From the NCBI GenBank assembly GCA_043745805.1, contig JAYTSD010000045.1, positions 80,505 through 144,504 of the forward strand: 64,000 bases of DNA. Direction: 5' to 3'. A program made the translations under genes and the position numbers. Positions 1 to 64,000 of the stretch are shown one piece after another. The notes under the pieces are model-generated. The model was not told the origin of the DNA. It saw only the letters and a program-made list of their open reading frames with translations, and ran no database searches. This stretch comes from Fibrobacteria bacterium. Lineage in GTDB: Bacteria > Fibrobacterota > Fibrobacteria > UBA11236. The stretch's first letter is position 1; each line of letters starts with the position of its first letter.

Positions 1-1
1 C

Positions 2-559
2 GATGAAGTTTTTACGGGAAGCCATGGCTTTGCCGAAATTTTGATTGATTATATTTTTTTATCGCATCCACTAAATCAAATTCAAACCTACAGCTATGGC
101 GGAGAAGGTGCAACTTGGCAACAGGTACTTGCGCAAACTCCTCTTCATGTGATTAGTAAGTCACCCGATCAAATTTTATTGTGCTTGGGATATAACGAGA
201 TTCAATCTGGAAAAAATGTGGAATACATTTCTATCGAGGTGCATAATCTTTTGCATTTGATATTGGAAAAAACCAAAGCTGAAATTTTTGTGGGCAATTT
301 ATGCGTGGATTTATTTGCTGAGGATAAGCAAGAGCAGGCTAAACAATTCAACCAAATTTTAGCGAATATAAATTTACCGCGTTTACGACTTGTAGATTTA
401 GATATCCCATTCAAAAATTATTTGCAAAAACATCGTGAAAGTACCGGCGAAAAACGTTCTCTGCATACGCAATGGAATAAGTTAACCACCCTTGGCAAAT
501 TATTATTGGCGCAACATTTTTTTCAACATTTGCTAGAACATTCCAGTTATAAGGCTTAG
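2..559 (+). CDS. SGNH/GDSL-like hydrolase family protein, 5' end probably truncated by the window edge
   Basis: ORF 41..559 starts at a TTG, and the same frame is open back to nt 2 with no stop, so the real start is probably upstream of the window. The weak block-III-like (GYNE) and DxxH-like motifs are consistent with the C-terminal part of an SGNH hydrolase. Confidence 0.35.
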   Translation, partial: DEVFTGSHGFAEILIDYIFLSHPLNQIQTYSYGGEGATWQQVLAQTPLHVISKSPDQILLCLGYNEIQSGKNVEYISIEVHNLLHLILEKTKAEIFVGNLCVDLFAEDKQEQAKQFNQILANINLPRLRLVDLDIPFKNYLQKHRESTGEKRSLHTQWNKLTTLGKLLLAQHFFQHLLEHSSYKA

Positions 560-625
560 AAAACCCCATTTTTATTTTGCTTTAGGGTATATTTTAAACT
601 CGATTGATTAACCGAAGGACAATAC

Positions 626-955
626 ATGGCAGATGATAATCACGACCGGTTTTTACGAAAAAATCAGGCTTTAAGTAAAGCCTATGAAATTCAAAAAAAA
701 GACACTTATAAAGACAAAATGGTTAAAGGTGAAGTGAAGCCAATTGTTGGGGCTTGCTATCGCTGTAAAAAAGAGCGCCCTTGTTTAAAATACAGTGTAA
801 TGGAAACTGGACGTGCAGAAGGCGCTGTATCAGTGTCGAATGAATATGTTCCCTTATGCGAAGAATGTGCTCCCAAGAAAAGAAAAATTGAGAACGAACT
901 CAGTAAAAAGCAAATAACCTCTTTGTTACGTGGGGCAAGGAACGGGCGCATTTAA
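626..955 (+). CDS. small hypothetical protein with two CxxC pairs (zinc-ribbon-like)
   Basis: 109-aa ORF containing the Cys pairs CYRCKK...CEEC. It is lysine-rich and has no recognisable family. Confidence 0.4.
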   Translation: MADDNHDRFLRKNQALSKAYEIQKKDTYKDKMVKGEVKPIVGACYRCKKERPCLKYSVMETGRAEGAVSVSNEYVPLCEECAPKKRKIENELSKKQITSLLRGARNGRI

Positions 956-1021
956 GCCCATCTACTATTAATCTTTGATTATTTTTAGCTAATCCTAGTA
1001 AAAAGATTGGCTAATCTTTAT

Positions 1022-1504
1022 TTATGAATGTAAGGCTTCTTCGGGGCCATTAATACTTTGCTTCATTTCGCTGATCTCCGAAAGAAATTCTTTAATTTCC
1101 TTGAACTTACGATAAACAGAAGCAAAACGAATATAAGCGACTTCATCCACTAAAAACAACGCACGCATGGCAAGCTCACCCACTAGTTTGCTATCCACTT
1201 CATTATCGGGCATGCTATGCAACTGGTTTTCAATTTGATCCACCATTTGATCGATGGCTTGCGAGGAAATCGGCCTTTTTTTGCAAGCGGTATAAAAGCC
1301 AGACAGTATTTTTTGTCTGTCGAAGGGTTCGCGTCTACCATCATTTTTGACCACAGTAAGCGGCGTGGTTTCCACATATTCATAAGTAGTAAAGCGTTGG
1401 GCACAACTTAAACATTCACGTCTACGTCGAATAGCCTTCCCTTCGCGACTGCTTCGGGAATCTACAACTTTATCTTCTTCAAATGAACAGTAAGGACATT
1501 TCAT
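1022..1504 (-). CDS. nrdR: transcriptional repressor NrdR
   Basis: The N-terminus MKCPYCSFEEDKVVDSR...RRRECLSCAQRFTTYE is the NrdR zinc ribbon, followed by the ATP-cone region. The 160-aa length is typical. Confidence 0.9.
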   Translation of the reverse strand: MKCPYCSFEEDKVVDSRSSREGKAIRRRRECLSCAQRFTTYEYVETTPLTVVKNDGRREPFDRQKILSGFYTACKKRPISSQAIDQMVDQIENQLHSMPDNEVDSKLVGELAMRALFLVDEVAYIRFASVYRKFKEIKEFLSEISEMKQSINGPEEALHS

Positions 1505-1526
1505 AGCCGGTATAAATATACCGGCT
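1505..1526. promoter_or_regulatory. perfect 22-nt palindrome (AGCCGGTATAAATATACCGGCT) immediately adjacent to the nrdR start codon
   Basis: The sequence is an exact reverse-complement symmetric hairpin or operator. It lies between the pfp 3' end and the nrdR 5' end. Confidence 0.35.
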
Positions 1527-1587
1527 TTTCAACAACTAATCAACAGATTTAGTCAAAAACCCCAAATAATATGTTGAAAAGTTTTGG

Positions 1588-3243
1588 CTATGTGTTTTCT
1601 AATAACAAAGTTTGATTGGTTACATCGCAAACTTCACTAGGTCCAAAATATTGAATAGGGCCAGGATATAAAAAGGAATCCTCCACAGCCCAAACTTCAC
1701 GATACTTAGCGAAATATAAGAAAGCCGGTCCAGTAAGCTCTACAAGGGCTTTTTGAATTACGGGTTTCATTTTGCCATGTCTTTGTTCCATATTGAATAA
1801 CATGCTAATGGGAATACCACCTGCGGTCCAAGCATCAACCCCTTTAGAGAGGTCTCGAATGGAAGCCATATAACCTGTTAATCCATTGGCTAATAAAACG
1901 GCCGCGGTACAGCCTAGGCTATAGCAATAATCGGCATCAAAATTAGAAGGAGCTGCTGCGCGGCCTTCATAGCCAAAGAAATGATGTTGTGCTGAAAATT
2001 TGCCTTTATAATCATTGCTCGCTTTTAATTTTTGGCCAACCAATTCGCTAAGTAATTTTTCCGTATCGATTTGTGAAACCTGTACGTTACCATGGGGATC
2101 GCGGTCGAGCAGCAATTGGATTTGTATGCCCGGAGGTAAACTCAAAAAAGTCTTTAACGTTTCGCCACCTAACCATTGCAATACCTTAGTGACTTTTTCG
2201 GTCGATGTGGTAAGAGCTGTAAACTCAATTTCATGATGGGCTAATAAATCATTGAGTTGCGAAATTAAGGTATTAAAGGAGGGAATAAATTCAATCAAAC
2301 CTTCGGGTACCAAAACTACGCCATAATTTTTGCCTTTATCTGCACGTACTTTAACCGCATCAGCAATTTGCGTGACCACATCGTCTAAGCTTTGTTTTTT
2401 AGCTAAGACTTCTTCGGAAATGAGGGTAACATTCGCATGGGTTTGCAAAGCGGCCTCTAAAGCAATGTGTGAAGCAGAGCGACCCATAAGTTTAATAAAA
2501 TGCCAATATTTTTTTGCAGAACTGGCATCGCGCGCAATATTGCCAATTAATTCTGCATAGGTTTTTACTGCCGTATCAAAGCCAAAAGAAACAGGGATAT
2601 AAGCATTTTTTAAATCCCCATCGATGGTTTTGGGTACACCGGTTACCGTAGCGGCTACGTTCTTTTCTTGAAAATACTCGGCTAAAACGGCTGCATTGGT
2701 ATTTGAGTCATCGCCGCCAATAATCACAATTGCATGAATGTTTAATTTTTTAATGACGTCTATACAACAATCGAATTGTTCCGTGGTTTCGAGTTTGGTG
2801 CGTCCCGATCCAATAATATCAAAGCCACCGGTATTGCGGAAGGCATTCATTTTTGCTTGATCGATGATTTCGTATTTACCTTTTTCTAATCCGCTTGGTC
2901 CGCCTAAAAAACCAAATAATTGACTATCGGGATGTAAAACTTTAATGCTATCAAAAATACCGGCAATCACATTATGACCACCAGGCGCTTGTCCACCGGA
3001 TAAAACCACACCTACATTTAAAGGTTTAATTTCGGCTGATGAAGGCTTGGCTTCAAATTGTATTAAAGGCAATCCAAAACTATGGGGAAAATTACTTTTG
3101 ATGGCGACTTTATCTTTGGGAGGTTCAGCACTTATTCCTTTTACCGCTGAAACTTGGCGAATACCCTGGCGTAAACTTTGTGGTAATTTAGGATGATATT
3201 GTTGACGATGTTTTTCTAGTACAGAAATAAGACTCACAAGCAC
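1588..3243 (-). CDS. pfp: pyrophosphate-dependent 6-phosphofructokinase (long, about 550-aa PFP type)
   Basis: PFK fold with GGDDS (Asp where ATP-PFKs have Gly) and PKTIDGD (Lys where ATP-PFKs have Gly). These are the two classic PPi-specificity substitutions. At 551 aa it resembles the long spirochaete/chlamydial/plant-type PFPs. Confidence 0.85.
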   Translation of the reverse strand: MLVSLISVLEKHRQQYHPKLPQSLRQGIRQVSAVKGISAEPPKDKVAIKSNFPHSFGLPLIQFEAKPSSAEIKPLNVGVVLSGGQAPGGHNVIAGIFDSIKVLHPDSQLFGFLGGPSGLEKGKYEIIDQAKMNAFRNTGGFDIIGSGRTKLETTEQFDCCIDVIKKLNIHAIVIIGGDDSNTNAAVLAEYFQEKNVAATVTGVPKTIDGDLKNAYIPVSFGFDTAVKTYAELIGNIARDASSAKKYWHFIKLMGRSASHIALEAALQTHANVTLISEEVLAKKQSLDDVVTQIADAVKVRADKGKNYGVVLVPEGLIEFIPSFNTLISQLNDLLAHHEIEFTALTTSTEKVTKVLQWLGGETLKTFLSLPPGIQIQLLLDRDPHGNVQVSQIDTEKLLSELVGQKLKASNDYKGKFSAQHHFFGYEGRAAAPSNFDADYCYSLGCTAAVLLANGLTGYMASIRDLSKGVDAWTAGGIPISMLFNMEQRHGKMKPVIQKALVELTGPAFLYFAKYREVWAVEDSFLYPGPIQYFGPSEVCDVTNQTLLLENT

Positions 3244-3408
3244 TCCAAAGCAAAATTGTTTATGAGTTAAAAATAATTTGCAGTACGATTAATTCCGAGA
3301 TTAATTTGTTATTGCCGAACACCTTCGCAATTAAAACAGCTTTCTTATTGGCTTTAGGTAAAGAGATTGACGAAATCTGGGACTATTACGTAAATTAACC
3401 CACCTCAT

Positions 3409-3485
3409 CGGGATGTGGCTCAGTCTGGTAGAGTACTTGAATGGGGTTCAAGTGGTCGTGGGTTCGAATCCCGCCATCCCGACCA
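3409..3485 (+). tRNA. tRNA-Pro (anticodon GGG)
   Basis: Manually folded cloverleaf. Acceptor stem CGGGATG/CATCCCG, D-stem GCTC/GAGT, anticodon stem CTTGA/TCAAG with loop ATGGGGT (U33, G37), T-loop TTCGAAT and an encoded CCA. Confidence 0.85.
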
Positions 3486-3490
3486 GAATT

Positions 3491-3526
3491 AAAAAAACGG
3501 CAGTTTTTAACAACTGCCGTTTTTTC
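3491..3526 (+). terminator. rho-independent terminator after tRNA-Pro
   Basis: Stem ACGGCAGTT / AACTGCCGT followed by TTTTT. Confidence 0.7.
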
Positions 3527-3554
3527 CGCAGCAAATTAATTTAAGAGAGACCTA

Positions 3555-4049
3555 ATGGAAAATAACCTTTGTTCTTGTGATACCAAAAAACCTTATTCAC
3601 AATGTTGCGAACCCGTACTAAAGGGCGTGAAAATTGCGGAATCCCCCATGGAATTAATGCGTGCGCGTTATTCAGCTTTTGTCCATCAAGAAATTGATTT
3701 TATTGTGAACTCGATTGCGCCTAGTAAAAAGAAAGAATTTGATCGCAAGGATATTGAAGATTGGTCGAAAAATACCGAGTGGATGGGACTTGAAATCGTA
3801 TCTACGGAAAACGGTGGTCCTAATGATGACAAGGGGCAGGTAGAATTTATTGCCACCTCACGCGATAAAGAGGAAATCAATAAGCATCATGAATTAGCTT
3901 CCTTCGTGAAAATAAAGGGTTCATGGTTTTTTGAAACTGGACGCACACCTCCTGCTAAGCCCATAAAATTAGAGGGTCCCAAAATTGGTCGTAATGATCC
4001 TTGTCATTGTGGTAGCGGACAGAAGTTTAAGAAATGCCATGGGAAATAG
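3555..4049 (+). CDS. YchJ-family protein (UPF0225) with C-terminal SEC-C zinc-binding motif
   Basis: The N-terminal CSC...CC and the C-terminal [18 protein letters not shown] motif match this family. The 164-aa length is typical of YchJ. Confidence 0.75.
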
Positions 4050-4081
4050 CTAATTGCTAACTCCTAGGTTTACGTGTAGGT

Positions 4082-4630
4082 TTATTTCAAGGCATGTAAA
4101 CTATTTGCTGCTCGTATTTTTTGCGCTTTAGCCCAAAGGGCCTTGTCCTTCTTTAAAAACCGAATTAAAGCCGAAGAGGTGCATGCTAAGGCTTGACCAG
4201 CAGGGGAAACCTGGCCCAGAAACTTTCCTAAATAGTAAATCGAACGCATGGCAAAAATGGGGAAGTCATCATGGGATGCGCTGCACTCTATCCGAAAAAT
4301 AGGCGCGCTAAAGATGGTTAATTTTTCAGTATCATTGTCGTCCTCGTTAAAATTTATAGGCCATAAAAGCGCAAGTTGCATTCGTAATTTATGCAAGGAA
4401 TCTTGCAGGTTACGTTGAGATTCTCGAAAGGCCTCAGCTTCAGCTGAAATTTGTGAAGGGTTATGAATTAAGCGTATACCACTATACACACGATTCCGTT
4501 TTTGACCGCCAGGTCCCGAACCTTGATAACGTTCCTGTTTACAAGTCCGGAGAAATTCTTCAGGGGAAAGGGCCAAATACTGGCAGATTAAATTTGCGGC
4601 AAGCATATTGATTTTTTCGTTTAACCTCAA
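4082..4630 (-). CDS. GGQ-motif peptidyl-tRNA hydrolase domain protein (ArfB/PrfH-like release-factor domain) with a C-terminal extension
   Basis: GSGPGGQKRNRVYSGIRL matches the class-I release factor GGQ catalytic loop. The protein has no codon-recognition domains and is 182 aa. Confidence 0.55.
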   Translation of the reverse strand: MRLNEKINMLAANLICQYLALSPEEFLRTCKQERYQGSGPGGQKRNRVYSGIRLIHNPSQISAEAEAFRESQRNLQDSLHKLRMQLALLWPINFNEDDNDTEKLTIFSAPIFRIECSASHDDFPIFAMRSIYYLGKFLGQVSPAGQALACTSSALIRFLKKDKALWAKAQKIRAANSLHALK

Positions 4631-4647
4631 TAAAAGGTTAGTTTATT

Positions 4648-5052
4648 ATGGGAGGTTTTATGGCTACAGATAAAAAATTTGCTGAATTTATAATGGATCA
4701 AGCACGAGCAGCAGGACATGTTTTGGCTAAGCCTATGTTTGGGGATTACGGCCTATACTGCGATGGGAAAATTGTGGGTCTAATCTGTGACGATCAATTA
4801 TTTATCAAACCCACGGAAGCCGGTAAAAAATTTATCGATGATATTGTCGAAGCTCCGCCATATCTAGGGGCTAAGAATTATTTTCTCATTGAAGATAAAT
4901 TCGAAGAACGAGATTGGATTTCAGAATTAATTAAAATCACCGCAGAGGCTTTGCCACAAAAAGTTTTTAAAGGAAAACATGCTGTCAAAAAAATAGTCAA
5001 AAAGAAGTCGTTAAAAAAAGCTTCTGTAAAACAGAAATCTAAACCCTCATGA
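4648..5052 (+). CDS. TfoX N-terminal domain-like protein
   Basis: The MFGDYGLYCDGKIVGLICDDQLFIKP block resembles the TfoX/Sxy N-terminal domain. There is a lysine-rich C-terminal tail. The stop overlaps the next start (ATGA). Confidence 0.5.
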   Translation: MGGFMATDKKFAEFIMDQARAAGHVLAKPMFGDYGLYCDGKIVGLICDDQLFIKPTEAGKKFIDDIVEAPPYLGAKNYFLIEDKFEERDWISELIKITAEALPQKVFKGKHAVKKIVKKKSLKKASVKQKSKPS

Positions 5053-5621
5053 CCCTTAAAGAATTTTATTATCGAGGTTTGCCCGTTGGTGTTTTCGAAA
5101 CGGAAAATTATCCAACCGAAAAGGGTATGTACAAATACTCACCCTATCTTGGCGTAGCCCATCAGGAAATGTTAGACGCATTAAGTAAAATAAAAATTGC
5201 TCGATGCTACTATGACACTAGTCATGGCCGCCTATTTTTTGATGTTCATGAATGTAAAGAAAATACATGGTTTGAAATAGACAATTTCGAATGGGTTAAG
5301 CTTACGGATAAAAATTTACTGAAATGGCTTGCGCCTTGGATTCCCGCTGTTGCAGGGCTTGAAAAGGAATTAACCAAAGAAGTAGGCTCTGGGCATGTGC
5401 TTTATCAATTACAATGTTTGTCCATTGGAAGGCGAATTGATAATGATGAAGTCCTTTTTCAAATTTATAATTCTTCGATTAATTATGCCGTGGTGCATTT
5501 AACATGGTTGGGAAAAATGGAAATGGATGATTCATTACCCAAGGTGGAATTGTTCACAACTATCGAAGAATGGGCTGAATTAAAAATGAAGACGGACCAT
5601 TTGGCTTATATGGATTTTTAA
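5049..5621 (+). CDS. hypothetical protein (translationally coupled to the upstream TfoX-N-like gene)
   Basis: 190-aa ORF with a 4-nt start/stop overlap with the upstream gene. No family was recognised. Confidence 0.45.
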   Translation: MTLKEFYYRGLPVGVFETENYPTEKGMYKYSPYLGVAHQEMLDALSKIKIARCYYDTSHGRLFFDVHECKENTWFEIDNFEWVKLTDKNLLKWLAPWIPAVAGLEKELTKEVGSGHVLYQLQCLSIGRRIDNDEVLFQIYNSSINYAVVHLTWLGKMEMDDSLPKVELFTTIEEWAELKMKTDHLAYMDF

Positions 5622-5717
5622 TTTCTCTTTCTATAAATCTTTGCTTTATTAAAGCAAAGAGGACATTTTTAAAAAGTTATTAGAGATCAGGGCTTAAGCA
5701 AATATTGATATAAGGCA

Positions 5718-5942
5718 TCATTTTAAATGAAAGCGTTTCAGTTTTAACGCTTCCATTTCAGCATCGCCGATGAGCAAATCCGTTTTTTCGAAATCATAAG
5801 CCAAATCATTATTCGCTTTTTTATTGGGCTTGGATCCCAAATTAGTTCGGTTTACGTGCTTTCCATTGGCCGCATATGCAATATTGGCAGAATCTATGAC
5901 ATTATTGCAGATTTTATTGCCCTCATTTATCGAAAAATGCAA
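5718..5942 (-). CDS. small hypothetical protein
   Basis: 74-aa ORF in an otherwise empty 360-bp gap. No family was recognised and it is weakly supported. Confidence 0.25.
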   Translation of the reverse strand: MHFSINEGNKICNNVIDSANIAYAANGKHVNRTNLGSKPNKKANNDLAYDFEKTDLLIGDAEMEALKLKRFHLK

Positions 5943-5980
5943 TGCCTAGTGCTACAATAAGTCCAAACTAGGCGGACTTA

Positions 5981-7357
5981 TTGATTGACAAAATATCGTA
6001 TCAACCTATTGATACTTTAAAGCTCTCCGAACTCATCGCTTCGCTTAGCCATGCTTTGGATATGACTGAGGGGCAACCTGCTGGGCATTGTATTCGTAGT
6101 TGTTGGATAGGCATACACATTGGGAGAACGATCCAACTCGAAGAAAAAATATTACGTGATTTATATTACACTTTACTCTTGAAGGATTTAGGCTGTAGTA
6201 GTAATGCGGCGCGCATTTGTGAATTGTACTTGTCTGATGATTTACAATTCAAACGCAATTTTAAATTGATCAATAGTGGAAGTATTGCGCAAGTTTTGGA
6301 TTTCGTTTTCAAAAATACCGCTTCTGGTTCGCGTCTTCCTCAGCGTTTAACTTCGCTGATTAATGTTATGCGCAATGGGTCGGAAATTACGCAGGAAATG
6401 ACGCAAACTCGCTGCACGCGCGGTGCGGATATTGCTCGGCAATTACGTTTTAGCGAAGCTGTTGCGGAGGGAATTTATAATCTCGATGAACATTGGGATG
6501 GGGGAGGTCATCCGGGCCATTTGAAAAAGGAACAGATCCCATTATTCTCACGCATTGCCTTATTGTCACAAGTGATAGACGTGTTTCATTTTTCAGGCGG
6601 AAAAGAAACAGCCTTAAAAGAAATTGCCGAACGCAGTGGTAAATGGTTTGATCCGCAATTAGTGAAAGCTTTTCAACAAGTCGCAGATAAGAAAGAATTT
6701 TGGGAAGGGTTGATTGCAACTGATTTGCAAAAAACTTTGCTTTCCTTAGAACCTGGTTTACAAACGGTTTCTTTGGACGATGATTTTTTGGATGAAATTG
6801 CGGCTGCATTTGGACAGGTCGTGGATTCAAAAAGTCCTTATACAGCAGGCCATAGTGAACGTGTGGCGGTATATGCCGAATTGATTGGGCAAGAACTGGG
6901 TTTAGATAATAATTATCGGCGATGGCTAAAACGCGGCGCCTTATTGCATGACTTGGGAAAGCTAGGCGTAAGCAATACCATACTGGATAAACCTGGTAAA
7001 TTAGATGAGGAAGAATGGAAACAAATTCGTTTACATCCAGGGTTAACCGAACAAATTTTAGTGCAAATGCCAGCTTTTCGAGAATTGGCTTTAGTGGCAG
7101 GGGCACATCATGAAAAATTGGATGGTACAGGTTACCCTAAAAAAATGTGTGGTGAAGAAATCACTTTGGGTACACGCGTAATTACCACGGCGGATATATT
7201 CGATGCCATTACCGCAAATCGGCCCTATCGAGGCCCAATTCCCGTGGCTAAGGCTTTGGATATGATGGAGGCGGAAATAGGAGTTGCCATTGATGCGCAA
7301 TGCTTTGCCGCCTTAAAAACATCTTTGAATCGGCTGCCTGAAAACGCACCCAAATAA
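5981..7357 (+). CDS. HD-GYP domain protein (putative c-di-GMP phosphodiesterase) with about 270-aa N-terminal domain of unknown function
   Basis: HDLGK and HHEKLDGTGYP motifs are present. The ORF-track start is a TTG, and the true start may be a downstream ATG. Confidence 0.8.
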   Translation: MIDKISYQPIDTLKLSELIASLSHALDMTEGQPAGHCIRSCWIGIHIGRTIQLEEKILRDLYYTLLLKDLGCSSNAARICELYLSDDLQFKRNFKLINSGSIAQVLDFVFKNTASGSRLPQRLTSLINVMRNGSEITQEMTQTRCTRGADIARQLRFSEAVAEGIYNLDEHWDGGGHPGHLKKEQIPLFSRIALLSQVIDVFHFSGGKETALKEIAERSGKWFDPQLVKAFQQVADKKEFWEGLIATDLQKTLLSLEPGLQTVSLDDDFLDEIAAAFGQVVDSKSPYTAGHSERVAVYAELIGQELGLDNNYRRWLKRGALLHDLGKLGVSNTILDKPGKLDEEEWKQIRLHPGLTEQILVQMPAFRELALVAGAHHEKLDGTGYPKKMCGEEITLGTRVITTADIFDAITANRPYRGPIPVAKALDMMEAEIGVAIDAQCFAALKTSLNRLPENAPK

Positions 7358-7552
7358 TTCTTAACCTAAGAAGCTAAATAAATTTAATCCGTCAATTTTG
7401 CAAAACAAAGTTTTAATTTAGTTGTATAAAATTTGACCTGCAATTCTTGACCAGCGACTTCATCTGTAATATGGATTGATAAGGTCAAAAAAATCAAACA
7501 TTTAGAAATAAAATTTTCTATTACGCACTAGAATTGGTAGTTTAAAATAAGT

Positions 7553-8335
7553 ATGCCAATGACGATTAAGCCCAAGCAGATAAAAAACATTTTTTTACTG
7601 CTAACAAGTTTTTTGTCGACAGGCTGTTTGTATTCCGTACACCATTTTAATACGGGTACTATTTTACCGGCAGGTAAAAGCCAGGTTACTCTCGGCGCAG
7701 GACAGGAGACTTTATGGAAATGCCAACATAGTCAGCCAGACAGCATTTCGCATGTATGCAGAGAAAACGAAAGTAAATATGGAAATGAAACTATTTCGAA
7801 TTCAGAAATTTTTACTGGAAGTTTAAATTATCGCTTAGGGATTCGTGATTCATGGGGCCCTTTTCCGGGAGCTGAATTGGAGTGGCATTTGGAATTACCG
7901 ACCAATCCTGCTACCATGGAATTTGCATTGAATTTAGCCTTGCCAGGCGGGCATACCTTTCATCATAAAATCGGAGCAGGTTGGGGTATCGGAGCTTGGG
8001 CGGACAATTCCTTTTTTATGGAATATGCTTTGTCACAAAGTTGGGGGAGTACTTTGGGTTTTGGTAACTTACGTGCTACCTATTTAGCCACGCAAATAGG
8101 CGAGGTAACTTCGGGAAATTTTTCGGATCCACTGCCTAGTAATCAGCATTTGCTTTTACAAGCAGGAATGGGAGTATTTTATCGATTACCTGATTGGATA
8201 ATTATTCCTGATTTTATTATCCCGCAAGTAAATTTAACCCTTCCGCAAATCCCCTCAGGTAATCAGCAATTTAGTGCAAAGGATATTCCACTTGCACAAT
8301 GGAACATTAATTTGGGTCTAGGATGGAATTTTTAA
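7553..8335 (+). CDS. putative outer-membrane lipoprotein / small beta-barrel protein
   Basis: Signal peptide with LSTGC lipobox. There is an aromatic-rich alternating pattern and a C-terminal ...LGLGWNF ending in Phe, which is an outer-membrane beta-barrel signature. The stop overlaps the receptor gene start (TAATG). Confidence 0.45.
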   Translation: MPMTIKPKQIKNIFLLLTSFLSTGCLYSVHHFNTGTILPAGKSQVTLGAGQETLWKCQHSQPDSISHVCRENESKYGNETISNSEIFTGSLNYRLGIRDSWGPFPGAELEWHLELPTNPATMEFALNLALPGGHTFHHKIGAGWGIGAWADNSFFMEYALSQSWGSTLGFGNLRATYLATQIGEVTSGNFSDPLPSNQHLLLQAGMGVFYRLPDWIIIPDFIIPQVNLTLPQIPSGNQQFSAKDIPLAQWNINLGLGWNF

Positions 8336-10788
8336 TGCCTAAGGTTTCGGGATTCCTGAAGCAAAATCAATGTAGGTATCGATACCTGTCCCTAATTTTT
8401 TTGCTGGGAATATTATTAGGGAATGATCTTTATGCAGAAGAAGTTAATAGTAACCTCAATATTACCTTCAAAGCTAATTCAGATTCTTTAACGTTGGAGT
8501 TACCGGACGCGCGCGTAATAGCTAAAAAGAAAAACCAAACAGCGGAAAGTATTAAAAGCGATTTCGTGCGTAAAATCCCCAGCACCTTAAATGATCCTTT
8601 GCGAGTAATTGCTTTCACTCCTGGCGTTACGGTGCAAAATGATTTGAATGTGCGGCCATTTATTCGTGGCGGTGACGCGGAACAAACGGAAGTGGTGATG
8701 AATGGAATCGCTTTATTACAACCTTATCATGTAGGAGGCGTATTCTCAATTTTTAATTTAAGCACATTGGAGTCTGTTGAGTTATATCGTGACGATTTTC
8801 CTGTAGAATATCCCGGGGTATTATCCGGAGTTGTGAATTTGAAAAACAAAAATCCTTTCGAAAGTGAATCGCATGTTAATGCGAATATCTCCTTAGTTCG
8901 TGGCGATGCTTTTGCTGAATTACCCATTATTAAAAATCAATTGAGTGTGTATGGTGCGGCCCAAGCTTTTTTATTCAACCGTTCTTTGCGCGGCTTACTA
9001 AATGCAAGCTCAGCTGCTTCTAGCGATAGTACTTTTCAAGAAGATATACAGGGTTATCGCGAACATATTAATTTACCAGAATTTCAAGATTATCATTGGG
9101 GTGCCGCTTATGCAGTAAATGATAACTTGCATTTCCATTATAATGGAAACTTTTCTTTAGATGATTATGCTGTACTAATTCCTCGGCAGGCGAATATTTT
9201 ACATGGCTTATCACCCGGGCCTTCCAGCCCACCGTTGGTGCCAGAAAAGGAAATTAAACGTACACAAAAGCTTTCGGTAGACAGTGTGTCGGCGGTTAAT
9301 ATCAATAATCAAATGCATTTATGGAATATGAGTTGGGATATTAATTCCCAGCATTTTTTAGAAAATAATTTTGGCTTTCAATCGCAAAACTGGGATGTGG
9401 GTTTTAAAAAAGGTGCTGGTGTAACTGCCTACTCCAATAAGCCTTTGGCACTTTCTGAAGCTACGCGCATTTTTAATTATCAGCTCGTGGATCATTATAC
9501 ACTATCGGAAAGTAATCAATTAAAATGGGGACTAAGTTATGATTATAAACAACAAAAGTATAATGCTGAATTGCCTTATGTTCTTTATGATGTTGTAGTT
9601 AATAGTAATATCGATATGTTAGCGGATTTGGGAAGTTTTTCGCCTTCTGGTTTTACTATTGAAAAGGACGATAGCAGTAAATCTAATTTAGACTATTTGG
9701 GAGATTATCCGGCACGTATACGTTTTTCCCATTCCGGTGAATTAACCGATCATTTCGCTAGTTTGTTTTTTTCTCAAACCTTAAAAACCTCTTCGGGCTC
9801 TTTGTCTTATGGACTGCGAGGAGAATATCAAAATAGAACACAAGAGTTTTTCCCTGCGCCGCGCTTGTCTTATCGATGGAATGTAGATCCCAAAAATGAA
9901 TTGGTTTTTAATTCGGGACTTTATTCCCAAAATAATTTGCCTTATTATCAAAGAGATGAAAATAATAATTTGCAATCTGAAAAATCAGCCCAAGTGGGTT
10001 TACAATGGTCGCATGAATTTTCCAAAGGGTATCGCTTAGTAGTTGATAATTATTATAAATACTACTATGACTTGGTTTCCTCTAATTTAGTTCCCAATAA
10101 TACTATTGATTTGCAAAGCTTATTATTGCCGATGCCACGATCAAAGCTGTCCGCTAGCGAATTGCAGAATTTAAAAAGTGTCTTAGATACCACGAAAAAC
10201 TTTTCGGGACTTTCCGATTCAATTCAACAATTAGCGTATGCAAATTTTGGTGGGTTAAATTTTGCTTATAATAACAGTGGCAAAGGTAATAGTGTAGGGA
10301 CGGAGCTGGCTTTTTATTATGATCCCACAAATGTATGGAGTGGATGGGCTTCCGTTGATTTAAGTTTTTCTAATCGCCAAGATGTATCAGATCAACCTTA
10401 TTATGCGTTTGCCAATCATCGCCCTTTGATTTTGAATTGGGTCAATACTTTTACTATGCCTAGTAATTATAGTCTCAGCTTTACTTATCGGTGGGCTATG
10501 GGTCAATCATATACGCCTTATTCAGGCACTTCGGAAGATAAAAACTTACAGCCGATTATTGTGGGTGCGCGTAATGCCGGACGCTTGTCGCCGTATAGTC
10601 GCTTGGATATGCGCTTGGCGCATAATACGCATTGGCGCAATAGTAATTTTAAAGCTTATATTGAAATTTGGAATGCGATGAATAATCCAAATTATTTTGC
10701 ACGCGATAAGGAAACCGGCCAATTAAAATCTGCTCAACTTAATTGGCCTTTCCCTTTATTGTTTTTGGGCTTGAACTGGGAAATATGA
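8335..10788 (+). CDS. TonB-dependent outer-membrane receptor
   Basis: Plug-domain motifs (DPLRVIAFTPGVTV...IRGG...VVMNGIALLQPYHVGG) are followed by a long beta-barrel region. The start was chosen at the ATG overlapping the upstream stop; the ORF-track start at 8323 is in the same frame. Confidence 0.7.
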   Translation: MPKVSGFLKQNQCRYRYLSLIFLLGILLGNDLYAEEVNSNLNITFKANSDSLTLELPDARVIAKKKNQTAESIKSDFVRKIPSTLNDPLRVIAFTPGVTVQNDLNVRPFIRGGDAEQTEVVMNGIALLQPYHVGGVFSIFNLSTLESVELYRDDFPVEYPGVLSGVVNLKNKNPFESESHVNANISLVRGDAFAELPIIKNQLSVYGAAQAFLFNRSLRGLLNASSAASSDSTFQEDIQGYREHINLPEFQDYHWGAAYAVNDNLHFHYNGNFSLDDYAVLIPRQANILHGLSPGPSSPPLVPEKEIKRTQKLSVDSVSAVNINNQMHLWNMSWDINSQHFLENNFGFQSQNWDVGFKKGAGVTAYSNKPLALSEATRIFNYQLVDHYTLSESNQLKWGLSYDYKQQKYNAELPYVLYDVVVNSNIDMLADLGSFSPSGFTIEKDDSSKSNLDYLGDYPARIRFSHSGELTDHFASLFFSQTLKTSSGSLSYGLRGEYQNRTQEFFPAPRLSYRWNVDPKNELVFNSGLYSQNNLPYYQRDENNNLQSEKSAQVGLQWSHEFSKGYRLVVDNYYKYYYDLVSSNLVPNNTIDLQSLLLPMPRSKLSASELQNLKSVLDTTKNFSGLSDSIQQLAYANFGGLNFAYNNSGKGNSVGTELAFYYDPTNVWSGWASVDLSFSNRQDVSDQPYYAFANHRPLILNWVNTFTMPSNYSLSFTYRWAMGQSYTPYSGTSEDKNLQPIIVGARNAGRLSPYSRLDMRLAHNTHWRNSNFKAYIEIWNAMNNPNYFARDKETGQLKSAQLNWPFPLLFLGLNWEI

Positions 10789-11640
10789 CTCAAGATATTG
10801 TCCCGCTAGGGAATAGTGAATGCTCGGGGAATTAGCAGAGACATTAGATTTTTTTTCTACCGTCAATATATTTCCATGGCGTGCAATTTTATTTTGCGAC
10901 ACGGCAGCTTTGGTTGCGGCTTCGGGATGCGGATTCACGGAAGTAGTAAAATTATAATCCGTAGAGTAATACATATAATCCACATACATAAACATATCCT
11001 GTGTCGGCGCGACGCCACCCCAACCGGAAATATTACCACTCCAATGATTTAACATGATTTGACTATTCAAATTGGGAACATCTTTTTTTAAGGTGGCATA
11101 GGGCTTAGAGTCTACAAAATATTCTACTCTATCGGCATACCAATCAAAACGATATTCATGAAAGGCCAAGCTGGGATCGAAGTCCAAAGTTTTCTTTTGA
11201 TAATCCACATTTTCCACAATATGATGCAATGTAAAATGAATGTCTTTATTGTCCTTGGTTAAAAATTCAATATCAATTTCATTCAGTGGATTATCATTAT
11301 AAATAAACCATCCTACGACTGCGCCAACGGTGTGGGACGTTTTAATGGAGGCCCGATAAGAACCGTATTTAAAGTTATTACGCTTGGAAGCGATTTCTGC
11401 ACAAATAGGTTTTTGTCCGGGTTGTGAACCACTGAGTTTCAGTATTAAAATGCCATTTTCTACCGTAACATTTTGTGTTGCATGGGTACGATTAGTTCCT
11501 GTCCATGCGGATTTATCCCAAAAGGCATCGAGGTCTGCCATAGAATTAAAATCTTGTTTAATGGTTTCGCTTTGTCCCATGCCATAGAGTAGTAAAAAAA
11601 CTAATAGTATAGATAAATTTGAACCCTTATATGTTTTCAT
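10756..11640 (-). CDS. glycoside hydrolase family 16 (laminarinase/beta-glucanase-like), secreted
   Basis: Signal peptide plus the GH16 catalytic motif EIDIEF (E-x-D-x-x-E) in a beta-jelly-roll-sized protein of 294 aa. Confidence 0.75.
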   Translation of the reverse strand: MKTYKGSNLSILLVFLLLYGMGQSETIKQDFNSMADLDAFWDKSAWTGTNRTHATQNVTVENGILILKLSGSQPGQKPICAEIASKRNNFKYGSYRASIKTSHTVGAVVGWFIYNDNPLNEIDIEFLTKDNKDIHFTLHHIVENVDYQKKTLDFDPSLAFHEYRFDWYADRVEYFVDSKPYATLKKDVPNLNSQIMLNHWSGNISGWGGVAPTQDMFMYVDYMYYSTDYNFTTSVNPHPEAATKAAVSQNKIARHGNILTVEKKSNVSANSPSIHYSLAGQYLESYFPVQAQKQ

Positions 11641-11677
11641 GATAACCCCTTATTTTGTTTGAATGATTAATTGATTT

Positions 11678-12943
11678 TTACTTGATAAAGTTTTTTAGAG
11701 AAAGTCCTTCGAAATAAATATTGTCCAACCACAAAACTACAGTATCGCCAGCCTTGGATTCAGGTTTTTCTGCGGTAAAGTCAAGTGTTTGCATTTCAGA
11801 AGCAACTTGCTTCCATGTATAATTTTTCAATTCTGGCAGGGCATTTTTAGGAAGGCGTAGAGAGTCCACGGGGATGGTGAAATGAGTCCATTGTGTAGGC
11901 AAGGAGAGAGGATAATAAAATTGTGTGGAATCTTGAAAGAGACGACTAATAGTTTTACTCAAAAACTTCACATTAATGATACCTTTGCCTTTGGCCCAAA
12001 AGGAGAGGGCTCGCACATCAGTAAAATCATAAACATCGCCTTGTAACGCATTACCAATATTGAAACCCATGATAGACCAAGGGCTAGCAATTTTGTTACC
12101 TAAAATATATTCCGCACGCAAGCTAGATCCACTATACGCTTCACTATCCGAAATGTTTTCGATGCGAATAGAAGAATTACCATTTTCTTTAATATCGGTG
12201 ACGCTATACCATAATCCATTACCGATAATACGCCCGAAAGTGGTTTGTTTCCAACCTTGTTCAAAATCATCAATAGGGATATTGCTTATGGAAGCATGTA
12301 GGTTTACGCTATCATTTTTATTTCCCGCAGCAATGTTCAAGGATTGAGTGAGCGAAGGAATTACGATATTATGTAAGTTAACTTGAGCGATTAGTGAAAA
12401 TGTGCCAGCAGCTATATGAGAAAAGGCATAGGCTCCGTTTGAATTTACTTTGGTTTTGTAAGTAGTCCCCGCGATTTGTAATTCTTGTGCTACGCCTGAG
12501 TCCAAGGTGATAGATCCTGCGAGAGAGGCGAATGCAGCAAGTTTAAATTTTCGATTGGACATGATTTGATGGATATCTATTAAAGTATTTGCTTCGCGAA
12601 GCAACAAGCCCTCGGCCTGGCCGTCAATTTGCAGATTGCACCGTTTTGCGAATGGAATATTTATTGAAAAATGTCCGCTATCATCCGTGACTGCACTATC
12701 TAGAGTTACAGGTTTGCCGTCGGCGATATTAACAAGCCATTTAGTATCATCTATGAGTAATACTTTTACGCGTGCAGCTGGAGTACCATTGGAATGTGTG
12801 AGGCTAGCTTGTAAATCGCCGTTAGTGGTTTCGGAAGTCCCTCCCGCGATTGGTGAAATTTTGGAACAATCTATAAAATTTAATGTTACGGTAACCAAAA
12901 AAATGAAAACTAATCGTCTGGACTTTAAGTAAAATATTTTCAT
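11678..12943 (-). CDS. secreted lipoprotein with Ig-like/carboxypeptidase-regulatory-like repeats and a C-terminal carbohydrate-binding-module-like domain
   Basis: Signal peptide with FIDCS lipobox, a DSGHFSINIPF-type beta-sandwich segment and an aromatic-rich C-terminal domain ending ...VVLWLDNIYFE, which is CBM-like. There is a 4-nt overlap with the upstream regulator gene. Confidence 0.45.
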   Translation of the reverse strand: MKIFYLKSRRLVFIFLVTVTLNFIDCSKISPIAGGTSETTNGDLQASLTHSNGTPAARVKVLLIDDTKWLVNIADGKPVTLDSAVTDDSGHFSINIPFAKRCNLQIDGQAEGLLLREANTLIDIHQIMSNRKFKLAAFASLAGSITLDSGVAQELQIAGTTYKTKVNSNGAYAFSHIAAGTFSLIAQVNLHNIVIPSLTQSLNIAAGNKNDSVNLHASISNIPIDDFEQGWKQTTFGRIIGNGLWYSVTDIKENGNSSIRIENISDSEAYSGSSLRAEYILGNKIASPWSIMGFNIGNALQGDVYDFTDVRALSFWAKGKGIINVKFLSKTISRLFQDSTQFYYPLSLPTQWTHFTIPVDSLRLPKNALPELKNYTWKQVASEMQTLDFTAEKPESKAGDTVVLWLDNIYFEGLSLKNFIK

Positions 12944-13767
12944 TTTCCTTTTCCTCCAATTTTGGAAAGAGGAAAAAACTGAACATTGAGCTGATACGTT
13001 CTATCGGGATGGGTTGCGGCATTTACATAATTAATTAAAGTACCGCGAAACTCCTTTACCCTTTCGCGAATCTCAGTAAAATCATGCGCATTAATATTTA
13101 ATGTTACGGTAGAAACATCTCTTTGATTTTTAGGATGCCTTTGTATGGCTTCTTGGGAGAGGCGAATAGTTTCTTCTTGAAAGGCCTCGATAGCTAAGGA
13201 TTGCCATTGGGATCCCGAAGTAATAGCGGTATCGGTCATTTTATAAATACCAGCTTCATTTACCCTAACCAATCCCAGCTTACTGAGTAAAGCGATACCT
13301 GCTTTCGCTTCCTTTGGTGTAATGGGTGGATTAAGCACGGCAGCAAGCAATTTATAATCTCCTGTAAATTCATAATATTCTAAAACCGAACGTAGGGCAG
13401 AGTAATACCACTTTTGATAATAGGCGTATTGTTGAGCTACTAATTTTTGGGTATTGATATTTTTAATTGAAAGTAATTTTTCGAAATAGAGTTTGCTTTT
13501 TTTATGAGATTTTGATTTGCTAAAATGCACTAAGGTTTCAAAGTATTCCGCTTCTTTTTCTTTGAGCCCACAAAATACAGCAAATGCGGTAATGGATTCA
13601 TCGGCAATATGACGACTATGTAAAAATACCTTCGCTAAATAACTGGAATCTATTCCCACCTTATTCCCAAATAAACGATACGAAAAAAAGCTCTGGGCAT
13701 TTTTTTTCTCTTCGTAGAAATCTTTGAGATAAACTCGATAATCGAGGTATTCGAAAATGGATTTCAT
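12940..13767 (-). CDS. TIGR02147/DUF4423-like family protein (putative HTH regulator)
   Basis: The N-terminus MKSIFEYLDYRVYLKDFYEEKK...FSYR..., the approximately 275-aa length and the overall pattern match this conserved hypothetical family as I recall it. Confidence 0.5.
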   Translation of the reverse strand: MKSIFEYLDYRVYLKDFYEEKKNAQSFFSYRLFGNKVGIDSSYLAKVFLHSRHIADESITAFAVFCGLKEKEAEYFETLVHFSKSKSHKKSKLYFEKLLSIKNINTQKLVAQQYAYYQKWYYSALRSVLEYYEFTGDYKLLAAVLNPPITPKEAKAGIALLSKLGLVRVNEAGIYKMTDTAITSGSQWQSLAIEAFQEETIRLSQEAIQRHPKNQRDVSTVTLNINAHDFTEIRERVKEFRGTLINYVNAATHPDRTYQLNVQFFPLSKIGGKGK

Positions 13768-13980
13768 AAACCTATCCGTTTTAGTTATAGGCTAATATAC
13801 TTGCAGGACCCTAATGTGGCTGTGAATGTGAAATAAAAGTGGAAAAAAATTAGGATATAAATGTCCACAAAAATGTCAAAAAAACTTTAAAAAAAAGGTT
13901 TTAGTCCATTTTTTGGGAATATCTTATTGTTTAATATCCTGAGACACCGTGACTTTAGTCCAATAATATTTGCTTACGGC

Positions 13981-14016
13981 TAAAAAAATAAGGTAACCTA
14001 TTGGCTACCTTATTTT
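13981..14016 (-). terminator. rho-independent terminator downstream of the RCC1-repeat gene
   Basis: Hairpin AATAAGGTAACC/GGCTACCTTATT, followed on the minus strand by a U-run. Confidence 0.5.
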
Positions 14017-14084
14017 ATATTTTTTAAAATAGAAAAGGCTTATGGTAACTTATATGTTACGATACTAAAATTAGGTATTTGTAC

Positions 14085-16244
14085 TTACCAAATTTTCCCA
14101 GGCATAACTCCGGTGTTTCCGGCAGGTGCTGGATTTGACCCTTGACCTTCGGCAAAATATTCGCCATTGCCTGAAGAGTAACGTACACCATTATTTTTTA
14201 AAACCATGGATGTAAACGCGCATCCAGCCATACTACGTACAGGAGGATATTGAGTGAAAAGTGGGAAGTCCGATCCAAACGAATCGCCAGTGGGTATGTC
14301 TCCGCCACCGGATCCCCAACCCAAAATTACTCCTCCAGGTGTTGAAACCAAGTTGGAAAAACTGGTTGTTGTCACTAGATTGGCTTGACTTAAAAAGTAG
14401 GTCAAAAAATTTCCATACTGATAAAGATCACCATTGGCTTTTACCACAATACTGGTAGTTGCGCTACCTTCGATAGTCACCCAATCAGATTCTGTTCCAA
14501 CCTGCGTTGGAGTGGTTAGATCAACACCGCCACCACGACCCCAAGCCCAAAGTTTTCCATCTGAAGTAATGCCTAAACTTTGTTGTTGTCCTGTGGCAAT
14601 CGCGACCCATTTTTTGCCAAAGCCAATTAATATAGGAGTGGTGTGAGTATTAGTGGTTCCGTCTCCTAATTGATAGTTTCCATTTTCACCCCAGCCCCAC
14701 AATTCACCATTCGCTTTTAGGGCTAAAGTATGTCCGTAATTTGCATAAACCTTGCGCCAATTTAGATCATTATTCACTTTTACCGGAGTATAACTGAATG
14801 GAGCGGCAATACCCATTTCTCCAGCTGAATTAGTGCCCCAGGCCCATAAAGAGCCATCACTTTGAATTGCTAAACTCTGGCGTTCTCCGCCAGTTCCTTG
14901 CATCCAAGTATTTCCAGCCACATGTACAGCAGGCACATTATGGGTTTTCAAGGCATCGGTTGAACCCGTTCCTAATTGACCCGAAGTATTTGCGCCCCAC
15001 GATTCCAATTGTCCATTGCTACGGATGTCCATTGCTTGATAATCGGCACCGATAAGTACGCCGGGTTTCAAATTAGTAGCCCAAAGATCATTAGTAGATG
15101 TTTTCCAAGGGGTAACCTTGGTGTATTGTGGCGATGTAGTATTACCAATGCCTAATTGCCCAGAAGAATTGTTACCCCATGCCGATAAATTGCCATTGGA
15201 TTTAATGGCCAAGGTAAATCCTTTACCGGCTGAAATATATTGCCAATCATTATCCGTACCCAATTTATTAGGGGTTTTTTTCAAGATGGAACTATTTCCA
15301 AAACCTAAGGCACCGGAAAGATTACTGCCCCAAGCATACAAAGTTCCATTGGCTTTGATGCCCAAACTATGTTTGTCACCTGCACTAATAGCGCGCCAAA
15401 TTTCAGTGGAGATTTTAAAAGGTTTAGTTTGATTAACGGGTTGTTTATTGTCACCGACTTGTCCCGAATCATTAAGTCCCCAGCCCCACAAAGTGCCATC
15501 GTCTTTGATGGCAAGTACATGACTTCCACCGGCGGCAATGTCTATCCAATGATCTGTGCTGGGCCCGATAAGTGTTGGAATATTATAGGTACTATTGGTG
15601 TTACCTTGTCCAAGTTGAGAAAAATTGTTTTTACCCCAACTCCAAAGCGAACCATCCGCTTTCAAGGCAATAGTAAAGCCTTTACCCGCCGCAGCTTTTA
15701 TCCAGTTATTTTCAATTCCAACACGCGCAGGGAAGGATTTTGTTGCACCTGCATTGGCACCAAGTCCTAATTCTCCGTCGGCATTATTTCCCCACGCATA
15801 AAGGGCTCCATCGTATTGTATGGCTAAGGCATGATCAAATCCCGCAGTAACAAATCGCCACCAGTCACCATCCCCAATAGTTCCAGGAAAATTATGATCA
15901 AGATAACTTTGCCCTAATTGTCCTTTATTATTTTTCCCCCAACTCATTAAACCACCATAATCGGCTATGCCCACAGAAAAGGAGTCGCCCGCAGCCACTT
16001 GCACGAAAAAATTATAACCGGTATTTACAGGATTTAATCGTCGTGAATACGTGCCGTCACTGAGTTCTCCCGAAGCATTGCTGCCCCAAGAGTATAGGGA
16101 CCCATCGGGTTTAATAAGTAAAGTATGTGAAGAGCCTGCCGCCATAATGGGAAAGGGGCCGGGAAGCCTTGTATCGGCGGAAAGATTATGAATTAAAATA
16201 AGGGATAAAAATATATACCCAATTTTTCCAGCTTTTTTTTGCAT
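14085..16244 (-). CDS. RCC1/BLIP-II repeat (beta-propeller) secreted protein
   Basis: Signal peptide followed by more than 12 repeats of the ...W(G/A)xNxxGQLG... type (WGSNASGELSDG, WGKNNKGQLGQ, WGNNADGELGLG and others). Confidence 0.8.
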   Translation of the reverse strand: MQKKAGKIGYIFLSLILIHNLSADTRLPGPFPIMAAGSSHTLLIKPDGSLYSWGSNASGELSDGTYSRRLNPVNTGYNFFVQVAAGDSFSVGIADYGGLMSWGKNNKGQLGQSYLDHNFPGTIGDGDWWRFVTAGFDHALAIQYDGALYAWGNNADGELGLGANAGATKSFPARVGIENNWIKAAAGKGFTIALKADGSLWSWGKNNFSQLGQGNTNSTYNIPTLIGPSTDHWIDIAAGGSHVLAIKDDGTLWGWGLNDSGQVGDNKQPVNQTKPFKISTEIWRAISAGDKHSLGIKANGTLYAWGSNLSGALGFGNSSILKKTPNKLGTDNDWQYISAGKGFTLAIKSNGNLSAWGNNSSGQLGIGNTTSPQYTKVTPWKTSTNDLWATNLKPGVLIGADYQAMDIRSNGQLESWGANTSGQLGTGSTDALKTHNVPAVHVAGNTWMQGTGGERQSLAIQSDGSLWAWGTNSAGEMGIAAPFSYTPVKVNNDLNWRKVYANYGHTLALKANGELWGWGENGNYQLGDGTTNTHTTPILIGFGKKWVAIATGQQQSLGITSDGKLWAWGRGGGVDLTTPTQVGTESDWVTIEGSATTSIVVKANGDLYQYGNFLTYFLSQANLVTTTSFSNLVSTPGGVILGWGSGGGDIPTGDSFGSDFPLFTQYPPVRSMAGCAFTSMVLKNNGVRYSSGNGEYFAEGQGSNPAPAGNTGVMPGKIW

Positions 16245-16452
16245 GAAGGCTTTTCCTTTGTGAAGTGTTAAATCTTGTTTTGAAATGGATTTAGAACAAA
16301 TTCACAAGTTAGATGCATGCTTAATTCCTTTTGTCTCATTAAAAAAATAAGACTTATTTAATTTCGGTCGAATCAATTGTTCCCATGATTTTGTTTAGCT
16401 GAGGAAAAACGATAAGTATTTAGTAAGGGGGCTATTTTTTGGGGTTTTAACT

Positions 16453-17106
16453 CTACTTTGCAGTAGAATTTGCACTTAAATGTTGCAAAATTTGGGCGAG
16501 GTTAAATTGCCAGGAAATCCCTAGGAAGCTATCGCGAGTCCATTCATGGACTGGATAATCGTATAGTTGTAAATAATTAATTTCATAACGCGCATACAAA
16601 GCAAAAGCTTGCCATTGATAAAATATTTGGGGTCGCAGCGAGAAGGAAATTCCATTTTCATAAAAACGCGTCCATAGTGAAATATTACCACTATATTTTT
16701 TATATTCTGTAGTATAGGCCAAACTCCATAAGGGCTCGGCACTATTATCAATATGACCACGCACATCCCTGAGTAGGCGTATACGAATATCTAATCCAAG
16801 CCCTGAAGAAAAATAACCTTGAGCAATTTTTTCCGGATAGAAATATTCTGCAATAGGGGTAATATCATAGGCTGTTTTATTGATAAGAAAAAAAGTCCCA
16901 TAGGCGCGAAGTTGAGCATTTAACCTGATTGGGAGGTGCTTAAGACTAGGTGAATGGTAGATTAAATTACTCATTGCATAAGCGTATCGAGTTCTATAAC
17001 TTCCAATATCATAAAGGATTTCATGATGGGAAAGGTCTAATGCTTTGCTTTGTTGGGGACAGAAAAAAAACAAATTCACTAACACTATTTTCCACCAGGA
17101 ACTCAT
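16453..17106 (-). CDS. putative outer-membrane beta-barrel protein
   Basis: Signal-peptide-like N-terminus and an alternating aromatic/hydrophobic pattern. There is a 4-nt overlap with the upstream lipoprotein gene. Confidence 0.4.
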   Translation of the reverse strand: MSSWWKIVLVNLFFFCPQQSKALDLSHHEILYDIGSYRTRYAYAMSNLIYHSPSLKHLPIRLNAQLRAYGTFFLINKTAYDITPIAEYFYPEKIAQGYFSSGLGLDIRIRLLRDVRGHIDNSAEPLWSLAYTTEYKKYSGNISLWTRFYENGISFSLRPQIFYQWQAFALYARYEINYLQLYDYPVHEWTRDSFLGISWQFNLAQILQHLSANSTAK

Positions 17107-17951
17107 GGTGCAACTTCCAGATAGGATGACCCAATGCGTAATTCATCTAAATAAATAATATTAGTTTTTAGGGGATTGTTTTTCCCACGGTATTGACCGA
17201 ATTTGAAATAGTTGCCGCTACGATTATAAAGATTTCTTTGAAAATACTTATAATCTGTTCCGTTAAAAGTGGTAAAAAAACTCCCATTCAACCATGCTTC
17301 AATGTAGCCCGTTGCGTCGTCCACCCAGTAAATATGGCAAATAATATCCTGCCATTTTCCTTTTTCAATACGAACTTTATTACTAACGGTAAAAGTTGAA
17401 TTTGGAATTGGATTTGGAGTATCATTCATATTAATAACAATTTGACTATCCTCGTAGATTAATGCAATAGGAGGAGGCGAGCCATGTAAAGCTATTATAG
17501 GATCCCAGTTTTCACCTTGGCTATAATTGGGTAAGTCTTGCCACTGCGCGATAACATTATAGCCTCCCTCAGTATAACCGGTATCGATCATAAAGCTCCA
17601 AGCATAGTACACTTCGGTTTTGAAAAAGGCGCAATCGTAAACGGCTAATTCGGCACGATACCCATTGTTTATATAATCGTCGGGACGCAAAGTATTTTTT
17701 AAGGCAAATTTGCCATGGCGCACAGGCATATTCACTAAAATGGTATTTACCGATTGGTTGGGTATAAGGTAATGCCACCCGAGTAAATTTCCCGATTCGA
17801 AATCACCTCTGAAATGATTAAACGATTGGTTGGGTTCAGCGGTTGGTAATTTTCCACAGCCGTTTAAAAAGGCGCTAAAAATTAATATGAGAGTTATTTT
17901 TTTGAATACTAATATAGTCGATAGACGCAATAAATTAATTTTTGAAGTCAT
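17103..17951 (-). CDS. lipoprotein with polysaccharide-lyase-family-7 / alginate-lyase-2-like motifs
   Basis: Lipobox FLNGC. GYRAELAV, VIAQWQ and NYFKFGQYRG resemble the PL7 R-x-E-L-R, Q-I-H and YFKAGxY blocks. This is a fold-level guess. Confidence 0.4.
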   Translation of the reverse strand: MTSKINLLRLSTILVFKKITLILIFSAFLNGCGKLPTAEPNQSFNHFRGDFESGNLLGWHYLIPNQSVNTILVNMPVRHGKFALKNTLRPDDYINNGYRAELAVYDCAFFKTEVYYAWSFMIDTGYTEGGYNVIAQWQDLPNYSQGENWDPIIALHGSPPPIALIYEDSQIVINMNDTPNPIPNSTFTVSNKVRIEKGKWQDIICHIYWVDDATGYIEAWLNGSFFTTFNGTDYKYFQRNLYNRSGNYFKFGQYRGKNNPLKTNIIYLDELRIGSSYLEVAP

Positions 17952-18160
17952 ATTTTTTTAATTGAAAACTGCTTGATTCCCACAATAAATTACATTCCGC
18001 CTAAGTCTGGCTATTTGCCACTTAAACCTCTAAGTCAGCTTTTCGAAATATAACTGTTTTGAAGGTAAAATCGACTGTGTTTTTTTGCTTCATATTGGAA
18101 GCTTATTGAAGGTATAATCGATCGGATATTGTATTTGGGAGTAATAATGGAAAAAGCTTT

Positions 18161-19693
18161 TTGGCCAATTTAAATACGCCTAAAAATTTTGTTTACATCT
18201 TACTAGGTATTTTACTTTTAAGTGGGCTAATCAGAATCAATTATGCCTATAAAGAAGCTGTACCAACTGGAGATGAAGGGCCTTGGATGCGTTTGGCGGT
18301 TTCCTTTCCTGAAAAAAACTTTATGGTCAGCAAGGTTATTGAACATGATTTGTATTTCCAAAGAAGCCTTCCGCATCCAGAAGATAATCGTTCGCCGCTT
18401 TTCCCAATTTTACTTTCGCCAGCAAGATTTTTTTCGAATCCTTATTTCGCTGCAAAGTTACTCAATCTTGCTTTAATTTTAACCTTAACCTTTGCCCTTT
18501 GTTTTTTATTAAAAAAGTATGTGGGTGTTGCCACAACATTAAGTTTCGCATGCCTATTAGGCATAAGTCCAGTCGTGATAACGTACTCTTCCTTGGTATA
18601 TCCGGATATTTTATTTGCTTTAGGAGTGCTCTTATTTGTTTTAACCATACCTAAATTTCCAAGCTCAATCAAATCTTCTTTTGGGAGTGGTTTACTAATT
18701 GGATTATTTTTTTTATTAAAAAGTACCGCTATATTTTTACTTCCTGGGATATTGATCGCTTTTTATTTGGAGAAAGAGGAAAAGCAAATCCTGATAAAGT
18801 TTATGGCTTTTAGCGTAACGTTTATGTTATGTGCCTTACCTTTAATGATTTACAATATTCATCATTTTAACTCGCCTCTTTATCAATTTTCGGGTTACAA
18901 TTTATGGGTCGATAATGGCAATCAAATGTTCCATGTTCATGAACCACGTCCTTCCTTTAGTATGTATCATCAAACCCATAGTTTTTTCTTTATTTTTTGT
19001 GAACGTCCTGTTTTGGGGTTGATGCAATTGATTAAAAACTTTTTCAAATTCGATTTGTATTTATCGCTTTGGTTATTGCCTTTGACACTAGTGGGCTTGT
19101 ATAAGTTATTTAAACTTTTGCCAGTCAAAAATTTACGTAACTATTTTTTACTTTTTTCCTTAGCATATTTTCCCATGATGGCTTATTTGTCTTATTCCAT
19201 TTGGGTCACACGGTATATTTTAGTTTACTATTTTATCTTTTATTTATTGGCGGCATTGGGAATGGTATGCTTGACTGAAAAAATTGCTAAACCTAATTTT
19301 CGGTTAGCATTAAATTCGGTTTTACTTTGCATTGCATTTTACAGTGTCGCTTACCCCCTAGAATATTACACTTCAAGGCGTGGTAGTAAGGTACTGCAAG
19401 ATCATGACATTCGTGCGCTTATACATAGAATTGATAAAGTGGTTCCTACTAATGCGGCTGTGTTAAGTACCGAAGTAGGAATGTATAGCTTTATGCATTC
19501 TATGCAATCCGTAAATATATTCGATGAGATTGAAAATATGCAACTGTTAATGGATAATTACCCTATTCAATATGTGTTGGTTCCTGATGTAGATAAGGAA
19601 AAATTGAGCAAAACTTTCATTCAAAAAAAAGGTTGGAAATTAATTTCCCTAGATCATGAAGGTTCGTTCACCTTTTATCAGCTTGGACATTAA
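18161..19693 (+). CDS. polytopic membrane glycosyltransferase, GT39/GT83-like (ArnT/PMT-type lipid-linked sugar transferase)
   Basis: 510 aa with about 11 predicted TM helices and a short periplasmic C-terminal domain, an architecture typical of ArnT/PMT. Confidence 0.6.
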   Translation: MANLNTPKNFVYILLGILLLSGLIRINYAYKEAVPTGDEGPWMRLAVSFPEKNFMVSKVIEHDLYFQRSLPHPEDNRSPLFPILLSPARFFSNPYFAAKLLNLALILTLTFALCFLLKKYVGVATTLSFACLLGISPVVITYSSLVYPDILFALGVLLFVLTIPKFPSSIKSSFGSGLLIGLFFLLKSTAIFLLPGILIAFYLEKEEKQILIKFMAFSVTFMLCALPLMIYNIHHFNSPLYQFSGYNLWVDNGNQMFHVHEPRPSFSMYHQTHSFFFIFCERPVLGLMQLIKNFFKFDLYLSLWLLPLTLVGLYKLFKLLPVKNLRNYFLLFSLAYFPMMAYLSYSIWVTRYILVYYFIFYLLAALGMVCLTEKIAKPNFRLALNSVLLCIAFYSVAYPLEYYTSRRGSKVLQDHDIRALIHRIDKVVPTNAAVLSTEVGMYSFMHSMQSVNIFDEIENMQLLMDNYPIQYVLVPDVDKEKLSKTFIQKKGWKLISLDHEGSFTFYQLGH

Positions 19694-19694
19694 C

Positions 19695-20393
19695 GTGGGT
19701 GTTACCGTATTAAAACCCCCCATATCAGTAATCATTTGTACTAAAAATGAAGCCGGTGGAATCGCTAATTTAATTCACGAAGCCAGCAAGTTTTCTCAAG
19801 AAGTAATTGTCATTGATGGTCATTCAAGCGATGGGACCGCAGACCTGGCCAAACAAGCTGGAGCTAAGGTATGGCAGGACAATGGCAAGGGTAAAGGCGC
19901 AGCCTATAAATTAGCTATACAAAAGGCGAGCGGAGATATCCTGGTTTTCATCGATGGAGATGGTTCGCATGAAACGAAAGATATTCCCGTATTAGCCGAA
20001 CCCATATTAAATAATAAAGCGGATTTGGTTATAGCTTCACGGCATAAGGGCGGGAGCGATGAATGGCGTGGAGATCTAAATACTTATGTGCGTCATTTAG
20101 GTAATGGCATTTTATCCATTAGTATGAATTATCGATGGAAGGCTAATTTAACCGATGTGTTGAATGGTTACCGTGCCTTGCGAAAAGACATTGCCCTCAA
20201 AATCCCTTTACGGCCCGATGGATTTGATATTGAGCAACATATGATAGCCCAATTTTTAAAATATGGTTTTCGCGTAGTAGAGGTGCCTAGTCATGAGTAT
20301 TGTCGCGCTTGGGGCGAATCTAAATTACCTACTTATCAAAAAGCCTATTTATTTTTTTGGAGATTGTTCTTGGATTTGATCACCCATAAGTAA
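19695..20393 (+). CDS. GT2 glycosyltransferase (polyprenyl-phosphate sugar synthase, DPM/ArnC-like)
   Basis: VIICTKNEAGGI...VIVIDGHSSDGT...FIDGDGS are GT2 DXD-type motifs. The start was placed at the GTG immediately after the upstream stop; the ORF-track start at 19656 overlaps the upstream gene. Confidence 0.7.
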   Translation: MGVTVLKPPISVIICTKNEAGGIANLIHEASKFSQEVIVIDGHSSDGTADLAKQAGAKVWQDNGKGKGAAYKLAIQKASGDILVFIDGDGSHETKDIPVLAEPILNNKADLVIASRHKGGSDEWRGDLNTYVRHLGNGILSISMNYRWKANLTDVLNGYRALRKDIALKIPLRPDGFDIEQHMIAQFLKYGFRVVEVPSHEYCRAWGESKLPTYQKAYLFFWRLFLDLITHK

Positions 20394-21425
20394 TTCGCGC
20401 TGTGATTTAGAATGACGCTTAAAATATTTTTTGGGAATGGTATGTCCCTTACGTAATTCTTTTTGATCTTCTATGGGTAAAGTGGCAATCCCTTTACATT
20501 CTTCTGAACAACAACCTTGCATTTTTTCATGACAGGTTGGGCACTGAATGAACAATAAATTGCAAGCCTTATTTTTACAATTATGATGTGTGTCGCAAGG
20601 TAATTCACATTGATGGCAATTGGCAACAATGTCGTTGGAAATACGTTCAGACATGCGAAAATCGAAAACAAAATTTTTACCTTTAAATTTATTTTCTAAT
20701 CCTTCGGCTTTGACTTGCCGTAAATATTCAATAATACCACCCTCCAGCTGATACACATGGGGGTAACCTTTATGTTTAAAATAGGCGCTGGCTTTTTCGC
20801 AACGAATACCGCCGGTGCAATACATCACCAAATTTTTATCATCGGTTTTGCCTTTTAAATCGGCATCAATGATATCTAAGGATTCTCGGAACGTATCCAC
20901 ATCGGGTTTTAAGGCACTTTGAAAATGTCCGATTTCACTTTCATAATGATTACGCATATCAACTAATATGGTATCCGGTTTATCGATTATGGCATTAAAG
21001 TCACGTGCCTTTAAATGCATGCCAATTTGAGTGGCATCGAAAGTGGGATCGTCAATACCATCCGCTACAATTTTAGGACGAACTTTTATTTTAAGTTTCA
21101 AAAAAGATTTATTGTCATGCTCAATAGCCACATTCAAACGATTTCCTTTTAAAAAGGGAATACTATCTAAATGTTCTTTAAAGGCTTTGAAATTATCGGC
21201 AGGTAATGAGAGTTGCGCATTAATGCCTTCGGTAGCCACATAGATGCGACCTAATACATCTAGCTTTTCCCAAACTTGATATAAATCATCGCGGAAAACT
21301 AGAGGGTCAGAGAGATTATGATACTTATAAAAAGAAATGGTAATGCGATCTTTGCCCGCAGCATCAATTAACTTTTCGCGTTCGCTGGCGCTAAGATTAT
21401 TATACTGCATCATAATGGGGAGCAA
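20349..21425 (-). CDS. trhO: rhodanese-domain tRNA uridine(34) hydroxylase TrhO (YceA/UPF0176)
   Basis: ISFYKYHNL...VATEGINAQLS N-terminal domain, a rhodanese domain with the active Cys (MYCTGGIRCE) and a Cys-rich C-terminal tail. Confidence 0.8.
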   Translation of the reverse strand: MLPIMMQYNNLSASEREKLIDAAGKDRITISFYKYHNLSDPLVFRDDLYQVWEKLDVLGRIYVATEGINAQLSLPADNFKAFKEHLDSIPFLKGNRLNVAIEHDNKSFLKLKIKVRPKIVADGIDDPTFDATQIGMHLKARDFNAIIDKPDTILVDMRNHYESEIGHFQSALKPDVDTFRESLDIIDADLKGKTDDKNLVMYCTGGIRCEKASAYFKHKGYPHVYQLEGGIIEYLRQVKAEGLENKFKGKNFVFDFRMSERISNDIVANCHQCELPCDTHHNCKNKACNLLFIQCPTCHEKMQGCCSEECKGIATLPIEDQKELRKGHTIPKKYFKRHSKSQRELLMGDQIQEQSPKK

Positions 21426-21475
21426 AGTTAAAAATTAATAAGCAAAATAAAACCCTAGATCATGCCCTGAAAACG

Positions 21476-21976
21476 CTAACCTACTACGGTAATTTGGGTT
21501 TTTGCTTGACTATTAAATCTATCAATCACTTGTACCAAAATTCTAAAATTTTCTTTTAGTTGAGAAGGCATTTTCTCTTTATTAATCAGCAAAATTATTT
21601 GATCCTTATCGCAAAATTCGTTTAAAGCCTTTTCAAGTTCGGGCCATTCAAATTCAGCATAGGTGGGGAAATTTATTTGATCGGATAAAGAGCGGAATAG
21701 GCCATCTTTATTTAGGATACGACGAAAATCTAATTTTACTAAATTAGCATCCGACTTACTATTTAAAGACTCGTCAATTTTACTTTGATAATCTTTTTCA
21801 TAACGTAAATCGGAAGCATTTTCTAGCACGGCCTCTAATTCTACTATGGCTTTTAATTCTCCCGCATGACTAATTAAGTTTAGGCCGCGGCTTTGAATTT
21901 TACCCAATAGATCCAACAATATGCAGATATTTTCATCCGATAAGGTTATTTCTTTTTGCAAAATATTTTCTGACAA
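21476..21976 (-). CDS. hypothetical protein
   Basis: 166-aa ORF between the trhO and aqpZ genes with no recognisable family. Confidence 0.4.
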   Translation of the reverse strand: MSENILQKEITLSDENICILLDLLGKIQSRGLNLISHAGELKAIVELEAVLENASDLRYEKDYQSKIDESLNSKSDANLVKLDFRRILNKDGLFRSLSDQINFPTYAEFEWPELEKALNEFCDKDQIILLINKEKMPSQLKENFRILVQVIDRFNSQAKTQITVVG

Positions 21977-22020
21977 ATTAATTCCTCAAAGAAATAATTG
22001 TGGGGGAGTGTGAATTTAAT

Positions 22021-22722
22021 TTAAGCCGATTTATCGTTTTCAAAAAAACGATAAACGATACCCGCCACCGCTGCACCCATTATAGGAGCAACCCAGAATA
22101 ACCAAAGTTGTTGCAAAGCCCAACCGCCTACAAAAACAGCTGGACCAGTGCTGCGAGCAGGGTTAACGGAAGTATTGGTTACGGGTATACTGATTAAATG
22201 AATCAAGGTAAGCCCTAGGCCAATAGCAATAGGGGCTAGGCCTTTTGGGGCACGGACATCAGTTGCGCCTAAAATGATAATGAGAAACATAAAGGTCATA
22301 ACTAATTCTGTGACTAGTCCCGAAGCAAGGTTGTAGCCTCCAGGTGAATGTTCGCCATAACCATTGGACGCAAGGCCTGCGCTCAAATCAAAACCGGCTT
22401 TGCCCGAGGCAATGAAGTATAAAGTTCCTGCTGCTGCAATGGCACCCAATACTTGGGCAATAATATAAGGCAATAAGTCAGCAGCTTTAAAGCGACCCGC
22501 AACTGTTAATCCTACAGAAACAGCGGGATTTAAATGACATCCAGAAATATGCCCAATGGCAAATGCCATGGTTAAAACTGTGAGACCAAATGCCAGCGAA
22601 ACTCCTAGCAGACCTATTCCCACACCAGGAAATGCGGCGGAGAGTACAGCGCTTCCGCAGCCGCCTAAAACTAGCCAATAGGTTCCAATAAATTCTGCTA
22701 AGCTGCGTTTAAATAAGGACAT
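22021..22722 (-). CDS. aqpZ: aquaporin Z (MIP family water channel)
   Basis: Two NPA boxes (HLNPAVS and NPARS), six TM segments and a length of 233 aa. Confidence 0.85.
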
Positions 22723-22914
22723 TGAGGCTCCTAAGTTTTAGTGTGATAAAATGTTGAGTGGAAGTAAACTTAATTTAAAGACTCACAAAACTAAAAAAGC
22801 GTGGCGAATAACCAAGTAGAAGACAAGAATTAGCTCCATTAAACTCCCGATAATTTATGCAGAGTGCAAATAAATGAATTAATTTTCCCCGATGAATTTT
22901 AGTGAGTATCGACA

Positions 22915-23949
22915 ATGATTCCCCAAGTAAAGTCTACAACCCAATTGGATGCTAATAAACACATTGGCGATATTTTAAATTTGGCCATAGAGTATACGCC
23001 TTCCCATCTGGCTTTAATTATTTACGACACACAATGTGAACTCACAAAAATGATTGCCGAAGCTTATCGCTATTGCCTGCCGAATGCAAAATTTATCCAT
23101 TTCGATTCCATTGAACAGTCCATGATCATGGCCGAATTTAAAATGCTGAAGCCCTTGGATTTAGTTGTGCTTATTCAATCCACAAGTTTTCGTTTAGATG
23201 CTTTTCGTATTCGGGTAGAATTATTTCGACTCAAAATTAAAGTGATAGAACATCCGCATCTCGCGCGAATGTTGGGTATAGAGGCCGATTGGTATATTGA
23301 TTCACTTGCTTATGACGCCCAATATTATCGTGGCATTGGCCATGCACTTAAAAAAAGAATTGACGGCGCAAATAGGGCGGTCATTGATAGTGGAGGAGAG
23401 CATTTAGTTTATGCCTCTGCATTTGAGTCGGCAAAGCTCAATATAGGTGATTTTACGGGAATGGCTAATATCGGTAGTCAATTTCCCATTGGCGAAGTAT
23501 TCACCGAAACCAAAAACTTTAATGCGGTAAATGGACGGGTGCGAATTTTTGCTTTTGCGGATAGTAACTTTCGCGTTAACAAACCTGAAAAACCTATTAC
23601 GCTTGTAATAGAACAGAGTAAAGTGGTCGAGGTTATTGATTCAATTGAAGAACTGGATATAGTAATAGATAAAATTCGTGCGGATGAGGATGAGGTGTGG
23701 GTGCGTGAGTTAGGTTTTGGAATGAATCGAACCTTTACTCCCGAAAAAATTGTGAGCGACATTGGAACTTATGAACGCATGTGTGGCATTCATCTTTCCC
23801 TTGGGGCCAAGCATGCTATTTATGCTAAACCTCTTTTCAATCGGAAAACGAGTAAGCATCATGTCGATGTATTTGCGGTTACCAAATCGGTTTACCTTGA
23901 TGAAGAAAATGTTTTTCGCAATGGGGCTTGGGTTTTAGAAAAGGATTAA
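22915..23949 (+). CDS. hypothetical protein (possibly aminopeptidase-like)
   Basis: 344-aa ORF with weak resemblance to M29-type aminopeptidases that I could not confirm. Confidence 0.45.
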   Translation: MIPQVKSTTQLDANKHIGDILNLAIEYTPSHLALIIYDTQCELTKMIAEAYRYCLPNAKFIHFDSIEQSMIMAEFKMLKPLDLVVLIQSTSFRLDAFRIRVELFRLKIKVIEHPHLARMLGIEADWYIDSLAYDAQYYRGIGHALKKRIDGANRAVIDSGGEHLVYASAFESAKLNIGDFTGMANIGSQFPIGEVFTETKNFNAVNGRVRIFAFADSNFRVNKPEKPITLVIEQSKVVEVIDSIEELDIVIDKIRADEDEVWVRELGFGMNRTFTPEKIVSDIGTYERMCGIHLSLGAKHAIYAKPLFNRKTSKHHVDVFAVTKSVYLDEENVFRNGAWVLEKD

Positions 23950-23961
23950 GTCCCTAAGGTT

Positions 23962-24372
23962 TTAGGTTACTTTATGCGGGCGAGCACGTAAGGCACTCCA
24001 GGTTACGTCAATTTCGATTTGGGTAACCGGTCTAATACCGATTTTTAATAGCGCTTCACCGACTCTATCTCTTTTTAAATCACTTTTAATTTGACCCGTC
24101 ATTTTAGGATAGCAAGCCCAAAATAAACAATCGAATTTTCCGGCAGTTTTCACATCGGCCAATAGACTATCTAATTCCACTAATTGGCTGGCAAAAATTT
24201 GTATAAAATCATAGCGCCCATTTTTTTCACTATTAATTTTGGTGTCAAAATCAAAATCTGTGAGAATATCTAAAAACTCTTTTGGAGCATTGACGATCAA
24301 CACATTCTCTTTGCCGATAACTTTTAATTTTTTAAGTACATACTCGGAATCAATATTGACTTTGTGTTCCAT
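23962..24372 (-). CDS. hypothetical protein
   Basis: 136-aa ORF, tightly spaced with the downstream lipoprotein gene. Confidence 0.4.
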   Translation of the reverse strand: MEHKVNIDSEYVLKKLKVIGKENVLIVNAPKEFLDILTDFDFDTKINSEKNGRYDFIQIFASQLVELDSLLADVKTAGKFDCLFWACYPKMTGQIKSDLKRDRVGEALLKIGIRPVTQIEIDVTWSALRARPHKVT

Positions 24373-24375
24373 GCT

Positions 24376-25389
24376 TTATTTTGTTCCCATTTTCATTATT
24401 TCTCCAAATACTTCTTTAAGTATACCAGAGATATCTGAAGCAATGTTTTTGATATAACCGAAAGGGTCGCGACGAATATCTTTTTCTTCTTCGCCCACTA
24501 AATAAAAGAGCCCGCCTAATGCTTTATCCGTAGTCCAAGTTCCTAGACTTTCGGTGACTATGGGATTATAATTTATTTGTTTCAAGGCGGTTAATTTTAG
24601 TACCGGAGCATTGATGACCAAAGTATTTGTATTCCAAGAATTTTGAAAGCCAAGCAATTCATTGTATTTGCTTAAGGCGGAATTGTAGGTTGTTCTAAAG
24701 TTACTCCAATATTTAGTCAATGGCACCAAGCGTAAAGTGGAATCAACAAGAGGTGTATAGGCATTTATTAATGGATTAAAAGTTTTACCATTCAAATAAG
24801 CTGTAGCTGCCGTGCTGTCTGAGCTATTTAATAATGTGAGGCCATCGGTAATGGACATACCAGTAATGGCACTTTTAAAAATGGGCACTGACCGAGGTGC
24901 AGCATATTCCGCTGCGCGATTCATATACTTAATCAACGAGTCACTAATAGAGCTGAGTCCTGCGAGGTCAGTTAATAAAGTGTTGGAGCTATTCAGATTA
25001 CTTTGCAAAGAGTTTTTATCCGAGGTCCCCAAAGTAAGATTCGCAACGGTCTGCACGGTAGTTAATTGTGAGGCAAAGGGCTTGAGCATATTTCCGACTT
25101 CTTCTGCCGCAGCTAAAGCCTGCTTCGCCTCTTCGGGAAGTAATATTTTTATTACTTTACTTGCTAAATAGCCATTGGCTTTTCCTGCAATATTTGCGCT
25201 AGAATCGATACCCACCTTTAAGGCCGTTCTTAAACCTAAAACTACTTTTTGATCCAAGGTTAAACTAGAATCCGTTCTCATACCTTTTGAGGCGGTGACG
25301 AAATCTTCCAAGGTGCATGATTCCAAAAATAAAAGGCTGCTCAAGAGGCCACCGATGATAATAAAACTGGAAAGAAATTTTTTGAACAT
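24376..25389 (-). CDS. hypothetical lipoprotein
   Basis: Signal peptide with Cys (FLESC), followed by a Ser/Thr/Asn/Leu-rich polypeptide predicted to be helical. Confidence 0.45.
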   Translation of the reverse strand: MFKKFLSSFIIIGGLLSSLLFLESCTLEDFVTASKGMRTDSSLTLDQKVVLGLRTALKVGIDSSANIAGKANGYLASKVIKILLPEEAKQALAAAEEVGNMLKPFASQLTTVQTVANLTLGTSDKNSLQSNLNSSNTLLTDLAGLSSISDSLIKYMNRAAEYAAPRSVPIFKSAITGMSITDGLTLLNSSDSTAATAYLNGKTFNPLINAYTPLVDSTLRLVPLTKYWSNFRTTYNSALSKYNELLGFQNSWNTNTLVINAPVLKLTALKQINYNPIVTESLGTWTTDKALGGLFYLVGEEEKDIRRDPFGYIKNIASDISGILKEVFGEIMKMGTK

Positions 25390-25595
25390 AAAACTCCAAA
25401 TCTAAATACTCGATAAGAATCACTTAAAAATACCTTATTTATGCACTAAAAGCCGGAGTTTTTAGTGCGGATTCAATTTGTATAGTGCTAAATTGATGGC
25501 TTCCATAACTCTTTTTAATTTACCAAAAGGTTAATTAGCCAAATAGTTTATTAGAAAACTTTATATAGATGTTTTAAGCAAAGGTTTTGTAAAGC

Positions 25596-27068
25596 ATGTC
25601 TCTTCCCATCAATGAAAATAGTTCTCCACAAAATATTCCATTTACTTCTTTGCAATGGATGATCTTGACTTTATTATGCAGCGCGGTTTGCATGGTGGTA
25701 TTGGATTTTTCCATTGTGAATGTCGCGGTCCCCTCTATTCAAACCGCTTTGGGATTTGCTCCCGAAAAAGTACAATGGCTGTTTACTGGATATGGTTTGG
25801 TGTATGGAGGTTTTCTTTTATTAGGGGGAAAACTTTCGGATTTATGGGGCCGCAAACGGATTTTTCTTTTAGGCATAGCCCTTTTTACTTCCGCTTCTTT
25901 TTTAGGTGGCTTTGCTTTTAGCCCAACTTCCTTAATCGCCATGCGTTGTATGCAAGGCTTGGGTGCGGCACTTTTATCTCCAGCTGCTTTGGCCTTATTA
26001 ATGGGAGCTTTTCCTGAAGGCTCATTACGCAATCGTGCCTTAGGGATTTGGGGAACCGTCGCTGCAGCAGGATATTCTATTGGAGTGTTATTGGGCGGCA
26101 TATTAACTGCGTATTTAGGTTGGCGTTGGATATTTTTTGTGAATGTTCCCTTAGGCATTATGCTTTCGATATTTGCTTTTCGTTTGGTGAAAGACAATTT
26201 TAAACCGCAGGAAAAAGTAAAACTAGATTTAGCCGGTAGCTTTCTCGTTACCTCCGGTTTAATGCTTTTAGTTTATGCTTTGGTGCAAGCGCCTATGGCA
26301 GGATGGGGTTCTTGGGCCACTTGGCGGCTTTTTGCTCTTGTATTCTTGCTTTTAGGGGGATTCCTTATTGTAGAAATGCGTGCGGAACAACCCCTTATGC
26401 CATTACGCATTTTTTTGTTACCTAGTATTGCCATAGCTAATTTGATTATAACCTTCATGAGCGCGGCAATGGTGGCCATGAATTTAGTGCTTACTTTATA
26501 TTTTCAGCAAATATTACACTACTCGCCTTTATATACTGGATTAGCTTTTTTACCGCATGGCATTATGGCTAGCTATGCAGGGCCTTGGGGTGGGAGATTG
26601 GCCAATCGTATCGGCGCGAAGGCCGTATTATTGCTCGGGTCTTTATTAGGTTTAATTAGTCTGAGTTTATTAGCCTTTATTACCACCCATAATACATATT
26701 GGTTTCATGTGCTTCCCGCCACTTTATTATTATCCTGTGGCATGATGCCAGCCTTCGTAACCTTGATGATACTGGCTACTTCAGGTATAAAAGAGGAAGA
26801 TCATGGCTTAGTTTCTGGTATTCTAAATACCACCGGCCAATTGGGTGGGGCTTTGGGTCTAGCTGTTTTAGTGGCGGTTGCCGCTGGACGAACGGCACAA
26901 ATGCGAGTAACGGGAATAGTCACCGAGGCGGAAGCATTAATCTCTGGTTATCGCATGGCATTAGGAACGGGTGCGACTTTGATAGCCATTGCTTTTATTA
27001 TTGGATGGTTGGGCTTGGGTGGAAGAGCACCTAAAGAAAAAAAAACTGTCCAAAAGAGCAACAAATAA
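25596..27068 (+). CDS. MFS transporter, DHA2 (14-TMS drug:H+ antiporter, EmrB/QacA-like)
   Basis: 14 predicted TM segments. The motifs VNVAVPSIQ..., GKLSDLWGRKR and LGGALG are typical of DHA2. Confidence 0.8.
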   Translation: MSLPINENSSPQNIPFTSLQWMILTLLCSAVCMVVLDFSIVNVAVPSIQTALGFAPEKVQWLFTGYGLVYGGFLLLGGKLSDLWGRKRIFLLGIALFTSASFLGGFAFSPTSLIAMRCMQGLGAALLSPAALALLMGAFPEGSLRNRALGIWGTVAAAGYSIGVLLGGILTAYLGWRWIFFVNVPLGIMLSIFAFRLVKDNFKPQEKVKLDLAGSFLVTSGLMLLVYALVQAPMAGWGSWATWRLFALVFLLLGGFLIVEMRAEQPLMPLRIFLLPSIAIANLIITFMSAAMVAMNLVLTLYFQQILHYSPLYTGLAFLPHGIMASYAGPWGGRLANRIGAKAVLLLGSLLGLISLSLLAFITTHNTYWFHVLPATLLLSCGMMPAFVTLMILATSGIKEEDHGLVSGILNTTGQLGGALGLAVLVAVAAGRTAQMRVTGIVTEAEALISGYRMALGTGATLIAIAFIIGWLGLGGRAPKEKKTVQKSNK

Positions 27069-27180
27069 CAGTAATACCGATGTTTCTACAGTGGATCGTG
27101 AAATGGGAGATCTCGAAGAACTTGTGGCTACGCGCAGTTAATAATTAATATTTAAAGTAAACCTCAAAAGGGAAATCACC

Positions 27181-27714
27181 ATGATACTAAAAATCCTTAT
27201 CGTTCTTGTAGGTTTAATTAGCGTATTTTTTATTATCGCGTCATTTCAATCCGAAGAATTTAAAATCTCTAGATCGATTACTATTTCTACTACTCCAGAC
27301 AAAGTTTTTGCCCAAGTAAATAATTTGCATTTAATGCAAAATTGGAATCCTTGGAACAAATTAGATCCCAATTTAAAATTGACATATGAAGGACCGGACT
27401 CTGGAGTCGGTGCAGCATGCAGTTGGGTAGGGAATAGTAAGGCAGGCGCAGGCAAAATGACCATTGTTAAAAGTCAGTCTTCGGAAGTTTTGGAAATGCA
27501 ATTGGATTTCTTAAAACCCATGAAGGCCACAAATGCGGCGAATTATACATTTAAAGTGGAAGGCCAAGGAACGGCCGTGACTTGGAGCATGAGTGGCAAG
27601 AAAAATCTCATGATGAAAGCTTTTCATATGGTTGTAAATATGGAAAAAATGCTAGGCCCTGATTTTGAAAAAGGCTTGGCGCAATTAAAAGCCAATACTG
27701 AAAGTGCGAAATAA
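27181..27714 (+). CDS. SRPBCC-superfamily protein (polyketide cyclase/AHSA1-like) with N-terminal TM anchor
   Basis: N-terminal hydrophobic helix followed by a START/Bet v1-like sized domain. Confidence 0.5.
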   Translation: MILKILIVLVGLISVFFIIASFQSEEFKISRSITISTTPDKVFAQVNNLHLMQNWNPWNKLDPNLKLTYEGPDSGVGAACSWVGNSKAGAGKMTIVKSQSSEVLEMQLDFLKPMKATNAANYTFKVEGQGTAVTWSMSGKKNLMMKAFHMVVNMEKMLGPDFEKGLAQLKANTESAK

Positions 27715-27765
27715 TTTTGCAACATAAAAGAAACATTTAAATCATAAACAAAAACCGAGGATAAT

Positions 27766-28188
27766 ATGAATACAGAAAAAAAATCATTCACCCGTTTCTT
27801 GCCAGCGATAGGTCGCATTTTATTGGGTTTGCCCATGACTGTTTTTGGAGCAAATCTCTTTTTAAATTTCATACCACAACCTAAAGAGGGAATGCCGGAA
27901 GCCGTTGTGGCATTTACTAAAGCGCTAATGGATTCTGGGTATATAATGCCTATGATTGGGGTAACTTTAGCGGTAACTGGTCTTTTATTATTAATCAACC
28001 GTTTCGTGCCTTTAGCCTTAGCTTTGCTCGCGCCCTTTTTAGTGAATAGCTTTCTCTTTCATGCTATTTTGGCGCGTGCTGGATTGCCAATGATTATTGT
28101 GTTTTGCGTTTTAGAAGTTTTATTGGCTTGGGCATATCGCGGTGCTTTTTGTCCCATGTTAGCCGCCAAAGTTCAAACGGGAAAATAA
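27766..28188 (+). CDS. DoxX-like small membrane protein
   Basis: 140 aa, four TM helices and an ...RILLGL...FG... start typical of DoxX. Confidence 0.45.
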   Translation: MNTEKKSFTRFLPAIGRILLGLPMTVFGANLFLNFIPQPKEGMPEAVVAFTKALMDSGYIMPMIGVTLAVTGLLLLINRFVPLALALLAPFLVNSFLFHAILARAGLPMIIVFCVLEVLLAWAYRGAFCPMLAAKVQTGK

Positions 28189-28200
28189 AATGACAATCAT

Positions 28201-28233
28201 AAAAAAAGCCTTCCTTACCGGAAGGCTTTTTTT
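28201..28233. terminator. bidirectional rho-independent terminator between convergent genes
   Basis: AAAAAAAGCCTTCC ttac CGGAAGGCTTTTTTT. Confidence 0.65.
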
Positions 28234-28252
28234 ATGTCTCATATCTAAAATT

Positions 28253-28903
28253 TTATTGCGGGTTCGGTTTTCTCCAAGTAGGAACAAGCGCTTTTTTAAT
28301 AGCATTATTTTGCACTTGCCCATTGGGAAGATAATGGTTTTCCATTTTGCCAGTAAAGGATGGATTAGAGAGTTTATCGGCCATCAATGTTGTCGCCACT
28401 TCGTTAGTTGCATAAACTTCAAATTGGAATATAGAGTAACCATAAGTCGTTATTCTATGTATTCCTCGCATGCGCACAAATTGTGCCGGTGCGGCGGTAA
28501 ATTTCAATTCATTTATGGAGGCTTGTGCAGTGTCCATAATATGCGCGACATTGACCCATCCAGAATCATTATCACGGGCGGTATCCGAAACTTGAATATA
28601 AAATTCAGAAGCGGTAGCATTTTCCCATGTAATTTTAACCGAATCTACAGCATGTTTTTGACCTAGGTCTACGTAGATCCAAGCCGAGTCTCTACTCAGA
28701 GAATCCGCTACCCAATCACTACCCCAACGTGTTCCTATATCACTATCAAAAGCCATACTGGCAGGTAAATTTCCTTCAGAACTATTGGCTTTGGCGGTTT
28801 TGTCTAAGGCTAAATTAGTACTGGTATCCGCAAAAGTGGACAAGACTAAATGCAGAAGGATTAAAATGATAATTGGGCTTTTATTTCGTAAAGATTTTTG
28901 CAT
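28253..28903 (-). CDS. secreted discoidin-domain (F5/8 type C, CBM32-like) protein
   Basis: Signal peptide, then NLALDKTAKANSSEG...ASMAFDSDIGTRWGS, which matches the discoidin/CBM32 signature. Confidence 0.6.
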   Translation of the reverse strand: MQKSLRNKSPIIILILLHLVLSTFADTSTNLALDKTAKANSSEGNLPASMAFDSDIGTRWGSDWVADSLSRDSAWIYVDLGQKHAVDSVKITWENATASEFYIQVSDTARDNDSGWVNVAHIMDTAQASINELKFTAAPAQFVRMRGIHRITTYGYSIFQFEVYATNEVATTLMADKLSNPSFTGKMENHYLPNGQVQNNAIKKALVPTWRKPNPQ

Positions 28904-29200
28904 CGATGCCTTTCAATTTTTTTTTGGTTAGGAAATAAATCTCATGAAAAGATTTATTATCGCCAAAATTTTACACATGAATTAAAGTATCGTCAAGGAA
29001 ATAAAACATACTTTTTCGTAACTCGTAACTCGTGACGGAGCCGAAACGATTGTGGCAGTTAAAGGATTTTCGGAGGGCAGAATTACAAAAGCTACTTTGG
29101 CGCATTATCATGCTTATTGAAAGCGTACCGGTTTGGTAGCTAGGATTTCCGAAGCGCAAAAAAATCCCTGGTGCTTAGAGCTATTAAATCAATATGATTT

Positions 29201-30211
29201 TCAATTGAAATTAATGTGAATGCCGAGAGAAATAAGCCAATGATTTACCGTGGTACTAATACCGCCAAAACTGGTTCCTGTTTCATCTTCTGGCGTGTCC
29301 GTGCTATTCGCATAATAAGTTTGGGTTTGTTTACCCCAGGTTTTACTGAATTCGCCACGTATAAAAGGAATAAAGCAGGCTACTGGGCTATTGGTTTTTG
29401 GTCCTAATTTTAAAGGCAAACTTGCTTCCAAAGAATTGCCTAAGCCCCAAGTATTCATTTCAATATGTTTACTGCGTAAAATATGATCATCTAAGGAGCT
29501 AGCAAAAATTAAAGGATGGAATTGATTTTCCCAAAACAATCCGAAAATGCGTTCTTGCGATCGAAAGTTAATCGAAGTTTGAATATCATAAGTGCGATAA
29601 GTTCCCACCTTAATATTATCTGGAATGGTAAAATGTCTCCATTCAGTAACATCTGTAATACTGTCGGTGTACAATTGTTTGCCGCTGAGTCCAAATATAT
29701 CGCAAGAAAAAAAACTTCCTTCGATTCCAAAACCAAGAATAAATGGTTTGCGCAAGAAATGAATTTGTTTGAATTCGCGATTTAATTCCCCGCCAAATAG
29801 GAACGATTCGATTTCAGAATAAGTGTCGCTGAATTTAAGTAAAGCGGTGGATTTGGAAGTGCCACTAGAAGTATTAATTCCCACCCAATCTTCATCGCGC
29901 ATTTTTGTCCAAGCAGGACCAATACCGCTCCACAATTTTAGCTTTGTGTACAAATAAACCAAACTATCCTGTTCCATCTGTCGCCAAGAAATAAGCCCTA
30001 AATTGATACGGACATGATCCTGAGGAAAGGTTAAAGCGCTGCGAATCATGGGTTTGACGGTACCATCGATTGTTGTGGTATCTTTTCCTGTGTATTCTAA
30101 ATCATACCAAGTGCTGCCAAAAGGCTTTTCCATGGTAAAAGAGAACAATGTAGATTTAGTGGCTCCATAAATAGAGTTAACCATTAAGAGAAGTAATAGA
30201 ATTTTAAACAT
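29201..30211 (-). CDS. hypothetical secreted/outer-membrane protein
   Basis: Signal peptide and a beta-rich, aromatic-rich composition. Confidence 0.45.
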   Translation of the reverse strand: MFKILLLLLMVNSIYGATKSTLFSFTMEKPFGSTWYDLEYTGKDTTTIDGTVKPMIRSALTFPQDHVRINLGLISWRQMEQDSLVYLYTKLKLWSGIGPAWTKMRDEDWVGINTSSGTSKSTALLKFSDTYSEIESFLFGGELNREFKQIHFLRKPFILGFGIEGSFFSCDIFGLSGKQLYTDSITDVTEWRHFTIPDNIKVGTYRTYDIQTSINFRSQERIFGLFWENQFHPLIFASSLDDHILRSKHIEMNTWGLGNSLEASLPLKLGPKTNSPVACFIPFIRGEFSKTWGKQTQTYYANSTDTPEDETGTSFGGISTTVNHWLISLGIHINFN

Positions 30212-30316
30212 GGTATTACCGGATTTAGTCTTGAATTTATGGTTTCAAAAATTAGCTTTATCAAGCCGCATAGATATTAATTAACAGGCGCTTTGTAAAT
30301 AGGTAAAGGAGTTGGA

Positions 30317-30979
30317 ATGGTATTTTTATTTCGTGTTTATGCTTTAGTTTTGATGATTATGGCTGGAATTACAGCCCAGGAAAAATTATCAGCAAATCCT
30401 CCTCTTGGAGGAAAAAAAGATTCCAGTTTAAGCGATACTTCCGTAAATAAATCGGTTTCTACTTTTCCTTTGGCAACCGAAAAAAAAGACGCAATATTTT
30501 TTCATCCGATTATTTCAGGTCTTTCCGTAGCAATTGATGCAATTCCTTTTGTTTTCGTGCTAACTTATGAGCATCAATTGCCCGATAGTAAATCATTTAT
30601 TTTACAAAACCAATTGTTGTTAGGCAGTTTCAAACCAGATTCAGGATATTCCGCATCGACCTATGGACTATATACCTATTTCGGATTGCGTAATTATTTT
30701 AATCCTCACTATCACCGTGGATTTTATTTGCAAGGCACCGCGGCTGTGGGCTTGCAGCATATTGATATTGAACGTGAAGGTTATACAGGCGAAGCCAGTG
30801 CTTTTGCAACAACCTTAGCCGGATTAGCTTATTTAGGGTATCGATGGAGCCATGTGTTTTGGGATATAGGTGGTGGCTATCAATATTCAAATGGTAGTGT
30901 AGACGCTCCTGGTGGTGCAACTGTTGATATCAGTGCTTCCGGGCCTGCTCTCGATCTTAATCTAGGATTCTGTTTTTAA
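30317..30979 (+). CDS. putative outer-membrane beta-barrel protein
   Basis: Signal peptide and a C-terminal ...LNLGFCF ending in Phe. Confidence 0.45.
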   Translation: MVFLFRVYALVLMIMAGITAQEKLSANPPLGGKKDSSLSDTSVNKSVSTFPLATEKKDAIFFHPIISGLSVAIDAIPFVFVLTYEHQLPDSKSFILQNQLLLGSFKPDSGYSASTYGLYTYFGLRNYFNPHYHRGFYLQGTAAVGLQHIDIEREGYTGEASAFATTLAGLAYLGYRWSHVFWDIGGGYQYSNGSVDAPGGATVDISASGPALDLNLGFCF

Positions 30980-30988
30980 TTATAATAA

Positions 30989-31026
30989 GCTTAGGTTTAA
31001 TGAAAGTAAATTCATTAAACCTAAGC
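30989..31026. terminator. bidirectional terminator (16-bp perfect stem) between convergent genes
   Basis: GCTTAGGTTTAATGAA agtaaa TTCATTAAACCTAAGC. Confidence 0.65.
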
Positions 31027-31034
31027 CATTCTTT

Positions 31035-32966
31035 TTAAACCTTGCCCGGCCCCTTATTCTCCTTCACAGGCATTGGTGTTTTGGGGTCAATCATTTCCAT
31101 CAATTTTAATCCCAATAATCCATCCATTGCATTGCCGCCATTATTTCCACCGATCAGTACATCCGGAATCAATTTAATATGACCTTTTGAAAGCTCTTCG
31201 GTAATTTTATAACGAGTAAAGTTTTCGCCACCTAAAGCTTTAACAGCAAGTTCATAAGCTTCCGCAGTGGATTTACCAATGGCTAAAATTTTACCGGCTT
31301 CGGCACTACCGGTTAAGGAAATGAGTTCAGCCTGAGCGGAGGCTTTTAATTTAATTGCCTCGGATTCCGCTTGGGCACGGGCTTTGGTGGCTTCGGCTTC
31401 GGCATAGGCCCGTAATTTTGTAGCTTCGGATTCGGCACTTACCGAAAGTTTTACGCTAGCGGCATCGCCTTCGGATTTTTTCACCGTAGCACTGGCGGTA
31501 CGTTCGGCAATTTCCACACTTTGTTGGGCTTTCACTATATCTTTTTGCATATCCGCAATGGCGGTTTCTTTTTCCATACCTTGACGCGTTTCTTGCGCCT
31601 TCTTTTGAGTGTCGTAAGTTACCTTTTGTTCTTCAGCAATTTTTCGATCGGTTAGAGTTTTCATCAAGGATTCTGGGGGCACAATATCCCCAATTAAAGT
31701 GTCCACCGCATTTACATTATACTCGTCTAATACTTTTTTGATATGCTCTTTTGCGGATTCTTGTCTTTCTTTACGTGTGCTTAAAAAGGCAATGACATCG
31801 CTATCCTGTGCGGAATTACGAAAGTAATTACCAATAGTTGGTTCTAATACTTGCGACACTAAATTAACCATATTACCAAAACGCGCTATCACTTTTGGGG
31901 CTTCCGTAGTGGGGACATGAATGATTTGTGCCACATCAAGATTAAAAGGGAAACCATCTTTAGAGCGCACGGTAATGGTCGATAAATTCTTATCTAAATT
32001 ATGCGCTTCGCTACGTGCAGAAGCCCAATTCAAAACTAAATTGGTGGTCGGAACAAGTTCCACTTTCATAATATATTTATTAATAGGATATTTACCTGGA
32101 CCCAATGGCTCTAGCCATACGCCTTTATATCCCTTCTCAACAATATTCCCATGTTTAAATTCCACGCCAGTTAAATCACTACCTTCTTGACCGATATACG
32201 AGATTACTACTCCTACAAAACCAATGGAAATTTCCATCATAGGAATTTCTTCAATTTGTACGGCCCAAGGATTTAAATTATAAGAACCAGCCAAGATCAC
32301 CTGCGGCTGTAAGCCTCGATTGCCACCCTTTTTTAAAAAGACATCAAAGTTTTGAAAATTATTATGTCCGTCCACCAGTTTACCTGCGATTTGGCCCGCT
32401 TCAATAGGCATGCCATCGAGAGTAGTAACAATGCCTACCATACTTTCTTGTATGCGTATCATATTGCTAATCGACACTTGAAAAATCAAAGTATTAATAC
32501 GATAAGAACCCGACGTGATATAAACCGTTTGGCGACCACGTTGTCCGCCATTATTCAAAAACTTTTCCGCATCCTGATAGCTATCGCATTCCGCACGCGA
32601 AGCTAAAATGTTACCGGTGGGAATAGCTGCACCATCTCTTGCGAGGATTAATCCAATTTTACCTTCGGGTATAACCGTGAATTGTTCAAAATTCACCGTG
32701 TATTGCCAAAACCATTTGCCAAAGTACAAACCTGGTGCTAAGGCCTTTGCTTGAAAGCCCGCTTCGCCTTTGGTGGCGATAATACGGCCATCGGGTAATT
32801 CTTTATTCTCACCGAAGAGCACAAATTTTTTAGTAACCAAACCAATTCTGTCTTCTGGCACTATGACCATGCCGAATAAAAAACGCAGTATATATTTGTA
32901 AAGAATAATGCAAAGTATGATAGGCAATATCCACCACAGTTGAAAATAAGTGCTGTCAATGTTCAT
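31035..32966 (-). CDS. flotillin-like SPFH/Band-7 domain protein
   Basis: N-terminal TM segment, an SPFH domain and a C-terminal Ala/Glu-rich flotillin-type repeat region (AEAEATKARAQAESEAIKLKASAQAE). Confidence 0.75.
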   Translation of the reverse strand: MNIDSTYFQLWWILPIILCIILYKYILRFLFGMVIVPEDRIGLVTKKFVLFGENKELPDGRIIATKGEAGFQAKALAPGLYFGKWFWQYTVNFEQFTVIPEGKIGLILARDGAAIPTGNILASRAECDSYQDAEKFLNNGGQRGRQTVYITSGSYRINTLIFQVSISNMIRIQESMVGIVTTLDGMPIEAGQIAGKLVDGHNNFQNFDVFLKKGGNRGLQPQVILAGSYNLNPWAVQIEEIPMMEISIGFVGVVISYIGQEGSDLTGVEFKHGNIVEKGYKGVWLEPLGPGKYPINKYIMKVELVPTTNLVLNWASARSEAHNLDKNLSTITVRSKDGFPFNLDVAQIIHVPTTEAPKVIARFGNMVNLVSQVLEPTIGNYFRNSAQDSDVIAFLSTRKERQESAKEHIKKVLDEYNVNAVDTLIGDIVPPESLMKTLTDRKIAEEQKVTYDTQKKAQETRQGMEKETAIADMQKDIVKAQQSVEIAERTASATVKKSEGDAASVKLSVSAESEATKLRAYAEAEATKARAQAESEAIKLKASAQAELISLTGSAEAGKILAIGKSTAEAYELAVKALGGENFTRYKITEELSKGHIKLIPDVLIGGNNGGNAMDGLLGLKLMEMIDPKTPMPVKENKGPGKV

Positions 32967-33036
32967 AGTTTTTTGCTTGGGTTAGGGTGTAAAGGATAGG
33001 TAAAAATTAGAATAAAAATTTATATAAAACCACTTA

Positions 33037-33432
33037 TTAGGTGATGAGTCCTGCATGTCCCGCGACAATCTGCCAATTGCCATTTGTTGTTTGAGTCCAA
33101 ACTCGAGTAAAACGAAAATTTCCATTTGCTGGATTATTATTATAAGTTCCTGATATACTCATACGTACGGATACCACCGCGACATCACCATTTAATTGTA
33201 TTTGTAATTCTGAAGCTATTAATTCTGTTATTTTAACTAAGCCTGATTGATGCGCCGCCAGATCATCTTCTTTTTTTAAAACTTGCCCTAAATGATTTGT
33301 AAATAGAAGCAAAGGAGAGAGAAGTTCATCCAAAATTTTTACATCCGAGGCAATCATAGCTTGTCTAAGTTTTTCTTCGACACTAAAGATTTCAGATTCA
33401 ATATTTTGATTTTGAGACATATTAATTTTCAC
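33037..33432 (-). CDS. SnoaL-like / NTF2-like (DUF4440-type) protein
   Basis: 131 aa with an NTF2-fold pattern (W..T..NG.W.IV). Confidence 0.5.
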   Translation of the reverse strand: MKINMSQNQNIESEIFSVEEKLRQAMIASDVKILDELLSPLLLFTNHLGQVLKKEDDLAAHQSGLVKITELIASELQIQLNGDVAVVSVRMSISGTYNNNPANGNFRFTRVWTQTTNGNWQIVAGHAGLIT

Positions 33433-33495
33433 GTTTTAATAAAATGGAAAATGATTTTAACTAGTAAAGTCCTTAGAGTCTGTATTTAATGGCGG

Positions 33496-34224
33496 CTAAG
33501 TAATTTGATTCAGTCGTGCAAAAATAGGTTGAAATACTTCTTGTCCCGCTTTGCTCAAGCCTTCGCTAAATCCAAAAGTCAATTCAGTTTTACCTTCTTT
33601 AAGTTGTGCAAATATAGCTGCTATAAACTCGCTCACTGGCGGCGCAAAATCATGCAAGCCTTTGCCGCCTAAATCAGTATTTAAAGCTGGAGGTATGATT
33701 TCTATTACTTCAATATTTTTAGCTTTTACTAAAGCACGCAGTGACAAGGTGAAAGAATGAAAGAACGCTTTGGTAGCTGAATACACCGGCGTTTTAATCA
33801 TGGGAACAAAGGATAAACCTGAAGTCACATTCATAATTGCATTGAGTGAAGGTAATTTTAAAAAGAGAGAAGTCAGATGCAGTGGTGCTTCTACATTGAT
33901 GGCTAATTCTTCTTTAGCACGGGTAAAAAAATCAGCATCTGAAACTGACATCCATTGTTGTATGCCGGCATTATTGATCAAAACATTTAAGTCACAGTGT
34001 TCTTTCGCTATCCATTGAAATAATTCTTCTCTTCCGGCACTAGTAGATATATCACATTGTTTAATAATTAAAGAAGGAGTTTTTGCTAGCACTTCTTTTA
34101 AAGTGGAGTCACGTCTTCCGCAAATAATCACGGTATTATTTTCTTTGACAAATTTCTCGGCTAAGCCAAGGCCAATGCCGCTGGCTCCGCCGGTAATTAG
34201 AATTTTGTTATTTGTAAGTTTCAT
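33496..34224 (-). CDS. SDR-family short-chain dehydrogenase/reductase
   Basis: TGGASGIG Rossmann motif, NNAG and a YxxxK catalytic motif. Confidence 0.85.
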   Translation of the reverse strand: MKLTNNKILITGGASGIGLGLAEKFVKENNTVIICGRRDSTLKEVLAKTPSLIIKQCDISTSAGREELFQWIAKEHCDLNVLINNAGIQQWMSVSDADFFTRAKEELAINVEAPLHLTSLFLKLPSLNAIMNVTSGLSFVPMIKTPVYSATKAFFHSFTLSLRALVKAKNIEVIEIIPPALNTDLGGKGLHDFAPPVSEFIAAIFAQLKEGKTELTFGFSEGLSKAGQEVFQPIFARLNQIT

Positions 34225-34254
34225 TTTAGTTTCCCTAATTTGTAGAATAAATTT

Positions 34255-34908
34255 TTAACTCACAATTTTAATATTGAAAGCCCCAACCTTGGTTGCCCCC
34301 CAAATTCGCAACCACAAGGGTAAATACATTTCCGTTCCTCGTGCGGTGCTGATATCACCTAAGTCCATTATGTTTTTTTCGGCCCAACCAAAGGATTGTA
34401 AAATAATTTTGACTTGCGCTTTAGCATCCGCATCATTGCCGCTAATGAAAGTTTCATGATCGCCACCATTAATTATAACCGGATTAACCATCAGCCCGCA
34501 CCACATGGTATTTAAAGCTTTCACCACTTTTAATTGTGGAAAAGTTTTTTGAATTTCTTCCCCTAAGGAAGTAGTGTTGACCATAGATAGGGTAGGAGGC
34601 ATGCCTTTGCTGAAATCTAAAGGATTAGCAATATCTATTAATATCTTTCCATGCAAATTATTTTCGCCGGCTAACTTTAATACTTCGAGCGAGGCGGCGC
34701 CTGCAGTGCAATTAAAAATCATTTCCCCAAAGGTGGCGGCATCAGCAAAAGTGCCAGCGCTGGCTTTGCCATTATGTTTCGTCACAAAAGTTTGCACCTT
34801 TTCATTGCTCGTCGTGCGCGAACCCATCATGACCGTGTGACCTAATTCTACGAGCTTTGATCCTACGGTATCACCGACTGTACCTGTTCCTAAAACGGCT
34901 ATTTTCAT
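34255..34908 (-). CDS. NADP-binding oxidoreductase of the F420-dependent NADP reductase (Npd)-like family
   Basis: MKIAVLGTGTVG Rossmann start, a length of about 217 aa and an overall pattern matching this family. Confidence 0.65.
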   Translation of the reverse strand: MKIAVLGTGTVGDTVGSKLVELGHTVMMGSRTTSNEKVQTFVTKHNGKASAGTFADAATFGEMIFNCTAGAASLEVLKLAGENNLHGKILIDIANPLDFSKGMPPTLSMVNTTSLGEEIQKTFPQLKVVKALNTMWCGLMVNPVIINGGDHETFISGNDADAKAQVKIILQSFGWAEKNIMDLGDISTARGTEMYLPLWLRIWGATKVGAFNIKIVS

Positions 34909-35313
34909 AAAGACCCCTTTTACACTGATTAAATTTCAGCATAAAATATAGATAGGATGGGCCTTTAAGGCTCTCTTGCGAATTGCGAGACTACATTTTT
35001 TTTCTATCGCAAATAAAATTCAAAATTTTACTTTTTAGTCGTGCCAGATAATAAATTTGTATTATTGAACACCAATTGTTTACAAAAAGATTTAATGTAT
35101 TACCGACAAACCAAGCAAAAATGAACCTATTTTATCCAACGAAACGTATACAGCATCCAAACACACTTCAACAGCTTAGTCTCGGCCATATTATACTATT
35201 GATTGTGCAATAGATTCCTTTTTCCAATCCATACCATTCCAATTATTAGCGGTTCCAATTTCCGCACCATTCATTTTAGCGTATAAGAATCGTTGCATGC
35301 GATAAGCCGATTA

Positions 35314-35583
35314 ATATTTTAGCGTATCATTAATCAAGGCCTGTCCCAAATTCCCTTTGCGTCCTAAGATCAAACCTGTTTCACGATCTAAATCGTCTTC
35401 ACTTAAAGCATTGATGAGTTTGGATATTTTTTGTTTTTGTGCTTGGATTTTTTCTATAAAATTTTCGGGATTTACCGTGAGAGATTCTTTCGCATCGGCT
35501 CGATATTTTTCTGAATTTTCTTTAATGGCCCAGCCGCCGTTGATTAGTAATTCAGTAATAGATGCGCCGATATAGGATAAAAT
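35314..35583 (-). pseudogene. orphan gene fragment (open frame of about 90 codons with no start codon)
   Basis: A minus-strand frame reads LSYIGASITELLINGGWAIKENSEKYRADAKES...LSEDDLDRETGLILGRKGNLGQALINDTLKY and is bounded by stops. It has no ATG, GTG or TTG at its 5' end. Confidence 0.2.
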
Positions 35584-35803
35584 TCATTCGTGGAGTATGG
35601 AGTCTAGGATGGTTTTTTTTTGTGTTTTGCATGGGGCCTCGAGTTTGTTTTCTGTTGAAATTTAGTAATGGATTTGATATTAATGGAAGTATGTACATGT
35701 CCAATTATTCGCATCAAATTTTATATTTTTACCGCGATATGGATGCTACTTTAGATATCTTCAATTAAATTGAATCATTTTTTTCATCATATTTATAAAT
35801 AGG

Positions 35804-35840
35804 AAAACCATGAAAGTGCAGTTACCTTTTTCATGGTTTT
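35804..35840. repeat. perfect 12-bp inverted repeat hairpin (AAAACCATGAAA ... TTTCATGGTTTT) in a non-coding stretch
   Basis: The repeat was read directly from the sequence. It forms a terminator-like bidirectional hairpin inside the decayed region. Confidence 0.45.
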
Positions 35841-35900
35841 TATAACCCGCGGAAAAAGGTCTGGATGGATACCTTAATGCAAAAAATCACCTTTGGAATC

Positions 35901-36945
35901 ATGCATAATCGTCAGTTTCAATTCATAGACAAAGCCGGTAAAATGGTAGATGATGTGCTTTCATTGAACAAAACTGTACATTTTCAGGGAAATGAACTCT
36001 TCGCTGAAGTTGGATGGGCTAATGACAGATTGTAATAAGACAGTTACTAGAATTGGAATTGTTAATGAATTTTTATTTAATACAATAGGAGATGCTTCCG
36101 AGTTTATTGGCGACAATTTTTTAAATATCAAATCGATTGGTGATCCTACAGAAGTTGTACGCAGATTCACTGTGAAAAACCCACTCCCAATTTGAAAAGA
36201 TGAAGTAAAATACTTTGATTATACTGCTGCTATTTTCCAGATTTCAAATATACCGTATAAAGAAGATGAGGAGAAGCCAGCATTTAAGTTGAGTATTGAT
36301 TTTCAAATTTACTTTTCGCCAGAAAGAGAATACGAAATTCAACTTTTAGAAGATCATTTTAAACGCCTGAATAATTATGTTGAAAATTTAAAAACAGGGG
36401 GGGTATCCAAAACATTCCTGACGGGAAAAATAATGGCTAATCCAAGAAAGAAAAAGTCTGGAGAAATACTTATTCCAAGGAATTGTGTCGCCGATGAAAG
36501 GCTGGCTTTTAAAAAAGCTGTCAAAAAGACTAGAACCTCCAGTACAGCAACTGATTCTCGGGACGACATGTTGTTTGATGATTCATCAACTACTGCATCT
36601 ACTTCTAAGAAGCCAAATAAAATGGCATTAGGTGCTTCACCTGCAGCACCTGAGCGTCTGGAACAAGTTAATCCTCTTGAAGATTCCATTAAAAATGATA
36701 GAGCCTTTCCTTTTGCTTTTAAAGTTATGATGGCTATACTCGGGCTAATTGTACCTGTAATGGCTACCGTTTATTTTTTTAACGAATTCAGTTCAAAAAC
36801 TACCGCGAATACAACAAACATATCGAATCTTGAAAAAAATGTTGAATCGTTAAAGAACGACTTAAATTCAAGCATAAATAAGATCGAAAATAGGCTCGAC
36901 CCCAAAATTAATCGACTTGACTCAAGGTTGGATCAAAAAAAATAA
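35901..36945 (+). pseudogene. disrupted gene: a frameshift near 35990 plus an in-frame TGA at 36193..36195. The 3' part (36289..36945) survives as an ORF encoding a TM/coiled-coil protein.
   Basis: Three ORFs abut one another. The first (35901..36035, frame 3) and the second (35992..36195, frame 1) overlap, which is the signature of a +1 frameshift. The second and third (36289..36945) share a frame and are interrupted by a single TGA. Confidence 0.35.
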
Positions 36946-37097
36946 ATTCTATAGCATTGTGACTACATTTTAAAGTTCAGCCCTACATTTGAAACTATGG
37001 AAAAAGCCGCAACTGTTTTGGGGAAAAAACTGAAAATCAGTTTAGTTTAAAAATCAATCATTTCGGAAATTCGTACTAACGGTGCAGCCAAACAAAA

Positions 37098-37173
37098 TGG
37101 CTGCCTGAGCAGGACTCGAACCTGCGACCGAGCGATTAACAGTCGCTTGCTCTACCAACTGAGCTATCAGGCA
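37098..37173 (-). tRNA. tRNA-Asn (anticodon GUU)
   Basis: The reverse complement folds as a cloverleaf: acceptor TGCCTGA/TCAGGCA, anticodon stem AGCGA/TCGCT with loop CTGTTAA, and an encoded CCA. Confidence 0.85.
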
Positions 37174-37279
37174 ATAAAAACTATACCACTGAACCCAAAA
37201 GGGTCAGTCGGGGCGTAAATGTAAGCTGCTTGCTTTATTTCTTCAAGGGAGTAAATGCATTTTTGTTGATTTTTTAGAT

Positions 37280-37768
37280 TTATTCTAAGGCCTTCAATAG
37301 CCGCATTAACATGGGATGATGCTCGCCCTCATGAAATACCAATAAATAAAGGTCATCGGCCACGGTGGCGAAATGTCCATTGAGATAATCAAAGGGTATA
37401 GTCATGGGGAGTTCAAGAATAGATCCATAATGTTCAACCAAGGCAAAGCTATACGATTTATATACCTCTAGCAATTGAGCAAAAGACGGGGTTTGTTGAT
37501 CATAATCGAGGGGGGATTTCCCGTCGGCAAAATATTTTTTAAAACCTAAATCAATGGGTAAGGGTTTTCCCCGTCGCACATACCAATGGGCTAACTGAAC
37601 ATGTAAAATATGACCTACATGCCAATGAATATTATTTTTGGATCCGGAGGGAATAAAAAAGGCTTGTTCTTCGGAAAGATTTTCCACTTTAGTTAAGGTG
37701 GCGCTGCGAATATTTTGCAGTACAGAAATGATTTTTTCGGTAGCGAGAGAAACAGTATTATCAAGCAT
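37280..37768 (-). CDS. DinB/YfiT-like metal-dependent hydrolase or transferase superfamily protein
   Basis: 162 aa with HWHVGHILHVQLAHW and a C-terminal EGEHHPML His-rich motif typical of the DinB_2 family. Confidence 0.6.
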   Translation of the reverse strand: MLDNTVSLATEKIISVLQNIRSATLTKVENLSEEQAFFIPSGSKNNIHWHVGHILHVQLAHWYVRRGKPLPIDLGFKKYFADGKSPLDYDQQTPSFAQLLEVYKSYSFALVEHYGSILELPMTIPFDYLNGHFATVADDLYLLVFHEGEHHPMLMRLLKALE

Positions 37769-38027
37769 AATTTTCCTTGGTTTATTTGAATGTAACTATT
37801 CTCAAGCCCCAGTTTACTGTAAAGAATTATTTCACTTTGTCCAAGAAGTGGACGATTTGTTTTTTTTAAACGCGGTAATTTGATATTTCAAAATAAAAAC
37901 CAAGTAAAAACCCGTCTAAACCGATGTATGGCTTATTACATTGCAATTACGCATAAAAAAATATTCGGCATTCGAATTGCTTAAACTCACGTTAAGGTCT
38001 CATGGCCACAACAACAAGGAGTACACC

Positions 38028-38444
38028 ATGAAAAAATCATTAATTACCAAAACCTTTCTCGTTGCCGCTTTAGCATTTAGCATTGGCGCCGCAAATGATT
38101 CTACTAAAACCACTTCAGCCGCTCCTGCTATGAAATCAGCTCCAGCAGCGGTGAAAAGCAAAATTAAAACCCATAGCTTTTCTGGAACAGTAACAGCTGT
38201 TGATTCCGTAGCTAGCTCGATTTCGGGAACCAATAAAAATGGTGCTCAAACTTTTGCGGTTGCGGCCGATGCTAAAATTCAAGAAGGCAAAACTGTGCTT
38301 ACCTTGGGTTCCATTGCTGTGAATAGCAAAATCGTAGTGACCTTTACCGAAGACGCTGGAATAAAAAACGCTTCCATGATTAAGGTTCAAGCCGAAAGCA
38401 AAAAGCCTGCAAAGGCAGTTAAAGACACCAAAGCCGTTAAATAG
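38028..38444 (+). CDS. secreted hypothetical protein (Ala/Lys/Ser-rich)
   Basis: The start was chosen at the ATG preceded by AAGGAG. The signal peptide is MKKSLITKTFLVAALAFSIGA; the upstream ORF-track start at 37941 lacks an RBS. Confidence 0.55.
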   Translation: MKKSLITKTFLVAALAFSIGAANDSTKTTSAAPAMKSAPAAVKSKIKTHSFSGTVTAVDSVASSISGTNKNGAQTFAVAADAKIQEGKTVLTLGSIAVNSKIVVTFTEDAGIKNASMIKVQAESKKPAKAVKDTKAVK

Positions 38445-38471
38445 TATTTCGATTTAATTTCATTGATTAAA

Positions 38472-38502
38472 AGCATGGAGATAATTTCTCTATGCTTTTT
38501 TG
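38472..38502 (+). terminator. rho-independent terminator
   Basis: AGCATGGAGA taatt TCTCTATGCT followed by TTTTTT. Confidence 0.55.
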
Positions 38503-38702
38503 TTTCCCCCAAACAAGTCATAAAATAACTTTCATTGTTTCTTATGATAAAAAATGAGGGTGGGGCTTTTTTGGCCTTAGGTAAATCGATGCTCAAAAAC
38601 TGCGTTTTTAACTTTGGAGGTATTGTTAACCTAGAATTTTAAATAATCAGTTCTAGCCTGTGGGGACAGTGCTTTTTCTTCAAATATTTCGAGAGGGAAA
38701 TA

Positions 38703-40181
38703 ATGAAAAAAAATAGATCCTATTGGCTAAATAAATGGTTTTTCGCATTATCAATAGTTTTCACAAGCCAAGGTTTAAATTTTGCCGATTTACCACCGGA
38801 TTTTAAAGTGGAAACCATTGCCACTGGCATTAAACAACCCACATGCTTGGTGCATTTACCCGATGGTCGAATTTTCGTCAATGAACGCGGCGGTAACATA
38901 TTCGCAGTCGATCCGCTAACGAAAAAGCCCCCGTCCTTAGTTTATGGTTTTCCAGTTTCAGGGGGTGCGGAACAAGGTTTATTGAAAATGGTAATTGATC
39001 CACATTTTGCGGAAAATGGTTGGCTTTACGTTTACTATGCCACTCCCGATAATGACCATCATAACATTGATCGCTTAACCATAGGCAAAGATAATTCTGT
39101 TTCAGGTGTGATTAATATCACAAAACTACCGCAAATCACGGGCGGTCGTTTGCATAATGGATCGGCTATGGCTTTTGGTAAGGACGGAAATTTATATGTA
39201 GGTCGCGGCGAAGATCAAACCAACACTTGGGCTCCACTTTGGACTAGTCAACGTGGAAAGATTTTACGATTTACACCCGATGGCAAGCCCGCTCCAGGGA
39301 ATCCGCATTATAATGTGGTGGGTGCAAGTGATGAAGAGAAAAGTATTTGGGCGCGTGGCTTTCGCAATCCTTGGACTTTAACTTATGATCCGGCCAGTGG
39401 GCGTTTATTTGAAGGCGATGTCGGTAATTTGCATGAAGAAATTAATGATTTAACCGCTCCCGATTCCAGCAAAGATTTTTGGTATGGCTACGGTCCTAAT
39501 TATCCACCAGGCGATGGATCCGACCCAACTAAATTAGGGAATACTATTGATCCACTATACTATTACAATACGGGTTCAATTGGTTGCGCCGTTTTGGGCG
39601 AATTGCCCTTAACCTCGGCGGCTACGAAATGGCCTGAAGAGTATAAAAATCGCATTTATTTTGCCGATTTTTGCAGTGGTTGGATTCGGTCTCTGCCCAT
39701 GAAGCCCGCAGGTAAAGGGGTGGATGTCAACGATACCGTGACTAGTAAAATGAAAATTTTTGGTGACAAAGCTTTTTTTAACCCACTGGGATTATCGCAA
39801 GGGGTGGATGGAAATATGTACCTTGTAGGTTACGGTAGTGGGCAAGTTCTTAAAATATCGTATACCGGTGTGGTGGGCATTGAAAAACCTTTTGCCTCCT
39901 TAAAAGCCAATGGCCAAAGTACTTTTCTTAAAATCGCTATTGCTGCTGATTTAACATTTAATGTGACTGGGTTAACTAACAATGACAATTTGCTAGCGAG
40001 TTTTGTGATTCATGATATGCAAGGGAAAGAAATATTTCAACAAAGCGCGACTTTGCAACATGGAGAATTAGCTCTGAAAAATGTGCAAATCAATCATGGC
40101 GGTTTGGTTTTCTATCAAATCAGCTGGAATGAAGCGGGACAAATTCACCATACCCAAGGCCATTTAATGGTTTTGCCGTAA
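38703..40181 (+). CDS. PQQ-dependent sugar dehydrogenase (soluble glucose/sorbosone dehydrogenase-like beta-propeller) with a C-terminal T9SS-type sorting-domain-like tail
   Basis: Signal peptide. The sGDH-family blocks GLLKMVIDPHFAENGWLYVYY, RFTPDGKPAPGNP and GFRNPW are present. The last roughly 80 aa (FVIHDMQGKEIFQQ...GGLVFYQIS...GHLMVLP) resemble a Por-secretion C-terminal domain. Confidence 0.7.
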   Translation: MKKNRSYWLNKWFFALSIVFTSQGLNFADLPPDFKVETIATGIKQPTCLVHLPDGRIFVNERGGNIFAVDPLTKKPPSLVYGFPVSGGAEQGLLKMVIDPHFAENGWLYVYYATPDNDHHNIDRLTIGKDNSVSGVINITKLPQITGGRLHNGSAMAFGKDGNLYVGRGEDQTNTWAPLWTSQRGKILRFTPDGKPAPGNPHYNVVGASDEEKSIWARGFRNPWTLTYDPASGRLFEGDVGNLHEEINDLTAPDSSKDFWYGYGPNYPPGDGSDPTKLGNTIDPLYYYNTGSIGCAVLGELPLTSAATKWPEEYKNRIYFADFCSGWIRSLPMKPAGKGVDVNDTVTSKMKIFGDKAFFNPLGLSQGVDGNMYLVGYGSGQVLKISYTGVVGIEKPFASLKANGQSTFLKIAIAADLTFNVTGLTNNDNLLASFVIHDMQGKEIFQQSATLQHGELALKNVQINHGGLVFYQISWNEAGQIHHTQGHLMVLP

Positions 40182-40324
40182 ATTATTACTCAGAATCCTC
40201 TCCTGTCAAAAAAAGGTAAAGTTTTTTTCGACCTTTCCATGTGGGAATCTTGTCATCTTGGCTATATTAGCTCAGTCTTTTTTAGGACTTAACTCAAACC
40301 TGGAGGAAAGCCGTTAGGCTAAAT

Positions 40325-41689
40325 ATGGAAAAGAAAATCCGTACTCAATTATCAGTTATGATGTTTTTACAATTTTTTATATGGGGTGCTTGGTTCGTTA
40401 CTCTGGGACAATGTCTTGGCACAAATGGTTTGGCTGGAATTATCGGTGGTGCCTATGGAACCGCTCCTATCGCAGCAATCTTTGCTCCGCTTTTCTTAGG
40501 AATCGTTGCGGACCGCCTTTTCGCCTCCGAGAAAATAATGGGCGTTTTGCTATTGATTGGCGGTGCCTTAATGTGCATCGCTCCAAGTTTTGCAGCAGCT
40601 GGAAATGGTAATGCATTGGTTTGGATTTTTACTGGCCATATGCTTTGTTTCATGCCTACGCTTGCTCTTGGTAATAACATTGTTTTTGCCAATGTAGCCG
40701 ATCAAAATTCTTTCCCAAAAATAAGAGTATGGGGTACCATTGGTTGGATTGTAGCCGGCCTTGTGATTGGCTTTTTAGGATGGGGTTCGAGTTTTAACAT
40801 TTTCTGGATGGCGGGAATTTGCTCTATAGTTCTTGGCGCATATTGCTTTATGCTTCCTAATACACCAGCACCTGCCAAAGGCAAGCCAGTAAATCTTCGC
40901 GCACTTTTCATGGTAGATGCCTTTTCCTTAATGAAAAAGCCAGCTTTCTTGGTTTTCATTGTTTGCTCTACGCTTATCTGTATTCCTCTTGCTTACTATT
41001 ATGCACTTACCTCTAATTATCTCAGTAATGCTGGCTTTCTTGCTCCTGCTTCCAGTATGTCCATTGGACAAATGTCGGAAATTGGTTTCATGCTTTTGGT
41101 ACCTTTCTTCATGAGAAGAATGGGCGTTAAATACATGATTCTTTTTGGTATGCTCGCTTGGGTTGCCCGCTATGCATTGTTTGCTATGGGTGCACCTCAT
41201 CAAATTGCTTGGATGTTATTCGCTGGTATCGCGATGCATGGTATCTGCTATGACTTTTTCTTTGTAACAGGGTTTATGTACACCGATCGTATTTCCTCGA
41301 AGGATATTAAAGGCCAGTCCCAAAGTATGTTGGTTTTCTTCACTCAAGGAATCGGAATGTATTTTGGCTATATGGTCGCATTTGGTAAATTTGGATCCAT
41401 TGCAGATAAATACACTGCTTTAGATACTGCTATCAAAGCGGTACGTCCTGCTGAAACACTTTCATTTGTTCAGTCCTTTGCAAATATGTTTTCAGTAGAA
41501 AAACTCACAGTGGATGCAGAACTTGTGACTACCACTATGAATAGCTGGAAGGGCTTTTGGATTACTCCTGCCATAATGGCTGCAGTGATTGCAGTTATAT
41601 TCTTCCTTGGCTTTTGGGATAAAGAAAAAGTAGAAGTAGTGGAAAAAGCTAAGGCCGCAAAACCTGAAGCAGTAAGTTCCCGCGCTTAA
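40325..41689 (+). CDS. nucleoside:H+ symporter, NupG/XapB (NHS) family MFS permease
   Basis: Close pattern match to NupG: LSVMMFLQFFIWGAWFVTLG, LGIVADRLF and PKIRVWGTIGW. There are 12 TM segments. Confidence 0.8.
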   Translation: MEKKIRTQLSVMMFLQFFIWGAWFVTLGQCLGTNGLAGIIGGAYGTAPIAAIFAPLFLGIVADRLFASEKIMGVLLLIGGALMCIAPSFAAAGNGNALVWIFTGHMLCFMPTLALGNNIVFANVADQNSFPKIRVWGTIGWIVAGLVIGFLGWGSSFNIFWMAGICSIVLGAYCFMLPNTPAPAKGKPVNLRALFMVDAFSLMKKPAFLVFIVCSTLICIPLAYYYALTSNYLSNAGFLAPASSMSIGQMSEIGFMLLVPFFMRRMGVKYMILFGMLAWVARYALFAMGAPHQIAWMLFAGIAMHGICYDFFFVTGFMYTDRISSKDIKGQSQSMLVFFTQGIGMYFGYMVAFGKFGSIADKYTALDTAIKAVRPAETLSFVQSFANMFSVEKLTVDAELVTTTMNSWKGFWITPAIMAAVIAVIFFLGFWDKEKVEVVEKAKAAKPEAVSSRA

Positions 41690-41706
41690 TTCATTTTAAG
41701 CATGAA

Positions 41707-41741
41707 TAAAAAAAGGCCGCTGAAATCAGCGGCCTTTTTTT
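41707..41741. terminator. bidirectional terminator between convergent genes
   Basis: AAAAAAAGGCCGCTGA aa TCAGCGGCCTTTTTTT. Confidence 0.7.
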
Positions 41742-41756
41742 AGGATGATGATTTTT

Positions 41757-42383
41757 TTATTTAATGCCGAAGCGTTTCATCTCTTCAATAGAGGATACGC
41801 AAACATTTAAATCCTGTAATAAACCATTGGAAACACCGTATATCCAGCCATGCACGGCAATCTCCTGACCGCGTCGCCAAGCTTCTTGCACAACAGTAGT
41901 GTGACAAACATTATAAACTTGTTGGGTCACATTGAGTTCGCATAAACGATCAATGCGTTTATCTTCATTTTCAATATTACGCAATTCAGTTTCATTTTGT
42001 AAAAATACTTCACGAATATTGCGTAACCAATTATCAATGAGTCCATGCGGTTCATCGGTTATTGAAGCTTTCACGCCCCCACAACCATAATGTCCACAAA
42101 CAATTATATGCTTTACTTTTAAAATATCAATAGCGTATTGCATCACCGATAAACAGTTCATGTCCGTATGTATCACGAGATTAGAAACATTGCGATGCAC
42201 AAATAATTCACCAGGCAATAAACCCACAATTTCATTGGCGGGCACGCGGCTGTCGGAACAGCCTATCCACAGGTATTCTGGGGATTGCTGGGTTTTAAGT
42301 TTTTCAAAAAAGGTTTTATCCAATTCCAATATGGATTTGGCCCAATCTTTATTTTTATCGAAAAGATGTGAAAGTGTGTCCAA
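41757..42383 (-). CDS. beta-class carbonic anhydrase
   Basis: CSDSRV and HYGCGG zinc-ligand motifs. The protein is 208 aa. Confidence 0.85.
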   Translation of the reverse strand: MDTLSHLFDKNKDWAKSILELDKTFFEKLKTQQSPEYLWIGCSDSRVPANEIVGLLPGELFVHRNVSNLVIHTDMNCLSVMQYAIDILKVKHIIVCGHYGCGGVKASITDEPHGLIDNWLRNIREVFLQNETELRNIENEDKRIDRLCELNVTQQVYNVCHTTVVQEAWRRGQEIAVHGWIYGVSNGLLQDLNVCVSSIEEMKRFGIK

Positions 42384-42476
42384 TTTTACCTATGCTGAAT
42401 TTGAATTATATAAGTTTATTTTCAAGCTTAAAAATTAAGCCTGAAAATCATTAAGCGAAATATTTTGATAAGGCTT

Positions 42477-42893
42477 TTAACAAAATTTGTCGAAAGCTTG
42501 AATGACTTCCGCACCAATTTCTTCCGCGCTGCGACCGGTAATTTGATGACGTTCCAACATGAAAACCACATCGCCATCTTTGATCAAGGCAATTTGTGGG
42601 GAAGAGGGTTGATAGCCCACAAAGTAGGAGCGGGCTTTGGCGGTGGCTTGCGCATCATTTCCAGCAAAAACTGTGATGGATTTCTCAGGTAATTTGGAAT
42701 GGCCCATGGCCACCGAAATTCCTGGGCGGGCATTAGCAGCGGCACAACCACAAACTGAATTAACTACCACTAAAACTGGTCCTGTACTTTCGTTTAAAAC
42801 TTTTTCCACTTCATCAGGCGTACGAGTTTCTAAAATGCCCAAATCTGTTAGCTCGCGACGCATAGGCCCAATCATCATTTCATCGTACATCAT
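42477..42893 (-). CDS. bacilliredoxin-family protein (YphP/YqiW, DUF1094; BrxA/BrxB-like)
   Basis: Near-colinear match to B. subtilis YphP, including PMRRELT, VVVNSVCGCAA (the CGC redox motif), TVFAGNDAQATAKAR, PSSPQIAL and a C-terminal ...DKFC. Confidence 0.75.
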   Translation of the reverse strand: MMYDEMMIGPMRRELTDLGILETRTPDEVEKVLNESTGPVLVVVNSVCGCAAANARPGISVAMGHSKLPEKSITVFAGNDAQATAKARSYFVGYQPSSPQIALIKDGDVVFMLERHQITGRSAEEIGAEVIQAFDKFC

Positions 42894-43051
42894 AAATTTT
42901 TCCTCAGTTTTATTTCGATTTCTTTGATTTTATTTATACCGCAATTTAAAAAAAACTAACGGTCTCAAACACCCAAGCTATTTGCGGAAAGGAAAAACTT
43001 GGGTTAATTTCAGCTCGTATGGCATCCCATTGGAACTCGTTTAATTTTGAT

Positions 43052-44347
43052 TTATCGTGGAAAGGGCGAAAAGGAGGCTGTAGCTGCAAGGCAAGCCTCA
43101 ACTTGTCGTTCTTTGCGTTCATTTTTGCGCGCGACGACTGGGGGCAAAAGCCCAAAATTAAAATTCATAGGTTGAAAGTCGGGATTAGGGAAGGTTAAAT
43201 GTCTAGCTAAAGAGGCTAAACAACTGCCTTCTGGCCAAATAAATGGGGAATCATCCCGTAAGGTTGCCGCCATTTGCGAGGCGGCATAAAGGCCGGTTCC
43301 CAAAGCTTCGGTATAGCCTTCCGCTCCGGTGATTTGTCCGGCACAAAAAACCTTGGTATTAGGTATTTGCAATTTCTCATTCAAAGCTTGTGGTGAATTA
43401 ATAAAGGTATTGCGGTGCATTGCACCAAAGCGCACAAAGGATGCTTCGCGTAAAGCCGGTACTTTAGAAAAGATTTCTTTTTGGGTGCCCCAACGCAAAC
43501 GCGTTTGAAAACCTACCAAATTGTATAAAGTTTTTTCACGATTTTCAGCGCGCAATTGAATGACCGCATAGGGTAACTCGTTGGTTATAGGATGCATTAA
43601 CCCAATAGGACGCATGGGTCCAAAGCGCAAAGTTTCCACGCCGCGACGAGCCATTTCTTCCACCGGTAAACAGCCTTCAAAGAGTTCCCCTTTTTCAAAA
43701 GGCTTGGGCTCTACAGTGTCGGCAGCGCGTAAGGCTTCCACAAAATCGAAGTATTCGGCTTTATTCAAGGGACAATTAATAAAATCGAGGCTATCGCCTT
43801 TTTCCCACCGATTTTTAGCATAGGCTAATTCCATGTTCACGCTATCGATTTCGACCACGGGTGCAATGGAATCAAAAAAATACATGCGTTCGGCACCAAT
43901 TAATTTAAACAGCGATTGCGCTAAGGCATCGGAGCATAAAGGGCCTGGAGCCACTAGGGTATATTGATCGGGATCAATATCCATGGCTTCTTGACGAATA
44001 ACCTGTATGTTACTTCGTTCGCTTAAGGCTTTTTCCACCAAGTTGGAAAAAATATTTCGGTCGATCGCTAAGCTTTCACCCGCGGGCACACGCGCTGCAA
44101 AAGCAAGAGGTAACATTTTCGATCCTAAACGTGAAAGCTCTTCTTTCCATAAACCATGCGCCGAAGTCAATGCCAATCCTTTGAAAGAATTGGAGCAAAC
44201 TAATTCTGCCAGTTGGGATGTTTTATGCGCTGGCGTTTGCACTTCAGGACGCATTTCCCAAATCTCAATGGGATAGCCACAATCGGCCAATTGCAAAGCT
44301 GCTTCGCAGCCAGCAAGGCCGCCTCCAATGATACGAATGGGTTTCAT
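43052..44347 (-). CDS. trmFO: methylenetetrahydrofolate--tRNA-(uracil54-C5)-methyltransferase TrmFO
   Basis: MKPIRIIGGGLAGCEAALQLA FAD-binding start, a TrmFO/Gid-family body and a length of 431 aa. Confidence 0.85.
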   Translation of the reverse strand: MKPIRIIGGGLAGCEAALQLADCGYPIEIWEMRPEVQTPAHKTSQLAELVCSNSFKGLALTSAHGLWKEELSRLGSKMLPLAFAARVPAGESLAIDRNIFSNLVEKALSERSNIQVIRQEAMDIDPDQYTLVAPGPLCSDALAQSLFKLIGAERMYFFDSIAPVVEIDSVNMELAYAKNRWEKGDSLDFINCPLNKAEYFDFVEALRAADTVEPKPFEKGELFEGCLPVEEMARRGVETLRFGPMRPIGLMHPITNELPYAVIQLRAENREKTLYNLVGFQTRLRWGTQKEIFSKVPALREASFVRFGAMHRNTFINSPQALNEKLQIPNTKVFCAGQITGAEGYTEALGTGLYAASQMAATLRDDSPFIWPEGSCLASLARHLTFPNPDFQPMNFNFGLLPPVVARKNERKERQVEACLAATASFSPFPR

Positions 44348-44409
44348 GTTAGCCTAAAAAAAGAGGAATGAATAGCAAGAATGTTTAGGAATGTATAACG
44401 ATAATGTTT

Positions 44410-44862
44410 TTAATGAGACGATTGTAATCCTTGAGATTGCAAATGTTCGGAGAATAAACGCAAAATAATTTTTTTCAAATCTATTAACGTTACCGGTAAA
44501 GCAGGATGAAAAGCGCAATGCTCAATCACCTGTTCCATTTGCATCATGGAGAGAAGACCCATGGCATAAAGTTCTAATAAATAATTATAAGCTGGTAAGG
44601 AAATAAATTCCCGCTCCATGGGATGCAATACCCGCATGCGTAAGGGAAGTTTTTGATTTTGAACAGACTGTATATTCGCCCAAGAAATTAAAGCATCGGC
44701 ACTTTTTTTTCCTAAACCTTGCTGCGTTAAAGCTTGGGATAAATCTGCCCAACCCTTATTGCCTTTAGTGGAATAAGTATGACCATATTGTTCGGGTTGC
44801 ATCGCTTTCATATGAAAGACTAAAGCATCCAAAGCTTGCGAATTTAAGGAAGTTAATTCCAT
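44410..44862 (-). CDS. hypothetical protein
   Basis: 150-aa ORF with no recognisable family. Confidence 0.4.
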   Translation of the reverse strand: MELTSLNSQALDALVFHMKAMQPEQYGHTYSTKGNKGWADLSQALTQQGLGKKSADALISWANIQSVQNQKLPLRMRVLHPMEREFISLPAYNYLLELYAMGLLSMMQMEQVIEHCAFHPALPVTLIDLKKIILRLFSEHLQSQGLQSSH

Positions 44863-44866
44863 TCTA

Positions 44867-46513
44867 TTAATGCCTGAAATGTCTTGTACCTGTGAATATC
44901 ATGGACATACCAAATTTGTCCGCAGTGGCTATAACCTCGGCATCACGCAAAGAACCACCTGGTTGTACAATATAACGAATTCCGGCCTCATGCGCAGCTA
45001 TTACATTATCATCGAAAGGAAAAAAGGCATCGGAGGCCATCACACATTTGCTGAAAACTTCGGCGATGTATTTTTCCACGTCCAATCCATGCGTTTCGGC
45101 ATAGCGTTTGGCATTTTCGCGTACTCGAGGTTGGCAAAGGCGTAAATTGGAGTCAATGCGATTAGGCTGTCCGGGACCCATACCAATCAATTGAAATTGT
45201 CCTGGAGCATATTCAAATCCCATGGCAATAGCATTGGATTTAATGTGCTTACACGCTTTCCAAGTAAACAAGGCCAGCTTTTCCAAGGCTTCAGGCATTT
45301 TGGTTTGCGTGGCGGTTTCCCATTTTTCATTGAGCAATATATCGCGGTCTTGCACGAGCATGCCGCCCAAAATATGCTTATATACTTTACGGGGTAACGC
45401 GGCGGTTAAAGTGCCAATATCCAAGATGCGCAAGTCTTTACTTTTTTTCTGCAAATAATCAAGCGCATCGGCATCAAAGCCTGGCGCTAAAAGTAATTCC
45501 ACAAAGCGACCTTTAAGTTTTTCAGCAGTAGCCAAATCGACCTTACGTGTTACGGCTATAACAGAACCAAAAGCAGAAACCGGATCGCCTTCCCAAGCGG
45601 CTTCAAAAGCTTCGGCTAAAGTTTTACCGGTGGCATAACCACAAGGATTACAATGTTTAATAATCGCTACCGCAGGGACCTCATAAAGTTCGCGAACCAC
45701 TTCCAAAGCGGCATCCGCGTCCACCAAATTATTAAAGCTTAATTCTTTACCATGCAATTGTTTGGCGTTGCCTACATTGCTTTCTATGGAGTTATTGCCC
45801 AGATTTTTTTCTAAATAAAACACCGCTTTTTGATGATTATTTTCGCCATAGCGAAGTGTTTTTCCTTGATCAAAACTTAAACGTAAAGTGGGCTCACCAG
45901 AAAATTTAGGCGCGAGATATTCATCAATAGCGGAATCATAATCTGCCGTATGTTGAAAAACTTTCAAAGCCAATTTTTGGCGAAACTCCAAGCCAGAAAA
46001 GTTATCTGAATCATTATCCGAGGATTCATCCAAGGTGTTTAAAGACGCAATGATTTGAGGATAGTCGAGAGGATCACAAACCACGGCGACAAAGCGATAA
46101 TTTTTTGCAGCGGCACGTAACATGGTAGGGCCGCCAATATCAATGTTTTCAATCGCTTCGGCCAAAGGCACATTCGGCTTGGCCACAGTGGCCGAAAAAG
46201 GATATAGGTTTACTACTACTATATCAATAGTGTCAATTTGTTGTTCACGCAATGCGTCTTGATGGGATTTTTCATCACGAATGGCGAGAATTCCACCATG
46301 GATTTTTGGATGCAAAGTTTTTACTCGTCCATCCATAATTTCAGGAGCGCCTGTATACTCGGAAACGGCAATCGCGGGAATATTATTATCGCGTAAAAAC
46401 TTAAGTGTCCCACCGGTACTTAGGATGCGAATGTTTTTTTGTGCCAAAGCTTGGGCAAAGGGAAGTAATCCGGTTTTATCGGATACGCTGAGTAAGGCGG
46501 TTTTAAGGCTCAC
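44867..46513 (-). CDS. purH: bifunctional AICAR transformylase / IMP cyclohydrolase PurH
   Basis: The MGS-like N-terminus (ALLSVSDKTGL...ILSTGGT) and the AICARFT domain are both present. Confidence 0.9.
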   Translation of the reverse strand: MSLKTALLSVSDKTGLLPFAQALAQKNIRILSTGGTLKFLRDNNIPAIAVSEYTGAPEIMDGRVKTLHPKIHGGILAIRDEKSHQDALREQQIDTIDIVVVNLYPFSATVAKPNVPLAEAIENIDIGGPTMLRAAAKNYRFVAVVCDPLDYPQIIASLNTLDESSDNDSDNFSGLEFRQKLALKVFQHTADYDSAIDEYLAPKFSGEPTLRLSFDQGKTLRYGENNHQKAVFYLEKNLGNNSIESNVGNAKQLHGKELSFNNLVDADAALEVVRELYEVPAVAIIKHCNPCGYATGKTLAEAFEAAWEGDPVSAFGSVIAVTRKVDLATAEKLKGRFVELLLAPGFDADALDYLQKKSKDLRILDIGTLTAALPRKVYKHILGGMLVQDRDILLNEKWETATQTKMPEALEKLALFTWKACKHIKSNAIAMGFEYAPGQFQLIGMGPGQPNRIDSNLRLCQPRVRENAKRYAETHGLDVEKYIAEVFSKCVMASDAFFPFDDNVIAAHEAGIRYIVQPGGSLRDAEVIATADKFGMSMIFTGTRHFRH

Positions 46514-47399
46514 TGAAATCCTTTCCAGTTAAAAGTTTATAGGCTTCTAAATATTTAAGTCTTGTATTGTGAATCACCATTTCGGGTAATTTGGGACCGG
46601 GATAAGTTTTATCCCAAGTTAAAGTTTGCAAATAATCGCGTACATATTGTTTATCAAAACTTTTAGGCTCTTCGCCTTCACGATAATCCGTAGCCGGCCA
46701 AAAGCGTGAAGAGTCGGGCGTTAACACTTCATCGATTAAAATAATTTCGCCATCGACTTCTCCAAACTCAAATTTGGTGTCGGCTATTATTACACCTTTT
46801 GCGGCTGCGATATCGCGAGCCTTAGCATAGATTTCCAAAGTATATCGTTTTAGTTTTTCCGCATTAGTTTCGCCAATCATTTTTACCATGGTTGCGAAAT
46901 CAATATTTTCATCATGGCCAATATCATTCTTAGCTGCCGGCGTAAAAATGGGCGTTTCCAATTTTGCACTTTGCTTAAGATGAGCTGGTAATTTAATGCC
47001 ACATACAGAACCCGTTTGTAAATAATCTTTCCAACCAGAACCTGCGAGATACCCTCGTACTACGCATTCCACATCAAAGCGCCTAGCTTTTTTGACCAGC
47101 ATGGAACGACCTCGTAAATAGGCTTTATGTTTATGTAGGTCCGCAGGAAATTTGGAAACCTCGCTGGCGATGAAATGATTGGGGAAGCCTAATTGTTGAA
47201 ACCAATAAAGCGAAAGTTGCGTTAGTATGGCGCCTTTGTCGGGAATACGAGTCGGTAAAACCACATCAAAAGCGGAAAGTCTATCAGAGGCAACCATTAG
47301 GAGCTGATTTCCTAAGTCATACATATCACGGACTTTACCGCGAGAGAATAAAGGAAATTCAGTAATGGGAGTGGGGTCGGGTTCAAAACGCTTAATCAT
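46503..47399 (-). CDS. purC: phosphoribosylaminoimidazole-succinocarboxamide synthase PurC (long form)
   Basis: GKVRDMYD...LMVASDRLSAFD motifs. The start of purH overlaps this gene's 3' end, giving a purC-purH operon. Confidence 0.9.
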   Translation of the reverse strand: MIKRFEPDPTPITEFPLFSRGKVRDMYDLGNQLLMVASDRLSAFDVVLPTRIPDKGAILTQLSLYWFQQLGFPNHFIASEVSKFPADLHKHKAYLRGRSMLVKKARRFDVECVVRGYLAGSGWKDYLQTGSVCGIKLPAHLKQSAKLETPIFTPAAKNDIGHDENIDFATMVKMIGETNAEKLKRYTLEIYAKARDIAAAKGVIIADTKFEFGEVDGEIILIDEVLTPDSSRFWPATDYREGEEPKSFDKQYVRDYLQTLTWDKTYPGPKLPEMVIHNTRLKYLEAYKLLTGKDFSEP

Positions 47400-47576
47400 G
47401 CGACAAAGATAGTGTGAGACTAACCCACCGTCAATTTCACAAATGTGTAAAATAATGGCGACTAGATTCGGATTTCTTTACAGATTAGAGAAAATAGCGG
47501 CCAAATTTTGATAATTTTTAGGCATTTAATTTGCTCAATGTGGATTTAGGATAAAACATCTTAATAGGGAGAATTA

Positions 47577-48428
47577 ATGAAAACAAGTATTCTTGCTGGT
47601 ATTGTGCTGGCTGCAGGTATTTCTTTGGCATCAGCAACCGTGGTTACAAGTGGCGCAACTGCCGTCGACTTGGCAAATACCATTGTCGGAACAGGTATTT
47701 CCATCTCGGGAGCAGCTTATTCTGGTTCAGCTGCACAAAACGGAACATATACTGGTTCCACGGTTGAATCTCAAGGTCAATCTCTTTTAAGCACTGGAAT
47801 TGTTCTTTCCTCTGGAAGTGCAGCTACTTTAAATGGTACGTCAAATACGGTAACCAATAGCACTTTAGCAGTTAACGGAGCAGGCGATGCAAATTTAAAT
47901 AGCCTTATCCCAGGTTTTAGCACTTTTGATGCCGCTACCTTAGAATTTGATTTCATCGCTGCAGGTACCGGTACGGTTACCGCTTCTTTTTGGTATGTAT
48001 TTGGTTCAGAAGAATATAATGAATATGTAAACACAAGTTTTAATGATGTATTCGGCTTCTTCTTGGACGGATCGAATGTCGCTTTAATTCCGTCCACAAC
48101 GACTCCAGTATCCATTAATAATGTGAACGCAGGTTCGAATGCTACTTATTACAATAACAATAGCCCTGGTCCATTCGCAACTGAAATGGATGGTTTCACA
48201 AAGCCATTATTTGTTACCTTTACTGTTGCCGGTGGCTCAACTCATCATATGAAATTGGCTATTGCTGATGCAGGTGATACAGTTTTGGATTCATGGGTTA
48301 TGATTGGTGGCAATAGCTTTACCAATCAACCTCCAGTTGAAGCTGTACCAGAACCTACAACTCTAGCACTTTTTGCTGTAGGCTTAATCGGCTTTGCAGG
48401 AATCGCTCGTCGTCGCGGCTTAGTTTAG
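47577..48428 (+). CDS. PEP-CTERM sorting-domain secreted protein
   Basis: Signal peptide, a Thr/Ser/Gly-rich body and a C-terminal VPEPTTLALFAVGLIGFAGIARRRGLV, which is the canonical PEP motif plus TM helix plus Arg cluster. Confidence 0.8.
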   Translation: MKTSILAGIVLAAGISLASATVVTSGATAVDLANTIVGTGISISGAAYSGSAAQNGTYTGSTVESQGQSLLSTGIVLSSGSAATLNGTSNTVTNSTLAVNGAGDANLNSLIPGFSTFDAATLEFDFIAAGTGTVTASFWYVFGSEEYNEYVNTSFNDVFGFFLDGSNVALIPSTTTPVSINNVNAGSNATYYNNNSPGPFATEMDGFTKPLFVTFTVAGGSTHHMKLAIADAGDTVLDSWVMIGGNSFTNQPPVEAVPEPTTLALFAVGLIGFAGIARRRGLV

Positions 48429-48451
48429 TTCATTAATTAAAATTTGCTCTT

Positions 48452-48481
48452 AAAAAAGGGTCGCGCAAGCGGCCCTTTTTT
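48452..48481. terminator. terminator hairpin after the PEP-CTERM gene
   Basis: AAAAAAGGGTCGCGC aa GCGGCCCTTTTTT, with one G-U pair in the stem. Confidence 0.5.
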
Positions 48482-48593
48482 AATGGTCTTTTTTAAACTT
48501 TATTTTTTTAGGTAATGATACACGAGGATAAATAAATATAAGCAAATGAAACCATTGCAATTCCAGGCGCTTTAATTATATTGTCTTGCACGA

Positions 48594-48670
48594 TGCGGGG
48601 TGGAGCAACCCGGTAGCTCGTTGGGCTCATAACCCAAAGGTTTCAGGTTCAAATCCTGACCCCGCTACCA
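48594..48670 (+). tRNA. tRNA-Met (CAU), initiator-type (tRNA-fMet)
   Basis: Cloverleaf folded by hand. The anticodon loop is CTCATAA, and the three consecutive G:C pairs closing the anticodon stem (GGG/CCC) are present. A11:U24 is present and position 1:72 is unpaired (U-U). These are bacterial initiator hallmarks. CCA is encoded. Confidence 0.8.
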
Positions 48671-48760
48671 ACATTAAAGCTTGAGTTCGTAAGAACAAAA
48701 GCTTTAAAAAAAATAAAGCAAAACCATTGTCACCATTCCAAGACAATGGACTAGCCTTGA

Positions 48761-48790
48761 AAAAGCCTGCGGTAACGCAGGCTTTTTTTA
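48761..48790 (+). terminator. rho-independent terminator downstream of tRNA-fMet
   Basis: AGCCTGCG gtaa CGCAGGCT followed by TTTTTTT. Confidence 0.65.
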
Positions 48791-48923
48791 TTTAATCAAT
48801 TGAAAGCCAGTAGCAATACAGGCATTTTTTTATGGTTCCGTAGCAATACTAATCTTATTTATGTAGCAATAAAATTATTGCTTTATTTTATGCTTTTCAA
48901 GCTAACCTTTTTATTTTTAATCT

Positions 48924-49481
48924 ATGCAAATTGAAAACACCAAAATCAATGACTTAAAAATTATTCATCCCAAAGTTATTCGCGATGATCGCGGATGGTT
49001 TTGCGAAAGCTATAATCAAGAAAAATATTCTCAACTCGGTATTGATACGGTTTTTGTGCAAGATAATCATAGCCAGTCGGCACGCTTAACTTTGCGTGGT
49101 TTGCATTTTCAAACGACGCCTGGACAAGCCAAATTAATCCGTTGTACGCAAGGTGAGATTTGGGATGTGGCTGTGGATATAAGAGCTGAATCGCCTACGC
49201 TAGGTCAATGGCATGGCCTTGTGCTTAGTGCCGAAAATCAGCAACAATTATTTATTCCCGTGGGATTTGCGCATGGATTCTTGGTACTCAGTGAATATGC
49301 GGAAGTACAGTATAAATGTTCAAATGTGTATGTGGCGGCTACGGAATCCGGAATAGCTTGGGATGATGCTGAAATAGGGGTAGCTTGGCCAATACCGAAA
49401 GGCGAAGTGCCTTTACTCTCTAAACGCGATCAAGGTAATCAAAGCTTTAAGGAGCTAATACAAGGTCGACGCGGAAATTAA
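48924..49481 (+). CDS. rfbC: dTDP-4-dehydrorhamnose 3,5-epimerase
   Basis: RmlC cupin motifs are present: RDDRGWF, QDNHSQS...LRGLHFQ and the His/Tyr catalytic residues. Confidence 0.9.
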   Translation: MQIENTKINDLKIIHPKVIRDDRGWFCESYNQEKYSQLGIDTVFVQDNHSQSARLTLRGLHFQTTPGQAKLIRCTQGEIWDVAVDIRAESPTLGQWHGLVLSAENQQQLFIPVGFAHGFLVLSEYAEVQYKCSNVYVAATESGIAWDDAEIGVAWPIPKGEVPLLSKRDQGNQSFKELIQGRRGN

Positions 49482-49505
49482 CTATTAAGCCCGTTTAATT
49501 TATTG

Positions 49506-49521
49506 GGTGAAAGCTTTCACC
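49506..49521. terminator. perfect 16-nt palindrome (GGTGAAAGCTTTCACC) between convergent rfbC and the REC-protein gene
   Basis: The sequence is exact reverse-complement symmetry. Confidence 0.5.
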
Positions 49522-49527
49522 AGTAAA

Positions 49528-50229
49528 TTAATAGTATTCGCTTAAAATCACTCGCTGGAAAATTTCGAAATATTCTTCTCCGCGCTTTTCCATATCGAGC
49601 GGTTTATTTAAAAATTCATAAAAGCGTCCTTGGCGTAAAGTTTTATGCATAAGATTATCATCACCCGCAGGATTACCCGTGATCAGCACAAATTTTAAAA
49701 AGGGTTTACTTTTGTGGATTAAATCGCAAAGTTCATTGCCGCTCATTTGTGGCATTACTTCATCAGTAATCACTAATACTACTTCGCTATTTTGCAAAAT
49801 AAATTGTGCCGCTTCTTGTGGGTTTTGAAAGGTTTTTAAATTCAGGCGCTTGCCATATTTGCGTTTGAAAAGAAATAGATTATCCTCTTCATCATCTACA
49901 TAAACGACCAAGGGATTATTTAAACCATGATGTATACAAGAAAAAATATGATCGGCCATTTGCCCTAAGGTTTTATAATGCCCCATATCCATGGGTGTAC
50001 CGCGGTACATCTCCTGCATGGCAAACATCATGGCAATATTAATAGTGATGCCCCCAAAGCGATGTTTTAATTCCTGGTCTAAAAGGGCTATGGTTTCTTT
50101 TTGTATATGGCAATCAAGCAATGCGCATTCGCTATTGCGTAGGACTGGCTGTGGAACAAAGGCGGGATTTTCTCCAGCTAATTTGTCGAGTACGCTTAGT
50201 AAAATCTCAAAAATTCGCGGTGAACGCAT
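49528..50229 (-). CDS. single-domain response regulator: N-terminal ACP-like (serine-less) domain fused to a CheY-type receiver (paralog 2)
   Basis: The C-terminal half has all the REC hallmarks: DD pair (VDDEEDN), phospho-Asp (ITDEVMP), Thr (ITGN) and Lys (NKPLD). There is no output domain. The N-terminal roughly 100 aa align to the paralog at 57672..58349. Confidence 0.6.
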   Translation of the reverse strand: MRSPRIFEILLSVLDKLAGENPAFVPQPVLRNSECALLDCHIQKETIALLDQELKHRFGGITINIAMMFAMQEMYRGTPMDMGHYKTLGQMADHIFSCIHHGLNNPLVVYVDDEEDNLFLFKRKYGKRLNLKTFQNPQEAAQFILQNSEVVLVITDEVMPQMSGNELCDLIHKSKPFLKFVLITGNPAGDDNLMHKTLRQGRFYEFLNKPLDMEKRGEEYFEIFQRVILSEYY

Positions 50230-50327
50230 GTTTTATTATAAAGCTTGGATGACAAATACTCTAGATATTTTTGCTGCGATTTATATCGAAAGGTTTAAAT
50301 TCGTTGCAGTTTTCCATTTTTTCGGGA

Positions 50328-51299
50328 TTAAACTTGATTGCGAGGATGAAAAGACTTATGCGTTTCTCGCAAATAATCCTGATCCAAATGGGTATAAATT
50401 TGTGTGGTGCTAATATCGGTATGGCCCAGCATTTCTTGCACGGAACGTAAATCGGCACCGGCTTCAATTAAATGAGTGGCAAAAGTATGCCGAAAAGTAT
50501 GGGGTGAAACGGCAGTTTTAATATCGCTAGCCAGGCAAATTTGTTGTACGATTTTCCAAGCTCCCATACGGCTTAAAGGTTTGCCGCGCCAATTAAGCAG
50601 TAAAGTATTATCGCGAGCATTAAGGCTTTGTCTTTCGCTGGCTAAATATTGTTTTAAGCTTGCCGATACTTTTTGGCCTAAAGGCACAAGTCTTTGCTTA
50701 TTTCCTTTGCCTTGCACCATTACCACATCTTCATCGAAATGTAATTGATCAATTTGCAAAGTAATTGCTTCGGAAATGCGTAATCCTAATCCATACAATA
50801 ATTCAATTAAGCAAAGATTACGTGCCGGTCCAATTTTGTTTTCGCCATTATTTTGCAAGGCTTCCGGAAGTTCTGAAAGATGTGTATAAATACTTTGCAT
50901 TTCCACATGGCTCAAAGAGGAGGGCTTATAACGCTGTTGCCGTGGCGCGCGCAGGCCCATAGTGGGATCTTCAGTCAATAAATTTTCTTCGATTAAATAC
51001 TGGCAATAGCTTTTAATGCTGGAAACATAACGTGCTAGGCTTGCCGCAGCAATGCCTAAATCGGTAAGACCTTGGATGAATCCTCGTAAGGTTAAAGCGG
51101 TTAAATCTTTCACTGTGGGTTTATTATTGTTTTGCGCGAGATGGCGAAATAGTAAGAGTAAGTCGCGAGTATAGGAATCCACCGTTTCGGGGCTAAGCCT
51201 TTTTTCTAATTGCAATAAGGCTTGGTAACCGCTAAGTGACGGTATTTCGGGATCCGCAGGGGAATCTTTTTCCGTTAATCCTAATCCTTGTTTCTCCAC
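50328..51299 (-). CDS. tyrosine site-specific recombinase, XerC/XerD-like
   Basis: LLELLYGLGLRISEA box, R...HxxR...Y catalytic residues (HTFRHTFATHL...TTQIYTHL) and a length of 323 aa. Confidence 0.8.
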   Translation of the reverse strand: MEKQGLGLTEKDSPADPEIPSLSGYQALLQLEKRLSPETVDSYTRDLLLLFRHLAQNNNKPTVKDLTALTLRGFIQGLTDLGIAAASLARYVSSIKSYCQYLIEENLLTEDPTMGLRAPRQQRYKPSSLSHVEMQSIYTHLSELPEALQNNGENKIGPARNLCLIELLYGLGLRISEAITLQIDQLHFDEDVVMVQGKGNKQRLVPLGQKVSASLKQYLASERQSLNARDNTLLLNWRGKPLSRMGAWKIVQQICLASDIKTAVSPHTFRHTFATHLIEAGADLRSVQEMLGHTDISTTQIYTHLDQDYLRETHKSFHPRNQV

Positions 51300-51302
51300 G
51301 CT

Positions 51303-52298
51303 TTAAGGAATCCCTTTATCAATCACCGCTTTGGCCAAACGATGAAAAAGTGTTGGATTTGCGATGGCCTTACTTAAATTTTCGCGGGTTAAGCTCGCGG
51401 CTAAATCTTTATGATTGCTTGAGCACCAATGTAAGGTATAAGTATTTTCTGGCAAGATTTTTCCTGGGCCATAAAAAAAACGGAAAGTTTGGCTGGGGGG
51501 TATGGTGTAAAAATAATCGCTGCCAAGCCTTGTCATTTCAGAGTCCATGTGATCTCCGGCAATGCCCGTAGGGTCAGTAGGCTTGGACCCAAATAAAGCA
51601 AAAGCACGATTCATTAATATAGGACCGAGATTAAAACGAATAGTAGGATCGGTTTCGGGAATAAGTTTTAATACTTGCATAAAAAAAGCACTACCGGCTT
51701 CGCAAGCCAATACCGCATTGTTTAATTTTTTTGCACTCCATAAGCGCATAAGTATTTTATTAATCACATTAATAGCGCGACTGTCTTTTAAAAATTTTGC
51801 ATTCCATAAAGAGAGATAATAACTAAGTCCAAAAGCCGCGCCGAAAGGAATGATTTCGGGAGTGAACTTGCCTGCTACTCTATCATCATCGCATCGAAAT
51901 ACAGCTTCTTCACCAATGAAGGCGCGATGTTTTAATAAAGGTGTATAATCTTTAACCGTAAGGGTATCGAAATCTAAATAAATACCGCCTTCGCGCACTA
52001 AAATCAGATAACGCAAAATATTGCTTTTGCCAGCTAAATAAGTATTAGAAATGGAGGCAATGATTTGTTTCATGCTTTGCCATTCTTCGGGCAAGCCTTG
52101 CAATAAAGCCGCTAAATCAATAGGTCGAAATTCCACGCGGCCTTGCAGATTTTTCCAAAATTCATTGTGAGGTGGATTTTCAAAATGAATAGTCACTTTA
52201 GCATTTGGATTAGTTTGTAAAATAGATTCAATGGCAAGTTGATTAACAAATGGGAAATGTTGACCTATCCAAATGAGATGAAAATGATGAGGAATCAT
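51303..52298 (-). CDS. GT32-like glycosyltransferase (sugar-binding region with DXD motif)
   Basis: The start was chosen at MIPHHFHLIWIG, the canonical N-terminus of OCH1/GT32-type transferases, followed by a YLDFDTL DXD motif. The longer ORF-track start at 52406 adds a hydrophobic leader and overlaps the divergent gene. Confidence 0.5.
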   Translation of the reverse strand: MIPHHFHLIWIGQHFPFVNQLAIESILQTNPNAKVTIHFENPPHNEFWKNLQGRVEFRPIDLAALLQGLPEEWQSMKQIIASISNTYLAGKSNILRYLILVREGGIYLDFDTLTVKDYTPLLKHRAFIGEEAVFRCDDDRVAGKFTPEIIPFGAAFGLSYYLSLWNAKFLKDSRAINVINKILMRLWSAKKLNNAVLACEAGSAFFMQVLKLIPETDPTIRFNLGPILMNRAFALFGSKPTDPTGIAGDHMDSEMTRLGSDYFYTIPPSQTFRFFYGPGKILPENTYTLHWCSSNHKDLAASLTRENLSKAIANPTLFHRLAKAVIDKGIP

Positions 52299-52395
52299 AA
52301 TTTGCTTTTGGGGATAAACGGTGAGAATGGGTTGCGTGGCGAAAGTGTTTTTGTGGTATTGTCGGTGATCAATCGCATATAATAAGACGAATATA

Positions 52396-54498
52396 ATGAA
52401 AACCACGCCGAATGCAAAGTATTGCCGAACCTTGAGTAAACAATATTGTTCCTTAAGTCTGTGGATTTTTTGCTTCAGCTTATTTTTGCATACGGTTGCC
52501 GCGAATTCTTTCGCTCAAGATTCACTGAATAAAGCGGATTATTATCAGCCCACCATTCTAAAAGTTTGGGAGAAAACCATTGCAACCAATAGGGGCGTGC
52601 ATGCTTGGAATAGCGATAATGATGGCCTATTAGTTTTTCAGGAATGGATAGCCTCAATGATTTTAGCACGTCATAGTTCCGAAGTCGCACAAATTAAACT
52701 GGGACGTAAATTGGAAAATTATGTGGTGGGTGGAAATATTAAACCCTTAGGATATGTGGGTACCACCTTGCCAGTTCCAGGTTTTGGCGAGGGAGATTTT
52801 GATATGACTTTATTGAGTTGTATGACCTTGCTCGGCACCTTTGAACGCGACACTTTAATGTTAACGCATAAAACCTATGTGCATTTATTACGTCAGGTAA
52901 TTTGTCTTTGGGGACAAACTCCCAAAGAAAATTTCGATATTTTTTTTCTGAGTTTCCCAGAAACAGAAAATCATTTATTCATGTCGGAAAGTATTCGCTA
53001 TCTTACCAATCAAATATTGTATGAAAATCCTCGGCATTTAATTGCCATTAAACATTTGCGTGACTCCTTAACTCATGCCGGCATTGAGTTAAATAATAAT
53101 AATGGGGTAGTGCGGCGGTTACTATTAAAAAATATGCAATTGGTGCTTTCACGCGGGCTTTTTGAATTTAATGCAAAGGTTTATCAACGCTTTACTTTAC
53201 ATGCTTTGGATAATCTCTATAGCTTTGCTTCGGATTCAACCCTAGTGGCGGCTTCGCAAAGTGTTTTGCATTATTTAGCCACCAAATTTGCTTTCCAAAG
53301 TTTTAATGGTATTCGCTTTGGGCCTTATCGACGTAACTCGGAAAAATTTGCGGATTCCTCCTTAATTGACAGTGATGCGGCATGCAGTTTTTTTGCTATT
53401 CAAAGTGGCAAGTTTAATTGGGATAATAATTATTGGTTTGCGCATCGTTCCCATGCCGCTATGGCACTTTATTCCACGGTATTAAAATATAGAGTACCCG
53501 ATATATTATTGGATTTTATGCAAAATCGTGAAAACCCTTATTGGGCTTTATTTAGCAATGGTATTAATGTGGAGGCTAATGGTGGGCAAGCTTTGGAAAG
53601 TTACTATGGTGCGCCACATTTTTTGATGAGCGCTGGAGGTCAGTACACGGCATATGCGGGACGGAATTTTCCTACGCAGGGTTTTTGGTTAAAAAAAGCG
53701 CCTTGGGTTTATGATGTGGTAAGTCGTTCGAGTTCGGTCATTTTAGATCCGGCTATTAAGCAACCTTATGCTTTAACGGATATTCTGCATTTTAAAGGCG
53801 CACAATGGAAAGCCAATAATTTAGCTCTGCATCAAAATTTTCTGTATGGTTATGCCGAGGCTAGCCATCGTAAGGATTGGCCACAAGCTATTCCGAGTGA
53901 TTGGCAACAAGATGGGGAAATTATGGATGGCGGAGGATTTGAATTTCGCTTTTATGATCAAAGCCGGCAAGGCGTATTTATAGTGCTAACGCGCTTGAAA
54001 AACCTGCCTTCATGGCGGTTTTGGGAGCGAACTTCTACGGTAAGAGGCACTATCGAAGTGGTGGATACGGCGGAAGCTCATTCCCTAGTTCTTTTTAAGG
54101 CAAAAATGCGCCAACAAAACATGCAAACATTAGGTAATCTATTTACTGCAAAACGGTTATATACCACCTACAAGGGTGTTAAATTAACGCTTAATCCAAG
54201 CTATGATAATACCCATACGGGCATTGTAAAAATACAAAGCCCACAAGATAAGGCGATTTGGAAACAAGGGTTATCTCCAGTATTCAAAAAAAGTAATAGC
54301 TTATTGCAGGTGAATTGGATACAAGCCGATGGCTTATTAGGGCAGGAAATTGCCTCTGGAGATGGTCAAGGTAACTTACAGGTGATTAATCCGCATTTGC
54401 AGCAAGAATTAAATATTTGCTTTAAAGAATGGTGGAATCCATGGATAGTTATGCAGGCTTGGCCGGTCCTTGAAAACAATATCAATAATGTGAAATGA
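52396..54498 (+). CDS. large secreted hypothetical protein (700 aa), possibly polysaccharide-lyase/heparinase-II/III-like
   Basis: Signal peptide and a long Trp/Tyr-rich polypeptide. The family guess is speculative. Confidence 0.45.
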   Translation: MKTTPNAKYCRTLSKQYCSLSLWIFCFSLFLHTVAANSFAQDSLNKADYYQPTILKVWEKTIATNRGVHAWNSDNDGLLVFQEWIASMILARHSSEVAQIKLGRKLENYVVGGNIKPLGYVGTTLPVPGFGEGDFDMTLLSCMTLLGTFERDTLMLTHKTYVHLLRQVICLWGQTPKENFDIFFLSFPETENHLFMSESIRYLTNQILYENPRHLIAIKHLRDSLTHAGIELNNNNGVVRRLLLKNMQLVLSRGLFEFNAKVYQRFTLHALDNLYSFASDSTLVAASQSVLHYLATKFAFQSFNGIRFGPYRRNSEKFADSSLIDSDAACSFFAIQSGKFNWDNNYWFAHRSHAAMALYSTVLKYRVPDILLDFMQNRENPYWALFSNGINVEANGGQALESYYGAPHFLMSAGGQYTAYAGRNFPTQGFWLKKAPWVYDVVSRSSSVILDPAIKQPYALTDILHFKGAQWKANNLALHQNFLYGYAEASHRKDWPQAIPSDWQQDGEIMDGGGFEFRFYDQSRQGVFIVLTRLKNLPSWRFWERTSTVRGTIEVVDTAEAHSLVLFKAKMRQQNMQTLGNLFTAKRLYTTYKGVKLTLNPSYDNTHTGIVKIQSPQDKAIWKQGLSPVFKKSNSLLQVNWIQADGLLGQEIASGDGQGNLQVINPHLQQELNICFKEWWNPWIVMQAWPVLENNINNVK

Positions 54499-54801
54499 AT
54501 AAATTTTAATACTTAAAAGTAAAATACCAGTTAAAATGGTGAATTCAGAGGAAAATCCAAAGGTTTTGTGTTTCCGATTGGCGTCGGCTTCAAATGGCTA
54601 CCTTAAAAAATCGTATTTGTAATCAAAATGTATGAAGACAGATTTTTTTATTTAGGTGATCTTTATAATAGGGTCATCGCAGAAAATGTGGGGACCCGAA
54701 AAAATCAATGAATGCTGCTGGGGTACATTTGGAAGGACCCTGGTCACTCGAGGAAAAAGCCCGCGCAACGCTTTTAAACCCGGCAGCATTCGGATTTACT
54801 T

Positions 54802-56178
54802 TTAACTCTCTTCGTGAAAATCAATTTTTGCATCCGCATGCACACTGAAACTTCCCTGTCCATTGATTACGATATGTAAACCAATTTTTTGTGTTTCTAA
54901 TTTTGCTTTTAAACGATATAAGCGAATTTCAAAATTTGGTTTCTTTTGTCCGGCTAAAAGATTTTGATCTTTTTTGAAACTGCGATATTCAAATTCCTTT
55001 TTGCCTTTGTGAATCAATTCAATTAAAATATTGCGTAGTATTTTTGCAGAAACCGTTTTTAAAAAAATTTTTCCATTTAAAATGAGTTGTACTTCTTGAG
55101 GTCGATAAATAAAAACAATATTCGCTTCAAGCTGACTAATTAAATTTTGATGCTTGCGCATTAATGCTCCAGCAAAAATCTTTTCATGTTGTGCCGCATC
55201 TTCGACTAAGTGCTTGAGAAATAGGCCATTTTTTAACTGGACTTTTTGATGCTTAACACAAGTCATGTATATAGGAGCGCTGTATACACACTGGGCGTGG
55301 AGCAATATGCGCTGGCGTAAGGGGCAGAAAAAATCCTTTTCCATAAGGATTACTTGCGCTGCGGGAATTTTATATTTCGCTAAGCTTAACTCATGGCTTT
55401 TTAAAAAATCAGTGAAGGCTATTTTGTGACCGTAACATTCACCGTTTATCCATAATTGTTGACCTTTAACGCGTACGGAATGATCGGGTAAAATATTATT
55501 TATAGAACGAATATCAGATAAATATTGCAACTGTGCAAAAGGCGCCAAGCCTAAAATTTTGGGAGCTTTTAAAATTTGGGGGCCGACTACAAAATCAAAA
55601 TTAAAATTAAAGGCATGGGTAAAGGTTTTGTCGGGAATATAAACTAAATAGGATTGTACTGATTTTTTTCCCTCCACCTTTTTTACGCGGCGATGAATAT
55701 GCCCTGGCAAATATTTTTCCGTACACACCGAAATCAAATCAAAAACCATATCATGTGTATCCGTGGCATTGAAGGCCTTTTGCATCAAGGGATAAAACCA
55801 AGCTAAAATTTCTTTACCAGGAAAATAGGTAGCGGCATTATTTCGATAAAGCAGTTTTTCTATGAATTTATTTGGAGAAACCCCCTTGCTGATTAAAAAA
55901 GGTTCCAAATCATTGACCACATAATAATTCCATCGCAATGGAATTTTTCCTTCACAGTGCCAAAGAAAATGCAGCAGCTCGGCGCCAATCAATATTTTAT
56001 CGGGATAAACAATAGGGTGTGCTTCCCAAAACTCTAAAATCCATTCCCGTGGAAATAATTGCAACATAGTCACATACGAGGCGCGGTGAAAATCGTGAAT
56101 GGTTAAGGGATCCTGCATGAGATAGCGGGTTTGTTCAAGGGGCGCTTCGTTATCTATCAGCAGTGCTTCTTTGATCAT
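54802..56178 (-). CDS. regulator with novel roughly 350-aa N-terminal domain fused to a C-terminal OmpR/PhoB-type winged-helix DNA-binding domain (tandem paralog B)
   Basis: The C-terminal roughly 90 aa (...LKTVSAKILRNILIELIHKGKKEFEYRSF...NFEIRLYRLKAKLE...IGLHIVINGQGSFSV) follow the Trans_reg_C pattern (L-P-E, LL, G, the RLRKKLE-like helix and the TVRGxGYxL-like wing). The N-terminal part has conserved Cys/His (CPLRQRILLHAQCVYSAPIYMTCVKHQ). Confidence 0.55.
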   Translation of the reverse strand: MIKEALLIDNEAPLEQTRYLMQDPLTIHDFHRASYVTMLQLFPREWILEFWEAHPIVYPDKILIGAELLHFLWHCEGKIPLRWNYYVVNDLEPFLISKGVSPNKFIEKLLYRNNAATYFPGKEILAWFYPLMQKAFNATDTHDMVFDLISVCTEKYLPGHIHRRVKKVEGKKSVQSYLVYIPDKTFTHAFNFNFDFVVGPQILKAPKILGLAPFAQLQYLSDIRSINNILPDHSVRVKGQQLWINGECYGHKIAFTDFLKSHELSLAKYKIPAAQVILMEKDFFCPLRQRILLHAQCVYSAPIYMTCVKHQKVQLKNGLFLKHLVEDAAQHEKIFAGALMRKHQNLISQLEANIVFIYRPQEVQLILNGKIFLKTVSAKILRNILIELIHKGKKEFEYRSFKKDQNLLAGQKKPNFEIRLYRLKAKLETQKIGLHIVINGQGSFSVHADAKIDFHEES

Positions 56179-56192
56179 AGGAGTTGCTTTCC

Positions 56193-57545
56193 TTAACCTA
56201 TTTCGCGGAAATCGATTTTCCGATCACAGATTAAAGTAAAAGTTCCGCGTCCATTTTTCACTATACTTAGGCCTAATTTTTCTTGGTCGAGTTTTTCCAT
56301 TAGGCGATAAAAACGGATTTCAAAATTGGAATTTTTTTGGTGGTTGGATATTTCAAAATCGGCTTTGAACTCTTTATACTCAAATTCAGTTTTACCCTCG
56401 CGAGTATAGGCGAGAAGAATATCCTTTAAAATTTTGGCGGGGGTATTTTTTACAAAATGTTTTCCATTGAGGGATAAACTTTGATCTTGAGCATGATAGA
56501 ACGCACGTATTTTATTTTCTAATTGCTTTACTAATTCCCCATGTTTTTTTTCCAATTCACTTTTGGAAAAGGATTTTTCTAAATCGGCATCTTCAACCAA
56601 ATGTTGTAAGAAACTGATTTTTTTCTTTTGCAACTTATGATGTTGCATGCAAATCATGTATAGCGGCGCACCATAAGCGCAATTGGCATAGAGGACAATG
56701 CGTTTGCGGAGTGGACAATAATAATCTTTGTGCAAATGAAATACTTCGGCATCGGGCGCATCAATTTTGCCTAAATCAATATCCAATTTTTTCAATAAAG
56801 CATAAAAAGTGGTTTTTTTGCCAATCCAATCCCCTTCGACATAGCAATCCGAGCCTTTATATTCGGCCTTTCCGGTCCATAGTACATCGTCTACGGTGCG
56901 TGTATCGCAAATATATTCAACGTTATTAAAAGCAGGCAAAGAAAGAATCTTGGAACTGGATTTGAATTGTTCTCCGGCCACAAAATCGAAATTAAATTTT
57001 ACCATATTGCTAAAATTTTTATCGCTACAATAAACCAAATAAGAATGTACCACATTTTCTTTTTCAACTTTTTTGACACGGCGACTTATATGTTGCGGTA
57101 ATAATTTCGAGGTAAAAATATCAATCAGTTTATAAGCCATATCCCAAATATCATAGGCATTAAATACTTTGCCCATAAGCGGATAAAACCAAGACAGTAT
57201 AGTTATACCTGGGATATACGTAGCTTGATTGTTACGGAAGAGAATTTTTTTAATGAAGCTATTTCCGTAAATACCTTTGGAAATTAAAAAGGGTTCAATA
57301 GCGTCACCCGTGGTATAATCCCAAGTGACAGGGACTTTATTATTCGCTTGCCATAAATGCTTAACTAATTCATCATCCGCAATGAGGTGTGTGCCCTCTT
57401 GAATAGGATATGCAGACCAAAACTCTTCCAGCCAATCCAATGGAAACTCAGCCAGCATGGTAAGATAAACGGAGCGTTGAAAATCATTAGTGGTTTTTAG
57501 CTTTTTATAAGCATTAGTCCATTTATTAATGAGCTGTTGTCCCAA
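56193..57545 (-). CDS. regulator with novel N-terminal domain fused to a C-terminal OmpR/PhoB-type winged-helix domain (tandem paralog A)
   Basis: This is a full-length paralog of 54802..56178 (shared blocks PFLISKG, SYLVY, FNFDFV, DYYCPLRKRIVLYANCAYGAPLYMICMQHH). The C-terminal ...NFEIRFYRLMEKLD...LGLSIVKNGRGTFTL matches the OmpR-type wHTH. Confidence 0.55.
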   Translation of the reverse strand: MGQQLINKWTNAYKKLKTTNDFQRSVYLTMLAEFPLDWLEEFWSAYPIQEGTHLIADDELVKHLWQANNKVPVTWDYTTGDAIEPFLISKGIYGNSFIKKILFRNNQATYIPGITILSWFYPLMGKVFNAYDIWDMAYKLIDIFTSKLLPQHISRRVKKVEKENVVHSYLVYCSDKNFSNMVKFNFDFVAGEQFKSSSKILSLPAFNNVEYICDTRTVDDVLWTGKAEYKGSDCYVEGDWIGKKTTFYALLKKLDIDLGKIDAPDAEVFHLHKDYYCPLRKRIVLYANCAYGAPLYMICMQHHKLQKKKISFLQHLVEDADLEKSFSKSELEKKHGELVKQLENKIRAFYHAQDQSLSLNGKHFVKNTPAKILKDILLAYTREGKTEFEYKEFKADFEISNHQKNSNFEIRFYRLMEKLDQEKLGLSIVKNGRGTFTLICDRKIDFREIG

Positions 57546-57671
57546 TGTAGCCTCTTTAAACGATTCAAATGCCTTGTCAAATCTGCATTTTTTTAAAGCG
57601 GCTTAAACCCTAAATTCGGAGAAAAATAGGGTAAGAGAAAGTAAAATTAAGGTTTTTTAAGTTTTGTAAAT

Positions 57672-58349
57672 TTAAAACTTGGCGAAGTAAATTAAGCCTA
57701 AAACCAAATTCAAATACTCTTCACTTTTGTTTTCTAAGTCCAATGGCTTATTAATGAATTCATAAAAACGGTTGTGACGCAAGCTTTTATACAATAAATT
57801 GCTATCGTCATCGGGATTGCCGGTGATTAAAATGAATTTCAAATAAGGTTTGGTTTTATGCACTTCATCGCAAAGTTCATTACCTCCCATAAGAGGCATA
57901 ACTTCATCGGTTATGACTAAAGCGACATCGGAATTAGTTCTTATAAATTCCAAGGCTTCCAATGGTTTAGTAAAAGTTTTGAGAGTTATTTTTTTGCCTA
58001 ATTTGCGATTGAAAACAAAAAGATTGTCTTCTTCATCGTCGACATAAACTACGAGAGGGTTTTTATTAGTGGTAACAAAAAGTTTTTCCAAGTGCTCCAA
58101 TAGTTTTGCAACGGTAAGATAGGGAAACTCGGTTGGGTTTAAATAATTTTCCAGGTTTAAACGTTTTCCCTCATATCGTTTTTCCAATTCATCTTTAATT
58201 TCAGAAAAGGCAACTTGATCCACACCAATATCTTCTAGAAAAACTTTATTCGTTTCGCATTCCAACAATGCGGGTAGTGTTGCGCCATTGTTTTTAAAAA
58301 CATCATTTAATATTTCATATACTTCTTGTTTTGCCATGAGAACCCTCAA
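57672..58349 (-). CDS. single-domain response regulator: N-terminal ACP-like (serine-less) domain fused to a CheY-type receiver (paralog 1)
   Basis: The N-terminal roughly 95 aa read like an acyl carrier protein (EVYEILNDVF...TNKVFLEDIGVDQVAFSEIKDELEKRYEG...LTVAKLLEHLEK), with the phosphopantetheinyl Ser of the DSL motif replaced by Gln (DQV). The C-terminus is a complete REC domain. Confidence 0.6.
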   Translation of the reverse strand: MRVLMAKQEVYEILNDVFKNNGATLPALLECETNKVFLEDIGVDQVAFSEIKDELEKRYEGKRLNLENYLNPTEFPYLTVAKLLEHLEKLFVTTNKNPLVVYVDDEEDNLFVFNRKLGKKITLKTFTKPLEALEFIRTNSDVALVITDEVMPLMGGNELCDEVHKTKPYLKFILITGNPDDDSNLLYKSLRHNRFYEFINKPLDLENKSEEYLNLVLGLIYFAKF

Positions 58350-58380
58350 TTATTGTATGCCATCAAAATTAAACCACAAT

Positions 58381-59556
58381 TTAAATCATTAAACTTTCAA
58401 TTTTTAATTCCTTAATAGCTTCTGCGGTAACGATAGCCGTTTTTATAATAGCTTCACGAGTAATTTCGGCGTGAACTGAAAAACGAGCAAAACTTTTATC
58501 ACGCGCTGAAGCTGGAGGAGCAAATACTGAAAATAAAATTCCTTTTTCTTTCATTTTTCCATAAAGGGCGCTAGCTGTATAGGGGCCTTTAAAAAATACG
58601 GATACGATTTGACAATTACTTGGACCAGTGGGAATACCACGTTGATTCAACTCATCCCTTAAAAGTTGAGCCATATCCATGCAATGCTGCGCTCTTTGCG
58701 GTTCCCGTAAAATAACATTCAAAGCGGCTCTGTGACCCGCAGAGTTTGGTTCAGAAGGTGAAGAACTAAAAATAATAGAGTGACAACGAAATCTTAAAAA
58801 ACGAATGGCTTGTAGGCTTGCTGCGATAAAGCCTCCATTGCCGCCAATAGCTTTGGACAAGCTAACCGTTCGAAAAGGTACTCTATCTTGTAACCCTAAT
58901 GAAACGGCTAAACCACCGCCATTTTCTCCAATCATTCCAAAGCTATGGGCTTCATCTAGTACCAAGGCGCAGTTATACTTTTCACATAAAGCAATGTAGG
59001 TGGGAAGATCAGCAACTGATCCATCAGTGCTATAATAAGCATCGATGCAAACAATTCCCGTTCCATCTTTTTTGATTCTTTTTTCCAAATATTCCGGATC
59101 ATTATGTTTGATTAAAACAGGTCTTCCTGAAGAAAGTTTCGCACCGGACCATAATGACGCATGCGCTTGATGATCAATGTAAATAGGCAAATCAGGTGTA
59201 GCTATTGCTTCTAATAAACCGACATTAGCGCACCAACCAGCAGTAGTTACGATTACGTCTTCGCTTTTGAGGCTTTTTTTTAATACTTCCCCAAATTTTC
59301 CATGTTCACCGGTGTCGGCTCCAAAAACCAATGAGGCTACGCTACCTGTGCCAATATTGTTATTCGCTTCATCCTTGGCTGCTATTACCTCGGGATGGCG
59401 AGACAAGCGCAAATAATCATTTTGATGTAATTCAATATAGGCTTTTGAATCTCCAGGTTGATCGAATGGATTCGGTTGATGGCCATCCATAAAATTCAAC
59501 CAGTCCTCATAATGTTTGGTTAACCATGGCGTTGTATCTAAATCATCGGAAAGCAT
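58381..59556 (-). CDS. CqsA/LqsA-family alpha-hydroxyketone autoinducer synthase (PLP-dependent alpha-oxoamine synthase)
   Basis: Block-by-block similarity to Vibrio CqsA as I recall it: LHQNDYLRLSRHP vs LQSNDYLALANHP; GWCANVGLL...IYIDHQAHASLWSGA vs GWNANVGLL...VYIDFFAHMSLWEGA; IVCIDAYYSTDG...CALVLDEAHSFG...NGGGL vs IIVVDSIYSTLG...CALLVDESHSLG...NGAGL; and the PLP lysine in SLSKA. The 391-aa length matches CqsA at about 389 aa. Confidence 0.8.
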   Translation of the reverse strand: MLSDDLDTTPWLTKHYEDWLNFMDGHQPNPFDQPGDSKAYIELHQNDYLRLSRHPEVIAAKDEANNNIGTGSVASLVFGADTGEHGKFGEVLKKSLKSEDVIVTTAGWCANVGLLEAIATPDLPIYIDHQAHASLWSGAKLSSGRPVLIKHNDPEYLEKRIKKDGTGIVCIDAYYSTDGSVADLPTYIALCEKYNCALVLDEAHSFGMIGENGGGLAVSLGLQDRVPFRTVSLSKAIGGNGGFIAASLQAIRFLRFRCHSIIFSSSPSEPNSAGHRAALNVILREPQRAQHCMDMAQLLRDELNQRGIPTGPSNCQIVSVFFKGPYTASALYGKMKEKGILFSVFAPPASARDKSFARFSVHAEITREAIIKTAIVTAEAIKELKIESLMI

Positions 59557-59698
59557 GGAACGGTCCTTTTATTATCTGTATAAATGGTTTGGATTTTGTG
59601 GTTTTTTGTGTATGTGAATGAATGTCTTGCTCAAATATGCTTCCGGGCCTTAATATTGCATTTGAAGCTAGAATTTTTGGCTTTTGAGGAAAAGGTTG

Positions 59699-61258
59699 AT
59701 GCTGAGAAAATTCTTTTCGAAGGATTTTTGGAATGGCCGTTCGGAATACCACCGAATGCTTTTTAATACTGACTATTCCTTTCAAAAACGTTTTATGATG
59801 GTACTGGTATATATAGGCGCACCAGCCAATATATTTTTTCATTACTATGAACAAGATCAAGGTTATCAAGATTCTACCATTGGACGTTATGCTATTTCTC
59901 TGCTATTAGTTACACTAGTTTTCCTACCGAAGATTATCAAGCAAAATAAATGGCAAATATCGTACTGGGAACTCACACTTTTCATTTTTTTCCCATGTAT
60001 GAACACCGCCTTCATGCTGATGAATCATGTTAATCAGTATTGGTTTTCCACCTTTATTCTGGATATGGTATTTTTGGGCATTTTTACCAAATGGTATATG
60101 ATCCCTTTCCATTACATTTTTGGTAGTGCGGCAATAACATGGTGGTACTTTCACAATACAGGATATGATGCGAAATTATTTCAGGCCAATTTAAATGCGC
60201 ATGTGGCAGCCTTTCTAGGAACATGCGTTGCATCGGGAGTCGTTTTAACTATTGAATATGTTAATAAAAAATCTACTGAAGCTAAATTAGCGCTATCTAA
60301 AGCGGAACATGATAGGCTCAGAACCTTAGAGCTACAAAAATCAAATGAAGAATTAAAAAAACGTGAGGAAATCATTAAGGTGTATGTGCGCCCATCCTTG
60401 TATGAAGAGTTAGCGGCGGGACATGACCCTCTCAAATTTCAACCTATTATGCTGCCTAAGGCGATTATGTTTTGCGACATTCGCGACTTCACTTATTTGA
60501 CGGAAATTCTTACCCCTTACGAAAAACAAACTTTTCTCAATCAATATTTCACTTTGATGAATCATGCCATTGTCAATAATGAAGGCGAAGTAGATAAAAT
60601 TGTGGGCGATTGTATTATGGGTCTTTTTCCTAATGGCCGCGCAGCCGTACATGCCGCATTGGCCATGCGTAAGGCCTTGCACACATTTAATAATATGATG
60701 TACAACAGTGGTCGTCGAAAAATCCCTAATGGTATTGGCATAGCCAAGGGCGAAGTGATGTTAGGCAATTTCGGATCTAATGAAAAACTAGATCGCACGG
60801 TGATTGGTGAAGCGGTGAATATAGCTTCACGCTTGGAATCTAAAACCAAAATGTATGGTGTGGAAATTGTGGTGACTCAGGATGTGGTCGATGAAATGCA
60901 GGGCTATCCCTATATGCGTTGGATTGACAATGCTAAGGTAAAAGGTTCGAGCCGACCTTTGCAGCTTTATGAAATTTATGGACATCAACCAGATGAAGTG
61001 ATTGCCTATAAAGAAAAGACTAAAGTCATATTCGAAAAGGCTTTGACTATTTATTTCAATAAAGGTTTTAAAGATGCTTTACGCATGTTTCAATCTATGT
61101 TATCCGAGGTTCCACCGCATAAATACAAAGCGAATGCACCCATGGATAATATTCTCAGCTATTATATTGAGCATTGCCGAACTTGGGTGAATGACTCCGC
61201 AGGGGCTTGGGACTTGCGGAATAAATGGGATGGCATTCATGAGTTTAAAGAAAAGTGA
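59699..61258 (+). CDS. membrane-anchored class III nucleotidyl (adenylate-type) cyclase: 6-TM N-terminal domain, coiled-coil linker and catalytic domain
   Basis: Six hydrophobic helices lie in the first roughly 190 aa, then KLALSKAEHDRLRTLELQKSNEELKKRE, then the CHD motifs FCDIRDFT, KIVGDCIMG and GEAVNIASRLES. The start was placed at the first ATG, which has an AGGAAAAGG RBS; the ORF-track TTG start at 59684 is in the same frame. The substrate-position residues look Lys/Thr, which is adenylate-cyclase-like. Confidence 0.8.
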   Translation: MLRKFFSKDFWNGRSEYHRMLFNTDYSFQKRFMMVLVYIGAPANIFFHYYEQDQGYQDSTIGRYAISLLLVTLVFLPKIIKQNKWQISYWELTLFIFFPCMNTAFMLMNHVNQYWFSTFILDMVFLGIFTKWYMIPFHYIFGSAAITWWYFHNTGYDAKLFQANLNAHVAAFLGTCVASGVVLTIEYVNKKSTEAKLALSKAEHDRLRTLELQKSNEELKKREEIIKVYVRPSLYEELAAGHDPLKFQPIMLPKAIMFCDIRDFTYLTEILTPYEKQTFLNQYFTLMNHAIVNNEGEVDKIVGDCIMGLFPNGRAAVHAALAMRKALHTFNNMMYNSGRRKIPNGIGIAKGEVMLGNFGSNEKLDRTVIGEAVNIASRLESKTKMYGVEIVVTQDVVDEMQGYPYMRWIDNAKVKGSSRPLQLYEIYGHQPDEVIAYKEKTKVIFEKALTIYFNKGFKDALRMFQSMLSEVPPHKYKANAPMDNILSYYIEHCRTWVNDSAGAWDLRNKWDGIHEFKEK

Positions 61259-61387
61259 AAGACAATTGAAAGCCAAGCGTAATAAATTGTCAAAACCCAT
61301 AAAATAAATTCCGCGCTTAACTTCCTTGCGGCAAATTTTTAAACATGCTACAATGAATTATTCTGGTTTTGTATTCAGGGGATTTGA

Positions 61388-62833
61388 ATGAGTTATAAAG
61401 CAGCTCCAAAGCATTATGATTTTGTAATAATCGGTAGCGGCCCTGCAGGCCATGCGGCAGCTATTTGCGCAGCGAAGGCGGGAGTGAAAACGGCCATTAT
61501 TGATAGACGCGAGCAGCGTGGTGGCGTGTGTTTACATGCAGGTACCATACCGAGTAAAACTTTACGTGAAGCGGTGATGCATTTGCGTGGCGTGCGTTTG
61601 CGATCTTTTTATAAAGAAAAAATGAGTGGGCAAGGTCAAATTACTTTGGAAGATTTGCATGTGCGTATTGATAAGGTTTTAGCGCAACAAATGGATGTGC
61701 TGGATCATCAATTGCGTCGCAATGGCGTAGATATTTATTATGGTCAGGCTGAGTTTGAAGATGGCCATACATTGCGTTTAACCACCTTGGAAGACGGCGA
61801 AGTAGGACGCTTACAAGCCGGTAAAATTTTGGTTTGTACTGGCACGGTGCCGCGTCGCCCACCGGAAATCCCTTTTGATCAAGAAGTTATTTTCGATAGT
61901 AATTTTCTTTTTTCTTCCAAAAATAAACGCCTCAATTTGCCTGAGTCCTTAATTATTGTGGGTGCCGGAGTAATAGGGACCGAGTATGCCAGCATTTTTG
62001 GATCGCTCGGTTGCAAAGTTTGGTTGGTGGATCAACGCGATGAATTATTTCGTTTTGTGGATGATGAAATCGCTTTGCATCTCAGTAAGGATTTGCAAAA
62101 TGAAGGCGTAGAATTACGCATGGGACATAAAATTGGAAAAATTTCTCGCAGTCCCTCCGGCCAAGCGCGCTTGGAATTAGACGGTGGGGAAGTGATTGAA
62201 GCCGATGTGCTCGCTTATACCATGGGCCGCACGGCTTGTGTGGAACCCTTACATTTGGAACGCGTAGGCGTTGTGCTTACTAAACATGGCACGGTGGAAG
62301 TGAATGAAACTTTGCAAACAGGACATCCCGATATTTATGCCGCAGGCGATGTGATTGGCTTCCCCGCTTTGGCTTCCACGAGTTCTAGTCAAGGGATTAT
62401 TGCCGCGCAAGATGCTTTAGGCTTGCCTGCGCCTACCAAAGCCACGATTTTTCCTTTTGCGATTTATTCCATACCGGAAATTGCCATGGTTGGTAAAATG
62501 GAACGTGAATTGGTCGCAGATAAAATTCCTTTTGCTAAAGGCGTTACGCTTTATCGAGAAAACCCCAAAGCAGCAATTATTGGCGATGAAACCGGCGCGG
62601 TGAAAATTCTTTTTTGTCCAGACACACATAAAATTTTTGGTATTCATATTATTGGAGACTTGGCTTCGGAATTAATTCATATCGGTTTAATGGTAATGAG
62701 TTTGGATGGCACGGTGGATACTTTTGTGAATAATGTATTCAATTATCCCACTTTAGCTTCCGCATATAAAATGGCTGCACGCAATGGCTTAAATAGTTTG
62801 GAAGGAAAGAATACCACAAGGGATATTAGCTAA
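61388..62833 (+). CDS. sthA: soluble pyridine nucleotide transhydrogenase (SthA/UdhA-like flavoprotein disulfide reductase family)
   Basis: FAD motif DFVIIGSGPAG, GTIPSKTLREAV and a C-terminal FNYPTLASAYKMAARNGLN, which closely follows E. coli SthA. There is no redox-active CxxxxC pair, as expected for SthA rather than Lpd. Confidence 0.75.
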   Translation: MSYKAAPKHYDFVIIGSGPAGHAAAICAAKAGVKTAIIDRREQRGGVCLHAGTIPSKTLREAVMHLRGVRLRSFYKEKMSGQGQITLEDLHVRIDKVLAQQMDVLDHQLRRNGVDIYYGQAEFEDGHTLRLTTLEDGEVGRLQAGKILVCTGTVPRRPPEIPFDQEVIFDSNFLFSSKNKRLNLPESLIIVGAGVIGTEYASIFGSLGCKVWLVDQRDELFRFVDDEIALHLSKDLQNEGVELRMGHKIGKISRSPSGQARLELDGGEVIEADVLAYTMGRTACVEPLHLERVGVVLTKHGTVEVNETLQTGHPDIYAAGDVIGFPALASTSSSQGIIAAQDALGLPAPTKATIFPFAIYSIPEIAMVGKMERELVADKIPFAKGVTLYRENPKAAIIGDETGAVKILFCPDTHKIFGIHIIGDLASELIHIGLMVMSLDGTVDTFVNNVFNYPTLASAYKMAARNGLNSLEGKNTTRDIS

Positions 62834-62894
62834 GGATAATGATTTCGCTTTTAAATAGTTGTTCCTAATTTGGCCTAAAGTATTTATATTAAGC

Positions 62895-62995
62895 AAGCTC
62901 ATCCTGTGAGGTTTAGGCCTCACGCAATGAATGCGAGCAGAATTCCGCCAGGACGAAAGTAGCAACGGTACGCATCAATTTCATGTGCCGTGTCA
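62895..62995 (+). ncRNA. candidate small structured RNA (possible SRP/4.5S-like helix with GAAA tetraloop and AGCA loop)
   Basis: CCAGGAC-GAAA-GUAGCAACGG (62948..62968) loosely resembles SRP RNA domain IV (CAGGUCC-GGAA-GGAAGCAGCCAAGG). The flanks can partially pair. It lies in a 190-bp gap between convergent genes. Confidence 0.15.
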
Positions 62996-63021
62996 AAGCT
63001 TAAAAGTAGCAGGGTGAGTTT

Positions 63022-63570
63022 TTATTTACTGAGCGAGATGCCAGTTAAAGCCGCGAATTCTTCCAAAGACAATAAAGTATCTTCTGCATCCATTCTTTCG
63101 GAATATAAAATGCCTTCTAAATGATCGTATTCATGTTGGAATATGCGGGCAATAAAATCATGATAAGTGGTATGAATTTCTTCGCCATGGCGTGTGGTAA
63201 AAGTCACTTCAATTTCCGTATGCCGAGGCACTAAGCCGCGATAACCCGGAATGCTTAAGCAACCTTCCCAGTCTTTATGAATTTCCCCTGCTTGGCGAAT
63301 AATATGCGGATTAATAATAGCCATAGGTTCCATAGTGGGACTATCGGGATAACGTGAACTGGGTTTGGGCGCAAGAATAAAAACTCTTAATGAATTTCCT
63401 ACTTGCGGTGCGGCAATGCCGACACCCATATTTTCATCACCACTACGAATAAGTTCGTCAATAAAATTTTGGAATTCGGGATCGGTATAAACTTCTACAG
63501 CCTTAGCCTTTTGTTTTAAAACTTCGGCGCCACGGGTGTATATGGGGAGTGATGGTTTTGCTGATTCCAT
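63022..63570 (-). CDS. def: peptide deformylase
   Basis: The three Def motifs are present: GIAAPQVG, EGCLSIPG and HEYDHLEG. Confidence 0.9.
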   Translation of the reverse strand: MESAKPSLPIYTRGAEVLKQKAKAVEVYTDPEFQNFIDELIRSGDENMGVGIAAPQVGNSLRVFILAPKPSSRYPDSPTMEPMAIINPHIIRQAGEIHKDWEGCLSIPGYRGLVPRHTEIEVTFTTRHGEEIHTTYHDFIARIFQHEYDHLEGILYSERMDAEDTLLSLEEFAALTGISLSK

Positions 63571-63751
63571 GAAATAATGATAATTGATTTTTTTTGCGTG
63601 GGCTAGTAGGAATATGCATTGAACAAGGTAACAATTCCCCGGTTACCACCCGAACTCTGGGGAACGTCCAAATATTATTATGCTCATTAAAGCCCCTAAA
63701 TACTATACTCTAGGGGGCTTTAAAAACCGAGTGATGTGGAGAACTTAAAGC

Positions 63752-64000
63752 ATGTTTAAACTTTTAATTCAAAAACGATTCGGACCTTTTTTTGGTGTGC
63801 AATTCTTAGGCGCATTAAATGACAACCTGTTTAAAAACACCATGGTTATTCTGATAGCCTTCCGAGCGGCCACCGAGGCGGAATCGGGCATGTTGATTAA
63901 TTTAGCGGCGGGATTATTTATTCTCCCATTTTTTCTTTTTTCAGCGGTTGCAGGTCAAATTTCCGATAAGTTTGAGAAGTCTGCTATTATGCGCATGATT
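63752..64000 (+). CDS. MFS lysophospholipid transporter LplT-like protein, 3' end truncated by the window edge
   Basis: An ATG at 63752 opens a frame that runs to the end of the window. GPFFGVQFLGALNDNLFKN matches the LplT N-terminus, and the region is hydrophobic with TM helices. Confidence 0.5.
   Translation, partial: MFKLLIQKRFGPFFGVQFLGALNDNLFKNTMVILIAFRAATEAESGMLINLAAGLFILPFFLFSAVAGQISDKFEKSAIMRMI

Follow-up and report, generated by a model that had tools for sequence, protein, structure and literature searches.

Among the systems described so far, the closest to the locus reported here is the CqsA/CqsS pair of Vibrio, in which the signal is CAI-1. Its receptor, CqsS, is a six-helix (6TM) protein with minimal loops and a HisKA-HATPase-REC output, and the receptor gene adjoins, or is convergent with, the gene of the PLP-dependent synthase CqsA. 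In Legionella, a 6TM sensor, the histidine kinase LqsS, is likewise grouped with a synthase and a stand-alone receiver-domain protein in the LqsA-LqsR-(HdeD)-LqsS arrangement. The receptor domain of CqsS has moreover been joined to cyclases by engineering: CqsS(1-181) grafted on Rv1625c or human AC2 gives cyclases that are regulated directly by CAI-1 (Beltz et al. 2016; Seth et al. 2020; PMC4821796; bioRxiv 10.1101/694877). In these synthetic chimeras a CqsS-type 6TM domain is followed by a helical transducer, the cyclase-transducing element (CTE), and by a class IIIa catalytic dimer. The question of a receptor role for the six-helix membrane domains in adenylate cyclases was called a 'signal transduction blind spot' in a 2025 review (PMC12414865), and the authors of the chimera stated that they could not predict ligands for the 6TM anchors of native cyclases (PMC4821796).

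We analysed a window of 64,000 nucleotides from a Fibrobacteria bacterium (contig JAYTSD010000045.1), in which a class III cyclase with a six-helix membrane domain is encoded divergently from an alpha-oxoamine synthase of the CqsA type (Table 1). As in Vibrio, a 6TM receptor with minimal loops, homologous over TM1-TM5, is encoded next to a CqsA-type PLP synthase; the differences are that the output here is a class IIIb adenylate cyclase with no phosphorelay, that TM6 is not covered by the alignment and that the two genes are divergent. In contrast to the chimeras, which share the order of 6TM domain, helical transducer and class III dimer, the protein is natural, its catalytic domain belongs to class IIIb and its ligand is a candidate only. 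Judging from sequence, we consider it rather probable that this protein is a homodimeric adenylate cyclase of class IIIb, in which a CqsS-type intramembrane receptor directly translates a signal of the acyl-aminoketone or hydroxyketone kind into cAMP.

Table 1. Features of the cyclase locus and its surroundings (positions in the window; residues of the cyclase counted from ATG 59699)
Feature	Position	Strand	Residues or size	Basis and remarks
Second REC-domain paralog, 'RR-b' type	49528..50229	-	233 aa	Pfam; tblastn 44% identity to RR-a
Two tandem paralogous genes	54802..57545	-	450 + 458 aa	47% identical; downstream of REC gene
Small REC-domain protein 'RR-a'	57672..58337	-	221 aa	Immediately downstream of synthase; conserved module member
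Alpha-oxoamine synthase, CqsA/LqsA type, candidate signal synthase	58381..59556	- (divergent from cyclase)		NCBIfam, PDB, PLP lysine
Cyclase ORF	59684(TTG)/59699(ATG)-61258	+	519 aa from ATG	ORF listing; public gene call (P0001) takes ATG 59699
Receptor (6TM) domain of cyclase	59699..60274	+	1-192	Hydropathy, AF2 model, CqsS profile comparisons
TM6 exit helix, coiled-coil and handle/CTE-like linker	60275..60460	+	193-254	AF2 model, OaPAC alignment, family conservation
Class IIIb adenylate cyclase catalytic domain	60461..60994	+	255-432	PF00211, PDB matches, 6 invariant residues, alignment vs class IIIa K/D cyclases
C-terminal helical extension	60995..61258	+	~87 residues + stop codon	Family conservation

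The membrane domain opens with a short basic cytoplasmic N-terminus, after which hydropathy reveals six hydrophobic stretches that lie between residues ~36 and 192. In an AlphaFold2 model of residues 1-217 (pLDDT 94.5) the helices span residues 33-53, 60-75, 84-108, 113-129, 132-154 and 158-216, so that TM6 runs unbroken as a single helix to residue 216; the connecting loops measure 2-8 residues and there is no periplasmic domain. The six-helix topology without large periplasmic loops that an earlier note had described is thus borne out by both approaches. That note had offered CqsS as an analogy, and we compared the domain with CqsS receptor domains taken from cqsA loci of Vibrio, Photobacterium and Celerinatantimonas. 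The TM-family profile found Vibrio CqsS with 47.5 and 35.8 bits (hmmsearch), and hhalign aligned the two families over 134 columns covering TM1-TM5 with 97.6% probability (E 3.4e-12); the score was 80, against 9.5-16 for the reversed and 20 column-shuffled controls, in which the probability was at most 0.5%. In the reciprocal search among 1,586 ORFs the CqsS HMM retrieved this TM family only. By profile comparison, then, the membrane domain and the CqsS receptor domain are homologs over TM1-TM5, securely so at family level only, the window cyclase by itself giving a weak match to the CqsS HMM (E 1.8e-3).

Residues that are invariant in the two families coincide, among them W104 and S107 of CqsS. 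In the window protein Y26, Y56, R63, P99, N109, W115 and T118 align with CqsS Y12, Y45, R51, P88, N98, W104 and S107. The last two lie in TM4 of CqsS, where they set head-group specificity (PMC3376566), and their counterparts are W and S in most members of the family. TM6, which in CqsS carries the gatekeeper and tail-length residues F160, F162, F166 and C170, falls outside the profile-profile alignment. The PDB matches for the model of the TM domain included no CqsS structure, and no CqsS/LqsS receptor model appeared among the NCBIfam matches listed for the histidine-kinase relatives (the first 25 for each). Relatives of the TM domain numbered 410. The same TM module is found fused to hybrid histidine kinases, PAS-HKs, PP2C phosphatases and class IIIa cyclases, one of the latter (P0150) being a natural class IIIa version of a CqsS-type TM cyclase; this variety of outputs on one module is typical of a sensor domain. 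Since the HisKA-HATPase_c-REC domains are absent from the cyclase protein (Pfam), it is not an ortholog of CqsS but a different protein with the same receptor domain.

The divergent neighbour is a candidate for the enzyme that makes the signal. Its best NCBIfam model is NF005526 (alpha-hydroxyketone autoinducer synthase) with 289.8 bits, ahead of BioF (229) and serine palmitoyltransferase, SPT (208), although the score lies under the cutoff of 428, so that the protein does not pass as an equivalog despite this being the top-scoring model. Among PDB entries the best match was V. cholerae CqsA (2wk8, E 2e-50, 175 bits), followed by SPT (145) and BioF (135); the identity with V. cholerae CqsA is just 32%, with the PLP lysines in register (SLSK vs SLAK). 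The 142-bp intergenic region between synthase and cyclase gave nothing above background in a promoter/terminator scan and an inverted-repeat search. With the kinship to CqsS now a matter of homology (by profile, hhalign and reciprocal search) and of conserved linkage to a CqsA-like synthase gene, the proposal of the earlier note that the cyclase is a candidate autoinducer receptor has gained support and strength, as a prediction from sequence.

This linkage recurs. The module, in which a REC protein and a synthase accompany a divergent cyclase, was found in 16 of the 30 informative related loci, every one from Fibrobacterota or metagenomes, with the synthase immediately upstream of and divergent from the cyclase in 11 of 22 loci from Fibrobacterota genomes and in five of eight informative metagenome loci. 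This arrangement mirrors the adjacency of cqsA and cqsS in Vibrio, and we found no published description of it in the literature. The synthase slot is occupied by three types of alpha-oxoamine synthase, namely CqsA-like (seen again in L010 and L046), SPT-like and a third, so a strict CAI-1-like reading is weakened. Moreover, a tree of the TM domains does not sort by synthase type, so that no strict co-evolution of ligand and receptor is seen.

Other roles for the synthase can be considered. It might be that the cyclase is a true receptor whose ligand is no diffusible autoinducer, and that the synthase supplies a precursor of membrane lipids, for instance a base of the sphingoid or aminolipid type; by monitoring the state of these lipids the cyclase would serve a homeostatic feedback and no cell-cell signalling. 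The synthases of most related loci are indeed nearest to bacterial serine palmitoyltransferase (258 bits to that of Sphingobacterium), synthase types are swapped beside closely related receptors, and one histidine kinase relative with the same TM domain adjoins FabA/KS/KR lipid genes. The synthase of the window is however nearest to CqsA, not to SPT. In addition, the synthase is always found in a signalling cassette together with REC proteins and cyclases, and other genes of lipid pathways are absent from it; the several cassettes and paralogs per genome suit signalling better than bulk lipid synthesis, and the homologous CqsS detects a secreted signal (PMC3376566). We regard the lipid-precursor explanation as unlikely, while being the most serious competitor of a signal receptor.

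Another explanation is that the TM domain senses an unrelated lipophilic or environmental ligand and that the adjacency of the synthase reflects co-regulation, with cAMP for instance controlling synthase expression. A synthase neighbour is missing from about half of the paralogous cyclases, and none was found beside the TM-domain relatives with other outputs that were looked up (three histidine kinases and one class IIIa cyclase); TM6, besides, does not align with that of CqsS. Against this, the divergent layout of synthase and receptor genes is kept across cyclases that are just 42-55% identical and across all three synthase types, as the gene pair is in Vibrio, and the CqsS head-group residues are conserved. 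An unrelated ligand thus appears to us a distinctly unlikely answer, and a receptor for the product of the neighbouring synthase is the reading that we retain.

As for the output, the cyclase ORF may start at a TTG or at the ATG, the latter being preceded at ~9 nt by GAGGA. This ORF is a real, conserved gene and no chance ORF; its six catalytic residues are unchanged in 33 members of the cyclase family. Pfam PF00211 matched residues 260-421 of the 524-aa form (E 4e-15, 56.2 bits vs a cutoff of 21.9), and the motifs FCDIRDFT, IVGDCIMG and RTVIGEAVN were each found in the translation. The six residues are the metal ligands D260 and D304, the substrate residues K300 and T367, and the transition-state residues N374 and R378, with K300 placed four residues before the second metal Asp and T367 seven before N374. 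Class IIIb is reportedly defined, after Linder & Schultz, by Lys and Thr at the substrate-specifying positions. In the HMMER alignment the six correspond to OaPAC D156, K196, D200, T266, N273 and R277, and the roles of D156, D200 and N273 have been described (PMC11533990). In a MAFFT alignment T367 falls where two class IIIa cyclases have their Asp (YDVWGD), and neither Glu nor Cys stands at the substrate-specifying positions. The metal-binding Asp motifs named in the earlier note, as well as its placing of Lys before the second metal motif and of Thr at the equivalent of the adenine-specifying Asp, are confirmed by these alignments.

The nearest solved relatives were OaPAC (114 bits), bPAC (89), CyaB of P. 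aeruginosa (79) and Spirulina CyaC (58), all experimentally characterised class IIIb adenylate cyclases, while Rv1625c reached only 32 bits. From the closest of these relatives (OaPAC, bPAC and CyaB), which belong to class IIIb, we expect the product to be cAMP. The window cyclase has in common with the four enzymes the catalytic domain, the handle helices, the K/T residues and the homodimeric two-site architecture, but their sensor modules are MASE2, BLUF or GAF/PAS/REC and none carries a CqsS-type TM domain. Rv1625c/Cya and the mammalian membrane adenylyl cyclases are, by contrast, of class IIIa, with K/D in place of K/T, and their 6TM domains resemble the one described here at fold level only: our A2 TM profile found no PDB sequence at E up to 10.

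Two further segments complete the protein. The linker that leads from TM6 to the catalytic domain is strongly conserved in the family, with the motif EELKKREE(L/I)I..(F/Y)VRPSL.EE(I/L), and its residues ~219-250 align with the handle region 115-146 of OaPAC; it is reminiscent of the CTE, a concept that bioRxiv 10.1101/694877 credits to Ziegler et al. 2017. The C-terminal extension is likewise highly conserved (e.g. EKALTIYF.KGF.DA, and W510, H514 and F516 are invariant) and gave nothing significant against Pfam.

This extension, together with the dedicated REC proteins, could be taken to mean that the six helices are a mere membrane anchor and dimerisation device and that regulation acts through the catalytic or C-terminal domains, for example by bicarbonate/CO2, or through the REC proteins. 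In sAC-like class IIIb cyclases the substrate-position Thr has been reported to predict regulation by bicarbonate (PMC3383692). We find a simple anchor quite improbable, as residues of the TM domain are conserved well beyond hydrophobicity (Y26, P99, N109, G127 and K131 are invariant) and as the domain, which recurs with several outputs, has a proven ligand-binding domain for a homolog. A guanylate or pyrimidine cyclase, such as an anti-phage enzyme of the Pycsar type, is very improbable: PADLOC PycC models do match the catalytic domain with up to 65 bits, but this reflects the general similarity within class III (OaPAC scores higher), the K/T pair without Glu or Cys fits adenylate cyclases, and the members of this multi-copy family have conserved signalling neighbours. 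A PycC assignment was rejected, there being no PycTM/PycTIR effector gene nearby; the neighbours are the synthase, the REC protein, unknown proteins and SthA.

Of the other genes around the cyclase, the one for RR-a is a regular member of the module. The N-terminus of its product is a four-helix domain of ~90 aa with the helix spacing of an ACP, in which Gln replaces the phosphopantetheine Ser. The locus is similar in this respect to that of Legionella, although in LqsR the receiver is N-terminal and the C-terminal domain unrelated, while in RR-a the REC domain is C-terminal to the ACP-like domain (a comparison by layout). The REC protein of the second type groups with the RR-b sequences of related loci and has their insertion; in those loci its gene is convergent with and directly after the cyclase gene, whereas here it lies ~9.5 kb away and adjoins an integrase gene. 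These small REC proteins probably modulate the synthase or the cyclase. The tandem paralogs of 450 and 458 aa may also belong to the module; homologs are found near it in L001, L003 and L042, and the two proteins had no match in Pfam, PDB or PADLOC. No cNMP-binding/CRP protein was found in the ~35 window ORFs scanned, a set outside which ~17 ORFs of at least 150 aa lie.

Starting from the domain architecture, the catalytic residues, the CqsS homology and the conserved gene linkage, all of which are seen directly, we infer the following course for a receptor-cyclase. The CqsA-like PLP enzyme would join an acyl thioester and an amino acid-type substrate into a small lipophilic alpha-aminoketone or alpha-hydroxyketone. 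This product, the putative ligand, would enter the membrane and bind inside the TM bundle, the predicted site being the conserved TM3/TM4 region including N109, W115 and S/T118. A conformational change would then travel through the TM6/coiled-coil helix and the handle/CTE to the dimeric catalytic domains and alter the rate at which ATP is converted to cAMP, the presumed product, in a direction that may be activation or inhibition. Information on cell density or on a lipid signal would in this manner pass directly into cAMP, in place of a CqsS/LuxU/LuxO-like phosphorelay. It is possible, and we suggest it tentatively, that Fibrobacterota possess a previously undescribed class of signalling circuit in which the lipid-like products of CqsA-like, SPT-like and third-type synthases are read directly by paralogous CqsS-type receptor-cyclases and turned into cAMP with no phosphorelay.

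Whether the six-helix domains of cyclases are receptors, and for what, is a question that is decades old, and the CqsS receptor-cyclase chimera (PMC4821796) is the strongest existing argument for a receptor role. Nature appears to have made the same CqsS-type fusion, so far built only artificially, with the synthase of the likely ligand alongside. If this is true, the protein would be the first 6TM adenylate cyclase found in nature for whose membrane domain a ligand can be identified, and it would form an evolutionary bridge from quorum-sensing receptors to the membrane 'anchors' of cyclases. The finding also reveals that the CqsS-like sensor domain is a module used with kinase, phosphatase and cyclase outputs, and it would extend signalling of the alpha-hydroxyketone type past the Proteobacteria to the Fibrobacterota, with a second messenger as its output.

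The cyclase of the window is very probably a class IIIb adenylate cyclase that carries a 6TM sensor domain homologous to that of CqsS. Its ORF is on the forward strand, starts at 59684 (TTG) or 59699 (ATG) and has its stop codon at 61256-61258. A GAGGA lies about 9 nt 5' of the ATG, the start that the earlier note had given and also that of an identical protein in the public gene call (P0001); residues are numbered according to this 519-aa form.

The C-terminal half was recognized by Pfam as an adenylate/guanylate cyclase domain (56 bits, cutoff 21.9). Six hydrophobic segments were found within residues 1-190 by a Kyte-Doolittle scan, and an AlphaFold2 model of residues 1-217, obtained from a 29-sequence alignment (mean pLDDT 94.5), has helices at 33-53, 60-75, 84-108, 113-129, 132-154 and 158-216. 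In the model the six TM helices are connected by loops of 2-8 residues and the last one extends into the cytoplasm, so that both approaches uphold the six-helix membrane domain without large loops described in the earlier note. An N-in/C-in topology is consistent with an N-terminus that is basic and with a catalytic domain in the cytoplasm.

For the comparison with CqsS, V. cholerae CqsA was rebuilt from a PDB alignment and used to find named CAI-1 synthases, whose loci were then examined in two Vibrio species, in Photobacterium and in Celerinatantimonas. The profile of the cyclase-family TM domain scored 47.5 and 35.8 bits against two Vibrio CqsS proteins, the higher score rescaling to E ~1e-7 for a library of 1.8 billion proteins. 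Profile-profile comparison with the four CqsS receptor domains gave 97.6% probability (E 3.4e-12) over 134 columns covering TM1-TM5. When either profile was reversed or the columns were shuffled 20 times, scores were 9.5-16 versus 80 and the probability was at most 0.5%, and hydrophobic composition is therefore not behind the match. Reciprocally, an HMM of the four CqsS domains alone was run on a set of 1,586 ORFs, drawn from the window and from 36 loci; beyond CqsS proteins it matched only carriers of the cyclase TM module, the first unrelated ORF appearing at E 0.31. The CqsS likeness proposed earlier thus holds as homology at the level of the family, and is modest for the window member, which on its own reached E 1.8e-3.

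The residues that are invariant in both families line up, cyclase Y26, Y56, R63, P99, N109, W115 and T118 corresponding to CqsS Y12, Y45, R51, P88, N98, W104 and S107; position T118 is Ser in most cyclase-family members. In V. cholerae CqsS, W104 and S107 set the head-group specificity and TM1-3 contain motifs essential for ligand binding (PMC3376566). TM6, where the gatekeeper and tail-length residues of CqsS are placed, is outside the profile-profile alignment.

Among solved proteins the nearest relatives of the cyclase are OaPAC (E 7e-32, 114 bits), bPAC (89 bits), P. aeruginosa CyaB (79 bits) and Spirulina CyaC (58 bits), each of them shown by experiment to be a class IIIb adenylate cyclase, while the class IIIa enzyme Rv1625c/Cya scored 32 bits; the cyclase is a member of class III (IIIb). 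The motifs FCDIRDFT, IVGDCIMG and RTVIGEAVN are all found in the ORF, and D260, K300, D304, T367, N374 and R378 align on OaPAC D156, K196, D200, T266, N273 and R277, of which D156, D200 and N273 are metal/ATP-site residues (PMC11533990). A four-way alignment puts T367 in a column where two class IIIa cyclases (YDVWGD) have Asp. None of the six residues varies among 33 family members, and neither alignment places Glu or Cys at the substrate-specificity positions. The metal-binding Asp residues (D260, D304) and the CyaB-type Lys/Thr pair reported earlier are therefore correctly assigned, and from these residues cAMP, rather than cGMP, is the expected product.

The pre-catalytic segment EELKKREEIIKVYVRPSLYEEL, one of the most highly conserved stretches in the family, aligns with the "handle" helices of OaPAC. 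Its position is that of the cyclase-transducing element, described by the Schultz laboratory as indispensable for signal transfer (bioRxiv 10.1101/694877). The C-terminal extension matches the catalytic core in its degree of conservation, with W510, H514 and F516 invariant, and received no family assignment in Pfam. With the distant cyclases of loci L022, L023 and L049, tblastn matches extended as far as query residues 486-503, so these proteins seem to have part of the extension as well.

More than 1,000 relatives of the cyclase exist in the database. Full-length identity is 40-55% for the best 120, of which all that bear a name are from Fibrobacterota/Fibrobacteria MAGs; several paralogs often occur on one contig. 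The window itself probably comes from a low-GC (about 39%) member of this lineage. With the TM profile as query, an exhaustive HMMER search returned 410 representatives. In the matches sampled, the N-terminal TM module is fused to hybrid histidine kinases (the CqsS architecture), PAS-histidine kinases, SpoIIE/PP2C phosphatases or short cyclases, and the module is thus a reusable sensor. One of the short cyclases, P0150, has AC9, AC8, AC5 and Cya as best PDB matches and amounts to a naturally occurring form of the CqsS-Rv1625c chimera. The operon divergent from its gene codes for an outer-membrane efflux protein, a cNMP-binding-domain/peptidase C39 ABC exporter and an AprE/HlyD-like protein, which hints at cAMP-gated peptide export. 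The gene of P0123, a protein with a CqsS-like TM domain and a kinase output, is divergent from genes for a FabA/ApeI-like dehydratase, a ketoacyl synthase and a ketoreductase, and this locus may be another lipid-type synthase/sensor pairing.

Features of the window and of related loci
Feature	Locus	Position	Strand	Remarks
C-terminal extension of cyclase	window	60995-61255	+	87 residues
PLP-dependent alpha-oxoamine synthase	window	58381-59556	-	divergent from cyclase
RR-a, REC protein	window	57672-58337	-	221 aa; downstream of synthase
Second REC paralog	window	49528-50229	-	9.5 kb off, next to integrase gene
XerC/D-type tyrosine recombinase	window	50328-51299	-	directly adjoins displaced REC paralog
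Tandem paralog	window	54802-56178	-	about 450 aa; pair 47% identical, after RR-a gene
Tandem paralog	window	56193-57545	-	as above
Beta-carbonic anhydrase	window	41757-42383	-	
HD_5 (HD-GYP-like) domain protein	window	5981-7357	+	
Large RCC1-repeat protein	window	14085-16244	-	
P0150, short class IIIa cyclase	L036	6001-7221		CqsS-like TM domain; basis: PDB matches, K/D substrate pair
P0123	L033	3551-5734		CqsS-like TM domain + PAS-HisKA-HATPase-REC
Cyclase B paralog (second, distinct clade)	L004	12762-14264		tandem after convergent REC gene
Cyclase B paralog	L005	5352-6899		as above
Cyclase B paralog	L010	11858-13360		as above
Cyclase B paralog	L037	5522-7030		as above

The best NCBIfam match of the neighbouring synthase is alpha-hydroxyketone autoinducer synthase (290 bits, below the equivalog cutoff of 428), followed by BioF (229) and SPT (208). 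In the PDB it is V. cholerae CqsA (E 2e-50, 175 bits; SPT 145), with 32% identity and the PLP lysine aligned. An alpha-oxoamine synthase gene lies immediately upstream of the cyclase and divergent in 11 of the 22 Fibrobacterota genome loci with a family member (within 3 kb in one more), and likewise in five of the eight metagenome loci with enough upstream sequence. As such synthases are rare per genome, the linkage is far beyond chance. Linked loci always have a REC protein next to the synthase, most have a second REC paralog convergent behind the cyclase, and in four a second cyclase follows, the full cassette being REC, synthase, divergent cyclase A, convergent REC and cyclase B. Synthases of the CqsA-like type stand in the window and in L010, L046 and L006, those of a third clade in L003, L021 and L037; in most loci the synthase is SPT-like. 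Three clades thus fill one divergent slot beside closely related cyclases (L001-L008, L010, L019, L021, L024, L037, L040-L042, L046), and in L008 a CqsA-like fragment shares an operon with an SPT-like gene. The TM-domain tree showed no sorting by synthase type.

We consider it somewhat probable that the product of the neighbouring synthase is the ligand of the cyclase. The synthase would make a lipophilic acyl-aminoketone or hydroxyketone, which would bind in the TM bundle of the dimeric cyclase; the resulting change would travel along TM6, the coiled coil and the handle as far as the catalytic dimer and alter cAMP synthesis. CAI-1 stimulates CqsS-Rv1625c and inhibits CqsS-hAC2 (PMC4821796, PMC12414865, bioRxiv 10.1101/694877), so the sign of this regulation is not predictable. 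Alternatively, the cyclase may be a sensor of lipid homeostasis, or its TM domain may have a ligand unrelated to the synthase product. The six helices may also be a mere anchor, with control by bicarbonate or REC. The beta-carbonic anhydrase of the window could be relevant only if this class IIIb cyclase responds to bicarbonate. A non-adenylate cyclase of the Pycsar type is the weakest reading, the PycC profile matches being generic class III similarity and an effector gene being absent.

The receiver domain of RR-a is canonical, with DD, D, T and K all kept. Its N-terminal domain (about 90 residues) resembles an ACP in helix spacing and has a GxD motif, without the phosphopantetheine serine. 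Both REC paralogs combine an N-terminal four-helix domain with a canonical receiver domain and have Gln or a hydrophobic residue at the would-be phosphopantetheine Ser position; their family has about 292 database homologs, apparently all within the cyclase-bearing lineage. The distance of the second paralog and its place beside an integrase gene suggest a rearrangement, and this XerC/D-type gene may mark the one that parted it from the cyclase. The tandem paralogs had no match in Pfam, PDB or PADLOC. Judged by eye, the last ~60 residues of each look like an OmpR-type winged helix, and L001, L003 and L042 also have homologs of these genes near the synthase-cyclase module.

The cyclase shares the receptor domain with CqsS but has no kinase, and is therefore not a CqsS ortholog. 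In the 2016 clustering by the Schultz laboratory, CqsS-type modules and cyclase anchors fell in separate groups with local matches only, and the ligands of 6TM cyclase modules were called unpredictable (PMC4821796); a 2025 review still cites synthetic chimeras as the sole proof of concept (PMC12414865). We found no description of a native CqsS-type/cyclase fusion in the literature on cqsA/Fibrobacter or alpha-hydroxyketone/adenylate cyclase/LqsS, of which coverage was incomplete, so that an earlier one may exist. We take the novelty to lie in the natural combination of a receptor domain and an enzyme that were both known already, together with a plausible cognate synthase. Whether cyclase membrane domains act as receptors thereby becomes directly testable with two genes.
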